Source of the DNA: OCS116 cluster bacterium AG-390-A19 | GTDB taxonomy: Bacteria > Pseudomonadota > Alphaproteobacteria > MED-G09 | Assembly: GCA_003278145.1 (NCBI GenBank) | Contig: QCGV01000002.1 | Span: 154,124-218,123, forward strand | Length of the DNA stretch: 64,000 bases | Reading direction: 5' to 3' | In this document: positions 1 to 64,000 of the stretch, one piece after another | Numbering within the stretch: position 1 is the first letter of the stretch | Layout: every line of letters starts with the position of its first letter | The notes under the pieces: generated by a model | The model's input: the letters and a program-made list of their open reading frames with translations, nothing else | Database searches by the model: none | Told to the model about the DNA's origin: nothing | Translations under genes and position numbers: made by a program

Positions 1-738
1 AATCCTTTCTGGATCACGCATTTCTAATCTTGATAACTGTACTTTTGCTAATTCATTCTCTATTTCAAAAGCACTTAAAGCTTTCTGCTTAGGGTTTTTT
101 ATAGAAGCTAGCCTTAATAGATTTTCAATATGAGTAATATATGCACTACGAATCTCTTTATAATTATCTTCTAAATAATAATCCCTATCAGGAAGACCAA
201 GGCCACCTTGATCAATATAAATTGTATAATTTAGAGGATCCTTTAAATCATCGTAGATAAATATTCTTAAAGGTATAGATGACCCAGACTTAATAGATCG
301 TGAAAAATATTGCCAAAGATCTATAACATTTGATATCTCTGAGATTATTTTTAACTCAGGCAATATTGGATCGTAGCCCAGTCTATTGACTTTATCTCTA
401 TCAATGAAACTCTTATACAAATTAGCAATTTTCAATTCTTCATCAGAAATAAATCGATTATTATTTTCTATTCTTTCGATTATTTTTTTTATTAGCATAT
501 CCTGATTAGAATAAGACTCCTCTCTTAAAGTCATATATGAACCCCACCCAACTTGGTCGTCAGGTATAGGGGTATTATCCAACCAATTGCTATTAACATG
601 ATCGTAAAGACTATCTTGAGGTCTAACTAAATAATTAAACTCATTAGGGTTTATTCCAGATATTAAATCTTCAGCATAAGAAATAATTGAAGAAAATATG
701 ATATTTAAAAATAAGACTATATATATAATTGATTTCAT
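1..738 (-). CDS. M13-family metallopeptidase (PepO/endothelin-converting-enzyme-like), N-terminal part only; C-terminus lies beyond the left edge
   Basis: Minus-strand ORF starting at ATG 738 (not in ORF track because it runs off the window). Hand translation gives signal peptide MKSIIYIVLFLNIIFSSIISYA followed by DHVNSNWLDNTPIPDDQVGWGSYMTLREES...ANLYKSFIDRDKVNRLGYDPILPEL...IYIDQGGLGLPDRDYYL, which matches the conserved N-terminal domain of bacterial M13 peptidases. Confidence 0.55.
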   Translation of the reverse strand, partial: MKSIIYIVLFLNIIFSSIISYAEDLISGINPNEFNYLVRPQDSLYDHVNSNWLDNTPIPDDQVGWGSYMTLREESYSNQDMLIKKIIERIENNNRFISDEELKIANLYKSFIDRDKVNRLGYDPILPELKIISEISNVIDLWQYFSRSIKSGSSIPLRIFIYDDLKDPLNYTIYIDQGGLGLPDRDYYLEDNYKEIRSAYITHIENLLRLASIKNPKQKALSAFEIENELAKVQLSRLEMRDPERI

Positions 739-748
739 CGGCATTCCT

Positions 749-1543
749 TTACATTGCACTTATTCCGCCATCAATTTTCAATTCTGCTCCAGTTACAAAT
801 TTAGACTCATCACTCGCTAAGTAAAGAACTGCATAAGCAACATCGTCAGTATCACCAACAACGCCAAGAGGTATTTGCATAGAAAGTTTTTGTAAAAGTT
901 CATCGCGCTCAAGAGGCGGTTTATTTCCTCGTCCACCTGACAACCACCCGTCTAAAATTGGAGTATTAATAAATGTAGGATGAATTGAATTACATCTGAT
1001 TTGATAACCCTGTCTTGCGCAATGAAGAGCAACTGATTTAGACATCATCCAAACGCCTGCCTTGGCTGTATTGTATGAAACCATATTATGTCCTGCAATT
1101 AATCCAGATATAGAAGAAGTATTGACTATTGATCCAGGGGCATAATTCTTCATAATTGGAATAGCATATTTACAGCCCAAGAAAACACTATCTGTATCAA
1201 TCTTCATGATATTTTGAAATGTCTCATAGTCAGTATCTTCTACGGTAGATCCTCCACCAATTCCGGCATTATTAATCAGAATATTTAATCCGCCCATTGA
1301 GTCTTCCGCTTGCTTCAGAGCATTCTGCCACTGAGCTTCGGACGAGACATCCAGAGAAATGGCAAAAGCCGACCCTGAATAATCTTTATTAATTTTTTCA
1401 GCTACTTCTTTAGCTCCCTCTTCATTAATATCGGCAACAACAACTTTTGCCCCTTCTTTTGCAAGCATAGTCGCTATTGCCTCGCCAATACCTTGTGCTG
1501 CACCGGTAACGAAAGCCATTTTTCCTTCAACTCGTCCAGTCAT
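749..1543 (-). CDS. short-chain dehydrogenase/reductase (SDR) family oxidoreductase
   Basis: N-terminal TGAAQGIG Rossmann motif, NNAG, and catalytic YxxxK (YNTAKAGV); 264 aa is typical SDR length. Confidence 0.85.
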   Translation of the reverse strand: MTGRVEGKMAFVTGAAQGIGEAIATMLAKEGAKVVVADINEEGAKEVAEKINKDYSGSAFAISLDVSSEAQWQNALKQAEDSMGGLNILINNAGIGGGSTVEDTDYETFQNIMKIDTDSVFLGCKYAIPIMKNYAPGSIVNTSSISGLIAGHNMVSYNTAKAGVWMMSKSVALHCARQGYQIRCNSIHPTFINTPILDGWLSGGRGNKPPLERDELLQKLSMQIPLGVVGDTDDVAYAVLYLASDESKFVTGAELKIDGGISAM

Positions 1544-1611
1544 AATTTCCCCTAAACATATTTATAATTATAAAAAATTTATCTTATCCATCAAATTTAA
1601 AATGACTAGAA

Positions 1612-3639
1612 TTATCTTGTATATTCATTAAAAATTTGTTTTGAAAGAATAGCAGGAAGAATTTTAGGATTTTTGGTATCCTTTTTCCAATATAAATATA
1701 AAGGTACCCCTCCTCGCTTATATTTTTCAAGTTCTTCAGTTATTTTTGGATCGTAATTTGTCCAATCAGCTACGAGATAAATAATATTGCCGTTTGATAC
1801 CGACTCTTTAAAAAATTTTGAATTAAATACAACGGCTTCATTTACTTTACATGTTAAACACCAATCAGCAGTAAAGTTTACTAATACATTTTTACCTTCA
1901 GATCTATATTGATTAACCTTTGCTTTTTCCCAGCTTTCTCCAATTATTAATTCCTTTGGCGTTGATATCCTTTCAGCGTCATATGAGAAAATAATATAAA
2001 CAACGCCTAAAATAGCTAATGAAAATGATAAAAATTTATTAATAATTCTTATATGATTCATCTTGTAGATTGATAGAGAAGTAATAATTAAAAATAGCGC
2101 TATTAATAAATCCCTGAGACCAATAAAACCTGATTGTCTATGCACAACCCAAGCTAACCATATTGCCGTTAAAAGCATTGGGATTGACATTATTTGTCCT
2201 ACTTTAACCATCCATTCACCAGGCTTGGGCAATAAATTTAAACTAGAAGGTATCAATGATAAAAACATTGTTGGAAAAGCTACACCAAGACCCAATGATA
2301 AAAATATAAATGAAGACACATAGAATGGTTGTGAAAGCCCCCATCCTATAGCAGCTCCCATAAAGGGTCCTGTACAAGGTGTTGCCACAATTACTGTTAG
2401 ACAACCAAGTAATAAAGAATTTAAATATCCCGTACTCTTTGATCCTAAATTTCCTAACCTAGTAAAAGAGGTGCCTATTTCAATCTTAAAAAGCAGAATG
2501 AAAGCTATGCTAAAAAATAATAATGATAATAGGGTTGATACAACACTTGACTGCAATTGCCATCCCCAGCCAACAGCCTGGCCAAGATTTCTAAAAATAA
2601 AAGTAAGAGATAAAAGAGCTAGCATACTTAACTCGACTCCCAATCCAAATACTAAACCATGACGCCAAGCATTTTTTTCAGACGACTCTTTTACGAAAGA
2701 CATTACTTTAAGAGCTATAACAGGAAAAACACATGGCATAATATTTAAAATAATTCCGCCAAAGAAGGCGAGAATTATAGCAACCAGAAAGGATAAATTT
2801 GAAGTCTCTGGTATTTCTATTTTGTCAACATAGCTAATTGATTGATCAATTTGATAGGTCTGCTTAATATTAGCAAACTGTATCTCCAAAACGCCAATTG
2901 CATTTTTTGCATTGTTAGAATATTTGATTGGGCGTTCAACAATCAGTTTTGTAGAATTTTCTAAATTGTAAAAGTCTTGCTCTGATGAATATTTAATTAA
3001 ACCTTTGTTTTCAGGAAAAAAGTAGGCCTGAGTTATATCATTATTTTTATTCTCCCATTCTATTGAAAGATAATTATCAGATGCTTCAATTAATAATTTT
3101 CTGTCAAAGTTTATGGGTAATTCATTGTACCATGATGACAAAATTTCTCGTGAAACTTGAATGTCATCATCGGAATAACTGCTCAAATCAAAATCAATAA
3201 CGGCTTTCTCAGGTATACAAATTTTTTCACAAATCAAAAAATTTATTTCAAAAATAGACGGTCCATTTTTAATATAGTTACTATCAACAGAAAAAATTGC
3301 TGGTAGCACCACCTCATTATAATAACCATAAGTCATAAGAGGTTCCTCTGGAGTTTTCTGAGGAGAAGGCCATAAGAATTTTTTAAATTCTATTGATTCA
3401 GTATTTTTCCATTCAATCTCTGCAGGAAGTCCAGAATCGCCAGGATTTTTCCAATATATATGCCAACCAGGTTCAATCTCGAATTTGATGCCTATAACAA
3501 AATCTTCGTTAACAACTATCTCATTGGTCTCAACTAATAATTCAATTTTTGCATGACTTGTATCGACCGAAGCAAGTTTCGCATTTACGAAAAGCGGAAA
3601 AATAAAAATTATAAAAAATAATATTAATTTTTTCTTCAT
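1612..3639 (-). CDS. dsbD: thiol:disulfide interchange protein DsbD (three-domain: periplasmic alpha, TM beta, thioredoxin-like gamma)
   Basis: Signal peptide; central membrane domain with the paired Cys motifs PCVFP and TPCTGP; C-terminal thioredoxin fold with WCLTCK CxxC. Confidence 0.85.
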   Translation of the reverse strand: MKKKLILFFIIFIFPLFVNAKLASVDTSHAKIELLVETNEIVVNEDFVIGIKFEIEPGWHIYWKNPGDSGLPAEIEWKNTESIEFKKFLWPSPQKTPEEPLMTYGYYNEVVLPAIFSVDSNYIKNGPSIFEINFLICEKICIPEKAVIDFDLSSYSDDDIQVSREILSSWYNELPINFDRKLLIEASDNYLSIEWENKNNDITQAYFFPENKGLIKYSSEQDFYNLENSTKLIVERPIKYSNNAKNAIGVLEIQFANIKQTYQIDQSISYVDKIEIPETSNLSFLVAIILAFFGGIILNIMPCVFPVIALKVMSFVKESSEKNAWRHGLVFGLGVELSMLALLSLTFIFRNLGQAVGWGWQLQSSVVSTLLSLLFFSIAFILLFKIEIGTSFTRLGNLGSKSTGYLNSLLLGCLTVIVATPCTGPFMGAAIGWGLSQPFYVSSFIFLSLGLGVAFPTMFLSLIPSSLNLLPKPGEWMVKVGQIMSIPMLLTAIWLAWVVHRQSGFIGLRDLLIALFLIITSLSIYKMNHIRIINKFLSFSLAILGVVYIIFSYDAERISTPKELIIGESWEKAKVNQYRSEGKNVLVNFTADWCLTCKVNEAVVFNSKFFKESVSNGNIIYLVADWTNYDPKITEELEKYKRGGVPLYLYWKKDTKNPKILPAILSKQIFNEYTR

Positions 3640-3789
3640 AGTGGTTACTTTCTAATTATTCTCTAAACTTGATAATTGAACTTCAAATTTTTAAATCTTC
3701 AAAAGATTAACATTCATGCATAAACATATTAAAAGATCATTAAAGCAAAGTTTTAGTTTATGATAGCCTATTTATAAAGAATAAAAAAT

Positions 3790-4875
3790 TTGAAACCTAT
3801 GAAAAAAGAAAATGTTAAAATTCTTGGTATTGAAAGCAGTTGTGACGAAACGGCTGTTTCTATTGTTGAGGTTAGCAAAAATGATAAAGGTAAAATTTTA
3901 TCCAATATTGTTTTTAGCCAAATAGATGAGCACTCTCCATTTGGTGGAGTGGTTCCAGAAATAGCATCGAGATCTCATGTAGAGAGCTTAAGTCCATTAA
4001 TAGATCAAGCGCTTGAAGAGGCTTGTTTAAAAATTGAGGACATTGACGGAGTTGCAGCAACATCAGGGCCGGGACTAATAGGGGGATTAATTGTAGGGTT
4101 AACAACGGCAAAGGGGATAGCACTTGGTTTGAATATACCCCTTATAGGGGTTAATCACCTCGAAGGTCATGCTCTTACCCCTATTCTTACAAATGATATT
4201 TCACCACCCTACATTTTGTTGCTTGTGTCAGGTGGACATACTCAACTAATTATGGTCAAAAGTATTGGTCAATACTCCCAAATTGGAACAACAATTGATG
4301 ATGCTGCAGGCGAAGCTTTTGATAAAGCAGCTAAATTTTTAGATATTGGATATCCTGGTGGTCCAGCATTAGAAAATTTAGCAAAGAAAGGTAATAATAA
4401 AAAATATAATTTTCCAAGGCCTTTGCAGAACTCTAATGAGTGTAATTTTTCTTTTTCTGGACTAAAAACTTCTTTAATTAGAGAGGCAAAGAAAATTGAA
4501 CCGATTAATGATGAAACACTTGCTGATTTAGCAGCTTCATATCAAGAGGCAATAATAGATTGTATAAAAATGAAATCAGAAAAAGCTATTAGAAATATTT
4601 TGAAGGAAAATCAAAATACTGAAATTCAATATTTTGTAGCTTCCGGTGGTGTTGCATCAAATAAAGCCATTAGAGATAGTTTAACAGTCCTTGCAAATAA
4701 GCATAAAATGAAATTCATCGCACCTCCAATTAAATTTTGTACAGATAATGCAGCAATGATAGCATGGGTAGGGGGCTTAAGATTACTAAGAGGTCAAAAA
4801 GATAAATTGGATATTCCAGCAAGAGCAAGATGGTCACTTGAAGAGATCAAAATTCGAGAGGTAGTAAATGAATAA
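3790..4875 (+). CDS. tsaD: tRNA N6-adenosine threonylcarbamoyltransferase TsaD (Kae1/YgjD)
   Basis: LGIESSCDETAVSIV N-terminus, HLEGH metal site, GGVASN; 361 aa. Confidence 0.9.
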   Translation: MKPMKKENVKILGIESSCDETAVSIVEVSKNDKGKILSNIVFSQIDEHSPFGGVVPEIASRSHVESLSPLIDQALEEACLKIEDIDGVAATSGPGLIGGLIVGLTTAKGIALGLNIPLIGVNHLEGHALTPILTNDISPPYILLLVSGGHTQLIMVKSIGQYSQIGTTIDDAAGEAFDKAAKFLDIGYPGGPALENLAKKGNNKKYNFPRPLQNSNECNFSFSGLKTSLIREAKKIEPINDETLADLAASYQEAIIDCIKMKSEKAIRNILKENQNTEIQYFVASGGVASNKAIRDSLTVLANKHKMKFIAPPIKFCTDNAAMIAWVGGLRLLRGQKDKLDIPARARWSLEEIKIREVVNE

Positions 4876-5878
4876 GAATAATCAATATTACAAAAAGATC
4901 TCTGTCATTGGTGCCGGCGCATGGGGAACAGCCTTGGCTGAAGTAATAAGTCGTCAGGGCAATGAGGTAAATCTATGGGCTAGAGAGGATAATGTAGTAA
5001 AGAGTATAAATACTTCAAATACGAATGATCTTTATTTACCCAATATTAAGTTATCTAAACTTATAAGTGCGCATAATAATCTTAATGATGTTTTAAACTG
5101 TGATTTAATGTTAATGGTTACTCCTTCGCAATTCATGCGGTCTATTCTTAATGATATAAAAGATAATCTTCATGATTCAGTACCAATTGTTTTATGTTCT
5201 AAAGGTATAGAGACAAAAACATTAAACCTAATGAGCGAAATAGCAGAGGCCATTATACCAAATAATCCTCTGGCTGTTTTATCTGGACCAAGTTTTGCAA
5301 TTGACGTGGTAAACAATAAACCAACTGCTGTTACTTTAGCTTGCAAAGACCCAGATATTGGAAAAAATATTGCCAACAGCATAAGCCTTCCAACATTTAG
5401 ACCATATTTAAGCGAAGATGTTATAGGTGCCCAAATAGGTGGTGCTACCAAAAATGTTATAGCTATAGCGGCTGGAGTTGTAGAAGGACAAAATCTTGGT
5501 GACAGCGCTCGTGCGGCAACTATAGCAAGGGGTTACAGCGAAATAAATCGCTTAGCTGTTGCATTGGGAGGTCAAGAGGAGACATTATCCGGCTTATCTG
5601 GAATGGGAGATTTATTGCTAACATGTAACTCTGTAACCTCACGAAATTTTTCGCTAGGAATAAAGCTGGGACAAGGACTAAGTACAGAGGAAGCTACAAA
5701 TAATTTATCTTCTGTTGCAGAAGGAATGTATTCAGCAAAGTCTATAGATAAATTATCAGATAAACTTGGTATTGAAATGCCAATAACGAATGCTGTTAAT
5801 GATTTAATAGAGAAAAATAGATCAGTTGATGAAATAATTGATAGTCTTCTCTCACGGCCTATAAAAAAGGAGAAATAA
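4868..5878 (+). CDS. gpsA: NAD(P)H-dependent glycerol-3-phosphate dehydrogenase
   Basis: ISVIGAGAWGTALA Rossmann N-terminus, GAQIGGATKNVIAIAAG motif; overlaps tsaD by 8 nt. Confidence 0.9.
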   Translation: MNKNNQYYKKISVIGAGAWGTALAEVISRQGNEVNLWAREDNVVKSINTSNTNDLYLPNIKLSKLISAHNNLNDVLNCDLMLMVTPSQFMRSILNDIKDNLHDSVPIVLCSKGIETKTLNLMSEIAEAIIPNNPLAVLSGPSFAIDVVNNKPTAVTLACKDPDIGKNIANSISLPTFRPYLSEDVIGAQIGGATKNVIAIAAGVVEGQNLGDSARAATIARGYSEINRLAVALGGQEETLSGLSGMGDLLLTCNSVTSRNFSLGIKLGQGLSTEEATNNLSSVAEGMYSAKSIDKLSDKLGIEMPITNAVNDLIEKNRSVDEIIDSLLSRPIKKEK

Positions 5879-6147
5879 TGCTTTACTGTTTAATTTGCCA
5901 AGACAAAGAAAATGCTATTGAGACAAGAATGCAAAATAGAGAAGATCATTTAAAGTATGTCGCTGAAACTAATGTGGTAAAATATGCTGGTCCATTTTTA
6001 TCCGAAGATGATACAATGATAGGAAGTTTAATTGTTATAGATGTCGAAAATAAAGATGAAGCGAATAAATGGTCAGAGAATGATCCCTATAAAAAAGCAG
6101 GTCTTTTTAGGAAAGTGGAAATTTTTAAATTCAAACATCTAATCTAA
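5878..6147 (+). CDS. YciI-like small protein
   Basis: 89 aa, MLY...AGPF...NDPY.KAGL pattern of the YciI family; start overlaps gpsA stop. Confidence 0.65.
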   Translation: MLYCLICQDKENAIETRMQNREDHLKYVAETNVVKYAGPFLSEDDTMIGSLIVIDVENKDEANKWSENDPYKKAGLFRKVEIFKFKHLI

Positions 6148-6332
6148 AAATCACTAGTAATACCATTTTTCTCCCAATCATTAAATCTAGTAGGCTCAGG
6201 TCCATCTCGTCCATCTAGCTCTTTAGGAAGCCTTACCCTAGCCGATTTATTTTTTCTTGCAGCTGCCTCTTCCAATGCTTTCCGAGCATTAATTTTTTGC
6301 TTTTCTTTAATTTTATCTAAGTTTTTGGACAT
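6144..6332 (-). CDS. DUF1674 (SDHAF4-like) small protein
   Basis: 62 aa; C-terminal GPEPTRFNDWEKNGITSDF matches the DUF1674 signature (EPTRYGDWE.KGR.SDF). Confidence 0.6.
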   Translation of the reverse strand: MSKNLDKIKEKQKINARKALEEAAARKNKSARVRLPKELDGRDGPEPTRFNDWEKNGITSDF

Positions 6333-6371
6333 AAAGATATATATAGCCTAACAATAGAAGAAAATAAAAGC

Positions 6372-7694
6372 TTGATTATGAATAATTTAAAAAAAAATAA
6401 TATTAATAATGATGGAGCTTATACTAGAAAAAAAGCTATAGAAATTCTGGTAAAAATTCTTGAGAACAATAAACCATTAGATAATGCGTTCGAAGAATCG
6501 ACAAAAAAAAGCTCACATTTTTCTAAACTTATAAATGAAGACAAATCATTCTGCAGGCTTCTTATTTCCACAACGCTTAGAAATTTAACATCAATTGATT
6601 ATCTATTAACTAAATTTTTGTCAAAACCACTAAATAAGACACCATTAAAAGTTTTAGCGATTTTAAGGATTAATGTAGCTCAAAGCTTCTTTTTAAAAAC
6701 TCCAGATCATGCTGTTGTTAATACAGCGGTGGAATTATGTGGAAAAAAATGGAAAGGTTTAGTTAACGGTGTAAGTAGAGAAATTTTAAGAAATAAAGAA
6801 AAAGCAAAAAAATATCTCAATGAAAGCGATAAAGTTCCAGATTGGTTATTGAGAAGATGGAAAAGAGATTGGGGTAAAAATTATAATGATATTGTCACAG
6901 GGCATCTTAACTTAAATCCACCAATAGATCTTTATGTAAAAAATAATGCAGATTATTGGGCGAGAAAATTAAATGGAAAAAAATTAGGGAATAATTCCGT
7001 ACGACTTTTTACACCAGGATTAATATCGGATTTAGAAGGGTATGAGCTTGGTGAATGGTGGATTCAAGATTATTCATCTCAGATACCTGTCAGTTTATTA
7101 GAAATACAAAATAATGATGATGTGCTTGACTTATGCGCGGCTCCAGGTGGAAAAACTGCACAGTTAATTTCTCTAGGAGCAAAAGTTACATCTATAGATA
7201 ATAATAAAAAAAGACTGTTTAGACTTGAGCAGAATCTTCAAAGGCTGAACTATCAAGCTATTATAGAAAATAAAGATATTAGAAATTTTTCAACACAAAA
7301 AACTTGGCCAAAGATTATCTTAGATGCTCCTTGTTCATCTACTGGGACTCTTAGAAAGAATCCTGAAATAATGCATCAAAAAAAAGAGAGCGATATAGTC
7401 TCTCTATCCAAACTTCAATCTGATTTGCTTGATACTGCTTGGGATTTATTAAAAGAAGATGGCACACTACTATATTGTACTTGTTCTCTAGAAAAAGAAG
7501 AAGGCGAACATCAAATAGAAAATTTCATAAAAAGAAAAAAAAATTCACTATTAGATAAAATAAATAATAATGAAATTGATAAAAAACTTAATGTGTCTAA
7601 TCAAAATAAATGGCTTAGAATCTTTCCAAATAGCCTAAATTATGAAGGAGGAAATGATGGTTTTTTTATTGCAAGGATTAAGAAAATTACTTGA
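6372..7694 (+). CDS. rsmB: 16S rRNA (cytosine967-C5)-methyltransferase RsmB (NusB-like N-domain + NOL1/NOP2/Sun MTase)
   Basis: LDLCAAPGGKT SAM motif, catalytic DAPCS.TG and CTCS cysteines. Confidence 0.8.
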   Translation: MIMNNLKKNNINNDGAYTRKKAIEILVKILENNKPLDNAFEESTKKSSHFSKLINEDKSFCRLLISTTLRNLTSIDYLLTKFLSKPLNKTPLKVLAILRINVAQSFFLKTPDHAVVNTAVELCGKKWKGLVNGVSREILRNKEKAKKYLNESDKVPDWLLRRWKRDWGKNYNDIVTGHLNLNPPIDLYVKNNADYWARKLNGKKLGNNSVRLFTPGLISDLEGYELGEWWIQDYSSQIPVSLLEIQNNDDVLDLCAAPGGKTAQLISLGAKVTSIDNNKKRLFRLEQNLQRLNYQAIIENKDIRNFSTQKTWPKIILDAPCSSTGTLRKNPEIMHQKKESDIVSLSKLQSDLLDTAWDLLKEDGTLLYCTCSLEKEEGEHQIENFIKRKKNSLLDKINNNEIDKKLNVSNQNKWLRIFPNSLNYEGGNDGFFIARIKKIT

Positions 7695-7733
7695 GAACTT
7701 GCTTCAAAATAAAAGCTCTGTTAATGAGTCTAA

Positions 7734-8396
7734 ATGACCAATGAAATAAAAATTTCCCCCTCTATCTTATCAGCTGACTTTTCTTGCCTAGGAAAAGAAA
7801 TTGAGGCAATCACAAATGCTGGTGCAGATTATATCCATGTGGATGTTATGGATGGTCACTTTGTACCTAACTTAACAATTGGTCCTGAAGTTATAAAAGA
7901 TATTAGAAAATCATCCACAAGAACTTTCGATGTTCATTTGATGATTGAACCGGTAGATCCGCTCCTTGAAAGTTTTGCAGATGCTGGATCAGATATAATT
8001 ACCTTCCACCCTGAGGCGGAAAAAAATCCGAAAGAAACTATTAAAAAAATAAAAAAATTAGGATGCAAAAGTGGTCTCTCTTTAAATCCATCAACAAATG
8101 AAAATGTTCTTGAAGACCTAATTATGGATCTAGATTTGATTTTAGTTATGACTGTAGTTCCAGGTTTCGGGGGGCAAAGTTTTATAGAAGATCAGCTTAT
8201 TAAAATAAAAAAAATAAGAGAAATGATTAATCAATCTGGGAAAAACATTGACCTAGAAGTTGATGGTGGGATTAATTTTGAAACCGCCCCAAAAGTTATT
8301 GAAGCGGGCGCTAATGTTTTAGTAGCAGGTACAGCAACGTTTAGTGGTGGACCGGATATGTATGAAAAGAATATTAAAACTTTAAGGGGTTTATAA
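7734..8396 (+). CDS. rpe: ribulose-phosphate 3-epimerase
   Basis: ISPSILSADF...HVDVMDGHFVPN...DGGI signature. Confidence 0.9.
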   Translation: MTNEIKISPSILSADFSCLGKEIEAITNAGADYIHVDVMDGHFVPNLTIGPEVIKDIRKSSTRTFDVHLMIEPVDPLLESFADAGSDIITFHPEAEKNPKETIKKIKKLGCKSGLSLNPSTNENVLEDLIMDLDLILVMTVVPGFGGQSFIEDQLIKIKKIREMINQSGKNIDLEVDGGINFETAPKVIEAGANVLVAGTATFSGGPDMYEKNIKTLRGL

Positions 8397-9977
8397 ATGA
8401 CAGCTATAAAGAGAGCGCTTATCTCAGTTTCTGATAAAAAAGGAATAGTTAAATTTGCAAGCGCCCTTAATAACGCTGGAATTGAAATTATATCTACGGG
8501 TGGAACATTTTCTGAGCTTAAGAGTGCTAATATAGATGTTAAGGATGTGTCATCAGTAACAAACTTTCCAGAAATATTAGACGGAAGGGTTAAAACCTTA
8601 CATCCAAAAATACATGGTGGACTTTTAAATATACGAAGCAATAAAGATCATCAAAAAACAATTAGTGAGCAAGAAATTGAAAATATTGATTTGTTGATTG
8701 TTAACTTATACCCCTTTGAAGATACTATTAAAAATAAATCTGATTATAAAACCTGTATTGAAAATATAGATATAGGAGGACCTGCTATGATAAGGGCTGC
8801 GGCTAAAAATCATGAAAGTGTAGGCGTTATTGTTGACCCAGACGATTATGATGAGATTATTAATGAAATGAATGATAATGATTTGTCATTAACAAAAGAG
8901 ACTCTCAAAAAATTAGCATTTAAAGCATTTGCCAGAACAGCAGCCTATGACTCAATTATATCAAATTGGCTATCAAATGAACTGGATATACCATTAGGGA
9001 AATATAAGTCTATTGGAGGAATTGAACATCAAAACCTTAGATATGGAGAAAACCCACATCAAAAAGCAAAATTCTATAACGACGGTTCAAATGTTTGTGG
9101 GTTAATAACGGCCAATCAAATTCAAGGAAAAGAGCTTAGTTATAATAACATAAATGATACTAACGCAGCATTTGAATTAGTTTCAGAGTTTGATCCCAAC
9201 TTAAAATCTGCAGTTGCTATAATTAAGCACGCAAATCCATGCGGCGTTGCTACAGGTGATAACTTAAATTCAGCATACAAAAAGGCCTTGAGATGCGACT
9301 CCGTATCAGCATTTGGAGGCATTATTGCATTGAACAAAGAATTAGATAGTGAGACAGCCAAGGAAATTTCAGAAATATTTACAGAAGTAATCATTGCCCC
9401 ATCCATAAGCGATGGAGCAATAAATATTTTATCTAGTAAGAAAAATCTTAGGGTTTTAATCACAGGCGGATTAGCCGATCCAAAAAAATCTGGTGTAATG
9501 ATAAAGTCTGTTGCAGGAGGATTTCTAGCACAAACAAAAGATAACATTATAGTTGATAAAGAGAATTTAAAAGTTGTCACCAAAAGACAGCCTTCAGAGC
9601 AGGAACTTGATGACTTATTGTTTGCTTTCAAAGTTGCTAAGCATGTTAAATCAAATGCAATTGTTTATGCAAAAGATGGTTCAACTGTAGGTATTGGCGC
9701 TGGTCAAATGAACCGACTTGATTCTTCGAGAATAGCTGCTCGAAAATCTGATGATGCAGCAAAAATGATAAATTTAGAAGAACCACTGGCTGTTGGTTCG
9801 GTTGTTGCATCAGATGCATTTTTTCCATTTGCTGATGGGCTTATGGCAGCCGCCGATGCTGGTGTTACCGCTATAATTCAGCCAGGTGGATCAATTAGAG
9901 ATGATGAAGTGATCGAGGCAGCGAACAATGCAGGACTTGCAATGTTATTTACTGGGATAAGGCACTTCAATCATTAA
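8397..9977 (+). CDS. purH: bifunctional AICAR formyltransferase / IMP cyclohydrolase
   Basis: [11 protein letters not shown]...ISTGGT MGS-like N-domain and AICARFT C-domain; 526 aa. Confidence 0.95.
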
Positions 9978-10034
9978 AAATTCTTTATGAATCTATTTTA
10001 TAAATTGCCACTGTTTATACTTGTAAAACCAAGT

Positions 10035-11531
10035 TTAAAAATGTGGAAGAATAAATATAACAGATAAAACACCTATAACAGATAGAACAACAGTATATGG
10101 AAGAGCCATTAAAACCATTCTTAAATAAGAAAGACCAAGTAAAGGCGCAACGGATGATGTTAGTAGGAATAAGAATGCTGCTTGGCCATTTGGTGTTGCT
10201 ACACTAGGAAGATTTGTTCCACTATTAATAGCAATAGCCAATAAATCAAACTGTTCTCTACCAATAGCACCACTGTCTAAAGCTGCCTTTACTTCGCTAA
10301 TATAGATTGTTGCAACAAAAACATTATCGCTTATCATTGATAATATTCCATTAACCATAAAAAACATTGGTATTTGCGTCTCTTGCTTAAGAGTCAAAAC
10401 ATAGTTTATTACAAAAGAGAATAAATGTTGATCATGGATTACGGCAACAATTGCGAAGAAAACAACTAGAAGTGCAGTGAAAGGTAGAGCCTCTTCAAAA
10501 GCTTTACCTAACTGATGCTCCTCTATAACACCATTAAATGCTGTTAAAAGAACAATTATCATTAAACCAATTAAGCCTACTGCAGCTAGACCAAAGGCGA
10601 GAGAAAAAACCAATATAACTGCAACTAAAGCTTGAGTTATAATTTTCATATTTTGAGCCTGAGTTCTTTTTGAGGACTCGCTTTTGTCAAAATCAATGAG
10701 AATTTGTCTTATATGGTCTGGCAATTGAATACCATATGAAAATAATGAAAGTCTCTCTAGTAAATAACAAGTTAATAGACCACAAATAAATACTGGAAAA
10801 GAAATAGGAAGCATCTTGATAAAAAACTCAACAAATGACCAATCTGCAACACTAGCTATTAAAAGATTCTGAGGTTCTCCAACTGTTGTCGAAACTCCTC
10901 CTAAAGCCGTGCCAACGGCACCATGCATAAGAAGATTCCTAAGAAAACCTTTAAATATTGTAAAATCAGCTGAGTCTTCAGAAAATCCATCCTGTTTTTC
11001 AGCAACATTTTTATATACATGATAAAAACCTACAGCCACAGCAATCAAGACCGCCATAACTGTTAATGCATCTAAAAAAGCAGATAAAAAAGCAGCAGAA
11101 AAGACAAATAATAATGATAAGGTTCTTTTATTTTTTATACTTATTAATAATTTAGTAAAGATGAACAGAAGAAAATCTTTCATGAAATAAATACCTGCCA
11201 CCATAAAAACCAAAAGTAAAATAACTTTGAGATTAGCGTCTACTTCATAATAAATTTGTTTAGTATCTGTTAGCCCCATAATAACAGACTCAATTGCTAT
11301 CAAACCTCCAGGCTGGAGAGGATAACATTTTAGCGCCATGGCAAGAGTAAATATAAACTGGATTAGGATAATCCAACCAAGTATAAACCCAGCTGGAAGA
11401 CCCATTGATTTCAAAACTACTAAAATAATCGGATTGGCAATTAGAAAGGAAATAATAGTATTCTTATACCAATTTGGCGCCGCGCCCAAAAAATTACTGT
11501 AAATAGAATTAATCATAATAGAAACTCCCAA
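10035..11531 (-). CDS. nhaB: Na+/H+ antiporter NhaB
   Basis: Long stretches near-identical to E. coli NhaB as recalled ([53 protein letters not shown]); 498 aa. Confidence 0.85.
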
Positions 11532-11608
11532 TTTATAATAAATTTAATATCCAAGCACTGAATTAACATAATTTCATAAAAGAAAACAAGCTAAACAAAG
11601 AAGTTATA

Positions 11609-13429
11609 TTAAAAATTAACTTTCACTCCAACCAAACCAGATCTATCGGGCGTTCCATAACCAAAAACCTGCTGGTAATTTTTATCAAGTAAATTTTCTA
11701 CCCTAAAATATACTTCACTAAAATTATTCAGCTTATAAAATAAATTAATATCAGCCCTTGACCAAGAATCAAGATTCCCATAAGTGCTTATTTCTGATCC
11801 ATTATATTTGATCATCAAAGATCCTGATAAATTAAATGATGAATTATAAGTTAAAGCTAATTCACCAGAATCTTTTGGGATATTAATTAATCTTTGACCT
11901 CTTCCATCTATAGAATCTATATAGGAGTAATTTAAATATAAATTTATTTCTTCTGAAATTTTGGAATTAACAGAAATTTCAAATCCATCAGACTCAACAA
12001 AGTCAATATTCTCATAACCACCCAAACCAAATGAAAAATTAATTTGGTTATTAATATCTTTTTTGAAATAAACAAGACTAAATGAAAATTTATCTTTTAG
12101 GCTAAAATCAAACCCTAAATCATATGAAGTAGACTCTTCGGGTTTAATATTAGTATTTGCGCTTTCAGCACCACAACAAAAGAAAGTTGTTTGAAATATT
12201 GTTGGAACCTTAAAACCTTCTCCCCAACTGGTCTTTATTGAAAGATTATCAAAAACTCTATAAGAAACAGAAATCTTCCTTGTTGTTTTTGAATTAAAGC
12301 CTTTATTATCATCATTTCTAATTCCAGTCGAGATAACTAAATCTTTGATTGGTTGAAACTGGTAAAGAAAAAAATAACTATCAATTGATAGTTTATCGGC
12401 ATTCACACTGCTTTCCTCCCTTTCAAGTCCAAAAGCAATTTTATTGAATTCACCAAAACCTGTATTTCCTTGATAGCGATATAACTTCCTCTCTCCATCA
12501 GCCCCAAAAGTTAAATTATCATTTGTAAAATAATCGCGACTAATATCAGATTGATTTACAGAAAAAGTATTTACTAATTTATCGTCAAATAAGTTAAATT
12601 TTATTGTAAGGTTACCTATAAATTCTTCGGTAATACTCCTTTCATCGCCATCTTGAACACCTGTAACAAAACCAAAACTATCATATTCAACGTCTGATTT
12701 AATATAAGATAATAATCCTTTTATCTTTATATTATTTAGGTCAATATCTCCTTTAAGAGAATAAGAATTTGTTTCAAACCCATCTTTCTCGACATTTCCA
12801 TCTTTTTTATCAGCTTTACTAATGCCAGCTAATGAAGTGTCATCGACTAAAAAAAGAAATTTGCTACTATTGCTTGCTATACCGAGTTCAGAATTAATTT
12901 TTCTCAAACCAAAACTGCCGATTTCTGAAAGTAAGTTTATAGAGTTTTTGTCTGCTGATTTTGTGTAGATATTTACAACGCCACCAATTGCATCCGAACC
13001 CCATAAAGTAGATTGAGAGCCTCTTAAGACTTCTATTCTATCTATATTGGATGTATCTAAATATTCAAAATTATAACCGCCACCAGGCGATGAAGCATCA
13101 TTTACAGGAATACCATCAATAAGAACTAAGGTTTGAGAACTTGAGGCCCCTCTAATTCTAACAGAACCAACACCTCCAAAGCTACCGTTCTTTTTTGCAG
13201 TGACTCCAGGCGAAGAGGAAATTGCATCAATTGCACTTCGAAAACCTCGCAGCCTTATTTCCTCACTGTCTAAAATAAATATACTTGAACCAAAATTATC
13301 TTCAGAAGTATCTATTCTTGCGCCCTTAACAATAATCTCTTTAACCTCGTTTGCAAAAGTGCTATTTAAGAACGAAATATTTGTCGAAAGTATAATAAAT
13401 AAAAATAATTTGTTTAAGAAATTTTTCAT
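11609..13429 (-). CDS. btuB: TonB-dependent outer-membrane receptor, BtuB-like (vitamin B12 transporter)
   Basis: Plug domain motifs (IVKGARID.., VDGIPVND.., RIEVLRGSQSTLWGSDAIGGVVNIYTK) and C-terminal aromatic residue (..VKVNF). A cobalamin riboswitch sits immediately upstream. ORF is open from 13492, but the signal-peptide Met (MKNFLNKLFLFII, ATG at 13429) is the likelier start. Confidence 0.8.
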   Translation of the reverse strand: MKNFLNKLFLFIILSTNISFLNSTFANEVKEIIVKGARIDTSEDNFGSSIFILDSEEIRLRGFRSAIDAISSSPGVTAKKNGSFGGVGSVRIRGASSSQTLVLIDGIPVNDASSPGGGYNFEYLDTSNIDRIEVLRGSQSTLWGSDAIGGVVNIYTKSADKNSINLLSEIGSFGLRKINSELGIASNSSKFLFLVDDTSLAGISKADKKDGNVEKDGFETNSYSLKGDIDLNNIKIKGLLSYIKSDVEYDSFGFVTGVQDGDERSITEEFIGNLTIKFNLFDDKLVNTFSVNQSDISRDYFTNDNLTFGADGERKLYRYQGNTGFGEFNKIAFGLEREESSVNADKLSIDSYFFLYQFQPIKDLVISTGIRNDDNKGFNSKTTRKISVSYRVFDNLSIKTSWGEGFKVPTIFQTTFFCCGAESANTNIKPEESTSYDLGFDFSLKDKFSFSLVYFKKDINNQINFSFGLGGYENIDFVESDGFEISVNSKISEEINLYLNYSYIDSIDGRGQRLINIPKDSGELALTYNSSFNLSGSLMIKYNGSEISTYGNLDSWSRADINLFYKLNNFSEVYFRVENLLDKNYQQVFGYGTPDRSGLVGVKVNF

Positions 13430-13549
13430 CAAAACCTCACAAAAAAATTTAACAAACAATGAGACTTCAAAAAAAGAAGTTTTACATTGCAACTATTTTG
13501 TCGTTTCAAAGAAAATACCTTGCCCTAAAGACTAATCCCGGTCCTAGAC

Positions 13550-13705
13550 GAACGACTTAATGGCAGGTTTCCTGGCTTAAAGATCAACACTCAGAATCGC
13601 CTTACCAGCATGAGCCAGTGGCATAATGATTCTTTGCTCCCTAATTACAGTTACGGGTATAGCACAGTATTTTAAACTGTTTCCCTCTTAGCTAAAAAGC
13701 ACCAT
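13550..13705 (-). promoter_or_regulatory. cobalamin (AdoCbl) riboswitch in the btuB leader
   Basis: Read 5'->3' on the minus strand: AGAGGGAA.., GCTATACCCGTAACTGTAA (matches GC.G.CCCGC.ACTGTAA), GCCACTGG (B12 box), GGTAAGGCG, AGCCAGGAAACCTGCC (matches AGTCAGGA.ACCTGCC). All conserved blocks are in the right order, ~130 nt upstream of the btuB-like start. Confidence 0.85.
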
Positions 13706-13762
13706 TAATTGATGTTTTATCAATGTTTTTTATAAAAACAATAAAAAAGTATAATTATATAG

Positions 13763-13791
13763 TTGACAAACCTGTGTTATATGTGTAACTT
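13763..13791 (+). promoter_or_regulatory. putative sigma70-type promoter (TTGACA-N17-TAACTT) for the small-ORF pair
   Basis: Consensus -35 TTGACA at 13763-13768, 17-nt spacer, TAACTT -10-like hexamer, ~45 nt upstream of an AAGGAGA SD and the ATG at 13836. Confidence 0.3.
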
Positions 13792-13835
13792 ATGTATCAT
13801 ATGTAATGTTTAAAAACTAATTTAAGGAGAAAACT

Positions 13836-13994
13836 ATGAAAAATCAATACAGAGGAAGTCAAAATATAATTTCTGAAAAAAAAGTATCTTTAGATAAAGG
13901 CTTTTACAGAGGTGCTAGTCATAATGGTTTTAAATTTGAGAAATTAAATTCTGATCAAAATCAGAAAAAAATGTATAGAGGTCAGGTACAATAA
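13836..13994 (+). CDS. hypothetical 52-aa basic protein with three YRG repeats
   Basis: Not in the ORF track (<60 aa). Strong SD AAGGAGA 8 nt upstream of ATG. Translation MKNQYRGSQNIISEKKVSLDKGFYRGASHNGFKFEKLNSDQNQKKMYRGQVQ. Stop TAA is immediately followed by the next ATG. Confidence 0.45.
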   Translation: MKNQYRGSQNIISEKKVSLDKGFYRGASHNGFKFEKLNSDQNQKKMYRGQVQ

Positions 13995-14198
13995 ATGAAT
14001 AAACAATTAATATCCTCCAAAGAAAAGAAGAGGAGAGAACATTTATTACAAGTCAAGTATCAGACTATTATTTTAGAACACTTGGCCAAGTCAAAACTAA
14101 GTAAAGACGAATATAAAGCTCTAACTGATAAATTAGAGGAAAATAGAAAGATATTTAGAGATATAGATCAGTTTGTTGATTTCACAAGTTGGAATTAG
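13995..14198 (+). CDS. hypothetical 67-aa charged, probably helical protein
   Basis: ORF-track entry; translationally coupled to the preceding small ORF (TAAATG). No family recognised. Confidence 0.45.
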   Translation: MNKQLISSKEKKRREHLLQVKYQTIILEHLAKSKLSKDEYKALTDKLEENRKIFRDIDQFVDFTSWN

Positions 14199-14266
14199 AG
14201 ATATATCTCTAAACATCTAAATATCGATAAATATAAAGATTAAAATCATAAGCACTTTATTCAAAA

Positions 14267-14341
14267 TGGAGCGGGCGAAGAGATTCGAACTCTCGACCCT
14301 CACGTTGGCAACGTGATGCTCTACCACTGAGCTACACCCGC
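14267..14341 (-). tRNA. tRNA-Gly (anticodon GCC)
   Basis: Reverse complement folds as a canonical cloverleaf: acceptor GCGGGTG/CGCCCGC, D-arm TAGCTCAGTGGTAGAGCA, anticodon stem TCACG/CGTGA with loop TTGCCAA, T-arm GAGAG-TTCGAAT-CTCTT, discriminator U, encoded CCA. Confidence 0.9.
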
Positions 14342-14465
14342 AATAATTTATGTGTGACATTATTTCAAAGTTAATAAGATGTAAATAACCTTGGTTAAGA
14401 TTTATACATATTTTATAAAGCTGTTTTATTATTCTTTATAATTATGTATTATAAAAAAAGGGAAA

Positions 14466-14960
14466 ATGAAAAAACAAGATCAAAGAATACAATTAGTGGC
14501 CTCTACTGAGTTTAGAAACGATGTTGATAAATGGCGAAGGGAACAAACCGATTTACCCTCTCACTCTGAGGCAATTAGAAGACTTGTTAAAATAGCCTTA
14601 CGCTCTGGGGATAGTGAAACAATGAAAATGATTACAGCAATAATTAGACCTCATAAATATGAAGATGTAAGAAATGCATTAATTGATATTGGAATTGAAG
14701 GACTTTCTGCAACAGAAATAAGAGGGTTTGGTAGACAAAGAGGACAAACTGAGATTTATAGAGGTGCTGAATACAAAACAACTGAAGTTCCAAAAATCAA
14801 AATCGAAATCGTTATACCGGCAACTAAGCTGGATCAGGTTGTAAATATTATAAGTAAAAGTTCTGAAACTGGTAAAGTTGGGGATGGAAAAATATTTGTA
14901 AGCAATATAGATCAAGCAATAAGAATAAGAACCGGTGAAACTCAAGACGACGCTCTCTAA
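14466..14960 (+). CDS. glnB: nitrogen regulatory protein PII (GlnB/GlnK) with an in-frame ~52-aa N-terminal ribbon-helix-helix-like extension
   Basis: Residues 53-164 (MKMITAIIRP...RGFGRQRGQTEIYRGAEY...GDGKIFV..IRIRTGE) are a canonical 112-aa PII with T-loop Tyr. Residues 1-52 (RIQLVAS-TEFRNDVDKWRREQ-TDLPSHSEAIRRLVKIAL) show a beta-strand/helix/loop/helix RHH pattern. Confidence 0.75.
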   Translation: MKKQDQRIQLVASTEFRNDVDKWRREQTDLPSHSEAIRRLVKIALRSGDSETMKMITAIIRPHKYEDVRNALIDIGIEGLSATEIRGFGRQRGQTEIYRGAEYKTTEVPKIKIEIVIPATKLDQVVNIISKSSETGKVGDGKIFVSNIDQAIRIRTGETQDDAL

Positions 14961-14963
14961 AAA

Positions 14964-15896
14964 ATGGAAATAGAAGACTTTAACAGTAATTCAGAAAATG
15001 TTTCTATGAATGGAAATTCTGTAATAATAGAGGTTATTACAGAAAACTTCATGACAGATGTAATAGAGCAGTCAAAAGATACGCCCGTAATTGTTGATTT
15101 TTGGGCACCGTGGTGTGAACCGTGCAAACAACTTACTCCAATAATTGAAAAAATAATAAAAGAAAAAAACGGCAAAGTTATTCTAGCCAAAATGAATATA
15201 GATGAGTCTCCAGAAGTTGCTCAGCAGTTAAAAATTCAATCAATACCTGCTGTAATGGCTTTTAATGATGGTCAACCCGTAGATGGATTTATTGGTGTTC
15301 AGTCTGAAAAAAATATTAGTGAATTTGTTAATAAAATTAGTTCGCTGAAAAATTCCTCAACAATTGAGGAAAACATATCTGCTGGTAAGAAATATATGAA
15401 CGAAGACGATATTGAAACAGCAACTCTGGTATTCTCAGAAATACTAAAAATTGAACCAGACAATATTTCAGCAAAATCACTTTTGGCAAGATGTCTTATA
15501 AAAAGCGATCAATTAGATGATGCTGAAAAAATTATTAACACCCTACCAGTTGATGCAGAGAGCAATCAGGATTACATATCAGTCCGTTCTGAATTAGAAA
15601 TATTTAAGAATGCAAAAAATAATCCTATCTCTGACAAGGAAGAGGAGGAGCTAAGAAATAATATCGATAAAGAACCTGAAAATTATCAACTTAAGTTAGA
15701 CCTTTCGAAAATACTAATGGCTAAGGGTGAAAATGAAGAAGCAATTAATCAATTATTAAGAATAATCGAAGTTAACCCAAAATGGAATGATGGTGAAGCC
15801 AGAAAGCAGCTTATTGAAATTTTTAATATTCTTGGTAATGAAAATATTCTAGTAACTGAAGGTAGGAAAAAGCTGTCATCAATGCTATTTAGTTAA
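14964..15896 (+). CDS. thioredoxin-domain + TPR protein of the YbbN/CnoX (chaperedoxin) family
   Basis: N-terminal Trx fold with active site WCEPC (variant of WCGPC), C-terminal TPR-like helical region; 310 aa. Confidence 0.75.
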   Translation: MEIEDFNSNSENVSMNGNSVIIEVITENFMTDVIEQSKDTPVIVDFWAPWCEPCKQLTPIIEKIIKEKNGKVILAKMNIDESPEVAQQLKIQSIPAVMAFNDGQPVDGFIGVQSEKNISEFVNKISSLKNSSTIEENISAGKKYMNEDDIETATLVFSEILKIEPDNISAKSLLARCLIKSDQLDDAEKIINTLPVDAESNQDYISVRSELEIFKNAKNNPISDKEEEELRNNIDKEPENYQLKLDLSKILMAKGENEEAINQLLRIIEVNPKWNDGEARKQLIEIFNILGNENILVTEGRKKLSSMLFS

Positions 15897-15898
15897 TA

Positions 15899-16549
15899 AT
15901 GAAATCATTTAAAGAATTTAAAAATATTAATGAACTTCCGCCAAAGATTTCGGTTTTCCCTTTGGCAGGGGCCTTGTTACTTCCAAGAACACAATTACCC
16001 CTTAATATTTTTGAAAATAGATATCTGGAAATGGTTGATGACGCAATGTCAAATAATAGAATGATAGCAATGATCCAATCAAATAAAGATGATAATAATG
16101 CACTTTATAAAACTGGGTGTTTGGGCAAAATTACTTCCTACAGTGAGGTTGCTAATAGTAGGATGTTAATTACATTGTCTGGTGTTTGCAGATTCAATAT
16201 TACCTCAGAACTTGAGGTGGTAACACCATATAGACAGTTTCAAGTAGATTATGAAAATTTTTCATCTGACCTCGTAAAAGGACATGGTGAAGAAGAGGTT
16301 GAAAGAGAAAAGCTTATTGAGTCCCTTAAAAAATACCTTGAACACAATAATTTGACTATCGATTGGAATGCTATTGATAATTCATCAACAGAATTACTTG
16401 TAAACTCATTATGTATTCTCAGCCCTTATAAACCAAGAGAAAAGCAAGCATTGCTTGAAGCTGAAACATTATCCAAAAGAAGTGAGATGTTGATAGCTAT
16501 GACTGAAATGTCTATGTCATCGGGTCCAAGTACAGAACAAATACAGTGA
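15899..16549 (+). CDS. LON N-terminal substrate-binding domain protein
   Basis: ISVFPLAGALLLPRTQLPLNIFENRYLEMV is a typical LonN start; conserved partner of YbbN-like thioredoxins in alpha/gammaproteobacteria. Confidence 0.7.
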   Translation: MKSFKEFKNINELPPKISVFPLAGALLLPRTQLPLNIFENRYLEMVDDAMSNNRMIAMIQSNKDDNNALYKTGCLGKITSYSEVANSRMLITLSGVCRFNITSELEVVTPYRQFQVDYENFSSDLVKGHGEEEVEREKLIESLKKYLEHNNLTIDWNAIDNSSTELLVNSLCILSPYKPREKQALLEAETLSKRSEMLIAMTEMSMSSGPSTEQIQ

Positions 16550-16555
16550 GGTATT

Positions 16556-16732
16556 ATGAGTAAAGAAATAGATCCAAAATTATTAGAAATACTCGTTTGT
16601 CCATTAACCAAAGAGACATTATTGTGGGATAGCGAAAACAATGAATTAATAAGTAAGAAAGCTGGTTTAGCTTATCCAGTTAAAGATGGCATTCCTATAA
16701 TGCTACCCGATGAAGCGAGAAAAATTGACTAA
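16556..16732 (+). CDS. Trm112-like small protein (UPF0434/YcaR family)
   Basis: 58 aa, not in track; [22 protein letters not shown]...[11 protein letters not shown] matches the Trm112p-like pattern. Stop overlaps the downstream minus-strand gene. Confidence 0.55.
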
Positions 16733-17952
16733 ATAATATTTGAACCAGGCTTTGAACCATTTAATAAATTAGGTCTTTCTAAAGCTCCGCCAGAAGCTTC
16801 ATTTAATAAAAAGAGTTTTAATGGTTTATAGTTATCAGCTAACTTCATTATGTTTCTTCTAAGCCCTTTTGCTAATGAAGTATCTGAACGATAAATTGAG
16901 TTTAAAAAACCAATGCTGTTAATTAAAGCCTCTGCTTCAATTTTCCTTTTTTTATTAAATAGTGAAATTGAAGGGCATTGAAATAAATCTAGACCAAGTT
17001 TTTCAGATTCCGCAAACGCATCTGCAATATAAGCAATATCTCTCAAGCTTTGATTCCATGCTTGACCTGCCATAGGGTGCATAGCCCTGAGAGCATCACC
17101 AACAAATAATGCACCATTTGATAATGCCTTAACGCCACTTAATTTTTTTAATACAAAAGAACTTGGCCCTTTTGAAATACTAATCTTTCCCAAATAGTCT
17201 GAACAAAGATTATTAAGACTATCTTCGAAATTCTTTTTTGACGATATAAGTGAAGGAATATTATCCGTTTTTTCAGTCCAGACTAGAGAGCTATAATTAT
17301 TTCCCCTTTTATTGGTCATTGGAAGTAGGGCAAGAGGTCCATTTTTTTGAAAAAATTGAAACGCATAACCTTTATGGCTTTTTGAATGTCTTAATGTTGC
17401 GGATATGGCTGTTTGTCCATATTCAAAAAAGTTATACTTAACATTATATATATTTTGTAAATCTCTATCTAAAACCTCAGTAAAAATTATAGCCTTTGAC
17501 AACAAGCACTCATTATTATTTAAAATTATTTTTGAAAAATTGCCTTCTTTTTGAATTTTAGTTACTTTTTCTTTTATAAATTCATTTTCATCTAATTTGA
17601 GAACCCTATCTATAGATTTTTCGATTGCAGAATGTTCTGCAATGTAAGCGATATCCTCATCAATAAGCTCTTTATCGAAGCTAAGCCTTGATTTTATTTT
17701 CTCGTCGCCAAGGCCGCCTTCGATAACTATCATTTTTGTTACAGCTTCAGTTTTTATATTTACACCAAGTGTCTTAAGCATTTTTTTTGATGCAACTGAA
17801 AGAGCTAAACTTCTGGTGTCATCACTAGGCTTATTGCCAATGTTTTTATCTGTAATTAACTTAAAAGATAAGCCAGCATTACGAGCAACTAATGACATTA
17901 TTTTTGCCGATAGCCCGCTTCCAAAAATAACTATATCTTCAAAATTTTTTTT
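16729..17952 (-). CDS. FAD-dependent monooxygenase of the UbiH/UbiF/Coq6 family (ubiquinone biosynthesis hydroxylase)
   Basis: [12 protein letters not shown] dinucleotide fold; [21 protein letters not shown] conserved C-terminal FAD motif. Track ORF extends to 18003, but [12 protein letters not shown] (start 17952) fits the family N-terminus. Confidence 0.7.
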
Positions 17953-18094
17953 CATAATCAAGTTTATTAATATAATTAACAAAAAAATGAAATTGATTTT
18001 CAATTTTAATGAGAAAGTTCTTGCAGATTATTATATTAACAAGTGATTATGTAGCTGATTCGCAATTTTAATAATTTTGTTAGATAGGTAACAA

Positions 18095-20338
18095 ATGAAT
18101 GTTGTAAAAAGGGCAACTAATTATTTTTTAAATTCTTTGGCTGCTTTTAAAAATACATTATATAAAATTTTTTTTGGTATCATAAATATACTAATTGGCT
18201 TTTTTACAATTGGAATTGGTTTAGTTATTCTAGCCGCAATTATTTCTTATAATAGTCTTGATCAAAGTTTTAATACAGTATCGGATAGGGCAACACAAAA
18301 TTACCTTGGAGAGCCTGGTGCTTATTTAGCTGATATTTTTGTACAACTCCTTGGTACAGTTTCAATATTAATACCAATAATAATAATTACATTTGGCTTT
18401 TATAAAATTATAAAAAAAATAAGTAAATTTTGGTTAAAAGTCTTTTCTTTAAGTTTTGGTGTATTTTTACTCGCATCCTCATTTCATAAAGGCTTTGGAA
18501 ATGGTGGAATTATTGGTTCTCTAGTGGCAAATGAAATAGATTCGCTAATAAATAGATTAAGTGTTTTACTAAATAAAGACCTTTTACAAATTATTACATT
18601 TTCTACTTCTCTCTATATATCAGTAGGTGTTGTAGGAGGGTTATTGATTACTCTTGGGGCTCTACCATCGAAGGGGGAAAATCCTCAAAAAGAAATTTAT
18701 CAAAAAGACATGCTGAACGACAAGAGTAGTATTGAAACTGAAGTGATGCCAACCAAACAAAAGAAAATGCTTTTTACAGCCAGCCCCAAAACAAAAAGAA
18801 AAAAAAGTATTAGAAAAGAAAATAATATTCAAACAAATATACCTGATAATAAATCTGGTTATGAACTTCCTTCGTTAGAGTTATTAAACGATATTCCTGA
18901 TGAAAGAAACAAAAAGCGTATCTCTGAAAAACAAATTCAACAGAACAAAGATTTGCTTGAAAAAACTTTAGCTGATTTTGGAATTAATGGAAAAATAATT
19001 AGTGTTAATCCAGGTCCATTTGTTACTCTTTATGAACTAGAACCAGCTCCAGGAGTAAAATCATCTCGAGTTATTTCTCTTGCAGATGACATATCAAGGT
19101 CAATGAGTTCTACTTCAGCAAGAATTGCTGTAATACCTGGTAAGAATTCTATTGGCATTGAGCTTCCTAACAATGATAAAGAAACTGTATATTTAAAAGA
19201 AATTCTTGAGAGTGTTAATTTTGAGAGCAAAGAGGAAGGTATCGCCCTTAGCTTAGGTAAGAATATTGGAGGCGAACCTACTATTGCTGATTTATCAAGA
19301 ATGCCTCATCTAATGATAGCAGGAACAACTGGCTCAGGTAAATCAGTTGGGATAAATGGAATGATTTTATCTATCTTATATAAGTTTAAACCTGAAGATT
19401 GTCGTTTAATTATGGTGGATCCAAAAATGATTGAGCTTTCGGTTTATGACGGAATACCTCATCTCTTAACACCAGTAATTACAAATCCTAAAAAGGCTGT
19501 AGTAGGATTAAAATGGGTCGTTAGAGAAATGGATGATAGATATAACAGGATGTCAAAGCTATCAGTAAGAACGATGGATGCTTTTAATAAAAAAGCTGAA
19601 GAATTTCAAAGAAAAGGTAAAAAATTTAAAAGAAAAATTCATACTGGTTATGACAATGAAACTGGACAACCACTTTATTCAGAAGAGGAAATAGAACCTA
19701 AAAAAATGCCTTTTATAGTTGTAGTAATTGATGAAATGGCTGATCTTATGCTAGTTGCAAGAAATGATATTGAGCATTTAGTCCAAAGTCTTGCTCAAAA
19801 AGCAAGGGCAGCAGGAATCCATCTAATAATGGCGACCCAGAGACCTTCTGTGGATGTTGTTACAGGAACAATAAAAGCTAATTTTCCGACAAGAATTGCT
19901 TTTCAAGTCGCATCGAAAATTGACAGTAGAACAATTTTAAATGAGATGGGAGCTGAACAACTTCTTGGAAGAGGTGATATGCTCTATATGTCGGATGGAG
20001 GAAAAGTTGTAAGAGTGCATGGTCCATTTGTATCTGACAGTGAAGTTGAGGATGTAGTACGTTTCATTAAAAGCCAAGAAACTCCTGAATATATAGAATC
20101 GTTAACAAAGGAGGAGGGTGAAATAAGCTCAAGCACCCAAACAAATGAGTCTAATGATGAATTATTTAACCAGGCGGTCGAAGTTATTTTGAAAGATAAA
20201 AGAGTGTCAACTAGTTACATTCAAAGAAAATTACAAATAGGTTACAATAGAGCTGCGCGTATAATTGAGGAGATGGAAGAAAAAGGAATTATATCAGAAC
20301 CAAATAATCAAGGAAAAAGAGAGATTTTGGAAAAATGA
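18095..20338 (+). CDS. ftsK: DNA translocase FtsK
   Basis: N-terminal TM helices, linker, motor domain with Walker A GTTGSGKS, C-terminal winged-helix gamma domain. Confidence 0.9.
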   Translation: MNVVKRATNYFLNSLAAFKNTLYKIFFGIINILIGFFTIGIGLVILAAIISYNSLDQSFNTVSDRATQNYLGEPGAYLADIFVQLLGTVSILIPIIIITFGFYKIIKKISKFWLKVFSLSFGVFLLASSFHKGFGNGGIIGSLVANEIDSLINRLSVLLNKDLLQIITFSTSLYISVGVVGGLLITLGALPSKGENPQKEIYQKDMLNDKSSIETEVMPTKQKKMLFTASPKTKRKKSIRKENNIQTNIPDNKSGYELPSLELLNDIPDERNKKRISEKQIQQNKDLLEKTLADFGINGKIISVNPGPFVTLYELEPAPGVKSSRVISLADDISRSMSSTSARIAVIPGKNSIGIELPNNDKETVYLKEILESVNFESKEEGIALSLGKNIGGEPTIADLSRMPHLMIAGTTGSGKSVGINGMILSILYKFKPEDCRLIMVDPKMIELSVYDGIPHLLTPVITNPKKAVVGLKWVVREMDDRYNRMSKLSVRTMDAFNKKAEEFQRKGKKFKRKIHTGYDNETGQPLYSEEEIEPKKMPFIVVVIDEMADLMLVARNDIEHLVQSLAQKARAAGIHLIMATQRPSVDVVTGTIKANFPTRIAFQVASKIDSRTILNEMGAEQLLGRGDMLYMSDGGKVVRVHGPFVSDSEVEDVVRFIKSQETPEYIESLTKEEGEISSSTQTNESNDELFNQAVEVILKDKRVSTSYIQRKLQIGYNRAARIIEEMEEKGIISEPNNQGKREILEK

Positions 20339-20931
20339 TAATAATAAAAAACCTTTTCAGAATAATCTTAATACTAATTCTTTTTACGATTATTGCTCAA
20401 TCAAAAGAATCTGACAAAATTAATAAAAATGAATGGGTTATTTCTCTAGAGCAATATTTTCTAAATCTAGGTAATATAGAAGGAAGCTTTACTCAAATAG
20501 ATCAAATTGGAAACATAACAAAAGGTATTTTTTATTCAAACGGTAATGGATCCTTGCGATTTGAATACTTTAGCCCCTCTGAAATGTTGATAATTGTAAA
20601 TAAAGGTATTTTTGCAATTAAAGAAAGGAGAAATAGTAAAATAAATTACTATTCATTAGAAGATAGTCCTCTTTCAAAACTTCTTTCAAAAGATTTATCC
20701 CTAGAAAGCTTTCATGTTAATGGATTAGAAATACAAGGTAGGATAGCAACTTTAGAACTAAGAACGAAAAAAAATTCAGAGAGAAATTCAATATTTATTT
20801 CAGCCGACTACCCTCAACCGATCCTTAGACAGTGGAAAATCATTGATGCCCAAAAAAAAGAGACAACGATATTTTTTTCAAAAATTAAAGCGATTAATCC
20901 ATTGTTGGACAATTTTTTCGAAATAAAATAA
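20335..20931 (+). CDS. lolA: outer-membrane lipoprotein carrier protein LolA
   Basis: Signal peptide, ~200 aa, conserved ftsK-lolA synteny, GSFTQ motif. Confidence 0.7.
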   Translation: MIIIKNLFRIILILILFTIIAQSKESDKINKNEWVISLEQYFLNLGNIEGSFTQIDQIGNITKGIFYSNGNGSLRFEYFSPSEMLIIVNKGIFAIKERRNSKINYYSLEDSPLSKLLSKDLSLESFHVNGLEIQGRIATLELRTKKNSERNSIFISADYPQPILRQWKIIDAQKKETTIFFSKIKAINPLLDNFFEIK

Positions 20932-20987
20932 AACTTTTTAATAAAAATATAGAAACTCTTACTTATTATTGGTAAGAATGTACATCG

Positions 20988-22073
20988 TTGAAAGGGTGGA
21001 TAAAAATGATTAAGAAATTGAAAAAAAGAAAGACTACAAGAAGAAAATTTATTTCTGGAATAGGCTTAATATCAGCAGGAATAATTTTACGACCATTATC
21101 TTTATTTTCACAGGAAGAAAATCCAATTTTAAATATTGGATCTCCTGTTGATTTTTTATCAGAAAAATTAATATCAAATTTTCAAAAAAATATTAATTCC
21201 TCAATTAACTCAATCACTTATAGTTCAGGCACAAACACTGGTTTTAGCGATAATAATTATGACATCTTAATAGGAAGAGACTCCTATCTTGAAGGTCTAA
21301 TTGATGATGGTAAAATTGCGGAACTTAATAAAGATCTTATACCTAATAACTCTTTTATTGATCCAAAATTCAACAATTCTGCCTTTGATAAGGATAGAAA
21401 ACATACTATACCTTTATCCTATGGGGCAATAGGTATTGCTTACAGGAAGAATAAATTTTCTGAACCTCCATCAACTTGGAGATGGTTGCTAGACTCAGAT
21501 AAATATGCCGGAAAGATTGCTCTTTTAGGTGATGGAAGAACATTAATTCAAATAGCACTAAAATATATGGGAGTTAGCTTAAATACAAATGATCCCATGT
21601 GGATTAATCAAGCTGAAAAACTTCTCAAACGTCAGAAAGAGAATATTAAAGATTTTGGAAAGAAAAATGGTAAAGAACTCTTAATTAATGGCGAAGTTGA
21701 TTTAGCAATTTTGAGCAATGAAGAATTTAAAAAAATTAACAACGATGAGATTGGATTTACATTTCCTAGGGAAGGAAGTTTAATTTGGCAAGACTGTGCT
21801 TGTATCTCCAAAGCATCGCAAAAATATGAAGAAAGCCATTCAGTAATTAATTCAATGCTTGATCCAAAAAACTCAAGGTCAATTGTTGAAAATCTTCAGA
21901 CTGCTACCCCAAATATTATGGCACTAGACATAGCAAAGAAAAGCTATAAAGAAGACTCAACAATTTTTCCAAGTGCACAAATTATGGAACGTTACGAAGA
22001 TACATCAACCATATTAGACTTTGATTATGAAATGATGATCGAAGAAATGTGGGATAATATTCTAGACTCATAG
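20988..22073 (+). CDS. periplasmic substrate-binding protein, PotD/PotF-like fold, Tat-type signal
   Basis: RRKFISGIGLISAG twin-arginine-like signal; GEVDLAIL and FPREGSLIWQD...ISKAS resemble PotD-family motifs; no adjacent permease or ATPase genes. Confidence 0.5.
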   Translation: MKGWIKMIKKLKKRKTTRRKFISGIGLISAGIILRPLSLFSQEENPILNIGSPVDFLSEKLISNFQKNINSSINSITYSSGTNTGFSDNNYDILIGRDSYLEGLIDDGKIAELNKDLIPNNSFIDPKFNNSAFDKDRKHTIPLSYGAIGIAYRKNKFSEPPSTWRWLLDSDKYAGKIALLGDGRTLIQIALKYMGVSLNTNDPMWINQAEKLLKRQKENIKDFGKKNGKELLINGEVDLAILSNEEFKKINNDEIGFTFPREGSLIWQDCACISKASQKYEESHSVINSMLDPKNSRSIVENLQTATPNIMALDIAKKSYKEDSTIFPSAQIMERYEDTSTILDFDYEMMIEEMWDNILDS

Positions 22074-22085
22074 TTTAAAGCATAC

Positions 22086-22889
22086 ATGAATATTCGTTTA
22101 TTAAGTTGGAATATTAACTCTGTTAGACTCAGGATAGATACATTAAAAAAAATTATTAGAATTTATAAGCCTAATATAGTTTGTTTACAGGAAACCAAAT
22201 GTCCCAATGACCTTTTTCCATTCAAAGATTTAGAAAAATTGGGTCTTTCAAATATACATACAAATGGTATCAAAGGTTATCATGGTGTTTGCATAGCAAC
22301 TGATCTTCCAGTGAATAAAGTTGAACAAAAAGACTTTTGTAACAAACACGATGGAAGACATATTTCTCTTCAATTAAAAGTAAAAAATAGTTTACTTAAT
22401 ATTCATAATTTCTATGTACCCGCTGGCGGAGATGAGCCCGACCCAAAGATTAATGAAAAGTTTAAACATAAATTAGATTTTCTAGATGAGGCAACAAACT
22501 ATATAAAGACTCAACATAAGTATCCATATACCGTGTTGGTTGGCGATCTTAATATTGCCCCCCACGAAAATGATGTTTGGTCACATAAACAGTTATTAAA
22601 AATTGTTAGTCACACTCCTATTGAAGTAGAAAAACTTGAAAAATTCCAAAGTTCAATTGATTTTGTCGATGCGTTAAGAGAGTTTCATCCATTTTCAGAA
22701 AAGCTTTATAGTTGGTGGAGCTATAGATCAAAAAACTGGGAAATATCTGATAGAGGAAGAAGGCTTGATCATATTTGGATTACCCCAAAATTAAATAAAA
22801 AAATAATAAAAGCCTCTATTGAAAAGGAAATAAGAGGATGGGATAGACCATCGGATCATTCACCACTAATTGCGGACTTTAAGCTGTAA
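22086..22889 (+). CDS. xthA: exodeoxyribonuclease III (AP endonuclease)
   Basis: LLSWNINS...CLQETK, GDLNIAP, SDHSPL EEP-family motifs. Confidence 0.85.
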   Translation: MNIRLLSWNINSVRLRIDTLKKIIRIYKPNIVCLQETKCPNDLFPFKDLEKLGLSNIHTNGIKGYHGVCIATDLPVNKVEQKDFCNKHDGRHISLQLKVKNSLLNIHNFYVPAGGDEPDPKINEKFKHKLDFLDEATNYIKTQHKYPYTVLVGDLNIAPHENDVWSHKQLLKIVSHTPIEVEKLEKFQSSIDFVDALREFHPFSEKLYSWWSYRSKNWEISDRGRRLDHIWITPKLNKKIIKASIEKEIRGWDRPSDHSPLIADFKL

Positions 22890-23546
22890 TCATTTAAAAC
22901 AATATCCATCTTCTGAACTTTCAATAGATAAAATGTCTTTAAATGGAATAATTTTTTTTCGAATAGTATATATATGTGTTGTTAATGTTTTTGTTTCGAT
23001 ATTTTTTTTATAGCCCCAAACTTTATTTAATAAATAGTCATGAGTTATTGTACTGCCTTTAGCATCGATTAAATGCCAAAGAATTTTAGCCTCTTTATCC
23101 GTAAGTCTTACTGTTTTATCCAAGCCTTTTATAATCCTGGCGTTCATATCTAAATTTAATTTTTTAAATTTTAAGTTAGAGTATTCAATTATATCCCTTT
23201 GAAGAACTATATTTTCAATAATTTTTAATAATTCAATAAAATTAAATGGAGTATCAAAAAATATAAAAGAATTTTTTTCCAGAGTTGAAACTTCTTCGAA
23301 AGATCCAAAAATAATTGCAGGAAAAGAATAAGATCTTTCAGATAAAAACTTTTTAATTTTTGGAATTTCGTTTTGTTCCATTGAATAAGATAAAACAATA
23401 TCATCTTTTTCAAACTGTTGAGCCTTTGTAATATTTGTTATTTTTTTAAAAACAGTTAAATCATATTCTTGTAAGGAAGAAAATTGTTCCTCAATAATTG
23501 AATTAAAAAATTCATCATCAGAAAATAGGAAGGCTTTAATTGTCAA
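22890..23546 (-). CDS. OmpR/PhoB-type winged-helix transcriptional regulator with a degenerate (aspartate-less) receiver domain
   Basis: C-terminal trans_reg_C pattern (LTDKEAKILWHLIDAKGSTITHDYLLNKVWGY...LTTHIYTIRKKI). The N-terminal ~120 aa lack the acidic pocket and phospho-acceptor Asp. Confidence 0.6.
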   Translation of the reverse strand: MTIKAFLFSDDEFFNSIIEEQFSSLQEYDLTVFKKITNITKAQQFEKDDIVLSYSMEQNEIPKIKKFLSERSYSFPAIIFGSFEEVSTLEKNSFIFFDTPFNFIELLKIIENIVLQRDIIEYSNLKFKKLNLDMNARIIKGLDKTVRLTDKEAKILWHLIDAKGSTITHDYLLNKVWGYKKNIETKTLTTHIYTIRKKIIPFKDILSIESSEDGYCFK

Positions 23547-23549
23547 TTT

Positions 23550-24215
23550 TTATCCCCTTGGCCCCATTATGGCCTCCCCAACCCTTATATGAGTTGAACC
23601 AAGTGCAATTGCTGTTTCAAAGTCACTGCTCATACCCATACTTAAGTATTTTAGCATATTCTTTTTTGATAGTTTATTTAATAGCGCAAAATACAACGAA
23701 GGTTCTTCATCTGGCGGAGGCAAAGTCATCAAACCACTAACACCAATCTTTGAATATTTTTTCGCTTCATTAAAAAAATCATCCATTTCTTCGAGATAAA
23801 TTCCGCTTTTTGAGCTTTCTTTGGATATATTAATCTGAAGAAATAGTTGTTTTAGCTTAGAATCTGAAGATAGTTTCTCATTTATTATTTTTAAGGTCTT
23901 AATTTTCTCAATAGAATGAATAGCTGAAAAAATTTCAATTGCCGGCTTAATTTTATTTGATTGAATTGGACCAACCATGTGCAACTCAATATTCTTATTC
24001 TTAGATAAAGTATCTGACCATTTTTTTTCAGCTTCTTGCACTTTATTTTCACCAAAGAAAAGATGTCCAGCGTCTATAAGTGGTTTTATTTTTTCAAAAT
24101 TAAATTTTTTTGTAATAACTATTAATTTTATTTCAGAAGGATCTCTCTTAAATTTAATTGCGGTTTTTTCAATCCTATTTTTTATAGTTTGAAGGTTTTT
24201 TTGAATATCTGTCAT
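23550..24215 (-). CDS. YggS/PLPBP family pyridoxal-phosphate homeostasis protein
   Basis: KLIVITK (PLP-Lys), FGENKVQE, VGPIQSNK, HFIG-like motifs; likely start MTDIQ (24215) rather than 24254. Confidence 0.8.
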   Translation of the reverse strand: MTDIQKNLQTIKNRIEKTAIKFKRDPSEIKLIVITKKFNFEKIKPLIDAGHLFFGENKVQEAEKKWSDTLSKNKNIELHMVGPIQSNKIKPAIEIFSAIHSIEKIKTLKIINEKLSSDSKLKQLFLQINISKESSKSGIYLEEMDDFFNEAKKYSKIGVSGLMTLPPPDEEPSLYFALLNKLSKKNMLKYLSMGMSSDFETAIALGSTHIRVGEAIMGPRG

Positions 24216-24359
24216 TGTTTCTTTATCTTTATTGTTTACTTTATCGGATATCATAAATAATAAAATATAAAAGTTTGAATTAATTCATTTTGAGATAAAG
24301 TAAATTTACTGTTATTGATAGAATTGTTTTTAAAGCCATCATATGTGGGAGTTATTTTT

Positions 24360-24812
24360 ATGAATAGAAGAAGTAATATTGTTTTATTGTTATGTATTAT
24401 GCTTTTGCTAAGTAACTGCTCTCGATTGAATCCGTTTTCAAAGAAAGTCGATTTAGAAACCTCTGAGATTGTTAATTCTCAAATATCAATGGCAGTAAAT
24501 GCATTTTTATGGAGAGCAAGCCTTGATACAGTATCTTTTATACCTGTAAATACTGCAGATCCTATAGGTGGTTTCATATCAACAGATTGGTATGTTGATC
24601 CAGAAAATCCAAGTGAAAGAATAAAACTTAATGTTTATGTAAAAGATAGAAGATTAAGGGCCGACGCTTTAACTGTAAATGTGTTTAGAGAGATTAAAAT
24701 ATCTGATGAATGGGTTAAAGCAGATGTAAATCCTGATACCCCAAGATTAGTTGAGGCTTCAATTTTAACAAAAGCTCGTGAGCTGAGAATTGGTTCTCTT
24801 GGAAATAGTTAA
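24360..24812 (+). CDS. conserved lipoprotein (possibly DUF3576-type, upstream of leuS)
   Basis: Lipobox LLLSNC after MNRRSNIVLL; track ORF starts 24315, but the signal-peptide Met at 24360 is the likelier start. Confidence 0.45.
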   Translation: MNRRSNIVLLLCIMLLLSNCSRLNPFSKKVDLETSEIVNSQISMAVNAFLWRASLDTVSFIPVNTADPIGGFISTDWYVDPENPSERIKLNVYVKDRRLRADALTVNVFREIKISDEWVKADVNPDTPRLVEASILTKARELRIGSLGNS

Positions 24813-24819
24813 AGTCTAA

Positions 24820-27387
24820 ATGTCTGAATATCGTCCAGATAAAATAGAATCATATTGGCAAAATATTTGGTCTGAAAAAGATTCCTTTAAGCCAAGACCT
24901 GTTTCTGAAAATAAACCAAAAAAATATATTTTAGAAATGTTTCCATATCCATCAGGAAATATTCATATGGGACATGTTAGGAATTATACAATTGGCGATG
25001 TTGTTGCGCGCTACAGAAAAGCTCAAGGTGATAATGTGCTTCACCCAATGGGCTGGGACGCCTTTGGGATGCCTGCAGAAAATGCGGCAATGGAGAAAAA
25101 AATACACCCCAAAGAGTGGACATATAAAAATATTGATAATATGAAATCTCAACTGAAATCACTCGGGCTCTCAATTGATTGGAGCAGAGAGCTAGCCACT
25201 TGTGATCCAGAGTATTTTAGACATCAACAGAAGATCTTTTTAGATTTTTATAAAGCTGGCATCGCTTACCGAAAAGAAAGTGAAGTTAATTGGGATCCTA
25301 TAGATAAAACTGTATTAGCTAATGAACAAGTCATAGATGGTAAAGGTTGGAGATCAGGGGCTATTGTTGAAAGAAAAGTTCTAACTCAATGGTTTTTAAA
25401 AATTTCAAACGATTCACAACGATTGCTCAACGAAATAGGAAAACTTGAAAATTGGCCAGATAAAGTTAAAACAATGCAACAAAATTGGATAGGAAAATCT
25501 ACCGGCGTTTCTTTTGAATTCGAATGTATTGACTTGGATAAAAAAACTTGTGATCCGATTAAAGTCTTCACAACTAGGCCAGATACATTATTTGGTGCAA
25601 CATTTTGTGGTATCTCAATTGATCATCCAATAGTCAAAACGCTTGAGGAAGATAACGAAATAAAAGAATTTATTAAAGAATGTAAAAAAATTGGTACGAC
25701 TGAAGAGGCAATAGAAAAAGCTGAAAAAAAGGGGATTAAAACTGGTTTTAAGATCAAACACCCTTTTATAAAAAATAAACTTCTTGATGTATATATTGCA
25801 AATTTTATCCTGAGTGAATATGGAACCGGTGCAATCTTTGGTTGCCCAGCACACGATCAAAGAGATTTTGATTTTGCAAAAAAATATGAAATTGACATTA
25901 TACCTGTTGTAAGTGCAGAAGGTACAGAAACAGAGTTAGGCCAAGACCTCACTGAGGCCTACACAGCAGAAGGAAGGTTAATTAACTCTGACTTCTTAAA
26001 TGGTCTAAGCATTGATGAAGCAAAAAATAAAGCAATAGAAAAACTAGTCGAGAGCAATAAAGGAAAAAAAGAAACAAATTTTAGACTTCGTGACTGGGGA
26101 ATTTCTAGACAAAGATATTGGGGGTGCCCAATTCCAATTTTATACAGAGAAGATGGGGAGATAATTCCAGTACCAGAAGATGAATTGCCTATAACTCTTC
26201 CTGAGGATATTGATTTAACTATTCCTGGAAATCCATTAGAAAGACATCCCACCTGGAAATATACAAAATGCAAAGAGACAGGATTAAAAGCAGTAAGAGA
26301 AACTGATACTCTTGATACTTTCGTAGACTCATCATGGTACTTTGCAAGGTTTTGTGACCTAGATAAGGAAAAACCACTTAATATTTCGGCTACTGATTAT
26401 TGGCTACCAGTTGATCAATATATAGGCGGTGTAGAGCATGCTATTCTTCATTTACTATATTCAAGATTCTTTACAAATGCTCTTAAAGATACAGGCCACC
26501 TAAATATTAGCGAACCTTTTAATGGAATGTTTACTCAAGGTATGGTCTGTCATGAAACCTACCAAAATAATAACGGTGAATGGATTGAGCCTAGTTTAAT
26601 TACAGTAAAAAATTCTGAAATTATTCATAAAGAGACAGGAGAGACTCTTAGAAAGGGCCCCTCTGAGAAAATGTCTAAATCTAAAAAAAATGTTGTAGAT
26701 CCATCAATAATAATAAAAAAATTTGGTGCCGATACTGCAAGATGGTTTGTATTATCGGATTCACCTCCTGAAAGAGATATTTTTTGGTCTGAGTCAGGAG
26801 TTGAAGCTGCTGGTAAATTTATAAGAAAAATATGGAATACAATCAATCAACTAAATGCGCTGGCTAAAGGTAAGACTAAAAACGAAAATAAAGAAAAGAC
26901 TGCTAACTTAAGAAAGATAACACACAAAACTCTTTATAAGATTACTAGAGATTTAGACAATCTTAGTTTTAATAAAGTAATAGCAAGTCTGTACGAATTT
27001 ATAGGAGATATTTCTAAAATTAACGAAAGCGATAATATTAGTTCTGAGGCATTAGATGAAGCATTATCTTTTCTTTTAGTAATGTTGGGACCAATAACCC
27101 CTCATCTAGCTGAAGAGGGCTGGTCTCTTTTAAGCGAGAAAGAAGGTTTGCTTTGCGAACAAACGTGGCCATGTACTGACGAAAATCTAATCACTGAAAC
27201 TAATATAAAATTACCAATACAAATCAACGGTAAAAAGAAAGCAGAGATTGAAGTAGAAAAAAATATTGATGAAGATAGACTAAAAGAACTAATCTTAAAC
27301 GAAGTAAGTATAAAATCATTTATTGAAGACAAAGAAATTAAAAAGCTTATAATCGTTCCTAATAGGATTATTAATATTGTTGTTTAA
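24820..27387 (+). CDS. leuS: leucine--tRNA ligase
   Basis: HMGH (HIGH) and KMSKS motifs, editing domain, 855 aa. Confidence 0.95.
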
Positions 27388-27862
27388 AAAAAAAATTTTA
27401 TTTATATTTTTTATAGGTGTATTTTCTTCGGCTTGCACATTTGAACCCCTTTATTCTGAAAAATTTCTTGCGGAATATAAAATAATTGAACCTTCAAAAA
27501 CCAATAAAGAATTACATGAAATATATAGAAATCTTAATAAGTTAATTTCTTCAAACTCGAAAAGTGAAAATCTTTTTACAGTGGAGCTTGCATCACAAAA
27601 TAGATTTGACGATATTGATGTAAGAGAAGATGAAAAAGTAACCAGGATGGGTGTTTCGACCACTGTAATATTTAAAATACGTAAGATAAACTCAGATAAA
27701 GTTATATTTACAAGCCAAAGTATCGGATCAAATGCATTTAATAGAATTGCTGAGCCTTATTCAAATGAAGTTGCCAAAAATGATGCTATTTCAAAACTCT
27801 CAACATCAATTGCATATGATATAAGAAATCAGCTTGCTCTATACTCAAAAAAAATTAAATAA
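27377..27862 (+). CDS. lptE: LPS-assembly lipoprotein LptE (RlpB)
   Basis: Lipobox FSSAC; conserved leuS-lptE-holA gene order; ~160 aa. Confidence 0.6.
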
Positions 27863-28884
27863 TGAAGGGAAAGCAACAAGATATTTCTACTATAATTAAT
27901 AATGGAGAAACTTCCTTAAAATGTATTCTTTTGTACGGACCAAACTCATACCTTATCAACGAGCTTTATAACAAATTGTGCGATAGTCTTATCGATAAAA
28001 ATGATGTATTTGCTCCATCAGAGTTCAATATTAAAGAAATATCAAAAAATGCAGATGCTTTTTATAATGAAGCTGAATCTCTCGCATTCGGGGGTGGAAG
28101 AAAATATTTAAAAATTGATATGGATAATTCTGAATCCGCTGGGCCTGTCCTCGATTTACTTAAGGATGACATCAAAGAAACAACGCTTCTTATAAAAGGG
28201 GATGTATTATCACCTAGGTCAAATATAAGAAAGTCTTTAGAAAAATTAGAGAATACTCTAATAGTGCCTTTTTATGAGGATGACATAGTAAGTCTAAAAA
28301 AGTTTATAAAAGAAAAAGCTGAAAAAAGAAACTTTTCATTTAATGAGAGCGCAATCAATTCAATCATTTCAATGTCTGGTTTTGAACGAAGTCAAATCAA
28401 TGATGCTGTTGAAAGAATAATGCTCTATTTTGAATTTGATGAAGATAAAAAAATCGATGAAGAAAAAGTCGGAAAAATTTTATTCGATACAAATCAAGGT
28501 CAAATGAGCGAACTATGTAAAAGCATATGTCTAGGAGAAACAGAAGTTTCACAAAAAATTTCTGAAAGACTTTTCCTCCAGGGCATTACACCCCCTCAAT
28601 TTATATCAGCACTAATTATACACTTTCAAAAACTTCATTTAGTTGGTTTAAATATTATTTCAGGTCAATCAGTTAGTGAGGCAATGAAACAAATAAAACC
28701 ACCAATTTTTTTTAAAGAAGTTAATGCTTTTAAATCTCAAATAAAAAATTGGAATATTAATAAAGTCGATAGAGCCCTAGAAATACTTACAGAGAGCGAC
28801 CTATTAACGAAAACTAAACCTGGGCTTGGAAAAAGCCTAATAGGCAATATCATAATAAGATTGGCAAATGTTGCGAAAAAATAA
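27862..28884 (+). CDS. holA: DNA polymerase III delta subunit
   Basis: Position after lptE; 340 aa; LLYGPNSYL start typical of the delta subunit. Confidence 0.7.
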   Translation: MKGKQQDISTIINNGETSLKCILLYGPNSYLINELYNKLCDSLIDKNDVFAPSEFNIKEISKNADAFYNEAESLAFGGGRKYLKIDMDNSESAGPVLDLLKDDIKETTLLIKGDVLSPRSNIRKSLEKLENTLIVPFYEDDIVSLKKFIKEKAEKRNFSFNESAINSIISMSGFERSQINDAVERIMLYFEFDEDKKIDEEKVGKILFDTNQGQMSELCKSICLGETEVSQKISERLFLQGITPPQFISALIIHFQKLHLVGLNIISGQSVSEAMKQIKPPIFFKEVNAFKSQIKNWNINKVDRALEILTESDLLTKTKPGLGKSLIGNIIIRLANVAKK

Positions 28885-28885
28885 A

Positions 28886-29752
28886 TTAATTTAGCTTATT
28901 GATAATAAAGTTTAATTGATCATATGATGAGTACTTGATTTTAAGCTCACCTTTCTCACCTTTGCCTTCCACTATTTGAGCAGAAAGCCCCAAATTATCG
29001 GTTAATTTCTTTTCTAACAATAAAGTATCTGATGACTTTTTATTTCTATCGTTTTGTTTAAGCTTGCTATCTTTCTTAAGATAAGAAACATAAGACTCTA
29101 GCTGTCTCACGCTCATCTTCTTCTTAATTGCAAATTTTGCAACTGGTAGTGGATCAGCTAATACAATTAAAGCCCTGGCATGGCCAGGTGATAAATCTCC
29201 ATTCTGAACAAATTCTTGAACCTTGTGAGGAAGGGACAAAAGTCTTAATGCGTTAGCGACATAGGCGCGTGACTTACTAAGTGTCTTTGATAAGCTCTCT
29301 TGTGTATATTTATGTTCTCTCTGCAATTTTTCAAAACCCAAAGCCTCCTCTATTGCATTAAGGTTTTCTCTCTGCATGTTTTCTATCAAACCGATTTCTA
29401 AAACCTCGCCTTCATTAAAACTCTTAACTATAACTGGAACCTCATTCAATCCAGCCTTTTGAGCAGCCCTCCACCTTCTTTCGCCCGCAATTATTTGAAA
29501 CTTTTTATCATCTAATGACCTGGCCAAAATAGGTAATAAAATTCCCTTTTGTTTTATTGATTGAGAAAGCTCATTAAGAGAGGCCTCACTAAAATTTTTC
29601 CTTGGCTGATCTCTGTTTGGAACTAGAAACTCTATCGGCATATTAACCTGACCCGTCTGAATATCCTTTTTAATTACCTCATCTTGAATATCAGCCTTAT
29701 CATCTAAATCACCTATTAAAGCAGCCAAACCTTTCCCTAAACCTTTTTTCAT
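28886..29752 (-). CDS. parB: chromosome partitioning protein ParB
   Basis: GLGKGLAALI, IIAGERRWRAA ParB box, HTH. Confidence 0.9.
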   Translation of the reverse strand: MKKGLGKGLAALIGDLDDKADIQDEVIKKDIQTGQVNMPIEFLVPNRDQPRKNFSEASLNELSQSIKQKGILLPILARSLDDKKFQIIAGERRWRAAQKAGLNEVPVIVKSFNEGEVLEIGLIENMQRENLNAIEEALGFEKLQREHKYTQESLSKTLSKSRAYVANALRLLSLPHKVQEFVQNGDLSPGHARALIVLADPLPVAKFAIKKKMSVRQLESYVSYLKKDSKLKQNDRNKKSSDTLLLEKKLTDNLGLSAQIVEGKGEKGELKIKYSSYDQLNFIINKLN

Positions 29753-29771
29753 ATTTTTTCCTATCTTAGAA

Positions 29772-30560
29772 TTATGTTATTTCCCAATTTACTCTCTTTA
29801 AAAACTCTCTTGCTAAATTTATATACGCTTCACTTCCTAAACATTTATGATCGTAAATCAACGCAGGTACTCCGTGAGAAGGTGCTTCAGATAGTCTAAT
29901 ATTTCTTGGTATCTTTGTTGTAAAAACTCTATCACCTAGATAAGCCCTAACATCCTCCTCAACCTGAAGAGATAAATTATTTCTTTTATCGAACATTGTT
30001 AAAATAACGCCTGATAATTTAAGTTTTTCATTAATTGTTGAACTAATGCCATCAATAGTTTTTAAAAGCTGGCTTAAACCCTCAAGAGCATAAAACTCTG
30101 CCTGAAGAGGAACAATTGCTCCATCAGAGGCAGCAAGAGCGTTCAAAGTTATTATATTAAGAGCCGGAGGACAATCTAATAAAATAAAATCATAGTCTTT
30201 TTGGTCAGAAAAAGTATTGTTAAGACTTTCTCTTAGCTTAACAGCCCTATCTTCATCTGATGATAGTTCGATTTCGACCCCTAAAAGGTTTTCATTTGCA
30301 GTTACTATATCTAAATTTGGTATTTCAGAATTGATTATGCATTCATTTAATTTTTTTCTTGAGGATAAAATATCATAAACACCAACACTTCTATTTGCTG
30401 GTGATACGCCAAGACCAGTAGATAGGTTTCCCTGAGGGTCCATATCAATTAACAAAACTTTTGCATCACAAGCAGCCATTGCTGTGCCTAGATTTACAGT
30501 AGTGGTTGTTTTGCCAACGCCACCCTTCTGGTTAATTACTGAAAATATTTTTCTACTCAT
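29772..30560 (-). CDS. parA: chromosome partitioning ATPase ParA (Soj)
   Basis: Deviant Walker A KGGVGKTTT. Confidence 0.9.
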   Translation of the reverse strand: MSRKIFSVINQKGGVGKTTTTVNLGTAMAACDAKVLLIDMDPQGNLSTGLGVSPANRSVGVYDILSSRKKLNECIINSEIPNLDIVTANENLLGVEIELSSDEDRAVKLRESLNNTFSDQKDYDFILLDCPPALNIITLNALAASDGAIVPLQAEFYALEGLSQLLKTIDGISSTINEKLKLSGVILTMFDKRNNLSLQVEEDVRAYLGDRVFTTKIPRNIRLSEAPSHGVPALIYDHKCLGSEAYINLAREFLKRVNWEIT

Positions 30561-31176
30561 TACGACGTTTTACACCTTTGATGATAAAAATTTTAGATCT
30601 CTTATTGGTAATGCTCGTTTCAACAGAATACTGTAGAAGCCAATTATTTTGGGCTAAATCTAGCTCGTTTTGCCAATTTTCACCTTTAGGAAAAACACAA
30701 ACACTTCCTTGTCTTAAATCTTCAAAAAATAAATGTATTAATTTATCTAGTGGTTTCAGGGCTCTCGCAGTAATAACGTTAAAAAGGGGCATTTGACCTT
30801 TCTTTATATTTTCGTATTTCTCTTGAACAATATTTAAATCCAAATCAAGCTCCTTGGAAACAAATTTTAGAAACTCTGATTTCTTTTTACTAGGCTCAAC
30901 AATGGTAACACTTAATGACATATTGATAATTTTAAGAACAACGCCAGGAAAGCCGGCCCCGGAACCTACATCACAAATTGTCTTTGTGCCGTTTGGCAAA
31001 TGATTTAATAATTGTGCACTATCAGCTATATGCCTATCCCATATATTGTTTTCTGTGCTTTTAGAAATTAAATTAAATTTTTTATTAGCATCAATAATTA
31101 GGTCTATGTAATCGCTCATAATTCTTTTGTTTGGAGAAGACAAAAATTTAGACTCTTTTTGCTTTTCAATTAACAA
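30553..31176 (-). CDS. rsmG: 16S rRNA (guanine527-N7)-methyltransferase RsmG (GidB)
   Basis: DVGSGAGFPG SAM motif; position between mnmG and parA. Confidence 0.85.
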   Translation of the reverse strand: MLIEKQKESKFLSSPNKRIMSDYIDLIIDANKKFNLISKSTENNIWDRHIADSAQLLNHLPNGTKTICDVGSGAGFPGVVLKIINMSLSVTIVEPSKKKSEFLKFVSKELDLDLNIVQEKYENIKKGQMPLFNVITARALKPLDKLIHLFFEDLRQGSVCVFPKGENWQNELDLAQNNWLLQYSVETSITNKRSKIFIIKGVKRRNE

Positions 31177-31178
31177 AA

Positions 31179-33035
31179 TTATGCGCCCTTATTACTTTTA
31201 ATATGAGATATTATTAAACCAATTGCAGCAGGTGTAATCCCATCAATTCTTTGTGCATGACCAAGTGTTTCGGGTCTTAGCTTGGTTAGTTTTTCTTTGT
31301 TCTCGTTAGACAAACCATTAATATTTTTATAGTCGATGTTTGGACTAATTTTTTTTGTCTCATCTTTTCTAAATCTTTCAATATCCAGCTGTTGTCTAGC
31401 TAAGTATCTATCATACAAAGCTTCCGCACTAATGGTTTTCTCTACTTGAGGAGATAAGATTTCAATATCATCCCAGAAAAGTTTTAAATCACGATATTTT
31501 ACTTCTGGGTAACTTAACAACTCAAAAGCGGAACGCTTCTTACCATCAAGATTAATATTAAGACCCTTTTTCTTTGCAGCATTTGGACTGATTACAAGAG
31601 TTTTAAGCTTCTTTCTTAAATTAAGTAAGTCTTTTTTCTTCTTTGTCCATGAATCTTTTCTTTTGTTTTTTACTAAGCCGTGATTTATACCAATATCTGT
31701 TAATCTTTCGTCAGCATTATCAGCCCTCAAACTCAATCTATATTCAGACCTAGAAGTAAACATTCTATATGGCTCAGAAACTCCCTTTATAACTAAGTCA
31801 TCAATTAATACGCCAATATAACCATCAGCCCTATTTAAAAGAAGACGATCTTTTTTTAAGCTTTTCAATGCAGCATTAGCACCGGCAACAAGACCTTGGG
31901 CAGCAGCCTCTTCATAGCCTGTTGTTCCATTAATCTGTCCGGCAAGCCATAAGCCCTTTGTTTTTTTTAGAGCAAGGCAGTGGTTAAGCTCGCGAGGATC
32001 TATGTAATCATATTCAATAGCATAACCATATTTCTCAATTTTAACATTTTCTAAACCCGGTATTGTTCTTAAAAATCTATCTTGCACATCCTCTGGAAGA
32101 GATGTTGAAATTCCATTTGGATAAACTAACTCACTTGATAGTCCTTCGGGCTCTAAAAAAATTTGATGGCTATTTTTGTCAGAAAATCTCTCTACCTTAT
32201 CTTCAATTGAGGGACAATATCTGGGGCCTACACCAGAAATATTCCCGTATTTGATTGATGATTGCATAATATTTTCAATAATGATTTTATGAGTTTTTTC
32301 GGTTGTTCTTGTTATATAACAAGGTAATTGTTTATTTTTTATTTCCTTTGATAAATAAGAAAATGTTTCTGGTTTTTTATCACCATTTTGCACCTCAAGA
32401 GAGGAGTAATCAATAGAAGATGAAAAAAGTCTAGCAGGTGTTCCTGTTTTTAGCCTTCCGAGGGTTAAACCAAATCTTTTTAATGTATTTGAAATTCCCT
32501 TTGAGGGAGGTTCACCAACTCTTCCTCCTGGTGTTGTTTTTTTACCACAGTGAATAACACCATTTAAAAAGGTTCCGGTTGTTAAGACAGTTTGAGTGGC
32601 TAAAATTCTATTACCATCTTCACAGATAACTCCTTTGATAATATTCTTTCCCTCTAAGATAAAATCATCTACAGAGCCTTCAATAATAGTAAGGCCTGGG
32701 GTTTTTTTTAACTCTTCTTTCATGTTTAGCGCATAGAGCTGTCTATCTATCTGCGCTCTCGGGCCTTGAACAGCAGGACCTTTTCTTTTGTTTAAAACCT
32801 GAAAATGTATCCCCGATAAATCAGAAACTCGACCTATTATTCCATCAAGGGCGTCTATTTCTCTAATTAAGTGACCTTTTCCAATACCTCCCATTGCAGG
32901 ATTACAGGATAATGCACCAATTGTATCAACTTTATTCGTAATTAGAGCTGTTTTTGCGCCAACCCTTGCCGAAGATGCTGCCGCCTCACAGCCTGCATGA
33001 CCTCCCCCAATTACTATAACATCGAAGCTTTCCAT
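31179..33035 (-). CDS. mnmG: tRNA uridine 5-carboxymethylaminomethyl modification enzyme MnmG (GidA)
   Basis: [19 protein letters not shown] fold, 618 aa. Confidence 0.95.
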
Positions 33036-33124
33036 TATTATTTAATAAAACTTTAATAGTTTCTTATCAAGAAGTATTATTTTTATTATTTAGTAAAATT
33101 TAAATATGTTTCACGTGAAACAAT

Positions 33125-34423
33125 TTATTTGCCTATGCAGAACTTTCCGAAAATAATTCCAAGAACTTCTTCGTTGTCTGTTTCTTTGGTTATACTATCA
33201 ATGCTTTTCAGCGCATCTCTTATATGAATAGACATTATTTCTAAATCACTCCCTGTTACCATATTAAGGCTATTTTCAGCATTTATAAGATGATTTCTCT
33301 GTCTTTTTTTATTTAAGAATGCTCCAGTATTGGTTGAAACAATGCTTTTAATTTTTTTTTCGAGTTTTTTTTCAAGAATATTTAATTTTTTTTCATTCTT
33401 CAGTGATATTGAAATATTTGGCTTAATATTATGCTGCTTTTTTAAGTCAGTCTTATTAATTACTAATAAATCATTATCTGTTAAATCTAAATGTATACCA
33501 GAAAATGGGTTCTTATCATTATTTGAGCCAAGATAAATCTTAATATGTGCTGTTTTTTGGACTTTTTCTGTTAATTTAACGCCCTCTTTCTCAATTTCAT
33601 CATTTGATTTTCTTATTCCAGCAGTATCTATTAATGTAACAGGAACTCCAAAAAAATACTTTTGGGATCTTAAAATATCTCTTGTTGTACCTGGTTTTTT
33701 TGAAACAATAGCAATTTTTTTTCTTGATAAATAATTGATTAAACTAGATTTTCCTGAATTCGGTCTTCCTATAATTGCAACTTTTATACCTTCTTTAACA
33801 ATATCTGCATTTTTTTCAGTTTTTAAAAATTCATTGATTTCTTCTTTTATTTTTGAGGAAATTTTCCTTATCTCAATTAGAAGATTTTTAGGTATATCTT
33901 CATCTGAAAAATCTATCGATGCCTCGATAAGAGCAAGACAAGTTTTTATTTCTTCGGACCATGAAAAATACTTATCGCTTAATAAATTCCCATAATGCAT
34001 AAGGGCTTGCTCACGCTGTTTTTCTGTTTCAGAATCTATTAAGTCCGCAAGTCCCTCAGCTTGAACAAGATTAATCTTTCCTCCTAAATAGGCTCTTTTA
34101 GTAAACTCACCCGGATCAGCAAGCCTAAGGCCGTCTATCATTGAAAGCTCGTCTAATAGCTTAGAAATAATTGATAGACTTCCATGTGTTTGAAATTCTA
34201 CAACAGGTTCACCAGTAAAACTTTTTTTATCTTCAAAAAAAACCACAACAGCCTGATCAAAAACACTATCTTTATGATCATAAAGCTTACATAAAGTAGC
34301 TTCTCTTGGTTTTAAGGTTTTCTTTGTTAGTTTTTTAATTGCTACTTTAGATAATTGACCAGAAACTCGAATAACAGCAACCCCCGATTTCCCTGGTACT
34401 GTTGATAAAGCATATATAGTCAT
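33125..34423 (-). CDS. mnmE: tRNA modification GTPase MnmE (TrmE)
   Basis: G-domain GRPNSGKSSL, C-terminal CIGK. Confidence 0.9.
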   Translation of the reverse strand: MTIYALSTVPGKSGVAVIRVSGQLSKVAIKKLTKKTLKPREATLCKLYDHKDSVFDQAVVVFFEDKKSFTGEPVVEFQTHGSLSIISKLLDELSMIDGLRLADPGEFTKRAYLGGKINLVQAEGLADLIDSETEKQREQALMHYGNLLSDKYFSWSEEIKTCLALIEASIDFSDEDIPKNLLIEIRKISSKIKEEINEFLKTEKNADIVKEGIKVAIIGRPNSGKSSLINYLSRKKIAIVSKKPGTTRDILRSQKYFFGVPVTLIDTAGIRKSNDEIEKEGVKLTEKVQKTAHIKIYLGSNNDKNPFSGIHLDLTDNDLLVINKTDLKKQHNIKPNISISLKNEKKLNILEKKLEKKIKSIVSTNTGAFLNKKRQRNHLINAENSLNMVTGSDLEIMSIHIRDALKSIDSITKETDNEEVLGIIFGKFCIGK

Positions 34424-34425
34424 TT

Positions 34426-35691
34426 TTAGGTGTTCATTGAATCATAAAATTCATCGTTAGATTTTGTCTGACTTAGTTTGTCTAGTAAAAACTCAATAGC
34501 ATCAATTGTGCCCATTGGGTCCAAAATTCTTCTTAAAACATATATTTTATGGAGCTTTTCTTTATCCAACAAAAGTTCTTCTTTACGTGTCCCAGATTTC
34601 ATAATATCAATGGCAGGAAAGACTCTTTTATCAGCCATTTTCCTATCAAGAACAACCTCTGAATTACCGGTTCCTTTAAATTCTTCAAAAATAACTTCAT
34701 CCATTCTACTACCAGTATCAATTAATGCTGTTGATATTATAGTTAAAGATCCACCTTCCTCAATATTTCTAGCAGCACCAAAAAATCTTTTTGGTCTTTG
34801 AAGTGCATTTGCATCAACACCACCTGTTAAAACTTTACCAGAAGATGGGACAACTGTATTAAATGCTCGACCTAAACGTGTTATTGAATCGAGTAATATA
34901 ACTACATCACGACCATGTTCAACAAGCCTCTTGGCCTTCTCCATAACCATTTCTGAAACTGCAACGTGTCTAGTGGCAGGCTCATCAAAAGTTGATGATA
35001 CAACCTCTCCATTAACAGTTCTTTGCATATCAGTAACTTCTTCTGGTCTTTCATCAATTAGTAGAACTATTAAATAACATTCCGGCTGATTTTTTGTTAT
35101 CGAATTGGCAATATTTTGAAGGAGAACTGTTTTTCCTGTTCTTGGTGGGGATACAATCATTGCTCTTTGACCTTTTCCTAAGGGAGCTACAATATCAATA
35201 ATTCTGTCGGATAAATCTTTTTTATCAACATCTAATATTTCCATCGTAAGGGCTTCATCAGGATATAAAGGGGTTAAATTATCAAAATGAACTTTTGTTC
35301 TCATATTTTTTGGATCTTCAAAGTTTATTAAATTCACCTTTACTAAAGCAAAATATCTTTCCCCTTCTTTAGGACCTCTTATATAGCCTTCTACAGTGTC
35401 ACCAGTTCTTAAAGAGAATTTTCTAATTTGTGATGGGCTTATGTATATATCATCAGGGCCTGGTAAATAATTAGCATCTGAAGATCTTAAAAAACCGAAA
35501 CCATCTTGAAGTACTTCAATTACTCCCTGTCCTAAAATTTCAATATCTTGATCTGCTAAGTTCTGAAGAATAGCAAAATATAATTCTTGTTTTCTTAAAG
35601 AACTTGCGTTTTCAACACCATTTTCTTTAGCGAATTCAATTAATTCAGATGCTGATTTTTCTTTAAGGTCTTGTAGCTTTAATTCTTTCAT
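34426..35691 (-). CDS. rho: transcription termination factor Rho
   Basis: N-terminal RNA-binding OB domain, Walker A, Q/R loops; 421 aa. Confidence 0.95.
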
Positions 35692-35844
35692 AAATATTCC
35701 TATTTTTTAGATTTTAGGATTCTTAGGTAGGATAAGTAATATTATATAATTTAATAATATCTTAGTCAAAAATAAATTATTACAGATTATAAAATTTCTA
35801 ATAATATATATAATATATAGTATTAGTAGTAGTGAACCTAATTA

Positions 35845-35853
35845 TGTGGATTA
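35845..35853 (-). promoter_or_regulatory. DnaA-box-like 9-mer (TGTGGATTA = reverse complement TAATCCACA; 8/9 to TTATCCACA)
   Basis: Direct reading of the sequence within the candidate origin. Confidence 0.4.
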
Positions 35854-35899
35854 AAAAATTATACATAAGTTATTAACAATTAAATAAAATTAAAATTTA

Positions 35900-35915
35900 T
35901 TAACATTTTATTAAC
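35900..35915 (+). promoter_or_regulatory. CtrA-type binding box TTAA-N7-TTAAC (TTAACATTTTATTAAC)
   Basis: Exact match to the Caulobacter CtrA full-site consensus; flanked by additional TTAAC/TTAACA half sites. Confidence 0.45.
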
Positions 35916-36008
35916 ATATTTAATAAAAACAGTAACTTATAAGTGTTAATAATGTTAATAAAAAAAATTTTTTAAGAAATAAACATAAAATCTTTAACAA
36001 TTAAAACT

Positions 36009-36024
36009 GTTAAAATAAATTTAA
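36009..36024 (-). promoter_or_regulatory. CtrA-type binding box, reverse orientation (GTTAAAATAAATTTAA = reverse complement TTAAATTTATTTTAAC)
   Basis: Exact TTAA-N7-TTAAC on the minus strand within the candidate origin. Confidence 0.45.
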
Positions 36025-36108
36025 TAAAGTATGTCTAAATGTATACTTTAGTTTAATTTTAATAAATAATATATAGAACTAACAAGTTACTAACAAGATA
36101 TTACTGCA

Positions 36109-36954
36109 ATGAAAAAAGATATAAAAAAAAATTTAACTTTGCATTTAGTTTCAGATTCAACAGGAGAAACATTAAAGGCTGTTTCAGCTGCAGCAGCTGC
36201 ACAATTTTCTGAAGTCGAGTATCAACAAAAGACCTATCCAATGGTAAGAACTGTCACTCAATTAGAGAGAGTATTTAAAAATATTAAAGATGAAAAAGGA
36301 GTAGTCTTTTGTACTTTGGTTGAAGAAGAAGTAAGAGAAAAATTAGAGAAGTTTTGCAAAAAAGAAAAGATTTTATATTTACCTGTAATGGAAAATATTG
36401 TTAGCGTATTAGAGAAATATACAGGCTTTGAAGCCATAAATAAACCTGGTGGACAGCATGTTTTAAATGATGATTATTTTAAAAGAATCGAGGCAATAAA
36501 TTATACGTTAGAACATGATGATGGTCAGGGCCAAATAAACCTTGAAAGCGCTGATGTTATAATCGTTGGTGTAAGCAGAACATCCAAAACACCTACATGT
36601 ATTTATTTAGCTAACCAAGGTATAAAGGCTGCAAATTATCCTCTTGTTCCTCATGTTGGGATATCAAAAGAACTTGAAGATGTTAAAAATACCCAAGTTG
36701 TTGCTCTTATAACATCTGCACACACTCTTGTTGAAATAAGGAGGAAAAGATCAATTGAACTAGGCTTAGAAAACAAAGATAATGATTATGTTGATATCCA
36801 TAAAGTCGAAGAAGAAATAACTTCAGCAAAAAGAATTTTTGCAAACAAAGGGTGGCCTGTAATTGATATAACAAGAAGATCGGTTGAAGAAACAGCTTCT
36901 GCTATTATGAATATTTTGTCTTTAAAAGAAGAGAAAAATGCCCAAAAAAAATAA
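36109..36954 (+). CDS. pyruvate,phosphate dikinase / PEP synthetase regulatory protein-like kinase/pyrophosphorylase (PDRP, DUF299)
   Basis: LHLVSDSTGETL N-terminus and GVSRTSKTPTCIYLANQGIKAANYPLVP P-loop-like motif. Confidence 0.8.
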   Translation: MKKDIKKNLTLHLVSDSTGETLKAVSAAAAAQFSEVEYQQKTYPMVRTVTQLERVFKNIKDEKGVVFCTLVEEEVREKLEKFCKKEKILYLPVMENIVSVLEKYTGFEAINKPGGQHVLNDDYFKRIEAINYTLEHDDGQGQINLESADVIIVGVSRTSKTPTCIYLANQGIKAANYPLVPHVGISKELEDVKNTQVVALITSAHTLVEIRRKRSIELGLENKDNDYVDIHKVEEEITSAKRIFANKGWPVIDITRRSVEETASAIMNILSLKEEKNAQKK

Positions 36955-37540
36955 TATTATTTTAGCGTCTTCTTCCGTATCAAGACGTAAAATTATGGAC
37001 GCAACAGGTATTAAATATATATCCCTTAAGCCGCTTGTTAATGAAGAAAATCTAAAAAAAAATTTTAAAGGCACTACAAAAAAATTGGCTTTAATGTTGG
37101 CTGAAGAAAAAGCTTTGTCAGTCTCAAATAAACATAACGATTGTTATGTAATTGGGGCAGATCAGGTTCTGTCTTTTAAAGGAGAGGTTTACAATAAACC
37201 AAAAACAATGAAAGAAGCCGAAGAAAACTTTCGCTTGTTTAGAAACAAAACTCATTATTTAGATTCAGCTACAGTTATTTCATTAAATAACAAAATAATA
37301 TGGCGCAATGAGCAATCACCAAAAATGAAAATGAGAAATTTTTCAGATGAATTTCTAAAAAATTATATAAAAAAAGTTGGCAACCAAGTAACTCTCTCTG
37401 CAGGGGGATACTCTATTGAAAAACAAGGGGCTCAACTTTTTTCAAAAATAGATGGAGATTTTTTTACAATAATTGGTTTACCAATTATTCCTTTGCTGGA
37501 AAAACTTAGAAAATTAAATGCTAACGGAATTATAAAATAA
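36938..37540 (+). CDS. maf: Maf-like nucleoside-triphosphate pyrophosphatase (septum formation protein Maf)
   Basis: IILASSS.SRRKIM N-terminus, 200 aa; overlaps PDRP by 17 nt. Confidence 0.85.
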   Translation: MPKKNNIILASSSVSRRKIMDATGIKYISLKPLVNEENLKKNFKGTTKKLALMLAEEKALSVSNKHNDCYVIGADQVLSFKGEVYNKPKTMKEAEENFRLFRNKTHYLDSATVISLNNKIIWRNEQSPKMKMRNFSDEFLKNYIKKVGNQVTLSAGGYSIEKQGAQLFSKIDGDFFTIIGLPIIPLLEKLRKLNANGIIK

Positions 37541-38379
37541 TGAAAAAAGCAGCTGTCATAGGTTTTCCTGTAAAACATAGTTGGTCACCAATTATACATA
37601 ATTATTGGATCAAAGAGCATGGGATACTTGGTGAGTATAAAAAAATAGAAGTTCACCCAAGTGATTTGAAAAGTTTAGTTATTTCGAAAAAAGAGCAAGG
37701 TTTTTCTGGCCTTAACATAACAATACCTCACAAGGAAAAAGCAACTGAAATCTGTGATGAATTAAGTGAAAGTGCAAGGGTTTTACAAGCAGTAAACCTA
37801 ATAACATTTAAAAATAATATAATTTACGGAGATAATACAGATGGCGACGGATTTGTCGAAAGCTTTAAGGAAGACTTTCCTGATATTAATTTATCAAGTT
37901 TAAGAATTGGTATTTTAGGTGCAGGGGGAGCTGCAAAAAGCATTGCATTGTCATTAAGTAAGGAAAATCCAAAAAAAATATTTGTATTTAATAGAAACAT
38001 TGACAGAGCAGAAAAGCTTCTAGAAAAAGTAAACTTCCATGCTGCTGAACCATTTCATATTGATGACATAAACCTTAAGAAATTAAGTTTCGATTTACTT
38101 ATTAATGCTACACCAGTTGGAATGGCGGGAATGACTGATACTAATTTTATTAATTTTAAAAATATTGGGGGAATAGAGTTTTTTGCTGATATTGTTTATA
38201 ACCCAGAAAATACTGAAAGCATGATTTTAGCGAGATCACAAAATATAAAAACCATGGGGGGCTTAGGAATGTTGCTTTATCAAGCAGTACCCTCTTTTGA
38301 GTCTTTTTTTGGAGTAAGACCAGAAGTTTCCAATGGTTTAAAACAACACATACTTGAACATATAAGGCGAGTTAAATAA
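37540..38379 (+). CDS. aroE: shikimate dehydrogenase
   Basis: AVIGFPVKHSWSPIIHN signature, GAGGAAKS NADP fold. Confidence 0.85.
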   Translation: MKKAAVIGFPVKHSWSPIIHNYWIKEHGILGEYKKIEVHPSDLKSLVISKKEQGFSGLNITIPHKEKATEICDELSESARVLQAVNLITFKNNIIYGDNTDGDGFVESFKEDFPDINLSSLRIGILGAGGAAKSIALSLSKENPKKIFVFNRNIDRAEKLLEKVNFHAAEPFHIDDINLKKLSFDLLINATPVGMAGMTDTNFINFKNIGGIEFFADIVYNPENTESMILARSQNIKTMGGLGMLLYQAVPSFESFFGVRPEVSNGLKQHILEHIRRVK

Positions 38380-38981
38380 TGATAAAGATTGGCCTTACTG
38401 GTTCTATAGGGATGGGTAAAAGTGAAACAGCAAAAATTTTTAGTGGCCTCGGAGTGCCAGTTTACGACGCAGACGCTTCAGTACACAAGCTTTATGAAGC
38501 TGGAAATAAAGGGGCGCTAGCTATTAAAAATTTATATCCTGAAGCAATATCTAAAGATGGATCGGTTGATCGAAAGGTTCTAGGGGGCATTGTTGTTGGT
38601 AATAAAAATAAAATAAAAAAACTTGAGGAAATAATACACCCACTTTTACAAGAAGATAGGGCTATATTTTTTGAGAAAAATATTAATGAAAAAGTCGTAA
38701 TTCTTGATATTCCGCTTCTTTATGAAACCAATGGAGAAAAGCACCTAGATTATGTCATTGTTGTATCAACTTCAGAAAAAATACAAAGAGAGAGAGTTTT
38801 AAAAAGACCAGACATGACGGATGATAAATTTAATAAGATATTAATATCTCAAATCCCAAATACTATAAAATGTCAAAAGGCTGATTTTATTATCGATACT
38901 TCAATAAGTATTGACGATGCAGAAAAACAAGCCTTAAATATTCTTGAGGAAATTGAACAGAATGAGAGAAATCGTACTTGA
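38379..38981 (+). CDS. coaE: dephospho-CoA kinase
   Basis: IGLTGSIGMGKS P-loop, 200 aa. Confidence 0.85.
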   Translation: MIKIGLTGSIGMGKSETAKIFSGLGVPVYDADASVHKLYEAGNKGALAIKNLYPEAISKDGSVDRKVLGGIVVGNKNKIKKLEEIIHPLLQEDRAIFFEKNINEKVVILDIPLLYETNGEKHLDYVIVVSTSEKIQRERVLKRPDMTDDKFNKILISQIPNTIKCQKADFIIDTSISIDDAEKQALNILEEIEQNERNRT

Positions 38982-39654
38982 TACAGAAACCACGGGTTTG
39001 AGCCCTGATAATGGAGATAGAATTGTTGAAATTGGCTGTGTTGAACTTATAAACCACGTGCCTACGCAAAATACTTTTCAGGCTTATTTAAACCCTGAAA
39101 GAGAAATGGATGCCGGGGCTGAAAAAGTCCATGGACTAACAAATGAATTTTTATCAAATAAACCAAAGTTTATAGAAATTGTAGATGATTTTTTAAATTT
39201 TATTGGTGATAGTAAGCTGATTGCTCATAATGCTGATTTTGATATTAACTTTTTAAATAGCGAGCTGGCAAGAGTTAAAAGGGATAAAATAAACAACGAC
39301 AGAGTTATCGATACATTAAAAATAGCAAGGAGCAAATACCCTGGCGCAAGAAACAGTTTGGATGCTCTTTGTAAAAGATTTTTTGTTGATAATTCAAATA
39401 GGACTCTACATGGAGCTCTTTTGGACTCTGAGATTTTAGCCGAGGTATATCTTGAGCTTGTAGGCGGAAAAGAACCCGATCTTGAATTGTCAACCAACAA
39501 GACAGAACGAATTGAAGATTATGAAGATAATTATTCAACCTCATTAACTAGAAAGAAAAAGTTAAAATCAAGAATATCAGATATTGATGAAAAAAATCAT
39601 AGAGAATTTTTAGCATCGCTTCCAAAAGATCCCCTTTGGTTGAAAAATACTTAA
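38944..39654 (+). CDS. dnaQ: DNA polymerase III epsilon subunit (3'-5' exonuclease)
   Basis: Exo I motif VLDTETTGL, Exo II AHNADFD, Exo III HGALLDSEILAEVY. Confidence 0.85.
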   Translation: MRKLNRMREIVLDTETTGLSPDNGDRIVEIGCVELINHVPTQNTFQAYLNPEREMDAGAEKVHGLTNEFLSNKPKFIEIVDDFLNFIGDSKLIAHNADFDINFLNSELARVKRDKINNDRVIDTLKIARSKYPGARNSLDALCKRFFVDNSNRTLHGALLDSEILAEVYLELVGGKEPDLELSTNKTERIEDYEDNYSTSLTRKKKLKSRISDIDEKNHREFLASLPKDPLWLKNT

Positions 39655-40034
39655 TATCTATTTTCTCTTTTTCTCAACTCATCTATTATTTTATTAACTG
39701 CTAATTTTAATAAAAATTTTCTAAAACTTGGTATTATAAGAATTATTCCAAATATATCGGTTATTGCTCCAGGTATGATAAAAAATAATGCACCTATAAG
39801 AAGGGCTAATCCCTCAACTATTTCAGGAAGGGCTTGTTTTCCTTGTGCTAGTTTAGATTGAAGTGAAAAAATTATACCGAGCCCTTGTTGCTTTGCAATA
39901 AAGATTCCAATTATTGCCGTACCAATTATAATTATTAAGGTTCCAAAAAAACCAAAATAATTTCCAAGCTTTATTAAGGCCCATATTTCAATAATAGGCA
40001 AAACTAGAAAAAAAACTACAAACGGATAAAACAA
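39651..40034 (-). CDS. fxsA: FxsA family inner-membrane protein
   Basis: Small, two TM helices, IPGAITD motif typical of FxsA/UPF0716. Confidence 0.65.
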   Translation of the reverse strand: MFYPFVVFFLVLPIIEIWALIKLGNYFGFFGTLIIIIGTAIIGIFIAKQQGLGIIFSLQSKLAQGKQALPEIVEGLALLIGALFFIIPGAITDIFGIILIIPSFRKFLLKLAVNKIIDELRKRENRY

Positions 40035-40117
40035 GCTTTCCTCAAAAAAAATAAAATTTTATTTAAAGTTAATGTATATTCGTATAATAAAAAAACACTA
40101 TAGAAAGGACAGATGCA

Positions 40118-40759
40118 ATGGGCAACCCCTTTGATCCGATGAATATTATACTTCTTGTGTTTGCAGTAGTAGCCTTCATAAGACTAAGAGCAACATTAGG
40201 AAAAAGAACTGGCAACGAAGATCCGCTAGATAATAAAAATATTTTTCAACCAAAGAAAAATAGAGATATTAAAAATTTAGAGAAAACCGAAAATTCTATC
40301 CCACATTCTAAAGAAGAAATATTAGATTATTTAACTCTAAATGATAAGAATTTTACTCAAGAATCATTTTTAGAGGGCTCTAAAAATGCATATAAAATGA
40401 TTGTTCAAAATTATGCATCTGGCGATTTAAATTCAATAAAAGATTTTATAGGTAAAGAAGTTTATGATGGTTTCTCTGAAGCTATTTCCTCAAGAGATGT
40501 ATTAAAACAAAAACTATTTAATGAGGTAGTAGAGTTTAATTTAGTGGATATTATAGATGCAAAATTAGACAAAAATACAGTTCAAATTAAAGTTAATTTT
40601 GAGACCAAAATTATAAGTTATGGCGAAGATTCAACTGGACAAATTATTGAAGGAAACAAAGATTCTCCTCAAGTTATAAAAGATATTTGGGTTTTTCAAA
40701 AACCTCTAAAAAGTAAAAATCCTGCATGGGAGTTAATTTCAACAAACCCCGATGATTAA
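40118..40759 (+). CDS. Tim44-like domain membrane protein
   Basis: N-terminal TM helix plus ~150-aa Tim44-like domain; conserved alphaproteobacterial neighbour of fxsA/secB. Confidence 0.6.
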   Translation: MGNPFDPMNIILLVFAVVAFIRLRATLGKRTGNEDPLDNKNIFQPKKNRDIKNLEKTENSIPHSKEEILDYLTLNDKNFTQESFLEGSKNAYKMIVQNYASGDLNSIKDFIGKEVYDGFSEAISSRDVLKQKLFNEVVEFNLVDIIDAKLDKNTVQIKVNFETKIISYGEDSTGQIIEGNKDSPQVIKDIWVFQKPLKSKNPAWELISTNPDD

Positions 40760-40761
40760 TA

Positions 40762-41220
40762 ATGGAAGATGAAGACGATTTAAGTGTTTGGAATGAATTT
40801 ATCAACAATGAATTCAAGGTTGAAAATAAAGATACTTTTATTAATGATAATTACCTAAACAAATCTAGTCGTGAAGAGTCTTTTAAGAAAAAGAAGGGCT
40901 TACCACCACCAGGAACGTTAACAAAAAAAATAGTAAAAAAACTGGCAACCAAGAAAATCGAAACAAGCGCAACTCTTGATTTGCATGGATTAAATATTGA
41001 AGATGCTAAAGTATCATTTCTATCTTTTTTAGACACATGTTGGAAATATAAGTATAGTTATGTACTTATTATTACCGGAAAAGGTAAAGGAATATTAAAG
41101 AACGCTTTTATTGAATGGTTAAAAGAGGATGAAATTTTTCCTTTAATTATTGGATATTCTATTGCTCACAGGTTACAAGGGGGTGATGGCGCTTTTGTTT
41201 TACATTTAAGAAAGCGATAA
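40762..41220 (+). CDS. Smr domain protein
   Basis: LDLHGLNIEDA...LIITGKGKG Smr/MutS2 C-terminal domain pattern. Confidence 0.65.
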   Translation: MEDEDDLSVWNEFINNEFKVENKDTFINDNYLNKSSREESFKKKKGLPPPGTLTKKIVKKLATKKIETSATLDLHGLNIEDAKVSFLSFLDTCWKYKYSYVLIITGKGKGILKNAFIEWLKEDEIFPLIIGYSIAHRLQGGDGAFVLHLRKR

Positions 41221-41246
41221 TATAAAATTTATGCCGAGGCTTAAAT

Positions 41247-41858
41247 ATGAATGCTAAAGAAAAAAATAGAAAAGCTATAATTGAGAGAGAAACCAGGGAA
41301 ACAAAAATTTTTGTTGAGCTTGATATTGATGGATCAGGCGTCTCTGAAATAGAAACAGGCATTGGTTTTTTAGATCATATGCTTGAAAGTTTTTCAAGAC
41401 ACTCATTAATTGATCTTAAGCTTAAAGCGGAGGGCGATCTGCATGTTGATCAACATCACACAACAGAAGACACTGGTATTGTTATAGGGTCAGCTATTGC
41501 TAAAGCGCTCGGCGATTTTTCAGGCATTAAGCGTTTTGGTAGTGCAGTTATTCCAATGGATGAAACCTTAACTAGAGTAGCTTTAGATATATCAAAGAGG
41601 CCAAGTCTAATTTGGAAAGTTTCCTTTTCAAAAGCAGTTCTAGGTGAAATGGATACAGAGCTTTTTCATGAATGGTTTGCTGCTTTTTCACAAAATTTGG
41701 GAGCTAATGTTCATATTGAAAATTTATATGGAGAGAATAATCACCATATTGCTGAGTCATGTTTTAAAGGTTTAGCTAGATCTCTCCGTGATGCAATGGT
41801 AATTGACCCTCGAGAAATGGGTAGATCACCTTCAAGTAAAGGTTCGCTGGGAAGCTAA
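41247..41858 (+). CDS. hisB: imidazoleglycerol-phosphate dehydratase
   Basis: [10 protein letters not shown] start, twin HH..E metal motifs. Confidence 0.9.
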
Positions 41859-41864
41859 GTTTTT

Positions 41865-42512
41865 ATGAAAAATATGTCTATTGCAGTAGTTGATTATGAT
41901 TGTGGAAATATTCATTCTGCTACAAAAGCTCTAGAGCTTGCAATGAGTAATTCAGTTATCAATGGTTCTATAAGCTTAACGAAAGATCCTGAAAAAATCC
42001 TTAATTCTGATAAATTAGTTTTGCCTGGTGTTGGGGCTTTTGGGTCTTGTATTCAGAAATTAAAAAGCATTGACGGGTTAAAAGAAGCCTTGGACGAAGC
42101 AGTATTAAAGAAGGCAAAGCCTATCCTTGGTATATGTATTGGTTTACAATTGATGGCTACATCAAGTTTTGAGGGCGGCAAACATAACGGTTTAAATTGG
42201 ATTGAGGGAGATGTTATTCCGCTTGATCCAAGTGATGCTAAATTAAAAGTTCCTCATATGGGCTGGAATAATATTGTAGTGAAAAAAAATCATCCAGTTT
42301 TTCAAGATATTAAAATTAGTGATTATTATTTTGTTCATTCATATAAATTTTCGCCGCTTGATAGTAAAACAATTATCTCCTCAACCAATTATGGAGAAGA
42401 TTTTGTTTCTTCGTTGGGCAGAGATAATATTTTAGGTACACAGTTTCATCCAGAAAAGAGCCAGGCTGCAGGTGTCACACTTTTAAAAAATTTTATAGAG
42501 TGGTCACCATGA
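41865..42512 (+). CDS. hisH: imidazole glycerol phosphate synthase glutaminase subunit
   Basis: GVGAFG, GICIGLQ catalytic Cys, FHPE. Confidence 0.9.
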   Translation: MKNMSIAVVDYDCGNIHSATKALELAMSNSVINGSISLTKDPEKILNSDKLVLPGVGAFGSCIQKLKSIDGLKEALDEAVLKKAKPILGICIGLQLMATSSFEGGKHNGLNWIEGDVIPLDPSDAKLKVPHMGWNNIVVKKNHPVFQDIKISDYYFVHSYKFSPLDSKTIISSTNYGEDFVSSLGRDNILGTQFHPEKSQAAGVTLLKNFIEWSP

Positions 42513-43234
42513 TTTTTTTTCCAGCTATCGATATATATCAAGGTAAATGCGTAAGACTTGAAAAAGGAGACTTTGAGAAAAAAACCATTTTTAATGAAGA
42601 TCCTGTTGACCAGGCAAAATTTTTTGAGGACATGGGATGTAATTGGATACATGTTGTTGATTTAGATGGGGCGAAAAATGGAAGTTCAAGCAATTTTAAA
42701 ATAGTTGAGGAAATATCGTTAAAAACAAATCTAAAAATACAGTTTGGTGGTGGTGTTAGGTCTATAGAAAAAATAAAATCTTTATTGGCTATTGGTATTG
42801 AGAGGGTTGTTATCGGAACAAAAGCTATAAATGATATTTCTTTTTTAGATGTGGCTTGTCGAGATTTTCCCAATAAAATCGTAATCGGAATTGATGCTAG
42901 AAAAGGAAAAGTTTCAATCGAAGGGTGGACCAAAGATAGCGGTGTAAATGCAAATGAACTTGCGATCAATGCTGAGAAAAAAGGTGTATGCGCAATTATT
43001 TTTACTGATATCGATAAAGATGGTTTAATGTCAGGTCCAAATATACCCTCAACACTTGAAATTGCGAAAGCTGTAAATATACCTGTTATTGTTTCTGGAG
43101 GGGTTTCAGCAATTGAAGACGTTATCGAGGTCAAAGAAAATGAGGGATCTGGGATTGGCGGAGTAATTTGTGGTCGAGCTGTATATGATAAAAAAGTTGA
43201 TATTAAAGAAGCTCTTAAAATCGTAAGGTTATAA
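42500..43234 (+). CDS. hisA: ProFAR isomerase
   Basis: [14 protein letters not shown], (beta/alpha)8 HisA pattern. Confidence 0.9.
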
Positions 43235-43992
43235 TGTTAAAAACTAGAATAATACCATGTCTTGATGTTAAAGACGGAAGGGTTGTCAAAGGTATAAATT
43301 TTGTAGATTTAGTAGATGCAGGAAACCCTGTTGAAGTTGCAAAAACTTATGACAAAAATGGTGCAGATGAGCTTTGTTTTTTAGATATAACTGCAAGTCA
43401 TGAGAAAAGACCTATTTTACTTGATACGGTAAAAAAAACTGCTGAGCAATGTTTTATGCCATTAACTGTTGGTGGTGGTGTTAGGTCTATATCTGATATC
43501 CAGTCTCTTTTATCATCTGGAGCCGATAAAGTTTCAATTAACACTGCTGCAGTCAGCAATCCTGATTTAATCTATGAGGCCAGCTCAATATTTGGGAGCC
43601 AATGTATAGTCGTTGCAATAGATGCAAAAATTGTTTCGAAAAATAAATGGGAAATTTTTACCCATGGAGGCAGAAACTCTACTGGTATCAATGCTATTGA
43701 GTTTTCAAAAAAAGTTAGTGACTTAGGTGCAGGTGAAATTCTATTAACTTCTATGGATAGAGACGGAACAAAATCCGGATACGATAATGATCTTTTAAGG
43801 GCTGTATCAAATGAGATTTCAGTTCCGGTAATTGCATCAGGGGGGGTTGGAAAAGTTGAAGACTTAATTGATGGTGTAATGATAGGTGGCGCAAGCGCAG
43901 TACTTGCTGCATCTATTTTCCATTTTGGTGAAATATCTATTCAAGAAACCAAAGAAGCAATGAGTAAAGCTGGTATTTCGGTAAGACTTTAA
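43234..43992 (+). CDS. hisF: imidazole glycerol phosphate synthase cyclase subunit
   Basis: [16 protein letters not shown] start; 252 aa. Confidence 0.95.
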
Positions 43993-44018
43993 TTAGTATA
44001 AATTTAAGAGGAATAAAT

Positions 44019-44312
44019 ATGTCAGAAAATGAAAATATTCTTGAAAAGCTTTGGTTTATAATCGAAGAAAAATCTATAAGCAACGACGATAGCTCTTATA
44101 CAAAGACCATGCTTAATAATGATATAAATCATATTGCAAGAAAAATGGGCGAGGAGGCTATAGAGACAATTGTTGCTGCAATTGGCCAAACAAAAAAAGA
44201 TACAATTAGTGAAAGTGCTGATTTAATTTATCATTGGTTACTGCTTTTGAAAAAATTAGATATTGAGCCAGAAGAGGTTTATAAAGAACTTAAGGACAGA
44301 ATGTCTTCTTAG
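44019..44312 (+). CDS. hisE: phosphoribosyl-ATP pyrophosphatase
   Basis: 97 aa, SYT..L......KK.GEE..E helical HisE pattern, follows hisF. Confidence 0.8.
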   Translation: MSENENILEKLWFIIEEKSISNDDSSYTKTMLNNDINHIARKMGEEAIETIVAAIGQTKKDTISESADLIYHWLLLLKKLDIEPEEVYKELKDRMSS

Positions 44313-44317
44313 AAACT

Positions 44318-45256
44318 ATGTCTAGGCTAGAAGAAAATTTTACAAAGTTTAGGTATCAAGATTGGCTTCCATTAAGTAATGAGGATATTTATCAGTTAAA
44401 CGAAAAAGACTTTCAGTTAATTAACGACCCTCAGGAAAAGTTTAAAGAAGACTTTGTGGATAAAAGCTACCATTCGATGGTAGATCTTTTATCTATAAAT
44501 ATAAGAAATTACAATCGTCTTAATCGAAAAATAAAAGATATAAAAAAAAGCGAACAAAAGAAATATCCATTTATTATAGGAGTTGCTGGCTCCGTAGCAT
44601 CTGGTAAGTCAACATTTTCAAGAATACTTGAGCTGCTTCTAAAAAAATCCCTAAAAGGCCTTAATATAAAACTACTTACTACAGATGGTTTTTTGTTTCC
44701 TAATTCTGTTTTAGAAGAAAATAATTTAATGGAGAAAAAAGGTTTTCCAGAAAGTTATGATACTGACTCTTTTTATAAATTTTTATCAAGCGTTAAGGCT
44801 GGGGTATCAAAAATATATGCTCCAATATATTCTCATAATCTATATGACATTATACCTGATGAAAAACTGGAGATAATTGATCCAGATGTTGTAATTATTG
44901 AAGGTATAAATGTTCTTCAATCAGCAAAATTAAAAGACAGAAAGATAATCTTAGAAGCACGGGATTTTGTTAATTTCTCAATTTATCTAGATGCCGACGA
45001 AAGATATTTAAGGCAATGGTATATTGATAGATTTTTATCTTTAAGATTGGCTGCCTTAAATAATAAGGAGGATTTTTTTAATAGATTTTCATCTACTGAT
45101 ATTGATCAGGCAAAAGAAATAGCAAACTCTATTTGGGAAAAAATAAACCTTAAAAATTTAAATGAAAATATTCTTCCAACAAAATATAAGGCTAACTTAA
45201 TTTTAAAAAAGAATATTAATCATAAGACTAATGAAATATGGTTAAGAAATATTTAA
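44318..45256 (+). CDS. coaA: type I pantothenate kinase
   Basis: P-loop GVAGSVASGKST plus long blocks matching E. coli CoaA as recalled (TTDGFL.PN, KKGFPESYD, APIYSH..YD, IEG.NVLQ, NILPT). Confidence 0.85.
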   Translation: MSRLEENFTKFRYQDWLPLSNEDIYQLNEKDFQLINDPQEKFKEDFVDKSYHSMVDLLSINIRNYNRLNRKIKDIKKSEQKKYPFIIGVAGSVASGKSTFSRILELLLKKSLKGLNIKLLTTDGFLFPNSVLEENNLMEKKGFPESYDTDSFYKFLSSVKAGVSKIYAPIYSHNLYDIIPDEKLEIIDPDVVIIEGINVLQSAKLKDRKIILEARDFVNFSIYLDADERYLRQWYIDRFLSLRLAALNNKEDFFNRFSSTDIDQAKEIANSIWEKINLKNLNENILPTKYKANLILKKNINHKTNEIWLRNI

Positions 45257-45274
45257 TTGTGATAAGATAGGAAT

Positions 45275-46090
45275 ATGGGAAAATTTATAAATATATCTGT
45301 TATAGGTGCTGCTGGAAAAATGGGCCAGCAAATAATGTCTCAAGCTCAAGTTTCAGACAAGTTTAATATAGTTGGAGCAATTGAGACGAAAGATTCTAGT
45401 TTTTTAAATACTGATATTTCATCTCTTATTGGCGGCAAAGAAACTGGTATTTTAATAACTGATGATCCTCTAAGCTGTATTTTGAAATCAGATGCAGTGA
45501 TAGACTTTAGTTCGCCATCTTCAACTATTGAAGTTTGTGAACTTGTTGCTCAGGCCAGAAAGGTTCATGTAATTGGCACAACTGGTTTTGATGAAGAAGA
45601 AGAAGAGAAAATTAAGGCTGCTGCAAGACATGCTACGATAATCAAATCTGGAAATATGAGTCTGGGGGTTAATGCTTTGCTTGAGACAGTAAAAAAACTT
45701 GCAAGATCTCTTGATAACGACTGGGATATAGAAATATCTGATATGCATCATCGAGATAAAATAGATTCTCCATCTGGAACAGCTCTGGAGCTTGCTAGTG
45801 CAGCGGCTGAGGGTAGAGGGATTGATCTTCATTCTTCTTTAGATATTTCTAGAAATGGATCCGATTTATCTCGAAAAAATGGTGATATTGGCATTGTCTC
45901 TCTTAGAGGGGGAACTGTTATTGGCGATCATTCAGTTATTTTTGCTGGAGAAGGAGAACGCATAGTTGTTTCTCACTTTGCTGAAAATAGAAATATATTT
46001 GTAAAAGGTGCTTTAAAATCTGCAGAATGGGGAATTGATAAAGGCCCTGGTTTATTTTCTGCATTAGATGTTCTTGGAATACAAAAATAA
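45275..46090 (+). CDS. dapB: 4-hydroxy-tetrahydrodipicolinate reductase
   Basis: ISVIGAAGKMG N-terminus, E.HH.K.D.PSGTA motif. Confidence 0.85.
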   Translation: MGKFINISVIGAAGKMGQQIMSQAQVSDKFNIVGAIETKDSSFLNTDISSLIGGKETGILITDDPLSCILKSDAVIDFSSPSSTIEVCELVAQARKVHVIGTTGFDEEEEEKIKAAARHATIIKSGNMSLGVNALLETVKKLARSLDNDWDIEISDMHHRDKIDSPSGTALELASAAAEGRGIDLHSSLDISRNGSDLSRKNGDIGIVSLRGGTVIGDHSVIFAGEGERIVVSHFAENRNIFVKGALKSAEWGIDKGPGLFSALDVLGIQK

Positions 46091-46102
46091 AAGGAAAGCT
46101 TA

Positions 46103-46699
46103 ATGACTAACTTAACATTAGTTCGACATGGGCAAAGTGATTGGAATAATAAAAACCTTTTTACTGGTTGGGAAAACCCGGGTTTAACAAAAAAAGGTGT
46201 TGAAGAAGCTCATAAAACTGGCAATCTTTTAAAAGAAGAAAACAAAAACTACTCTTATCTCTTTACCTCTATTCTTGATAGAGCAATTAATACTGCTGAT
46301 ATAATTTTAGAAGAGCTTGGAATAGATCAAATTAATGTAATTAGAGATCAGGCGTTAAATGAACGAGACTATGGAGAGTTAACAGGGCTTAATAAAGATG
46401 CTGCTAGAAAGAAATGGGGAGAGGATCAGGTTCACATTTGGAGAAGATCATTTGATGTTCCACCTCCAGGTGGTGAAAGCTTAAAAGATACTGCTGAAAG
46501 AGTTATTCCTTACTTCAGGGATAAAATTTTACCCTTACTTATTGAAGATAACAATATATTAATAAGCGCTCATGGTAATTCTCTTAGAGCTTTGGTTATG
46601 CATATAGAGGGGCTCTCATCAGAAGAGATTTTGACAAGAGAGATTGCAACCGGACAGCCCATATCATATGAATTTTTTGATGGTAAATTTAATCTTTAA
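46103..46699 (+). CDS. gpmA: 2,3-bisphosphoglycerate-dependent phosphoglycerate mutase (short form)
   Basis: LVRHGQSDWN catalytic-His motif, SAHGNSLRAL. Confidence 0.85.
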   Translation: MTNLTLVRHGQSDWNNKNLFTGWENPGLTKKGVEEAHKTGNLLKEENKNYSYLFTSILDRAINTADIILEELGIDQINVIRDQALNERDYGELTGLNKDAARKKWGEDQVHIWRRSFDVPPPGGESLKDTAERVIPYFRDKILPLLIEDNNILISAHGNSLRALVMHIEGLSSEEILTREIATGQPISYEFFDGKFNL

Positions 46700-46714
46700 A
46701 GTTTGTAACTTCAT

Positions 46715-47368
46715 ATGAATAAAAAAGAAAAAGCAAAAAAAATTCTTTCTATTTTAAATCACAGTTATAAAACTACCCCTGTTCCTCTTGATCACGAAGA
46801 TCCTTACACCCTTTTAATCGCTGTTCTTTTATCTGCGCAATGTACAGATGAGAGAGTTAATAAAGTAACGCCACATTTATTTAAGAGAGCTAAAACACCC
46901 AGACAAATGATCAATCTGTCATACGAGGAAATTTATTCTATAATTAAACCCTGTGGATTAGGCCCAAAAAAATCCAGAGCAATCTTAAAACTATCCTCAA
47001 TATTAGTTGATCAATTTAACTCTATTGTACCCAACGATATAGCTCTTTTAGAAAAACTTCCTGGCGTGGGCCATAAAACAGCATCGGTAGTTGTAAGCCA
47101 GGCATTCAATATTCCATCGTTTCCAGTTGATACACACATTCATAGACTGGCACAGAGATGGGGGCTTACAAATGGAAAAAATGTCAAACAAACTGAAAAA
47201 GACCTTAAGAATGTATTTGAGAAGAAAAATTGGAATAAATTACATTTGCAAATAATTTTTTGGGGAAGAGAGTTTTGTACAGCCAGATCGTGCTGGGGGT
47301 TAGAGTGTAAAATATGTAAGTCTTGTAACCCCAATAGAAAAAGAAAATTTATTCACAAAAAGCCTTAA
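46715..47368 (+). CDS. nth: endonuclease III
   Basis: HhH-GPD motif LPGVG.KTA, C-terminal 4Fe-4S Cys cluster C-x6-C-x2-C-x5-C. Confidence 0.9.
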   Translation: MNKKEKAKKILSILNHSYKTTPVPLDHEDPYTLLIAVLLSAQCTDERVNKVTPHLFKRAKTPRQMINLSYEEIYSIIKPCGLGPKKSRAILKLSSILVDQFNSIVPNDIALLEKLPGVGHKTASVVVSQAFNIPSFPVDTHIHRLAQRWGLTNGKNVKQTEKDLKNVFEKKNWNKLHLQIIFWGREFCTARSCWGLECKICKSCNPNRKRKFIHKKP

Positions 47369-48495
47369 CCAGTAAAGATTCTTTTTAAACTATCTAAGTA
47401 ACTATTTGTTTCAGGGCTTGTGTTTTTTTTATTAATCTCTGAAAATTCTTTCAAGATTCCTTTTTGCTTTTCATTTAGTTTAGTTGGAACCTCAACCCTT
47501 ATTTCAACATAGAGATCACCTAATCTATTTGTTTGCAATACTGGCATACCCTTACCCTTTAATCGAAACTGCCTATTATTTTGACACCCCTCTGGAATCG
47601 AAATTCTTATTTTTTTTCCATCAGGAGTTGGCACCTCAATTTGACCTCCGAGAGCTGCCGTGACAAAATCAATTGGAACTTCGCTTAATAGATCTGCCTC
47701 ACTTCTTTTAAAAAATTCATTTTCTTTGATTGACACAAAAACATAGAGATCACCATATGGCCCTCCATTTTCTCCAGCCTCACCTTCTCCGCCAAGTCTT
47801 ATTCTTGTTCCTTCATCAACTCCTCTTGGGATATTTACAGATAGCTTTCTTTTTTTTCTAACTCTTCCGCTTCCGGAGCAGCTTCTGCAAGGGTTTTCTA
47901 TGAGGGATCCCTTACCATTACAAACGCTACATGTTCTTTCCAAAGTAAAAAACCCTTGAGTTGATCTTACGCTCCCAGAACCACCACAGTGTTGACATGT
48001 TGATCTACCACTTCCCGAAGCAGCTCCGGTGCTGTCACAATCATCACACCCAGTTGCAGAGTTTATTGCTAATTCCCTAGTGGTTCCAAAATAGGCATCT
48101 TTAAGGTCTATCTTTATTTCAGCTCTTAAATCTGACCCACGCGATTGTCTTTGTTGCCTTGATCCTTGTCCAGATCTTCCCGCAAAGTCACCAAACAAAT
48201 CTTCAAATATATCAGAAAAGTTTCCGCCAAATCCACCGCCACCAAATCCACCACCACCCATACCACCGGCCTGGGTTCCTGCATGTCCAAACTGATCATA
48301 TGCAGCCCTGGTTTGAGGATCTTTTAAATTCTCATAAGCTTCATTAATTTCTTTGAAACGAGTTTCCGCACCTTCATCCCCACGATTACTGTCAGGATGA
48401 TTTTCTTTAGCTAAGTTTCTGAATGCTTTTTTTATTTCAGCATCTGATGCATTTTTTTGAACACCCAGCACATCATAGTAATCTCTTTTTGCCAT
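47365..48495 (-). CDS. dnaJ: molecular chaperone DnaJ
   Basis: J-domain HPD, G/F-rich linker, four CxxCxGxG zinc-finger repeats. Confidence 0.95.
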   Translation of the reverse strand: MAKRDYYDVLGVQKNASDAEIKKAFRNLAKENHPDSNRGDEGAETRFKEINEAYENLKDPQTRAAYDQFGHAGTQAGGMGGGGFGGGGFGGNFSDIFEDLFGDFAGRSGQGSRQQRQSRGSDLRAEIKIDLKDAYFGTTRELAINSATGCDDCDSTGAASGSGRSTCQHCGGSGSVRSTQGFFTLERTCSVCNGKGSLIENPCRSCSGSGRVRKKRKLSVNIPRGVDEGTRIRLGGEGEAGENGGPYGDLYVFVSIKENEFFKRSEADLLSEVPIDFVTAALGGQIEVPTPDGKKIRISIPEGCQNNRQFRLKGKGMPVLQTNRLGDLYVEIRVEVPTKLNEKQKGILKEFSEINKKNTSPETNSYLDSLKRIFTG

Positions 48496-48524
48496 ATAAA
48501 GCGTTCCGATTAATAATTTTTAAT

Positions 48525-50450
48525 TTAATTTTTTTCTTCTTCTTTAACAGTTTCTTCTTCTTCCTTAACTTCTTCAAAGTCAGCATCTACTATATCTGCA
48601 TCATCAGCCCCATTATCGCCTTCGCTAGAATTTTCTGAACTTTCTTGTTCTTGTTGATATAGTTTTTCACCAATTTTCATTGCTGCTTGAGAAAGTGAGG
48701 CTGTTTTTTCTTGTATGGCAGTTAAATCTTCACTTTCTAAAACCTCTTTTAGGTCTTTTATTGCTGCCTCAACTGGATCCTTTTCCTCATTTGTAATTTT
48801 ATCACCTGCATCAGCAATTCCTTTTTCAGCTGAGTGTATAATAGCTTCTGCTTGATTTTTTGCATCAACAAGTTCTCTAACTTTTTTATCGGCTTCAGCA
48901 TTAGCTTCAGCTTCTTTAATCATATTTTCAATTTCATCATCGCTTAAACCACCTGATGCCTCAATAGTAATTTTTTGTTCTTTGCCTGTGGCTTTATCAG
49001 TAGCGGAAACAGAAACAATCCCGTTAGCATCAATATCAAATGCAACATCAATTTGTGGTATTCCTCTAGGAGCAGGACTGATACCTTCTAGATTGAATTG
49101 ACCCAGAAGCTTGTTATCATTAGCCATCTCTCTTTCACCTTGAAATACTCTTATTGTAACAGCAGATTGATTGTCTTCGGCAGTTGAAAAAACTTGAGAT
49201 TTTTTTGTTGGAATAGTTGTATTTTTATCGATTAATCTCGTGAAAACACCACCTAAAGTTTCAATACCTAGAGATAGAGGTGTAACATCAAGAAGTAGAA
49301 CGTCTTTAACATCTCCTTGAAGAACACCTGCCTGAATTGCCGCACCCATTGCAACAACTTCATCTGGATTAACAGACATATTAGGCTCTTTATTGAAGAA
49401 CTCTTTTACCGCTTCTCTTATTTTTGGCATTCTAGTTTGCCCACCAACTAAAACAACTTCGTCTATTTTTGATGCATCAATCCCTGCATCTTTCAGAGCA
49501 GCTTTACAAGGTATAATTGTCCTTTCGATAAGCTTTTCAACTAAACTTTCTAAAGATGCTCTAGTAAGTTTGTGTGTTAAATGTTTTGGGCCAGTTTGGT
49601 CTGCAGTAATGAAAGGAAGATTAACTTCAGTTTGTGAGGCTGATGATAATTCTATTTTTGCTTTTTCAGCAGCTTCTTTTAGCCTTTGGAGGGCAAGCTT
49701 ATCTTCTCTCAAGTCTACACTATTTTCTTTTTTAAATTCATCTGCAAGATGATTAACTAATAGAGTGTCAAAATCTTCACCACCTAAAAAAGTGTCACCA
49801 TTTGTTGACTTTACCTCAAAAACGCCATCTCCGATTTCTAGAATAGAAATATCAAACGTTCCGCCGCCTAGGTCATAAACAGCAATTAATTTACCTTCTT
49901 TTTTTTCAAGGCCATAAGAAAGTGCCGCTGCTGTAGGCTCATTGATAATTCTTAAAACTTCTAGACCGGCAATTTTTCCAGCATCTTTGGTGGCTTGTCT
50001 TTGTGCATCATTAAAATATGCTGGGACGGTTATTACAGCTTGGTCAACTTTTTCTCCAAGATAATCCTCTGCAGTTTCTTTCATTTTCTGAAGAATGAAG
50101 GCCGAGATTTGAGCTGGTGAATATTTGTCTCCTTCAGCCTCAACATACGCATCACCGTTGTCACCTTTAACAATATTATATGGGACCATATCTTGATCTT
50201 CTTTAGTAGCAGGATCGTCAAAAGATCTTCCAATTAATCGTTTAACTGCAAAAAGAGTATTTGTAGGATTTGTAACGGCTTGTCTTTTAGCAGGTTGACC
50301 AATTAGTCTTTTCTTTTCTTCATCAAAAGATACCATTGATGGGGTTGTTCTAGCCCCTTCGGCATTTTCTAAAACTTTTGGCTGTGATCCTTCCATTATA
50401 GAAACGCAGCTATTTGTTGTTCCTAAGTCGATACCTATAACTCTACCCAT
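48525..50450 (-). CDS. dnaK: molecular chaperone DnaK (Hsp70)
   Basis: [20 protein letters not shown], 641 aa. Confidence 0.97.
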
Positions 50451-50494
50451 GACAATACTCCCTTTTGTTTGGATATAAATTTAATACTTTGCTT

Positions 50495-50522
50495 ATATGG
50501 TTACTCTTTTTTCACTTACAAG
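50495..50522 (-). promoter_or_regulatory. putative sigma32 (RpoH)-type promoter for dnaK (CTTGTAA-N13-AACCATAT)
   Basis: Minus-strand reading ~45 nt upstream of the dnaK ATG; consensus CTTGAAA-N13/14-CCCCATNT; overlaps a 7-bp inverted repeat (50502-50526). Confidence 0.3.
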
Positions 50523-50537
50523 AGTATTTTTGAAAAA

Positions 50538-51074
50538 TTATTTTTTTGAGGAAACTCCTACTTTTGCAGCCCTAATAAGTCTTTTATCGATTGCATAGCC
50601 AACTTCAACTACCTGCGTTACAAAACCAGGTTCGTGCTCATCTGATTCTGCCTCAAAAAGTGCTTCATGAAAAAGAGGATCAAATTTTTCATTTATAGGA
50701 TTAATTTGTTGTATACCATGTTTTTCAAGTAAACTTATTATATCTTTTTCAGTAGCAGAAATGCCTTCTACAAAAGATTCGTAGTTTACATCATCTGTAT
50801 CTTTAAGGGTTGAAAGTGCTCTTTCAATATTATCTAATACAGGAACAAAATCTTTTACGAAAAGACTTATGCCTATTTTATAAGCTTCAGCCCTCTCTTT
50901 CTCTGAACGTTTTCTTATATTTTCAACCTCAGCAGCTGATCTTAAAATTTTATCCTCTAGTTCTTTAACTTTGTCTTCTAAAGAAATTTCCTTGGGTGAA
51001 TCCTCAGTTTCGGTTTCATTTGATTCTAGTTTATCTTCTGCATTACTTTCTTGATCTTCTTTATCTTCTTCCAT
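50538..51074 (-). CDS. grpE: nucleotide exchange factor GrpE
   Basis: Acidic N-terminus, coiled-coil, conserved GrpE C-terminal beta domain; immediately upstream of dnaK. Confidence 0.9.
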   Translation of the reverse strand: MEEDKEDQESNAEDKLESNETETEDSPKEISLEDKVKELEDKILRSAAEVENIRKRSEKERAEAYKIGISLFVKDFVPVLDNIERALSTLKDTDDVNYESFVEGISATEKDIISLLEKHGIQQINPINEKFDPLFHEALFEAESDEHEPGFVTQVVEVGYAIDKRLIRAAKVGVSSKK

Positions 51075-51219
51075 TTTTTACCCCTAATAAATATTCTTTA
51101 AAACAACTAAGTTGAAATTCATAACGTTATATTGTGTATTATATTGTGTTATGTGTGATATATAGAATTGTTTTTCAACCCATAAATAAAAATAAATATT
51201 AATTTTTTTGAGATAAAAT

Positions 51220-51939
51220 ATGAAAAGACCCTCTGGAAGAAACTATGACGAACTTAGAAAGATAGAAATTGATTTAGGGATTTCTAAACATGCCGAAGGT
51301 TCTTGTTTGATAAAATTTGGTGATACTCATGTATTATGCACTGCATCAGTTGAAAATAGGGTCCCTCCTTGGCTAAGAAATTCCGGAAGTGGGTGGGTTA
51401 CAGCAGAATATGGCATGTTACCTAGGTCAACCTCAGAAAGGATGAGAAGAGAGTCCTCGCATGGAAAACAAAGCGGAAGAACACAAGAAATACAAAGATT
51501 AATAGGTAGATCCTTAAGATCTATAATTGATTTAAAGAAATTAGGTGAATATCAAATTAATATTGATTGTGATGTGATTCAAGCTGATGGTGGTACAAGA
51601 ACAGCTTCAATTTCTGGGGCTTGGGTAGCACTGAGGCAGTCAATTAATAATCTTTTAAGCTCAAGAGATTTATTAACAGACCCAATTATTGGATGTATTG
51701 GTGCGGTTTCTTGTGGAATTTATGAAAATGTTTCAATTCTAGACCTTGATTATGATGAGGACTCAAAAGCTGAAGCAGATGCTAATTTTGTTTTAACCGA
51801 TTATGGAGGAATCGTCGAGGTTCAGGCAACTGCTGAAACTATTCCTTTCTCTCAAGAGAAGTACTCTGAGCTTTATACCCTTGCTCAAAAGGGAATTGTA
51901 GAAATAAATAATATTCAAAAAAAAGTATTTGAAACTTAG
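51220..51939 (+). CDS. rph: ribonuclease PH
   Basis: RPSGR...DELR N-terminus, [11 protein letters not shown]. Confidence 0.9.
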
Positions 51940-52548
51940 ATGAAAAAAAAAATTAATAATGAAGACATTATCATAGCAAGTCATAATGAAGGAAAGGTCT
52001 CAGAAATTAAAGATCTGCTGAAGAATTATGATCTTAAAATATTATCCTCTAGTGATCTAGGAATTGATGAGCCAGAGGAGAATGGTTCAAGTTTTGAAGA
52101 AAACGCCCTTATAAAAGCATCTACAACTTCAATGCTCTCAAAAACTGTATCTATTTCAGATGACTCTGGTCTTTGTGTTAATGCCCTAGATGGAGAACCA
52201 GGTATTTATTCAGCAAGATGGGCTGGTCCAAAAAAAGATTTTTTATATGCAGCAAATAAGATTCAAGAAAGTCTCTTAAAAATAGAAGCAATCGATTATT
52301 CAGCTTATTTTATTTGTGTATTAGCAGTATCCTGGCCTGACGGTGATTATAGAATTTACAAAGGAAGGGTGGATGGAACACTTTCATTCCCCCCTCGGGG
52401 AAAAAATGGCTTTGGTTATGACCCTATCTTTATCCCATTGGGCCATGAGAGCACATTTGGTGAAATGGATCCACAATTTAAACACAGCATTTCTCACAGA
52501 AACCATGCGTTCAAATTATTCTCAAAGGAGCTATTGATTGAAGGATAA
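51940..52548 (+). CDS. rdgB: non-canonical purine NTP pyrophosphatase (RdgB/HAM1 ITPase)
   Basis: ASHNEGK..E, ALDGEPGIYSAR, FGYDPIF motifs. Confidence 0.85.
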   Translation: MKKKINNEDIIIASHNEGKVSEIKDLLKNYDLKILSSSDLGIDEPEENGSSFEENALIKASTTSMLSKTVSISDDSGLCVNALDGEPGIYSARWAGPKKDFLYAANKIQESLLKIEAIDYSAYFICVLAVSWPDGDYRIYKGRVDGTLSFPPRGKNGFGYDPIFIPLGHESTFGEMDPQFKHSISHRNHAFKLFSKELLIEG

Positions 52549-53386
52549 TAATGAGGGAAGATTAACTATAATTTCTTTACCTATTGGAAATTTAAAAGAT
52601 ATAACCATTCGTGCCCTTGAAGAGCTTGAATCCTCAGATTTAATTTTTTGTGAAGACACAAGGACAACTATTAAGCTTTTAAACCATTACAATATAAAAA
52701 ATAAATTGATGTCTTATCATGAACACAGTGATGTAAAAACTAGAAAATTTATAATTGACGAAATTGAAAATGGGAAAAATGTCTCCCTTGTCTCAGATGC
52801 AGGCACTCCTCTTATTTCAGACCCTGGGTATAAATTAGTCAAAGAGTTAAAAAAGAGAAACTTGAGAGTTACCTCATGCCCAGGTCCATCTTCTCCAATA
52901 GCAGCAATAACTTTATCTGGTCTTCCATCAGATAAATTCTTTTTTTCAGGATTTTTGCCTGTTAAAGTAAAAGCAAAGAAAGATTATTTAGAAGAATTAA
53001 AAAATATTAAATCAACTTTGATTTTTTTTGAGAGCTCAAACAGGATTATTAAAACTTTAGAAACAATATTAGAGATTTTTGGTAATAGAAAGATTTCTAT
53101 TTGCAGGGAGCTCACTAAAAAATTTGAGGAAATTATTACATCTAAAATTACTGAAGTGATCAAGGAGCTATCTTTAAGAGAAAATATTAAGGGTGAAATA
53201 ATTATTGTTGTTGAGGGTAATATTAACTCAGATAAGCCTCAAAATTTAGAGGTTATTTTAGAGGATACCCTTAAATCAATGTCACTTTCGGATTCCGCAA
53301 AAGAAATATCTAAATATACCAATTTCTCAAGAAAAGAAGTATATAATGCAGCTCTAAAGTTAAAAGGAAAAGAAGATGAGTCTTAA
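52538..53386 (+). CDS. rsmI: 16S rRNA (cytidine1402-2'-O)-methyltransferase RsmI
   Basis: Tetrapyrrole-methylase fold: LPIGNLKDITIRALE...CEDTR, SDAGTPLISDPG. Confidence 0.85.
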   Translation: MKDNNEGRLTIISLPIGNLKDITIRALEELESSDLIFCEDTRTTIKLLNHYNIKNKLMSYHEHSDVKTRKFIIDEIENGKNVSLVSDAGTPLISDPGYKLVKELKKRNLRVTSCPGPSSPIAAITLSGLPSDKFFFSGFLPVKVKAKKDYLEELKNIKSTLIFFESSNRIIKTLETILEIFGNRKISICRELTKKFEEIITSKITEVIKELSLRENIKGEIIIVVEGNINSDKPQNLEVILEDTLKSMSLSDSAKEISKYTNFSRKEVYNAALKLKGKEDES

Positions 53387-54311
53387 TGTAGCTTTTCAGA
53401 TGGATCATATCGAAACTCTATCAATAAGCGGCGATACTACATTTGCATTATGTTTGGAAGCTCAGAAAAGAGGACATAAAATATTTCATTATACCCCAGA
53501 TAAGCTTACATATAAAAATGGAAAGACAACATCTCTTATTGAGCCACTTCAAGTTATGGATGATGAGGACAATCACTTTACTCTTGGCAAACCATTTGAA
53601 ACCGATTTTCTAGATATAGATTTTGTTTTGATGAGACAGGAGCCACCTTTCAATATGAATTATATTACATATACTCACTTACTTGAACATCTTCCAAAAA
53701 ATACCCGTATAATAAATAATCCAATAAGTGTTAGAAATGCTCCCGAAAAATTATTAGTAACTTTTTTTGAAGATTTAATGCCAGAAACTCTAATCTCCTT
53801 AGATGCTGATGCTATTTTAAATTTTCAAAAAATTCATAAAGATATTGTTTTAAAACCTCTTTATGGAAAAGGTGGAGAAGGGATAATAAGGTTACAGAAT
53901 AGTAAAGATATATTCATAAAAATAGAGAAATTCATAAAAGACCAAGAAGAGCCAATAATGGTCCAGCCTTTTTTACCAGAAGTTGAAAATGGTGATAAAA
54001 GGATAATTCTTTTAAATGGTGAGCCTGTTGGTTGTTTAAACAGAATACCTGCAAAGGGTGAGTTCAGATCAAATCTTGGTGTTGGTGGAATTCCAAAGCT
54101 ATCTGAATTAACTCAGAGTGACATGAAAATATGCAAGGCTATCAAGCCCATCCTTCAAGAGATGAATTTAGTTTTTGTAGGGATTGATGTTATAGGTAAA
54201 TATTTAACTGAAATAAATGTAACATGTCCAACTGGTGTCAGACAGATAAAAAATCTAGGCGGTTCAGATATACCAGAAATGTTTTGGAAGTATGCTGAGG
54301 GACTTAAGTAG
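53376..54311 (+). CDS. gshB: glutathione synthetase (ATP-grasp)
   Basis: N-terminal pre-ATP-grasp MDHIETLSISGDTTFAL, KPLYGKGGEGI, conserved rsmI-gshB synteny. Confidence 0.85.
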   Translation: MSLNVAFQMDHIETLSISGDTTFALCLEAQKRGHKIFHYTPDKLTYKNGKTTSLIEPLQVMDDEDNHFTLGKPFETDFLDIDFVLMRQEPPFNMNYITYTHLLEHLPKNTRIINNPISVRNAPEKLLVTFFEDLMPETLISLDADAILNFQKIHKDIVLKPLYGKGGEGIIRLQNSKDIFIKIEKFIKDQEEPIMVQPFLPEVENGDKRIILLNGEPVGCLNRIPAKGEFRSNLGVGGIPKLSELTQSDMKICKAIKPILQEMNLVFVGIDVIGKYLTEINVTCPTGVRQIKNLGGSDIPEMFWKYAEGLK

Positions 54312-54313
54312 TT

Positions 54314-56590
54314 TTATCTTCCAAGATCACAAGCTGCTATGGCGGCAAGATTAATTATTTCTGAAACTCTAGACCCGGTAGGTATTATCTGTATCGGCTT
54401 TGATAATCCAACTAGCATTGGGCCAACTAAATTAGATCCACCAAGCTCTTGAAGTAGCTTAGTTGAGATAGATGCAGAATGAATTGCAGGCATAATTAAA
54501 ACATTTGCTGGCCCTGATAATCTACAGAAAGGATAGAGCTCCATAGCTTTTGGGTTAAGTGCTACATCAGCCGCCATTTCACCATCGTATTCAAAATTGG
54601 TATTTCTTTTATCAAGGATATCAACAGCCTCTCTCATAAATGTTGACCTTTCTCCTTCAGGATAACCAAAAGATGAGTAAGCCAGTAAAGCAACTCTAGG
54701 AACAAATCCAAGTCTCCTTGCTAATTCTGCACCAGCTTCAGCAATATCAGCGATTTCTTCAGCTGATGGCATATCATGAACATTTGTATCCGCAACTAAT
54801 ACTGTCCTAGGCCCAGAAACCATTGCAGAAATTCCTACAATTCTTTTATTGTTTATTGGATCAATAACTTGAGTTATATCCTCAAGTGCTAGTGAGTAAT
54901 TTCTCGTTGTTCCTGTAATCATAGCATCCGCATGACCTAGAGAGGTCATGCAGGATGAAAATATATTTCGATCATTATTCACCATTCTTAGGCAATCTCT
55001 TCTTAAATATCCCTTTCTCTGAAGTCTTTTATACAAGAAGTCTGCATACTCTTCAGATTTTTCGGAGTCTTTCGAATTAACTATTTCTATATCTGTATCA
55101 GGTCTTAAACCTATCTTCTTAAGCGTATCTTCAATTTTTTCTTGTCTACCAACTAACACAGGTATTCCAAGGCCAAGTTCTCTAAAGTTTAGCGCAGCTC
55201 TAATTATTTTTTCTTCTTCACCTTCAGCAAAAACAACTCTTTTCATAAGTCTTTTAGCTTTAGAAAAAATTGGTTGCATTATATCTGCAGTTGGGTCAAG
55301 TCTTGCTGATAATCTATTTTTATAGGCGTCCTCATCTACAATTGGTAATTTAGCAACGCCTGATTTCATGGCCGCTTTTGCAACTGCAGGCGGAATATCT
55401 CTTATCAATCTTGGGTCAAAAGGCGCAGGTATAATATATTCAGGACCGTATCTTGGTCTTGCCCCAGAATAAGCGGCAGCAACTTCATCTGGTACATCTT
55501 CACGAGCTAGCTTTGCTAACGATTCTGCGCAGGCAATTTTCATATCTTCATTAATTGTTGTTGCCCTAACATCAAGTGCGCCACGAAAAATATAAGGAAA
55601 TCCCAAAACATTATTTACTTGATTTGCATAATCAGATCTTCCTGTTGCCATTATGCAATCAGGTCTTAATTCTTTTGCAATTTTAGGATCAATTTCAGGA
55701 TCAGGATTTGCCATGGCGAATATTATTGGATTTTTATTCATAGTTTTAATCATTTCAGGAGTTAAGGCTCCTTTAACTGATAAACCAAGGAAAATATCTG
55801 AACCTTTAACCGCATCTTCAAGGGTTCTCTCCTTTGTTTGTATAGCATGAGCTGATTTCCATTGGTTGATATTATCTTCTCTACCAATATAAATTGGCCC
55901 TTTTGAGTCGCAAAGAACCGCATTATCATGAGGCAATCCCATCGCCTTTAATAGCTCTAGACATGCAATCCCAGCAGCCCCAGCTCCATTAATAACAACC
56001 TTCATATCAGCAATATTTTTACCGGTAAGATCAAGCGCATTAATAATCCCAGCAGCTGATATAATTGCAGTACCATGTTGATCATCATGAAAGACAGGTA
56101 TATTTAATTTCTCTCTTAATTTGCTCTCAATTATAAAACAATCTGGTGCACTTATATCTTCAAGATTTATACCGCCAAAAGATGGTTCAAGACTTGCAAT
56201 AATATCTGAAATTTTGTCAGGATCTTTTTCATTAATTTCAATATCAATAGAGTCAACATCTGCAAATCTTTTAAATAAAACCGCCTTACCTTCCATCACT
56301 GGTTTAGAGGCTAAAGGACCAAGATCACCTAAACCAAGAATTGCAGAGCCATTAGATATAACAGCAACAAGATTCCCTTTAGCAGTATAATCATATGCGC
56401 TATCAGGATTATCAGATATTGCTAATACAGGAGCCGCAACGCCTGGCGAATATGCTAAAGCTAAATCCCTCTGCGTTGCCATTGGCTTAGTAGCATTAAT
56501 TTCTATTTTACCTGGCCTTCCTTCAGAGTGGAACTTTAAAGCCTCTTGCTCATCATAGCTAGTTTCATTTATATCAATTTTATCTTTCAA
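54314..56590 (-). CDS. maeB: NADP-dependent malic enzyme (malic enzyme + PTA-like C-domain)
   Basis: ME signature LALAYSPGVA, NAD(P) fold GAGAAGIA, ~330-aa C-terminal phosphotransacetylase-like domain; 758 aa. Confidence 0.9.
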   Translation of the reverse strand: MKDKIDINETSYDEQEALKFHSEGRPGKIEINATKPMATQRDLALAYSPGVAAPVLAISDNPDSAYDYTAKGNLVAVISNGSAILGLGDLGPLASKPVMEGKAVLFKRFADVDSIDIEINEKDPDKISDIIASLEPSFGGINLEDISAPDCFIIESKLREKLNIPVFHDDQHGTAIISAAGIINALDLTGKNIADMKVVINGAGAAGIACLELLKAMGLPHDNAVLCDSKGPIYIGREDNINQWKSAHAIQTKERTLEDAVKGSDIFLGLSVKGALTPEMIKTMNKNPIIFAMANPDPEIDPKIAKELRPDCIMATGRSDYANQVNNVLGFPYIFRGALDVRATTINEDMKIACAESLAKLAREDVPDEVAAAYSGARPRYGPEYIIPAPFDPRLIRDIPPAVAKAAMKSGVAKLPIVDEDAYKNRLSARLDPTADIMQPIFSKAKRLMKRVVFAEGEEEKIIRAALNFRELGLGIPVLVGRQEKIEDTLKKIGLRPDTDIEIVNSKDSEKSEEYADFLYKRLQRKGYLRRDCLRMVNNDRNIFSSCMTSLGHADAMITGTTRNYSLALEDITQVIDPINNKRIVGISAMVSGPRTVLVADTNVHDMPSAEEIADIAEAGAELARRLGFVPRVALLAYSSFGYPEGERSTFMREAVDILDKRNTNFEYDGEMAADVALNPKAMELYPFCRLSGPANVLIMPAIHSASISTKLLQELGGSNLVGPMLVGLSKPIQIIPTGSRVSEIINLAAIAACDLGR

Positions 56591-56831
56591 TATCTTTCAC
56601 CATTTTGATAATTTTATTTAATAATTTGGAGACAAATATACAAAAATAATAAAAGCGTCAAGCATTTTATAATAAAATAATAAAAAATATTAATATTTCA
56701 AATTAATATTACTATTTTTAATATGAATTAGTAATTAATTAATAAAAATTATTTTTAGTTTTTCTTTTATAAAGTGGTATTTTAAAACAATAAATTTTTA
56801 AATCTTATCTTCTTCGGGTAAAAGGAAAGAG

Positions 56832-59549
56832 ATGAAATCCAAAATAAAAATATTGACTAAGGATTGTAATTTTAATTTTGAAGAAGTTTTTAGTGAAAAA
56901 GAAATTTATTCAAACGAAATTAACTCTTTGCTAAAAAATTATGTTAAAGGACAATTAAAAAAAGCCCATGAAGTTGCTCAGAAACGCTTAGAAAATAATA
57001 CGTATAAAGGCAAAGAATGTGCTCAACAATTATCATATTTACATGATGAGTTAATAATTAATTACATTAATTTCTTAAGTAAATATTTATACCCTCTTAA
57101 TAACCCCACTGAAGCTGAAAAGATTTCAGTATTAGCTACTGGAGGATATGGAAGAGGTCTTTTGGCCCCTCAATCTGATATAGACCTTCTCTTTTTATTA
57201 CCATACAAAAAAACTGCATGGGCTGAGGCTGCCATAGAGAATACTTTATATTTTTTGTGGGATCTTGGATTGAAAGTTGGCCAGGCAACGAGATCTATTT
57301 CCGAGAGTCTTTTGTTAGCTGAAAAAGATCAAACAATTACTACCTCAATGTTAGATGCTAGGCATTTGTGGGGTAATGAGGAGCTAAGTAAAAGTTTTAA
57401 AAAGTCTTACAGGGAAAAATTAGAAAAAATGTCATCAGCGGATTTTATTCAGGCAAAGCTTGATGAGCGCGAAGAAAGACAGCATAAGGCAGGCCAGTCT
57501 AGATACCTTGTTGAACCTAATATCAAGAATGGTAAGGGTGGACTTAGGGATTTAGAAACCCTTAGTTGGATGACAAATTTTTGCTACAATTGTTCTCGTC
57601 CAGACGATATGTTTAAAAAAGGTATTTTAAATAAAGATGAGTCAACTACCTTTCTTAAATGTGAAAACTTTCTTTGGCATGTTAGATGTCAGCTTCATTA
57701 CATAGCCAAAAGACCCGAAGAAGTAATAAATTTTAATGATCAGAGGGAAATGGCGAAAAGATTAGGCTATGATGATAGAAAGGGTCTCCTAGGGGTAGAG
57801 AGGTTTATGCGGCACTATTTTCTTATTGCCCGTGAGGTTGGGGACTTAACAAGATCAATATGTTCCATATTAGAAGAACAACAGAAAAAATCTATACCAG
57901 TAATTTCAAAGGCTTTATCTTATTTTTCTGAAGAAAAGGTCGAAGGCTTTATACTAAATGCTGGTAGAATTGATATACCAAACAAAAATTTTTTTAAGAA
58001 AGACCCCTTAAACATTTTAAAATTATTTAATTATTCTATGAAAAGGGATGTTTTGATACATCCAAACGCTGTAAGAGTTTTAAGAGAAAATCTAAGCCTA
58101 ATTAATAAAGATTTAAGACAAAATGAAACTGCGAATAAGATTTTTCTTGAGATTTTATTAAATAAAAAAAATTCAGAAGAAACTTTGCGGCAAATGAATG
58201 AGACAGGCGTTCTTGGCCGCTTTATTTTAGATTTTGGAAAGATTGTAGGTTTGATGCAGTTTAATATGTATCATCATTATACTGCTGATGAACATTTATT
58301 AAGAGCTATAGGGGAATTAAATAAATTATTTTCAGAAAAAAATAGGAATATTACAAAACTTATTTCAGAGATAATTAATTCTGGACTAAGTAAGAAAATT
58401 TTGACTATAGCGTTGCTATTTCATGATATTGCAAAAGGTCGTGATGAGGACCATTCAATAGCGGGTGCAAAGATCGTTAAAAAATTTTCCAAAAGATTTA
58501 ATTTATCTGATTATGAGTTGGAAACTATATCTTGGTTAGTCAAAGAGCACCTTGTTATGAGTGACTTTTCTCAAACAAGAGATGTAATGGATGCCAAAAC
58601 CGTTGAGGATTTCTCTTTAAAGGTTCAGACACCGGAAAGGCTTAAATTTTTACTTATTCTTACAATTGCAGATATTAGTGCGGTTGGCCCTGGGGTCTGG
58701 AATGCACACAAAGGTCAGTTGCTTGAACAGCTTTATAAAGAGACATATGCAAAATTATCAGGTGAGGTTCTGGATGAGGATAGGTCATTAAGAGCGCAAA
58801 ATAAAATAAAATCAGTTTTTTCTAAGGCAGATTTTAATAAAGAGAGAAAATTCAAAGATTGGATTAAAAGTCAAAGCGATCAATACTGGCTTGGATTGGA
58901 AGATGATATTATTTTTCGACAAGCAGAAATGTTCGTTAAAAATTTTAACAATAAACCATCAATTATAATTCATAATAAGAAAGATGCTGAAGCGACTGAA
59001 GTTTCAATAATGTCAAAAGATAGCAAGGGGCTTTTTTCTAAATTAACAGGCGCATTATCCTCGATGGAAATAAATATTGTAAATGCCAAGATTTTTACAA
59101 ACTCATCAAATATTGCCATCGATGTTATATGGATACAGGACAAAGAAAATAGACCAATATTCGATAATTCAAGAATTGAGAGAATTAAAGAAAAAATACT
59201 AAATTTTATAAATACTGATATTAAAAATGGAGTCTCCTCAACATCAAGATTAAATAATAGAAGAATTAATGCTTTCACAGTTCCTATTGTTGTAAAAATA
59301 ATGAATAATATCTCTTCAAATTATACAGTTATAGAGGTTAGCGGAAAGGATAGACCGAGCATTCTTCATGAGCTAGCAAAAACCATAAATCATTTAGATT
59401 TAAATTTATTTAGGGCGCAAGTCGCAACTTTTGGTGAGCGTGTTGTTGATGTTTTTTATGTATTAGATTCTAAAAATAAAAAAATTGAGCACCATAATTC
59501 AAAAAAAATAATTGAAAGAGAGCTTTTACGGGTTTTAAGTAATGGCTGA
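56832..59549 (+). CDS. glnD: bifunctional [protein-PII] uridylyltransferase / uridylyl-removing enzyme GlnD
   Basis: Nucleotidyltransferase GGYGRG...DIDLLFL, HD domain (HHYTADEH), two C-terminal ACT domains; 905 aa. Confidence 0.9.
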   Translation: MKSKIKILTKDCNFNFEEVFSEKEIYSNEINSLLKNYVKGQLKKAHEVAQKRLENNTYKGKECAQQLSYLHDELIINYINFLSKYLYPLNNPTEAEKISVLATGGYGRGLLAPQSDIDLLFLLPYKKTAWAEAAIENTLYFLWDLGLKVGQATRSISESLLLAEKDQTITTSMLDARHLWGNEELSKSFKKSYREKLEKMSSADFIQAKLDEREERQHKAGQSRYLVEPNIKNGKGGLRDLETLSWMTNFCYNCSRPDDMFKKGILNKDESTTFLKCENFLWHVRCQLHYIAKRPEEVINFNDQREMAKRLGYDDRKGLLGVERFMRHYFLIAREVGDLTRSICSILEEQQKKSIPVISKALSYFSEEKVEGFILNAGRIDIPNKNFFKKDPLNILKLFNYSMKRDVLIHPNAVRVLRENLSLINKDLRQNETANKIFLEILLNKKNSEETLRQMNETGVLGRFILDFGKIVGLMQFNMYHHYTADEHLLRAIGELNKLFSEKNRNITKLISEIINSGLSKKILTIALLFHDIAKGRDEDHSIAGAKIVKKFSKRFNLSDYELETISWLVKEHLVMSDFSQTRDVMDAKTVEDFSLKVQTPERLKFLLILTIADISAVGPGVWNAHKGQLLEQLYKETYAKLSGEVLDEDRSLRAQNKIKSVFSKADFNKERKFKDWIKSQSDQYWLGLEDDIIFRQAEMFVKNFNNKPSIIIHNKKDAEATEVSIMSKDSKGLFSKLTGALSSMEINIVNAKIFTNSSNIAIDVIWIQDKENRPIFDNSRIERIKEKILNFINTDIKNGVSSTSRLNNRRINAFTVPIVVKIMNNISSNYTVIEVSGKDRPSILHELAKTINHLDLNLFRAQVATFGERVVDVFYVLDSKNKKIEHHNSKKIIERELLRVLSNG

Positions 59550-61080
59550 TAATGCAGAGAAGAAATCTCTATTTAGGCCAACATTAATTGTTGCAGGTTT
59601 AACATCTCTTAGTCGAGTTGTTGGACTAATAAGAGATATTCTAATAAGCAATGTCCTTGGCGTGAGCTATATAACTGATATTTTTATAGTTGCTCTAAGA
59701 ATACCAAATATATTTAGGAGAATAACTGCTGAAGGAGCTTTTTCCGCTGCATTTATTCCTATGTTTTCAAAAAAATTAATCTCTAATAAAATTTCTGCAA
59801 TTAAATTTTCTGAAGATATTCTTTTTATGTCACTAATTATTATGATTTCAATAACTTCTGTTCTTCAAATTTTTATGCCCTTCTTTATTTATTTTATCGC
59901 TTATGGTTTTACTAATGATCCAATTAAATATGATTTAGCTATTAATTTTTCTAGAATAACAGCCCCTTATATTTTGCTTATATCTTTGTCTTCTATAGGA
60001 ATTGCTATTCTAAATTCTTTAGGTAGATATTTTGCTTCATCGTTTGGCCCAGTCATTTTTAATGCTGTATTGGTTTTTATTTTAATCCTTCCAATAAACA
60101 ATATTTCTTCTATCGGGTATTTATTATCCTTTGGAGTCACCTTCTCAGGAATTATTCAGTTTCTATTGATTTTTTATTTTTTATCTAAAAGTGGTTATAA
60201 ATTAAATTTAAGAAAGCCCGAAAATTTAAATTTAATAAATAAATTTTCAACCATTGCTAGACCACAAATTATAACTGGGCTCGTTATACAGGCAAATATT
60301 GTTTTTTCAGGCATAATTGCCTCTTTTGTTGAGGGTGGAATATCTATTTTGTACTATGCTGAGAGATTATATCAGCTTCCTTTAGCATTATTTGGTATTT
60401 CTATCGGTACTGTTCTTCTTCCAACACTAAGTGGCCTTGATATTAAAAAAGATTTGGAGAAATTTAATTTAGTTATTAGAAATATTATTAAATTTTCACT
60501 GATTATGATCATACCTTCTGCAGTAGGGCTTTCAATTATTTCCATCCCCTTAATATCTGTAATTTACGAGCATGGAATGTTCAATCAAGTTAATACTATC
60601 AATGTTTCAAAGGCGCTAATAGCTTTTTCACTTGGGTTGCCTGCGTTTGTTCTTATAAAAATTTATCTACCTATATTCTATTCTTTGGGCGACACAAGAA
60701 CACCATTATTTTATAGCATAATTTCAGTATTTATAAACTTGGGCATAGCTTTAGCTCTATTTAAGCCTTTAGGCATTATTGGCATAGCTATATCCACCTC
60801 TATCTCATCATGGATTAATTTATTTTTATTAATTAGAGGATCGAAAAAATATAGAATTAATATATCAACTAAAAAATTATATAGAGATTTTTTTAAAATA
60901 ATTTTTTCTGTAATATTTATGTCTTGTTATATTTTAGTGATATCAGATTATATAGGTTATCTTCACATTATTTTACAATTGTTAATTCTAGTATTTTCTG
61001 GGGCGTTTATTTATTTTTTAATTTTGTTTGTGTTAGGCGTATTAAATAAAAATGATATAATTAATATTGTTAAAAATTAA
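59542..61080 (+). CDS. murJ: lipid II flippase MurJ (MviN)
   Basis: 14-TM MOP-family profile, conserved glnD-murJ-trpS order. Confidence 0.9.
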   Translation: MADNAEKKSLFRPTLIVAGLTSLSRVVGLIRDILISNVLGVSYITDIFIVALRIPNIFRRITAEGAFSAAFIPMFSKKLISNKISAIKFSEDILFMSLIIMISITSVLQIFMPFFIYFIAYGFTNDPIKYDLAINFSRITAPYILLISLSSIGIAILNSLGRYFASSFGPVIFNAVLVFILILPINNISSIGYLLSFGVTFSGIIQFLLIFYFLSKSGYKLNLRKPENLNLINKFSTIARPQIITGLVIQANIVFSGIIASFVEGGISILYYAERLYQLPLALFGISIGTVLLPTLSGLDIKKDLEKFNLVIRNIIKFSLIMIIPSAVGLSIISIPLISVIYEHGMFNQVNTINVSKALIAFSLGLPAFVLIKIYLPIFYSLGDTRTPLFYSIISVFINLGIALALFKPLGIIGIAISTSISSWINLFLLIRGSKKYRINISTKKLYRDFFKIIFSVIFMSCYILVISDYIGYLHIILQLLILVFSGAFIYFLILFVLGVLNKNDIINIVKN

Positions 61081-61091
61081 AAGGTATTGGT

Positions 61092-62114
61092 TTGCAAGAT
61101 AAAAAAAAGAAAATAGTTTTTTCGGGTGTTCAGCCAACTGGGGCTCTTCATCTTGGTAACTATTTAGGCGCGATTAAAAACTTTGTGGACCTTCAGGAAG
61201 ATCATGATTGTTTGTATTGTATCGTAGATCTTCATGCTGTCACAGTTTGGCAAAATCCAAATGATTTGAAATCTAATATTTTAGATGTAGCTTCTATTTA
61301 TTTGGCTTCAGGAATAGATCCAAAGAAGTCAACAATATTTGTTCAATCAACAGTTCCTTATCATTCCGAATTATCATGGATACTTAACTGTGTTACAAGA
61401 ATTGGTTGGCTCAATAGAATGACACAATTTAAAGAAAAGGCTGGGAAGAATAGGGAAAATGTATCTTCTGGTCTTTATACATATCCAAACTTAATGGCTG
61501 CAGATATTTTATTGTATTTTTCCGATTTAGTTCCTGTAGGTGATGACCAAAAGCAACACTTAGAGTTAACTCGTGATATTGCCCAAAAATTTAATAATGA
61601 TTATTCAGATTTTGGTGGTAAAGATTTTTTTCCTATTCCAAACCCCATAATAATGGATGAGTCTTCAAGAGTGATGTCCTTGAGAGATGGGACAAAAAAA
61701 ATGTCAAAATCTGATCCTTCAGCAATGAGTAGAATTGAATTTAAAGATAGCAATGATCTAATAGTTAAAAAGATATCTAAAGCAAAAACTGATCCTCTAC
61801 CAATCCCAAATAATGTTAATGACCTTGAAACCAGACCAGAGGTACACAATTTAATATCAATTTTTTCTTCTTTAGCAGGTTTGAAAATAACAACTGTGTT
61901 GAATGATTATTCTGGGAAACAATTTTCTGAATTTAAAAAGGACTTATCAGATCTTTTAATAGAAAATATTGAACCAATAAGAGATGAACTGATAAGGTTG
62001 GATAATGATCATTCATTTTTACTTGATATTTTAGAAAAGGGTACTAATGAGGCAATGAAGAGGTCGAGTCTTAATATGAAAAAGATTAGAGATATTGTCG
62101 GTCTAGGTTATTAA
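61092..62114 (+). CDS. trpS: tryptophan--tRNA ligase
   Basis: HLGNYLG (HIGH) and KMSKS motifs. Confidence 0.95.
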   Translation: MQDKKKKIVFSGVQPTGALHLGNYLGAIKNFVDLQEDHDCLYCIVDLHAVTVWQNPNDLKSNILDVASIYLASGIDPKKSTIFVQSTVPYHSELSWILNCVTRIGWLNRMTQFKEKAGKNRENVSSGLYTYPNLMAADILLYFSDLVPVGDDQKQHLELTRDIAQKFNNDYSDFGGKDFFPIPNPIIMDESSRVMSLRDGTKKMSKSDPSAMSRIEFKDSNDLIVKKISKAKTDPLPIPNNVNDLETRPEVHNLISIFSSLAGLKITTVLNDYSGKQFSEFKKDLSDLLIENIEPIRDELIRLDNDHSFLLDILEKGTNEAMKRSSLNMKKIRDIVGLGY

Positions 62115-62130
62115 AATTAAAGAGGTTATT

Positions 62131-62598
62131 TTGAAAGAAAATTTTTTAGCCGTTTTTGATGGAACTGATGAATGCAAATCAGCAGTTAGATATGCCGCAA
62201 GAAGGGCAAAGATAAATAATGCTGGATTATTAATTGTGGCAACTGTTGATACTGCTGAATTTACATATTGGTTAAGTGTTAATAACAAAATGATCGACGA
62301 TATTGAGAAAGAATCTAGAGAGGCATTAGAAGAGCTATCAATTAATATTAATTCATATTCAGACATTACATGTAATTATATTATTGAGCATGGGTCAAAA
62401 TTAGAGGCTGTTAAAAATTTGATTAGTCTTGATAATTCAATTTCTTTGCTTATTTTAGCTTCAAATAAAAAAGATAAAAATCCAGGTATATTAGTTGAAA
62501 CTATATCTGGTGAAGGCTATTCAATACCGGTTGTGGTAATACCAGGGAATTTATCTGATAGTGATATTGATAAACTTGCTGGTTTTGACAATTTATAA
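62131..62598 (+). CDS. universal stress protein (UspA family)
   Basis: 155 aa alpha/beta UspA-like pattern (AVFDGTDE..., VVVIPG). Confidence 0.65.
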   Translation: MKENFLAVFDGTDECKSAVRYAARRAKINNAGLLIVATVDTAEFTYWLSVNNKMIDDIEKESREALEELSININSYSDITCNYIIEHGSKLEAVKNLISLDNSISLLILASNKKDKNPGILVETISGEGYSIPVVVIPGNLSDSDIDKLAGFDNL

Positions 62599-62609
62599 AA
62601 GGAGATATT

Positions 62610-63155
62610 ATGTTTATTCAAACTGAAGAGACCCCAAATCCTGCTACTATGAAATTTATTCCTGGTAAAGACGTTACAGGTGAAAGTGGCAAGACTTTTT
62701 ATTTTAAAAATTCAGATGAGGCCTCCTCCTCTCCTTTAGCGCTATCTCTATTTGATGTTGATGGCGTCGTAGGAGTCTTTTTTGGTTATGATTTTTTAAC
62801 AATAACTATTGAAGGTATAGAATGGCAAAACATTAAACCATCAATCCTAAGTATAATTATGAATCATTATGTATCTGAAAGCCCCATCTTTATAGAAGAA
62901 TTTGATCAGTCTGATCAGACGGAAATTTTAGATGAAGTTTCTGAAAAAATAAAAGACATAATATCTACTCATATTAGGCCTGCAGTTGCCCAAGATGGAG
63001 GAGATATAGTTTTTGAAAATTTTAAAGATGGAATTGTTTATGTGAGTATGAAAGGATCTTGTGATGGCTGCCCTTCATCAACAATGACGCTTAAAAATGG
63101 CGTAGAAAACCTTTTGAAACATTATATCCCAGAGGTTCAAGGTGTCAGTATTTGA
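62610..63155 (+). CDS. NifU-like Fe-S cluster scaffold protein (Nfu N-domain + NifU C-domain)
   Basis: IQTEETPNP..MKF Nfu_N start and C-terminal CxxC NifU motif GSCDGCPSS. Confidence 0.8.
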   Translation: MFIQTEETPNPATMKFIPGKDVTGESGKTFYFKNSDEASSSPLALSLFDVDGVVGVFFGYDFLTITIEGIEWQNIKPSILSIIMNHYVSESPIFIEEFDQSDQTEILDEVSEKIKDIISTHIRPAVAQDGGDIVFENFKDGIVYVSMKGSCDGCPSSTMTLKNGVENLLKHYIPEVQGVSI

Positions 63156-63732
63156 CTTAAAAAGTAAAAATTTAATTTTCAAAAAAGCGAGAACGCATAA
63201 CGATTGGTTAGATCAAGATATTTCCAATGATATTTTAAAGGAAATTTATGACTTAATGAAATGGGGTCCAACAAGTGCTAATTGTTCTCCTGCTAGAATT
63301 ATTTTCGTTAAGTCTAAAGTTTCAAAAGATAGACTTTTACCTTTTGTAATAGAGTCTAATCTTGAAAAGACAAAATCAGCTCCTGTAACAGCAATTATTG
63401 GATATGATATTAATTTTCACGATCATCTACCCAAACTATTTCCACATAATCTAGATGCTCAAAATTGGTTTAATCATTCCATAGATATTGCAGAAGAAAC
63501 GGCTTTTAGAAATGGATCAATGCAGGGGGCATATTTTATAATTGCTGCAAGAGCTCTTGGTCTTGACTGTGGTCCAATGTCTGGATTTGACAAAGAGGGT
63601 GTCGATAATGAATTTTTTAGAGGTACAAATATAAAGTCAAACTTTTTATGTAACCTTGGTTATGGAGATAAAACAAAATTATTTGAAAGGTCGCCAAGAT
63701 TTAAATTTAATGAAATTTGTGAGATCATATAA
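63142..63732 (+). CDS. nitroreductase-family reductase, RutE-like (malonic semialdehyde reductase type)
   Basis: Near-collinear match to E. coli RutE as recalled (ARTHN.W...LMKWGPTSANCSPARI.F, PVTAI, LFPH, ETAFRN.SMQ.AY.I.A.RALGLD.GPMSGFD, KSN.L.N.GYGD). Confidence 0.75.
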   Translation: MSVFDLKSKNLIFKKARTHNDWLDQDISNDILKEIYDLMKWGPTSANCSPARIIFVKSKVSKDRLLPFVIESNLEKTKSAPVTAIIGYDINFHDHLPKLFPHNLDAQNWFNHSIDIAEETAFRNGSMQGAYFIIAARALGLDCGPMSGFDKEGVDNEFFRGTNIKSNFLCNLGYGDKTKLFERSPRFKFNEICEII

Positions 63733-63734
63733 TT

Positions 63735-64000
63735 TTGACTTTTTTGTGTGTTAATACTTCACTAAACAGCTGTTCTATTAATTTAGTTTCTGAAAATAAA
63801 AATATTATATTTTACGAAAATAAATCAAATCCTCCTTCAGATATTATCTCAATATTAGTTAGAGAATCTCTAGAAAGTGCATCATTACAAGTGAGCGATA
63901 TTTCCGGTATAATAACGATTATAGGCCCAGGTAATTATACAAGTATAAGGGTTGGTATAGCTTTTAGTCTTGGTTTATCAAAAAGCCAATCTATACCGAT
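63735..64000 (+). CDS. tsaB: tRNA threonylcarbamoyladenosine biosynthesis protein TsaB (YeaZ), N-terminal part; runs off the right edge
   Basis: Frame opens after TGA at 63720. Probable TTG start at 63735. Translation ..LCVNTSLNSCSINLV....GPGNYTSIRVGIAFSLGLS matches the TsaB N-terminus (I.IDTS...CS.AL...GPGSFTG.R.G). Confidence 0.55.
   Translation, partial: MTFLCVNTSLNSCSINLVSENKNIIFYENKSNPPSDIISILVRESLESASLQVSDISGIITIIGPGNYTSIRVGIAFSLGLSKSQSIP

Follow-up and report, generated by a model that had tools for sequence, protein, structure and literature searches.

The 64,000-nucleotide stretch of DNA analyzed here (the window) carries an intergenic spacer of 417 bp between the genes rho and PDRP (COG1806/DUF299). 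The base counts of this gap (A196 C27 G33 T161) correspond to 14.4% G+C, compared to 32.1% for the window, and 100-bp windows inside it dip to 10-13% G+C. The A+T richness described in an earlier sequence-only reading was confirmed, but the wording that the gap is almost devoid of G/C was overstated, as G and C make up 60 of the 417 positions. No ORF of at least 30 aa was found inside the spacer, a permissive Rfam search placed it in no described RNA family, and a repeat finder detected only low-complexity A+T inverted repeats. The median intergenic spacer of the window is 26 bp. Only two 'gaps' are longer (13493-14465 and 5879-6371), and because the former contains a riboswitch and a tRNA and the latter two small ORFs, the rho–PDRP gap is the largest truly non-coding spacer.

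Assignment of the flanking genes using NCBIfam and Pfam gave the order parB-parA-rsmG-mnmG-mnmE-rho, gap, PDRP-maf-aroE-coaE-dnaQ, with the genes from parB to rho on the minus strand and those from PDRP to dnaQ on the plus strand. Both flanks are those named in the sequence-only reading, which had also compared them with the gene order at the Caulobacter and Rickettsia origins. This comparison held for the PDRP boundary and the flanks but not for hemE, which does not adjoin the gap here: hemE and hemJ, which separate rho from the origin in relatives, are missing from the present locus, and no URO-D (hemE) protein was found among the window ORFs of at least 100 aa. The same set of ORFs contained no DnaA-family protein, as had been claimed, placing dnaA outside the 35 kb that precede and the 28 kb that follow the gap. 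Henriciella (L014) and Chenggangzhangella (L020) show the order rho - UPF0093 - hemE - spacer of about 330 bp - PDRP; within the spacer of L014, TTATCCCCA and TTGTCCACA are present along with five GANTC sites. A perfect parS was located 2.6 kb left of the gap, beside parAB; L001 has a parS in the equivalent mnmG–mnmE spacer, and the Henriciella loci have three copies.

Table 1. Features of the rho–PDRP intergenic region and its surroundings (positions in the window).
Feature	Position	Strand	Basis or remark
parS, TGTTTCACGTGAAACA, mnmG–mnmE spacer	33107..33122	.	perfect motif match
rho, left boundary gene	34426..35691	-	TIGR00767, 3e-209
Candidate oriC (whole rho–PDRP intergenic spacer)	35692..36108	.	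composition, conservation, no ORF/Rfam match
Putative sigma-70-type promoter for rho, TTGACT-N17-TATAAT	35741..35769	-	11/12 consensus positions
Candidate DNA unwinding element (DUE), approximate limits	35786..35826	.	least stable 41-mer, nearest-neighbour free energy
Five DnaA-trios, 5'-TAG TAT TAG TAG TAG-3'	35818..35832	+	four = consensus 3'-GAT-5'
Spacer between trios and box, 12 bp, TGAACCTAATTA, with local G/C cluster	35833..35844	.	within published spacer range
Strongest DnaA box, TAATCCACA (top strand TGTGGATTA)	35845..35853	-	one mismatch to TTATCCACA
DnaA-box-like site, TTATACATA	35859..35867	+	one mismatch to TTATNCACA
Weak DnaA box, TTATTAACA	35870..35878	+	motif match
Weak DnaA box, TTATTAACA	35897..35905	+	motif match
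Weak DnaA box, TTATTAACA	35908..35916	+	11 bp after 35897-35905 copy
Two abutting weak DnaA boxes, TTATTAACA	35944-35952, 35953-35961	-	motif match
Conserved 19-mer, TGTCTAAATGTATACTTTA	36032..36050	.	nearly invariant in W clade
Direct repeat CTAACA-N5-CTAACA	36079..36095	+	just 5' of PDRP start
PDRP (COG1806/DUF299), right boundary gene	36109..36954	+	NF003742, 3e-97

The Caulobacter origin, Cori, was mapped experimentally between hemE and CC0001 (DUF299/COG1806), and Rickettsia origins of 383-395 bp with about 82% A+T were predicted between hemE and RP001; CC0001 and RP001 are PDRP homologues, and the role of this gene at the origin boundary has been described (PMC1914354, PMC6393856). When the gap was examined by the criteria for Cori-type origins of Brassinga et al., as used in PMC1914354, it was observed that it adjoins one of the two accepted neighbors (hemE or a COG1806/DUF299 orthologue) through PDRP, that its A+T content lies above the genome average (85.6% versus 67.9%, the latter being the window value), that this intergenic region contains several DnaA boxes, and that no other sizeable intergenic region within the 64-kb window has a comparable set of sites. 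The same list of criteria names CtrA sites (TTAA-N7-TTAA), an IHF site, and a shift of compositional skew, for which the observations are given below.

Seven DnaA boxes with up to two mismatches lie within 117 bp (35845-35961), one of them with one mismatch and six with two, compared to 1.4 expected under a first-order Markov null of local composition, which was also applied to the CtrA-type motifs. This is the highest box density anywhere in the 64-kb window. There is only one near-consensus box; of the six weaker ones, five are TTATTAACA, a sequence with 5 of its 9 window copies in the gap. The strongest box is the same in 12 of the 14 W-clade sequences, the weak box at 35908-35916 is unchanged in 12/14, and the TATACA core of the box-like site is invariant in this clade. 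In L058, a more distant relative, the site aligned with the weak box at 35870-35878 is TAATCCACA, and the sites aligned with 35897-35905 read TTATCCACA (L057), TTATTCACA (L053, L054), TTTTCCACA (L049, L050, L055), or TTATCTACA (L056); weak and consensus boxes replace each other at aligned positions. At the abutting pair (35944-35961), ATGTTAATA is kept in both clades. Every PS1/OCS116 gap (33/33) contains at least one box with no more than one mismatch, with 59 such boxes compared to 3.8 expected.

The candidate DUE, which directly adjoins the trios and the strongest box, has the lowest stability of any 41-mer in the 64 kb (-34.7 kcal/mol versus a window mean of -48.5 ± 3.9). The criteria used for the basal unwinding system (BUS) were a box with at most two mismatches to TTATCCACA, a spacer of 0-16 bp separating it from the first trio on the proper side and strand, and a run of three or more NAN trios (consensus 3'-GAT-5'), with the B. 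subtilis and E. coli entries tabulated in the supplements of PMC8287927 as the reference for trio strand and orientation. In the gap, the minus-strand box TAATCCACA is followed by a 12-bp spacer (published range 0-16 bp, peak 10-13 bp; PMC8287927) and five trios in a row, placed 5' of TGTGGATTA on its own strand, in agreement with the B. subtilis and E. coli entries. The top BUS score of the window fell in the gap, with P about 0.006 versus the local-composition null, and TAGTAGTAG occurs a single time in the window, at the trios. The W clade preserves the block ATATATAGTATT(A/T)GTAGTAGT, and the five trios are identical in W, L041, L046, and L047 (and in L040, which belongs to the same species). 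TTG takes the place of the third trio in 9 of the 14 aligned W-clade sequences, leaving two plus two trios, and the second (OCS116-like) clade showed no clear run of trios.

The length and position of the rho–PDRP spacer are conserved in 33 PS1/OCS116 loci derived from SAGs, MAGs, and metagenomes; L046-L058 were obtained from Tara and JGI samples of the surface ocean. The gaps of the window and L001 showed 78% identity, compared to 67 ± 2% for shuffled sequence, even though the four-fold sites of the flanking genes were saturated (43% identity). Among the blocks conserved across the 14 W-clade sequences are those of the trios, the strong box, and the weak boxes. The nucleotide alignment of the W clade with the OCS116-like clade, in which the strongest box has the opposite orientation, was unreliable apart from a few blocks; comparison across the two clades was therefore limited to motif content.

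The predicted rho promoter is oriented to fire away from the unwinding element, and its -35 block TTAGTCAAAA is invariant in all 14 W-clade sequences. On the other side, the conserved 19-mer is possibly the PDRP promoter (TATACT as -10). CtrA-type TTAA-N7-TTAA motifs were exact at 35900 and 36010 and degenerate at 36079, and the weak boxes at 35897-35905 and 35908-35916 together also read TTAA-N7-TTAAC. We considered that the TTAAC repeats (35900-35915 and 36079-36095) could be CtrA~P sites that block DnaA at a Caulobacter-style, CtrA-gated origin rather than weak boxes, a reading that appears rather unlikely. The gap is enriched in these motifs (2 TTAA-N7-TTAAC versus 0.10 expected, P = 0.01; 7 TTAAC versus 2.9 expected), seven relatives of the W clade match TTAA-N7-TTAAC perfectly at the PDRP-proximal site, and Cori has CtrA sites that overlap its DnaA boxes. 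However, the TTAA half-sites are not kept across relatives: the 35900 site lacks the first TTAA in relatives, where TTATCCACA, TTATTCACA, or TTTTCCACA is found, and the PDRP-proximal site reads CTAA..CTAAC in the window and has TGAACA, TAAACA, or TGCACA in the other clade (TTAACAGGAAGTGAACA, TCAACA..TAAACA, or TGCACA..TAAACA). At this latter site, the xxACA repeat with its 11-bp spacing is all that is kept, which weak DnaA boxes would fit better than CtrA sites. Moreover, TTAA-N7-TTAA is missing from most OCS116-like gaps, and several predicted alphaproteobacterial origins have variable or no CtrA sites. No ctrA was seen in the window; its sole OmpR-type protein (218 aa, 22890-23546) was rejected as CtrA with 39.6 bits, far below the cut-off of 350. 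The IHF pattern WATCAANNNNTTR gave zero matches in the gap of the window, even when relaxed, and a single match each in L001, L005, and L025 among the five gaps tested; IHF sites are also variable among published predicted alphaproteobacterial origins. CtrA and IHF sites in the gap are weak or absent.

Strand asymmetry was analyzed assuming forks that diverge at 35.9 kb. Third-position T-A skew was +0.067 in the putative leading-strand genes and -0.012 in the lagging-strand genes (t = 4.6), a difference reached in 0 of 5000 permutations and also significant when four-fold sites were used (p = 0.002). The T/A switch fitted best at 38.9 kb; its bootstrap 95% interval (22.1-41.2 kb) spans the gap, giving a location precise to about ±10 kb only. 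Since T generally exceeds A on the leading strand, the sign of this switch is that of an origin, and its polarity was origin-like in 100% of the bootstraps. Strand-corrected G/C skew showed no switch or replication signal across the window, where raw G/C skew tracks gene strand and four-fold-site skew leans the wrong way for an origin without being significant. Skew was followed across the 64-kb window, as an exact-protein look-up returned contigs of 5.7 kb or less. The change of gene orientation put forward in the sequence-only reading holds for the immediate neighbors, six minus-strand genes lying directly to the left, but the plus-strand run on the right comprises five genes, not at least ten, as it is ended by fxsA on the minus strand (39651-40034, Pfam 1.6e-28). 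To the left of the gap, 16 genes are on the plus strand and 13 on the minus strand. Because an origin at the gap would leave 39/60 genes co-oriented with replication, compared to 42/60 for a single replichore, gene orientation gives an origin no advantage over a single replichore, and its use as evidence fails beyond the immediate neighbors.

Taken together, the position of the spacer, its DUE, trios, and boxes, the box conservation in 33/33 gaps, the parS nearby, and the T/A skew support the replication origin proposed in the sequence-only reading, and the rho–PDRP spacer is highly likely to be the oriC of a genome-streamlined marine PS1-clade (Parvibaculales-like) alphaproteobacterium. It is improbable that the gap is instead a divergent rho/PDRP promoter region in which DnaA boxes act as operators, with the origin lying elsewhere, for example beside dnaA. 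Part of the gap is certainly promoter region, given the near-perfect sigma-70 rho promoter within it, and DnaA is known to act also as a transcription factor. The absence of dnaA from the window, the lack of support for an origin from G/C skew and gene-strand counts, and the equally good conservation of other short spacers in the comparison of the window with L001 would agree with such a region. Nevertheless, the rho promoter takes up about 30 bp, and the remaining approximately 330 bp exceed the median spacer 13-fold. The least-stable DNA, trios, spacer, and box follow one another in canonical order, at the place where origins have been mapped or predicted in other alphaproteobacteria, and the origin polarity of the T/A switch and the parS 2.6 kb away likewise speak against a mere promoter region. 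A terminus, a recent A+T-rich insertion, or an assembly artefact has a negligible probability: the extreme A+T content, the many public contigs that end inside the gap, and the fact that compositional switches mark termini too are outweighed by the same flanks and similar spacer length in 33 independent loci (SAGs, MAGs, and metagenomes), the origin-proximal markers parABS, mnmG/mnmE/rsmG, and dnaQ, the origin-like skew polarity, and the lack of mobile-element genes or repeats.

Initiation at the proposed oriC can be pictured from the arrangement of its motifs. DnaA would first bind the one strong box, TGTGGATTA, and DnaA with ATP would then occupy the weak TTAT-NN-ACA array (35859-35961), in which some sites have 11-bp spacing. 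A DnaA filament might extend from the strong box across the 12-bp spacer onto the five trios of the same strand, whereupon the unstable A+T tract would open, the helicase would be loaded, and two forks would depart. Outward transcription from the rho promoter may aid melting via negative supercoiling, as proposed for Caulobacter hemE and E. coli gidA, and ParB bound at the parS 2.6 kb away would segregate the new origin copies.

The candidate origin is very probably an ordinary member of the Caulobacter/Rickettsia type that lacks the usual hemE neighbor. It would have arisen from the ancestral alphaproteobacterial arrangement rho-hemJ-hemE, ori, COG1806 by loss of hemJ and hemE from this position. 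A bolder proposal, which we regard as quite unlikely, is that the PS1 origin was remodelled under A+T pressure: all boxes but one would have drifted to TTATTAACA, a low-affinity form peculiar to this lineage and itself maintained by selection, CtrA/IHF control would have been dropped, and unwinding would depend on a remarkably clear, Firmicute-grade box–trio module together with the rho promoter. If true, this would imply a co-evolved DnaA specificity and a minimal, CtrA-independent timing of replication in a streamlined free-living alphaproteobacterium.

An origin at this location would provide the reference point for coverage-based (peak-to-trough) estimates of growth rate from metagenomes, would help to orient and close genomes of the PS1 clade, which is abundant and marine but barely cultured, and may account for the frequent assembly breaks in the gap. 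The Cori family would gain a streamlined variant without hemE and the Alphaproteobacteria a clear box–trio unwinding module, while the understanding of origin function in general would be unchanged by the present locus.

Compared to E. coli oriC (gidA/mnmG, oriC, mioC), the gap has other flanking genes, contains none of the 200 GATC sites of the window and thus no E. coli-type GATC cluster, and lacks an IHF or Fis consensus. The two are alike in that the DUE precedes, on its left side, a box oriented like R1 (TGTGGAT-A), that some of the weak boxes recur every 11 bp, that the promoter of a neighboring gene fires outward, and that mnmG is close by. With the BUS of B. subtilis oriC, the gap shares the order and strand of box, spacer, trios, and A+T-rich DNA, including a box with 1 mismatch, a 12-bp spacer, and five trios (four of them consensus), which here adjoin the least stable DNA of the window. 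In contrast to B. subtilis, one strong box stands in place of a co-oriented pair, most close relatives have a broken third trio (TTG), the gap does not adjoin dnaA, and unwinding is predicted from sequence. The Caulobacter dnaA lies a few kb from Cori, unlike the present case, in which the window has no dnaA. The gap further differs from Cori and the Rickettsia origins in that rho is its left boundary in place of hemE/hemJ, that it has one GANTC rather than five and no IHF consensus, and that its CtrA-type sites are not conserved across relatives; its weak boxes are TTATTAACA and not the W-boxes of Caulobacter. Even so, it is with these origins that the overall architecture agrees: a DUF299/PDRP boundary followed by maf-aroE-coaE-dnaQ, rho-mnmE-mnmG-rsmG-parA-parB and parS on the opposite side, DnaA boxes of mixed strength, a strong edge promoter firing outward, and, as in Rickettsia, an A+T-rich spacer of approximately 400 bp.

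The gap between the starts of rho and the PDRP gene (a COG1806/DUF299 homologue of Caulobacter CC0001 and Rickettsia RP001) is 417 bp long, and only 60 of its bases are G or C (14.4% G+C versus 32.1% in the window; 10-13% in its lowest 100-bp windows), which bears out the G/C-poor spacer described in the sequence-only reading. Intergenic spacers are short in this compact genome (median 26 bp in the window), and only two of them exceed the gap: one holds a cobalamin riboswitch and a tRNA-Gly, the other (493 bp, gpsA–rsmB) two small ORFs. Because the gap contained no ORF of at least 30 aa and no Rfam match even with permissive thresholds, it is the largest truly non-coding stretch of the window; it is also the most A+T-rich among the spacers above 60 bp. 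The riboswitch (109 bits; 13545-13721, minus strand) precedes a gene for a TonB-dependent, BtuB-like receptor (11609-13492), and the tRNA-Gly(GCC) is at 14267-14341. The ORFs of the gpsA–rsmB spacer (89 aa, 5878-6147, plus strand; 62 aa, 6144-6332, minus strand, ending ...RFNDWEKNGITSDF) are both under the 100-aa ORF cut-off.

NCBIfam and Pfam assignments reproduced the proposed gene order, parB-parA-rsmG-mnmG-mnmE-rho / gap / PDRP-maf-aroE-coaE-dnaQ, with leuS and holA upstream of parB, and fxsA, a Tim44-like gene, smr and the his operon downstream of dnaQ. Neither a DnaA nor a hemE homologue was found among the window ORFs of at least 100 aa, in line with the earlier statement that dnaA lies outside. 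The orientation switch reported at the gap held for the immediate neighbours but not farther left, where 16 genes are on the plus and 13 on the minus strand; the claimed run of at least ten plus-strand genes on the right is in fact five, fxsA being on the minus strand.

Features of the candidate origin and its surroundings (window coordinates unless a locus is named; L014, Henriciella, and L020, Chenggangzhangella, are related loci)
Feature	Position	Strand	Remarks
parS TGTTTCACGTGAAACA	33107-33122		perfect 16 bp; mnmG–mnmE spacer, 2.6 kb from gap
rho	34426-35691	minus	left edge of gap
Sigma-70 promoter for rho, TTGACT-N17-TATAAT	35769-35741	minus	near-perfect, 11/12 positions match
Least stable 41-mer of the 64-kb window	35786-35826		-34.7 kcal/mol; mean -48.5 ± 3.9
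Trio run TAG TAT TAG TAG TAG	35818-35832
12-bp spacer TGAACCTAATTA			directly after trios, before strong box
Strong DnaA box TGTGGATTA (reverse of TAATCCACA)	35845-35853		one mismatch to consensus
Weak box TTATACATA	35859		≤2 mismatches to consensus
Weak box TTATTAACA	35870, 35897, 35908	plus
Weak box TTATTAACA	35944, 35953	minus
Conserved 19-mer TGTCTAAATGTATACTTTA	36032-36050		nearly invariant in 14 sequences of the window's clade
Direct repeat CTAACA-N5-CTAACA	36079-36095		just before PDRP start
PDRP gene	36109-36954	plus	right edge of gap
UPF0093 (HemJ-family) + hemE	L014 8157-9650; L020 7931-9649		between rho and origin-type spacer

Motif content, conservation, synteny, parS and a T/A-skew switch support the proposed origin at this position, and we consider it very probable that the gap is the chromosomal origin. 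Counted from the rho side, the promoter is followed by the unstable tract, the trios, the spacer, the strong box and then the weak-box array. The basal unwinding system (BUS), known from B. subtilis and predicted for the majority of bacterial origins, comprises a DnaA box with at most two mismatches, a spacer of 0-16 bp (mostly 10-13 bp), and a run of three or more NAN trios (consensus 3'-GAT-5') followed by A+T-rich DNA (PMC8287927). The supplementary tables of that study give the trio strand 3'→5' (AATAGGTGT–spacer–GATGAT…), so in the 5'→3' direction the trios stand ahead of TGTGGATAA and share its strand, which is the very arrangement found in the window. The unstable 41-mer, trios, spacer and strong box of the gap reproduce the B. 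subtilis arrangement and match the sequence definition of the BUS. When the published rules were implemented and run over the whole window, the best match was this box–spacer–trio site, whose score was reached in 0.6% of sequences simulated from the gap's own dinucleotide composition; TAGTAGTAG occurs within the window at the trio site only.

Besides the strong box, the gap holds six more 9-mers within two mismatches of the DnaA box consensus. Relative to a first-order Markov model built from the gap sequence, boxes with at most two mismatches (7 versus 1.4 expected), TTATTAACA (5 versus 0.09) and TTAT-NN-ACA (5 versus 0.42) were all in excess (P <0.002 each). A 417-bp frame slid over the window contained 6 to 8 boxes in 51 of ~6,360 positions, and the 15 top-ranked frames all overlapped the gap. 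The TATACAT of the 19-mer recurs inverted at 35860-35866, which leaves the box cluster flanked by the two copies.

Between the window and the related locus L001, seven flanking genes show saturation at four-fold degenerate sites (43% identity); the gap retains 78% identity, compared with 67 ± 2% for shuffled sequence, and other short spacers are conserved too. In an alignment of 14 sequences of the window's clade (PDRP identity 83-100%), the conserved blocks included the rho promoter (its -35 block invariant), TATACA, the TTATTAACA sites, the 19-mer and the PDRP-proximal repeat. The strong box is identical in 12 of the 14, and the trio region is conserved as ATATATAGTATT(A/T)GTAGTAGT, the third trio being TTG in nine. 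Weak and strong boxes swap at the same aligned positions: site 35897 reads TTATCCACA, TTATTCACA, TTTTCCACA or TTATCTACA in relatives, and site 35870 is TAATCCACA in locus L058. This exchange is the best evidence that TTATTAACA probably marks DnaA-box positions that drifted towards A+T in the window's sub-lineage. Twelve of the 14 sequences keep the 35908 copy as it is, so selection may favour this form. The 33 PS1/OCS116 gaps together contain 59 boxes with at most one mismatch versus 3.8 expected, at least one in every gap. No clear trio run was found near the perfect box of the second, OCS116-like clade, which faces the opposite way to the window's strong box. That clade (L005-L011, L025, L068-L076) carries two consensus boxes face-to-face at positions ~148 and ~215 (TTATCCACA ... 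TGTGGATAA) across a ~58-bp A+T-rich tract, the second abutting TGTTAATAA, a layout unlike the window's single box with trios.

Control of the origin by CtrA is a minority alternative. TTAA-N7-TTAAC occurs twice in the gap versus 0.10 expected, and seven relatives in the window's clade match the CtrA consensus perfectly at the PDRP-proximal repeat; however, the TTAA half-sites vary. The site at 35900 becomes TTATCCACA-N2-TTATTAACA in relatives, and the PDRP-proximal half-sites become TGAACA, TAAACA or TGCACA. Because the half-sites are lost while xxACA at an 11-bp repeat is retained, we read these repeats as putative weak DnaA boxes one helical turn apart. An OmpR-family winged-helix protein (218 aa, 22890-23546, minus strand; no recognisable receiver domain) was rejected as CtrA (39.6 bits versus a cut-off of 350), and other response-regulator matches were far under the cut-off. 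GATC is absent from the gap. GANTC is strongly depleted across the window (125 sites versus 210 ± 14 expected), pointing to CcrM-type methylation and to selection against this motif.

The parS site recurs in the same mnmG–mnmE spacer in L001, at the edges of L046 and L058, and in three copies in the Henriciella loci L013, L014 and L031. Raw G/C skew in the window tracks gene strand and gave no replication signal after gene-strand correction; in this 32% G+C window, the signal is carried by T versus A. With forks diverging at 35.9 kb, third-position T/A skew was +0.067 on leading and -0.012 on lagging genes (t = 4.6; not reached in any of 5000 within-strand permutations), and four-fold sites gave +0.129 and +0.048 (p = 0.002). 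A single-replichore model of the window gave no third-position signal and, at four-fold sites, a weaker one of opposite sign (p = 0.03). The best-fitting switch is at 38.9 kb (bootstrap 95% interval 22.1-41.2 kb, which includes the gap), with origin-like polarity in every replicate. The sign is called origin-like because leading strands are generally T-rich outside PolC-using Firmicutes. Gene-strand counts did not discriminate (39/60 co-oriented for an origin, 42/60 for a single replichore).

The main rival holds that the gap is purely a promoter/operator region, with the origin elsewhere. Although neither dnaA nor the remainder of the replicon falls within the window, this is improbable: it gives no reason for a streamlined genome to keep ~330 bp of conserved non-coding sequence, and accounts neither for the canonical unwinding module and skew switch nor for the positional homology with mapped origins. 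A terminus, insertion or artefact is contradicted by conservation in 33 loci, parS and the skew polarity. For the gap as origin, DnaA would bind the strong box, spread across the weak boxes and, guided onto the trios, open the unstable tract; melting would be helped by the rho promoter, which fires outward, and forks would depart both ways. Such an origin could serve to orient PS1-clade genomes and to estimate growth from coverage. Contigs L002, L003, L004, L042-L045, L051, L062 and L065 break off 80-290 bp ahead of the PDRP start, inside the A+T-rich gap, which looks like a recurrent assembly break point in public SAG, MAG and metagenome contigs and may explain the fragmentation of PS1 genomes there.

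A PDRP-protein scan of species-representative genomes found the nearest relatives among PS1-clade, OCS116 and 'Rhodobiaceae' SAGs and MAGs (88-91% and ~59% identity), and a metagenome scan added 50 loci. In 33 loci of the PS1/OCS116 clades, rho and PDRP are divergent neighbours, with a spacer of 368-421 bp and 14-22% G+C. In Henriciella (Hyphomonadaceae) and Chenggangzhangella they are 2.0-2.3 kb apart, separated by a UPF0093 (HemJ-family) gene, hemE and a ~330-bp spacer. This is the arrangement of Caulobacter Cori, mapped experimentally between hemE and CC0001/DUF299 (PMC6393856), and of the predicted Rickettsia origins between hemE and RP001 (383-395 bp, ~82% A+T; PMC1914354). None of the PS1/OCS116 loci has UPF0093 or hemE at this position; the PS1 clade appears to have kept the COG1806 side and lost hemJ-hemE from here, so that rho abuts the spacer. 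Cori combines an A+T-rich region with seven moderate- or low-affinity DnaA boxes, five sites each of the CtrA and GANTC types and one for IHF (PMC6393856). Five GANTC sites likewise occur in the hemE–PDRP spacer of Henriciella L014, whose boxes read TTATCCCCA and TTGTCCACA; the window's gap has only one (GANTC at 35718). Compared with the Caulobacter and Rickettsia origins, the window locus is without hemE and hemJ, its weak boxes are A+T-shifted, and it has little sign of CtrA, IHF or CcrM control, no IHF consensus being found in the gap. It shares with the Cori type the boundary gene, DnaA boxes, A+T content and uniqueness within the window. The locus probably works like a Cori-type origin of Alphaproteobacteria, from which its position indicates descent.

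Follow-up and report, generated by a model that had tools for sequence, protein, structure and literature searches.

A conserved array of DnaA-box-like 9-mers overlapping CtrA-type matches in the very probable replication origin of a PS1-clade marine alphaproteobacterium

The rho-DUF299 spacer and its unwinding core

The window, i.e. the whole 64,000-nucleotide stretch of DNA analysed here (~31% G+C), contains a 417-bp spacer (35692-36108; 14% G+C) from which the two flanking genes diverge. The minus strand to the left of this spacer carries parB-parA-rsmG-mnmG-mnmE-rho, and the plus strand to its right carries DUF299/ppsR-maf-aroE-coaE-dnaQ. The features of the locus, except for the repeated motifs (listed further below), are as follows:

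28886-30560, minus strand: ParB and ParA genes
33107..33122: parS, a palindrome (TGTTTCACGTGAAACA) without mismatches that lies between mnmG and mnmE, at 2.6 kb from the rho-DUF299 spacer
34426..35691, minus strand: rho, the left flanking gene
35741..35769, minus strand: sigma-70-like promoter TTGACT-17-TATAAT (11/12 matches), reading towards rho
35785..35817, no strand: AT-rich stretch of TA repeats, a candidate DNA-unwinding element by its position beside the trios
35818..35832, plus strand: DnaA-trios TAG TAT TAG TAG TAG of the 3'-GAT-5' type, the middle A being kept in every trio
35845..35853, minus strand: DnaA box R, TAATCCACA, differing from TTATCCACA at 1 position and separated from the trios by 12 bp
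36032..36050, no strand: invariant 19-nt block TGTCTAAATGTATACTTTA (from the lineage alignment)
36109..36954, plus strand: DUF299/PpsR-type kinase-phosphorylase (COG1806), the right flanking gene

The same gene cluster is conserved at the origins of Caulobacter and Rickettsia, which have hemE and DUF299/COG1806 as their boundary genes (PMC1914354). The gene order in Henriciella and Chenggangzhangella is rho-(hemJ)-hemE, spacer, DUF299; neither hemE nor hemJ, which in these two genera stand between rho and the origin, was found at the locus described here. Its location inside an origin spacer of the hemE/DUF299 type is indicated, with hemE missing, by synteny, the DnaA box, the trios and parS, the latter having 0 mismatches and being the sole match in the window even with up to 3 mismatches allowed. 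GC skew across the window tracks gene orientation, so that skew alone does not locate the origin.

A basal unwinding system has been described as a DnaA box with at most 2 mismatches, a spacer of 0-16 bp and at least three NAN trios, (.A.){3,} (PMC8287927). All of these elements are present in the rho-DUF299 spacer: the box TAATCCACA, a 12-bp spacer, five trios with the 3' end of their strand facing the box, and an AT-rich flank. The arrangement is kept in all sister lineages (defined below), where the trios read TAG/TTG TAT TTG TAG TAG, and 0/9 columns of box R vary among 24 distinct related spacer sequences. As in Bacillus subtilis and most bacteria (PMC8287927), a one-mismatch box is followed at 12 bp (the commonest distance being 13 bp) by 3'-GAT-5' trios, here five, and then by an AT-rich stretch, with box and trios in the correct relative orientation. 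Unlike the commoner form of this system, the one predicted here has a single DnaA box rather than a tandem pair.

Positional homology combined with motif architecture (synteny, the DnaA box with its trios, the AT-rich stretch and the nearby parS) leads us to take this spacer as the origin: a PS1-clade (Hyphomicrobiales-like) marine alphaproteobacterium very probably starts its chromosome replication here. An earlier note on this DNA had placed a set of CtrA-type motifs inside a candidate origin, and the same evidence, including the invariance of the DnaA box, makes that placement very probable. An origin of a mobile element or phage was considered and rejected, as no phage similarity was found.

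Proteins from MAGs/SAGs labelled Rhodobiaceae bacterium, uncultured PS1 clade bacterium and Rhizobiales bacterium TMED94 share 88-91% identity with the DUF299 protein, and those from other PS1 and OCS116 genomes share 59%. An affiliation with SAR11, a group that is without ctrA (PMC2877005), had first been suspected from the 31% G+C and was rejected in view of these relatives. A sister origin lies on a 1.53-Mb metagenome contig, Ga0494230_0007 (JGI 3300046171), and related contigs of ~1.5 Mb suggest that PS1-clade genomes are small. Bacteria of this clade are abundant, almost uncultured ocean alphaproteobacteria, and we know of no published work on the start and timing of their replication.

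The rho promoter, whose TTAGTCAA block is conserved in all lineages, was the only strong promoter-like site in our scan and lies outside the TTAACA cluster described below. A promoter reading of TTAACA itself (1 mismatch from TTGACA) was rejected, promoter-like sites numbering 4 vs 7.0 in shuffles. An Rfam search of the spacer with E up to 1 matched no structured RNA, the 19-nt block TGTCTAAATGTATACTTTA included.

A repeated 9-mer and its conservation across related origins

The earlier note had pointed to two exact TTAA-N7-TTAAC 16-mers, the full CtrA-type consensus, and to several TTAACA half-sites around them. Both 16-mers are indeed present, at the positions and on the strands listed below (sites 1 and 2). 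The hexamer TTAACA or its complement TGTTAA recurs as well, in 7 copies between 35873 and 36013 (35873+, 35900+, 35911+, 35944-, 35953-, 35994+ and 36008-); the individual coordinates given for it were 1-5 nt off, save 35911. The repeat unit, overlooked in that note, is the 9-mer TTATTAACA, five exact copies of which make up boxes A to E.

For the conservation analysis we aligned 24 distinct spacer versions that fall into five lineages: A (the window, L001 and L002), A' (L222-L230), B (L007), C (L192-L201, TMED94 type) and D (L212-L217). The boxes and CtrA-type matches, with the variants that bear on their definition, are:

35870..35878, plus strand: box A, TTATTAACA; it reads TTATAAACA in lineages B, C and D, which breaks TTAA and keeps TTATNAACA
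35897..35905, plus strand: box B, TTATTAACA; left half of site 1
35900..35915, plus strand: site 1, TTAACATTTTATTAAC, exact TTAA-N7-TTAAC, the overlap of boxes B and C
35908..35916, plus strand: box C, TTATTAACA; right half of site 1, invariant in 24/24 sequences
35944-35952 and 35953-35961, minus strand: boxes D and E, two abutting copies of TTATTAACA
35977..35985, plus strand: box F, AAATAAACA; AAATCAACA in lineage D, with the conserved core ATNAACA
36009..36024, minus strand: site 2, TTAAATTTATTTTAAC, exact TTAA-N7-TTAAC
36076..36095, plus strand: boxes G1 (GAACTAACA) and G2 (TTACTAACA), 2 bp apart, forming a degenerate 'site 3'

The significance of these matches depends on the scale at which it is assessed. 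Over the window, the full motif occurs 6 times vs 2.9 +/- 2.0 expected, a count reached by 10/100 shuffles and hence not significant. On the other hand, when the 417-bp spacer itself was shuffled 5000 times with its dinucleotides preserved, the expectation was 0.105 for the full sites (2 observed, P about 0.01), 1.03 for TTAACA (7 observed, P < 2e-4) and 0.085 for TTATTAACA (5 observed, P < 2e-4). The exact 16-mers, which the earlier note did not expect repeatedly in 400 bp, are significant locally and not window-wide. Window-wide, TTATTAACA occurs 9 times vs 2.4 expected, with 5/9 of the copies within 35870-35961. The window has 17 further intergenic stretches, together 3168 bp and several of them with 13-19% G+C; used as a comparison set, they contain no full site, no TTATTAACA and 5 copies of TTAACA; the remaining four full matches in the window are all inside genes. 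The 7 TTAACA copies within 141 bp correspond to ~10x the density of this other intergenic DNA, so that a comparable motif density in other AT-rich spacers, named in the earlier note as grounds for dismissing the cluster, is not seen within the window.

Two further properties set the cluster apart. The base after TTAAC is A in 7/7 cases in the spacer, and A in 41% elsewhere in the window. Also, seven 9-mers of the spacer are within one mismatch of the DnaA-box consensus TTWTNCACA, vs 1.6 expected (P = 0.0013), and five of these seven are TTATTAACA, with the lone mismatch at position 6. A literature search for the 9-mer TTATTAACA returned nothing relevant and no documented DnaA binding.

The fate of the three CtrA-type sites differs between lineages:

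Site 1 (boxes B and C): full consensus in A, A' and B; left half TTTTCCACA in C and D
Site 2 (36009-36024): present in A; GTTGG in A'; absent in B, C and D
Site 3 (36079-36094): CTAAC..CTAAC in A (window); CTAAC..TTAAC in A'; full TTAACATGTTATTAAC in B, C and D

Site 1 thus has the full consensus in 3/5 lineages, the change seen in strain L002 (TTAACAATTTATTAAC) being confined to its spacer. Site 2 is limited to the window, L001 and L002, and 8/16 of its columns vary across the lineages. At least one full TTAA-N7-TTAAC is found in each lineage (5/5), either as site 1 or as site 3.

The boxes themselves are better conserved than their surroundings: 15/72 of the box columns are variable vs 100/205 of the spacer columns outside the boxes (Fisher P = 2.7e-5), which argues that the boxes are under selection. 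Box C is fixed, and the 2 bp between it and box B vary (TT/AT/CT/CC). Box B reads TTTTTAACA in L007; in lineages C and D its place is taken by a canonical DnaA box, TTTTCCACA. Box E retains ATTAACA in all lineages, with TTATAAACA in strain L002; the conservation of box D does not extend to lineages B and C. Box F is AATAAACA across the lineages, or AATCAACA in lineage D, and G2 is family-wide either TTATTAACA or TTATCAACA. The cluster of motifs is not a random one, and purifying selection acts on it.

When the eight boxes are tallied over the five lineages (40 cells), positions 7 and 8 of the 9-mer never vary, A occupies position 9 in 39/40 and position 6 in 37/40, and position 5 is T/A/C in 30/7/3. 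The pattern of constraint is therefore TTATNAACA, with position 5 free and the ACA tail fixed. Examples of a changed position 5 are TTATAAACA (box A, and box E of L002), TTATCAACA (G2 of L031) and AATCAACA (box F); the conserved boxes A and F, like G2 of L031, lack TTAA.

A comparison with the sister family L011-L017 extends this analysis. Its origin spacer has no full CtrA match and contains several canonical DnaA boxes. In the alignment, box B stands opposite a perfect TTATCCACA, and box E opposite the DnaA box TGTGGATAA/TGTGGGTAA, the neighbouring TGTTAATAA being common to both, with the proviso that these are diverged AT-rich sequences which motif similarity could pull together.

Candidate readers of the boxes

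Tentatively, and as the most likely reading, we regard the TTATNAACA boxes as an array derived from DnaA boxes. To the right of the unwinding core, eight 9-mers of the form TTATNAACA, five of them exactly TTATTAACA in this strain and 16-110 bp from box R and the trios, would descend from and behave like DnaA boxes TTATNCACA with C changed to A at position 6. They may serve as weak DnaA sites that help a DnaA oligomer form beside the strong box, in the way of the low-affinity arrays of E. coli oriC, DnaA being the presumed binder. Site 1 would then be boxes B and C 2 bp apart, in an 11-bp register, which on the DnaA reading makes a CtrA-type match automatic, and site 2 would be due to a strain-specific G-to-A change. 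This reading is ranked first because of the TTATNAACA pattern, the tandem pairs with 2-bp spacing, the alignment with canonical boxes, the A after TTAAC and the loss of TTAA. The near-consensus 9-mers cluster by the unwinding element, and boxes B and E align with the DnaA boxes of relatives. With A at position 6 the boxes are not canonical DnaA boxes and belong at most to a variant or weak class; every published DnaA-box consensus that we know of has C at this position, so that TTATNAACA would be at best a weak DnaA site.

Several observations count against a DnaA-derived array, and some of them speak for CtrA at the same time. The variant boxes are uniform in having A at position 6 and do not form a mixture of weak variants, which resembles a specific recognition of AACA. 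Both CC-to-TA conversions at ancestral DnaA boxes create exactly the CtrA half-site TTAAC, and every lineage retains a full TTAA-N7-TTAAC, now as site 1 and now as site 3, which looks like binding-site turnover. Moreover, boxes A to C are oriented opposite to the strong box R.

It is possible, though less likely, that CtrA~P dimers bound to the 11-bp-phased pairs (site 1, and site 3 in the sister species) and to single TTAAC half-sites occlude DnaA loading next to the unwinding core for as long as CtrA is there. DnaA might at the same time bind these 9-mers weakly, given that CtrA and DnaA sites overlap in Caulobacter Cori as well. Besides the features just named, the exact consensus found twice in the spacer with its local P value, the retention of site 1 in lineages A, A' and B, and the confinement of the L002 change to the spacer of that site speak for CtrA. 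CtrA binds the origins of Caulobacter, Rickettsia and Hyphomonas (PMC1914354, PMC7200025), and relatives with upstream DNA of 43-68% G+C have full CtrA sites at the homologous hemE/DUF299 spacer, where ~0.005 would be expected by chance. The second half-site in these relatives is often TT[G/A]TTAAC, so that a conserved TTA prefix is compatible with CtrA. GANTC is depleted in the window (125 vs 210 +/- 14 expected), which is a signature of CcrM-bearing alphaproteobacteria (PMC3973325) and is consistent with the presence of the cell-cycle circuit.

The regulator itself was sought at two levels. A tblastn search of the 64-kb window with Caulobacter CtrA (a query 100% identical to the database entry) found no ctrA, and CckA and ChpT genes were not found there either. 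A scan of metagenome contigs with an AT-rich-codon pattern for the CtrA recognition helix recovered full-length ctrA on contigs of 31-35% G+C. The products are 72-77% identical to Caulobacter CtrA and identical to it from HLTGKEY through CKLRKKL, and the next gene encodes a ChpT-type phosphotransferase (PF10090). These genes, whose products public entries call response regulators, come from single-cell genomes and 1.3-1.4-Mb contigs, from MAGs/SAGs labelled Rhodobiaceae, Hyphomicrobiales or Rhizobiales bacterium; the CtrA-ChpT pair is thus present in AT-rich marine bacteria with the same taxon labels as the relatives of the window. No ctrA could be tied through protein accession numbers to an assembly carrying this origin (the TMED94 PpsR entry RPF85597 and the CtrA entry RPF96051 are ~10,000 numbers apart).

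The conservation pattern argues against CtrA at several points. Site 2 is strain-specific, the nearest strain group reading GTTGG; lineages C and D have no CtrA-type site 1; and in the window both TTAA of site 3 have changed to CTAA, leaving it degenerate. The free position 5 breaks TTAA, which a CtrA half-site needs and which is missing from the conserved boxes A and F and from G2 of L031. Boxes D and E are spaced by 9 bp and not by 11. The invariant A after TTAAC stands against the eight clear CtrA sites of the higher-G+C relatives, where the base is C or G in 8/8 although the recognition helix is the same. The sister family L011-L017 is without a full site, and upstream of ctrA in three AT-rich lineages there is no TTAA-N7-TTAA, i.e. 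no CtrA box, only a conserved GTGATTCG. Finally, control of the origin in S. meliloti and B. abortus, the studied members of the Hyphomicrobiales, does not involve CtrA (PMC4433202, PMC2877005).

Overall, the silencing of this origin by CtrA, as proposed in the earlier note, is partly supported. What stands is the origin, the non-random conserved cluster, CtrA-ChpT in same-labelled MAGs/SAGs and the CtrA sites of relatives. What does not stand is the weight placed on the two 16-mers: site 2 is a strain-specific accident, and site 1, whose left half is a DnaA box in 2/5 lineages, is better described as two DnaA-like 9-mers under the TTATNAACA constraint.

An unlikely variant that draws on both of these readings is a hybrid 9-mer, created by repeated CC-to-TA conversion, or a DnaA that in this clade has shifted to accept A at position 6. 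If the hybrid were real, TTATTAACA would be a one-mismatch DnaA box and a CtrA half-site at once; the initiator and the silencer would compete for the same bases, and pairs spaced by 2 bp would form full CtrA sites.

It is improbable that a different protein, such as an origin-binding regulator or a winged-helix protein, reads TTATNAACA as direct repeats in an 11-bp register. The AACA common to all boxes (with its nearly invariant final A) is neither the CACA of the DnaA consensus nor a CtrA requirement, and the tandem pairs B/C and G1/G2 have an 11-bp period. A candidate reader encoded 12 kb away (22890-23546) is an orphan winged-helix protein of the OmpR type with a degenerate receiver domain: its DNA-binding domain belongs to the OmpR family, and no receiver match could be recognised; nothing links this or any other protein to the origin, and the one-position difference from the DnaA box, together with the alignment with canonical boxes, is more simply explained by the same binder.

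Least probable of all is the absence of any specific function, with AT-biased mutation and 9-bp/11-bp slippage producing chance matches in a 14% G+C spacer: its extreme AT-richness, the single strain-specific change behind site 2, the lack of significant window-wide enrichment and the possible origin of the D/E and B/C pairs as tandem duplications are outweighed by the local shuffles for TTAACA and the 9-mer, the missing 9-mer and full site in the other AT-rich spacers of the window, the lower variability of the boxes, and the invariance of box C in 24 distinct sequences amid varying flanks.

Relation to known origins and significance

The origin described here shares with Caulobacter Cori and the origins of Rickettsia, Wolbachia and Hyphomonas the presence of DUF299/COG1806 on one side and of the rho-mnmE-mnmG-rsmG-parAB block on the other, an AT-rich spacer with DnaA boxes, TTAA-N7-TTAAC matches beside or atop DnaA-box positions, and CtrA and ChpT in the wider clade. 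Cori of Caulobacter crescentus is itself a hemE/DUF299 origin with five CtrA sites, DnaA boxes and an IHF site. Unlike the members of this group, the PS1-clade locus is missing hemE and hemJ, and its CtrA-like matches shift between sister species and sit in a family of DnaA-like 9-mers. Unlike Henriciella, where GANTC occurs in clusters, it has one GANTC in the spacer.

The I, tau and C sites of E. coli oriC are arrays of low-affinity DnaA 9-mers spaced by 2 bp, and Caulobacter Cori has weak W/G boxes. The array favoured here would resemble them in its 9-mer units, its 2-bp tandem pairs, the single high-affinity box alongside, and in boxes that are individually non-consensus yet conserved. On the other hand, the deviation from consensus is uniform here (C6 to A, mostly with T5) and not heterogeneous, the CC core is changed whereas the weak sites of E. 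coli, to our knowledge, keep it, and three boxes point away from the strong box.

The ordinary reading alone would add one more predicted alphaproteobacterial origin. A hybrid box or a shifted DnaA, if true, would amount to a new alphaproteobacterial origin design under extreme AT pressure. The locus also bears on how far CtrA control of the origin, present in Caulobacter, Rickettsia and Hyphomonas and absent in Sinorhizobium and Brucella, reaches among relatives of the Hyphomicrobiales. An origin fixed by its DnaA box, trios and parS would provide a reference point for peak-to-trough estimates of growth rate from metagenome coverage, and the TTATNAACA array may serve as a testable case of initiator-site evolution under strong AT bias.

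Conserved blocks in the probable origin spacer and its boundary with rho

Comparison of the putative chromosomal origin spacer (35692-36108, 417 bp) with its relatives, 24 spacers in five lineages, singled out two conserved blocks.

36032-36050: 19-nt block TGTCTAAATGTATACTTTA, invariant in 24/24 related origin spacers
35857-35867: conserved block TTATACA, present in all lineages; DnaA box R (35845-35853, minus strand) is 3-5 bp to its left

Apart from box R and the DnaA-like box C (35908-35916, plus strand), no element is as conserved as the 19-nt block. This block gave no match in Rfam and no convincing promoter match. Box R may form a tandem pair with the TTATACA block, which would then be a degenerate second box.

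At the rho boundary (35692 in the window), the loci of Henriciella and Chenggangzhangella (L020 and L026) carry hemE and hemJ (UPF0093) between rho and the origin. All PS1-type loci are devoid of both genes at this position, and it is therefore rho itself that adjoins the origin in them. As to the other flank, one of the members of the 90% protein cluster of the 36109-36954 product, GIS05579.1 (166 aa), is assigned by its annotation to a 'Candidatus Dadabacteria' MAG; its source is probably a mis-binned PS1 contig.

Chromosome partitioning site and other loci of the window

33107-33122: parS, a perfect 16-bp palindrome TGTTTCACGTGAAACA, in the mnmG-mnmE spacer
22890-23546, minus strand: 218-aa protein whose winged-helix domain is of the OmpR/PhoB type (PF00486, E = 1.5e-14)
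27377-27862, plus strand: 161-aa ORF between leuS and holA

The parS sequence is the sole match in the whole window, even with 3 mismatches allowed; the distance to the origin spacer is 2.6 kb, and that to parA about 2.5 kb. The N-terminal half of the OmpR/PhoB-type protein, whose gene adjoins a YggS-like gene, showed no receiver-domain match, and inspection by eye found Ser in place of the phospho-accepting Asp; this protein is an orphan regulator and probably independent of phosphorylation. The 161-aa ORF, with no match in Pfam or NCBIfam, could by its position encode LptE.

GANTC sites and the upstream region of ctrA

The window contains 125 GANTC sites vs 210 ± 14 in shuffled sequences (higher in 100/100 shuffles); such strong depletion is the pattern reported for alphaproteobacteria with the CcrM methyltransferase (PMC3973325). 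The origin spacer has only one such site (35718-35722), whereas in Henriciella origins GANTC occurs in clusters. The 91-bp spacer before ftsK carries, at 18030-18065, the sequence ATATTAACAAGTGATTATG and after it a GANTC site, which reads GATTC and is at 18057; the TATTAACAAG part of the sequence matches the context of the DnaA-like origin box G2 (within 36076-36095, plus strand), a likeness that may be due to chance.

In AT-rich marine relatives (L161-L191 and L202-L211), the ctrA locus has the gene order mnmA-yajQ-ctrA-chpT-suhB-eipA. In the yajQ-ctrA spacers of the three lineages read (L161-L191), no TTAA-N7-TTAA was found upstream of ctrA. In these spacers a conserved GTGATTCG containing a GANTC site is located about 40-90 bp before the ctrA start codon, an arrangement that resembles the ctrA P1 promoter of Caulobacter, which is sensitive to methylation.
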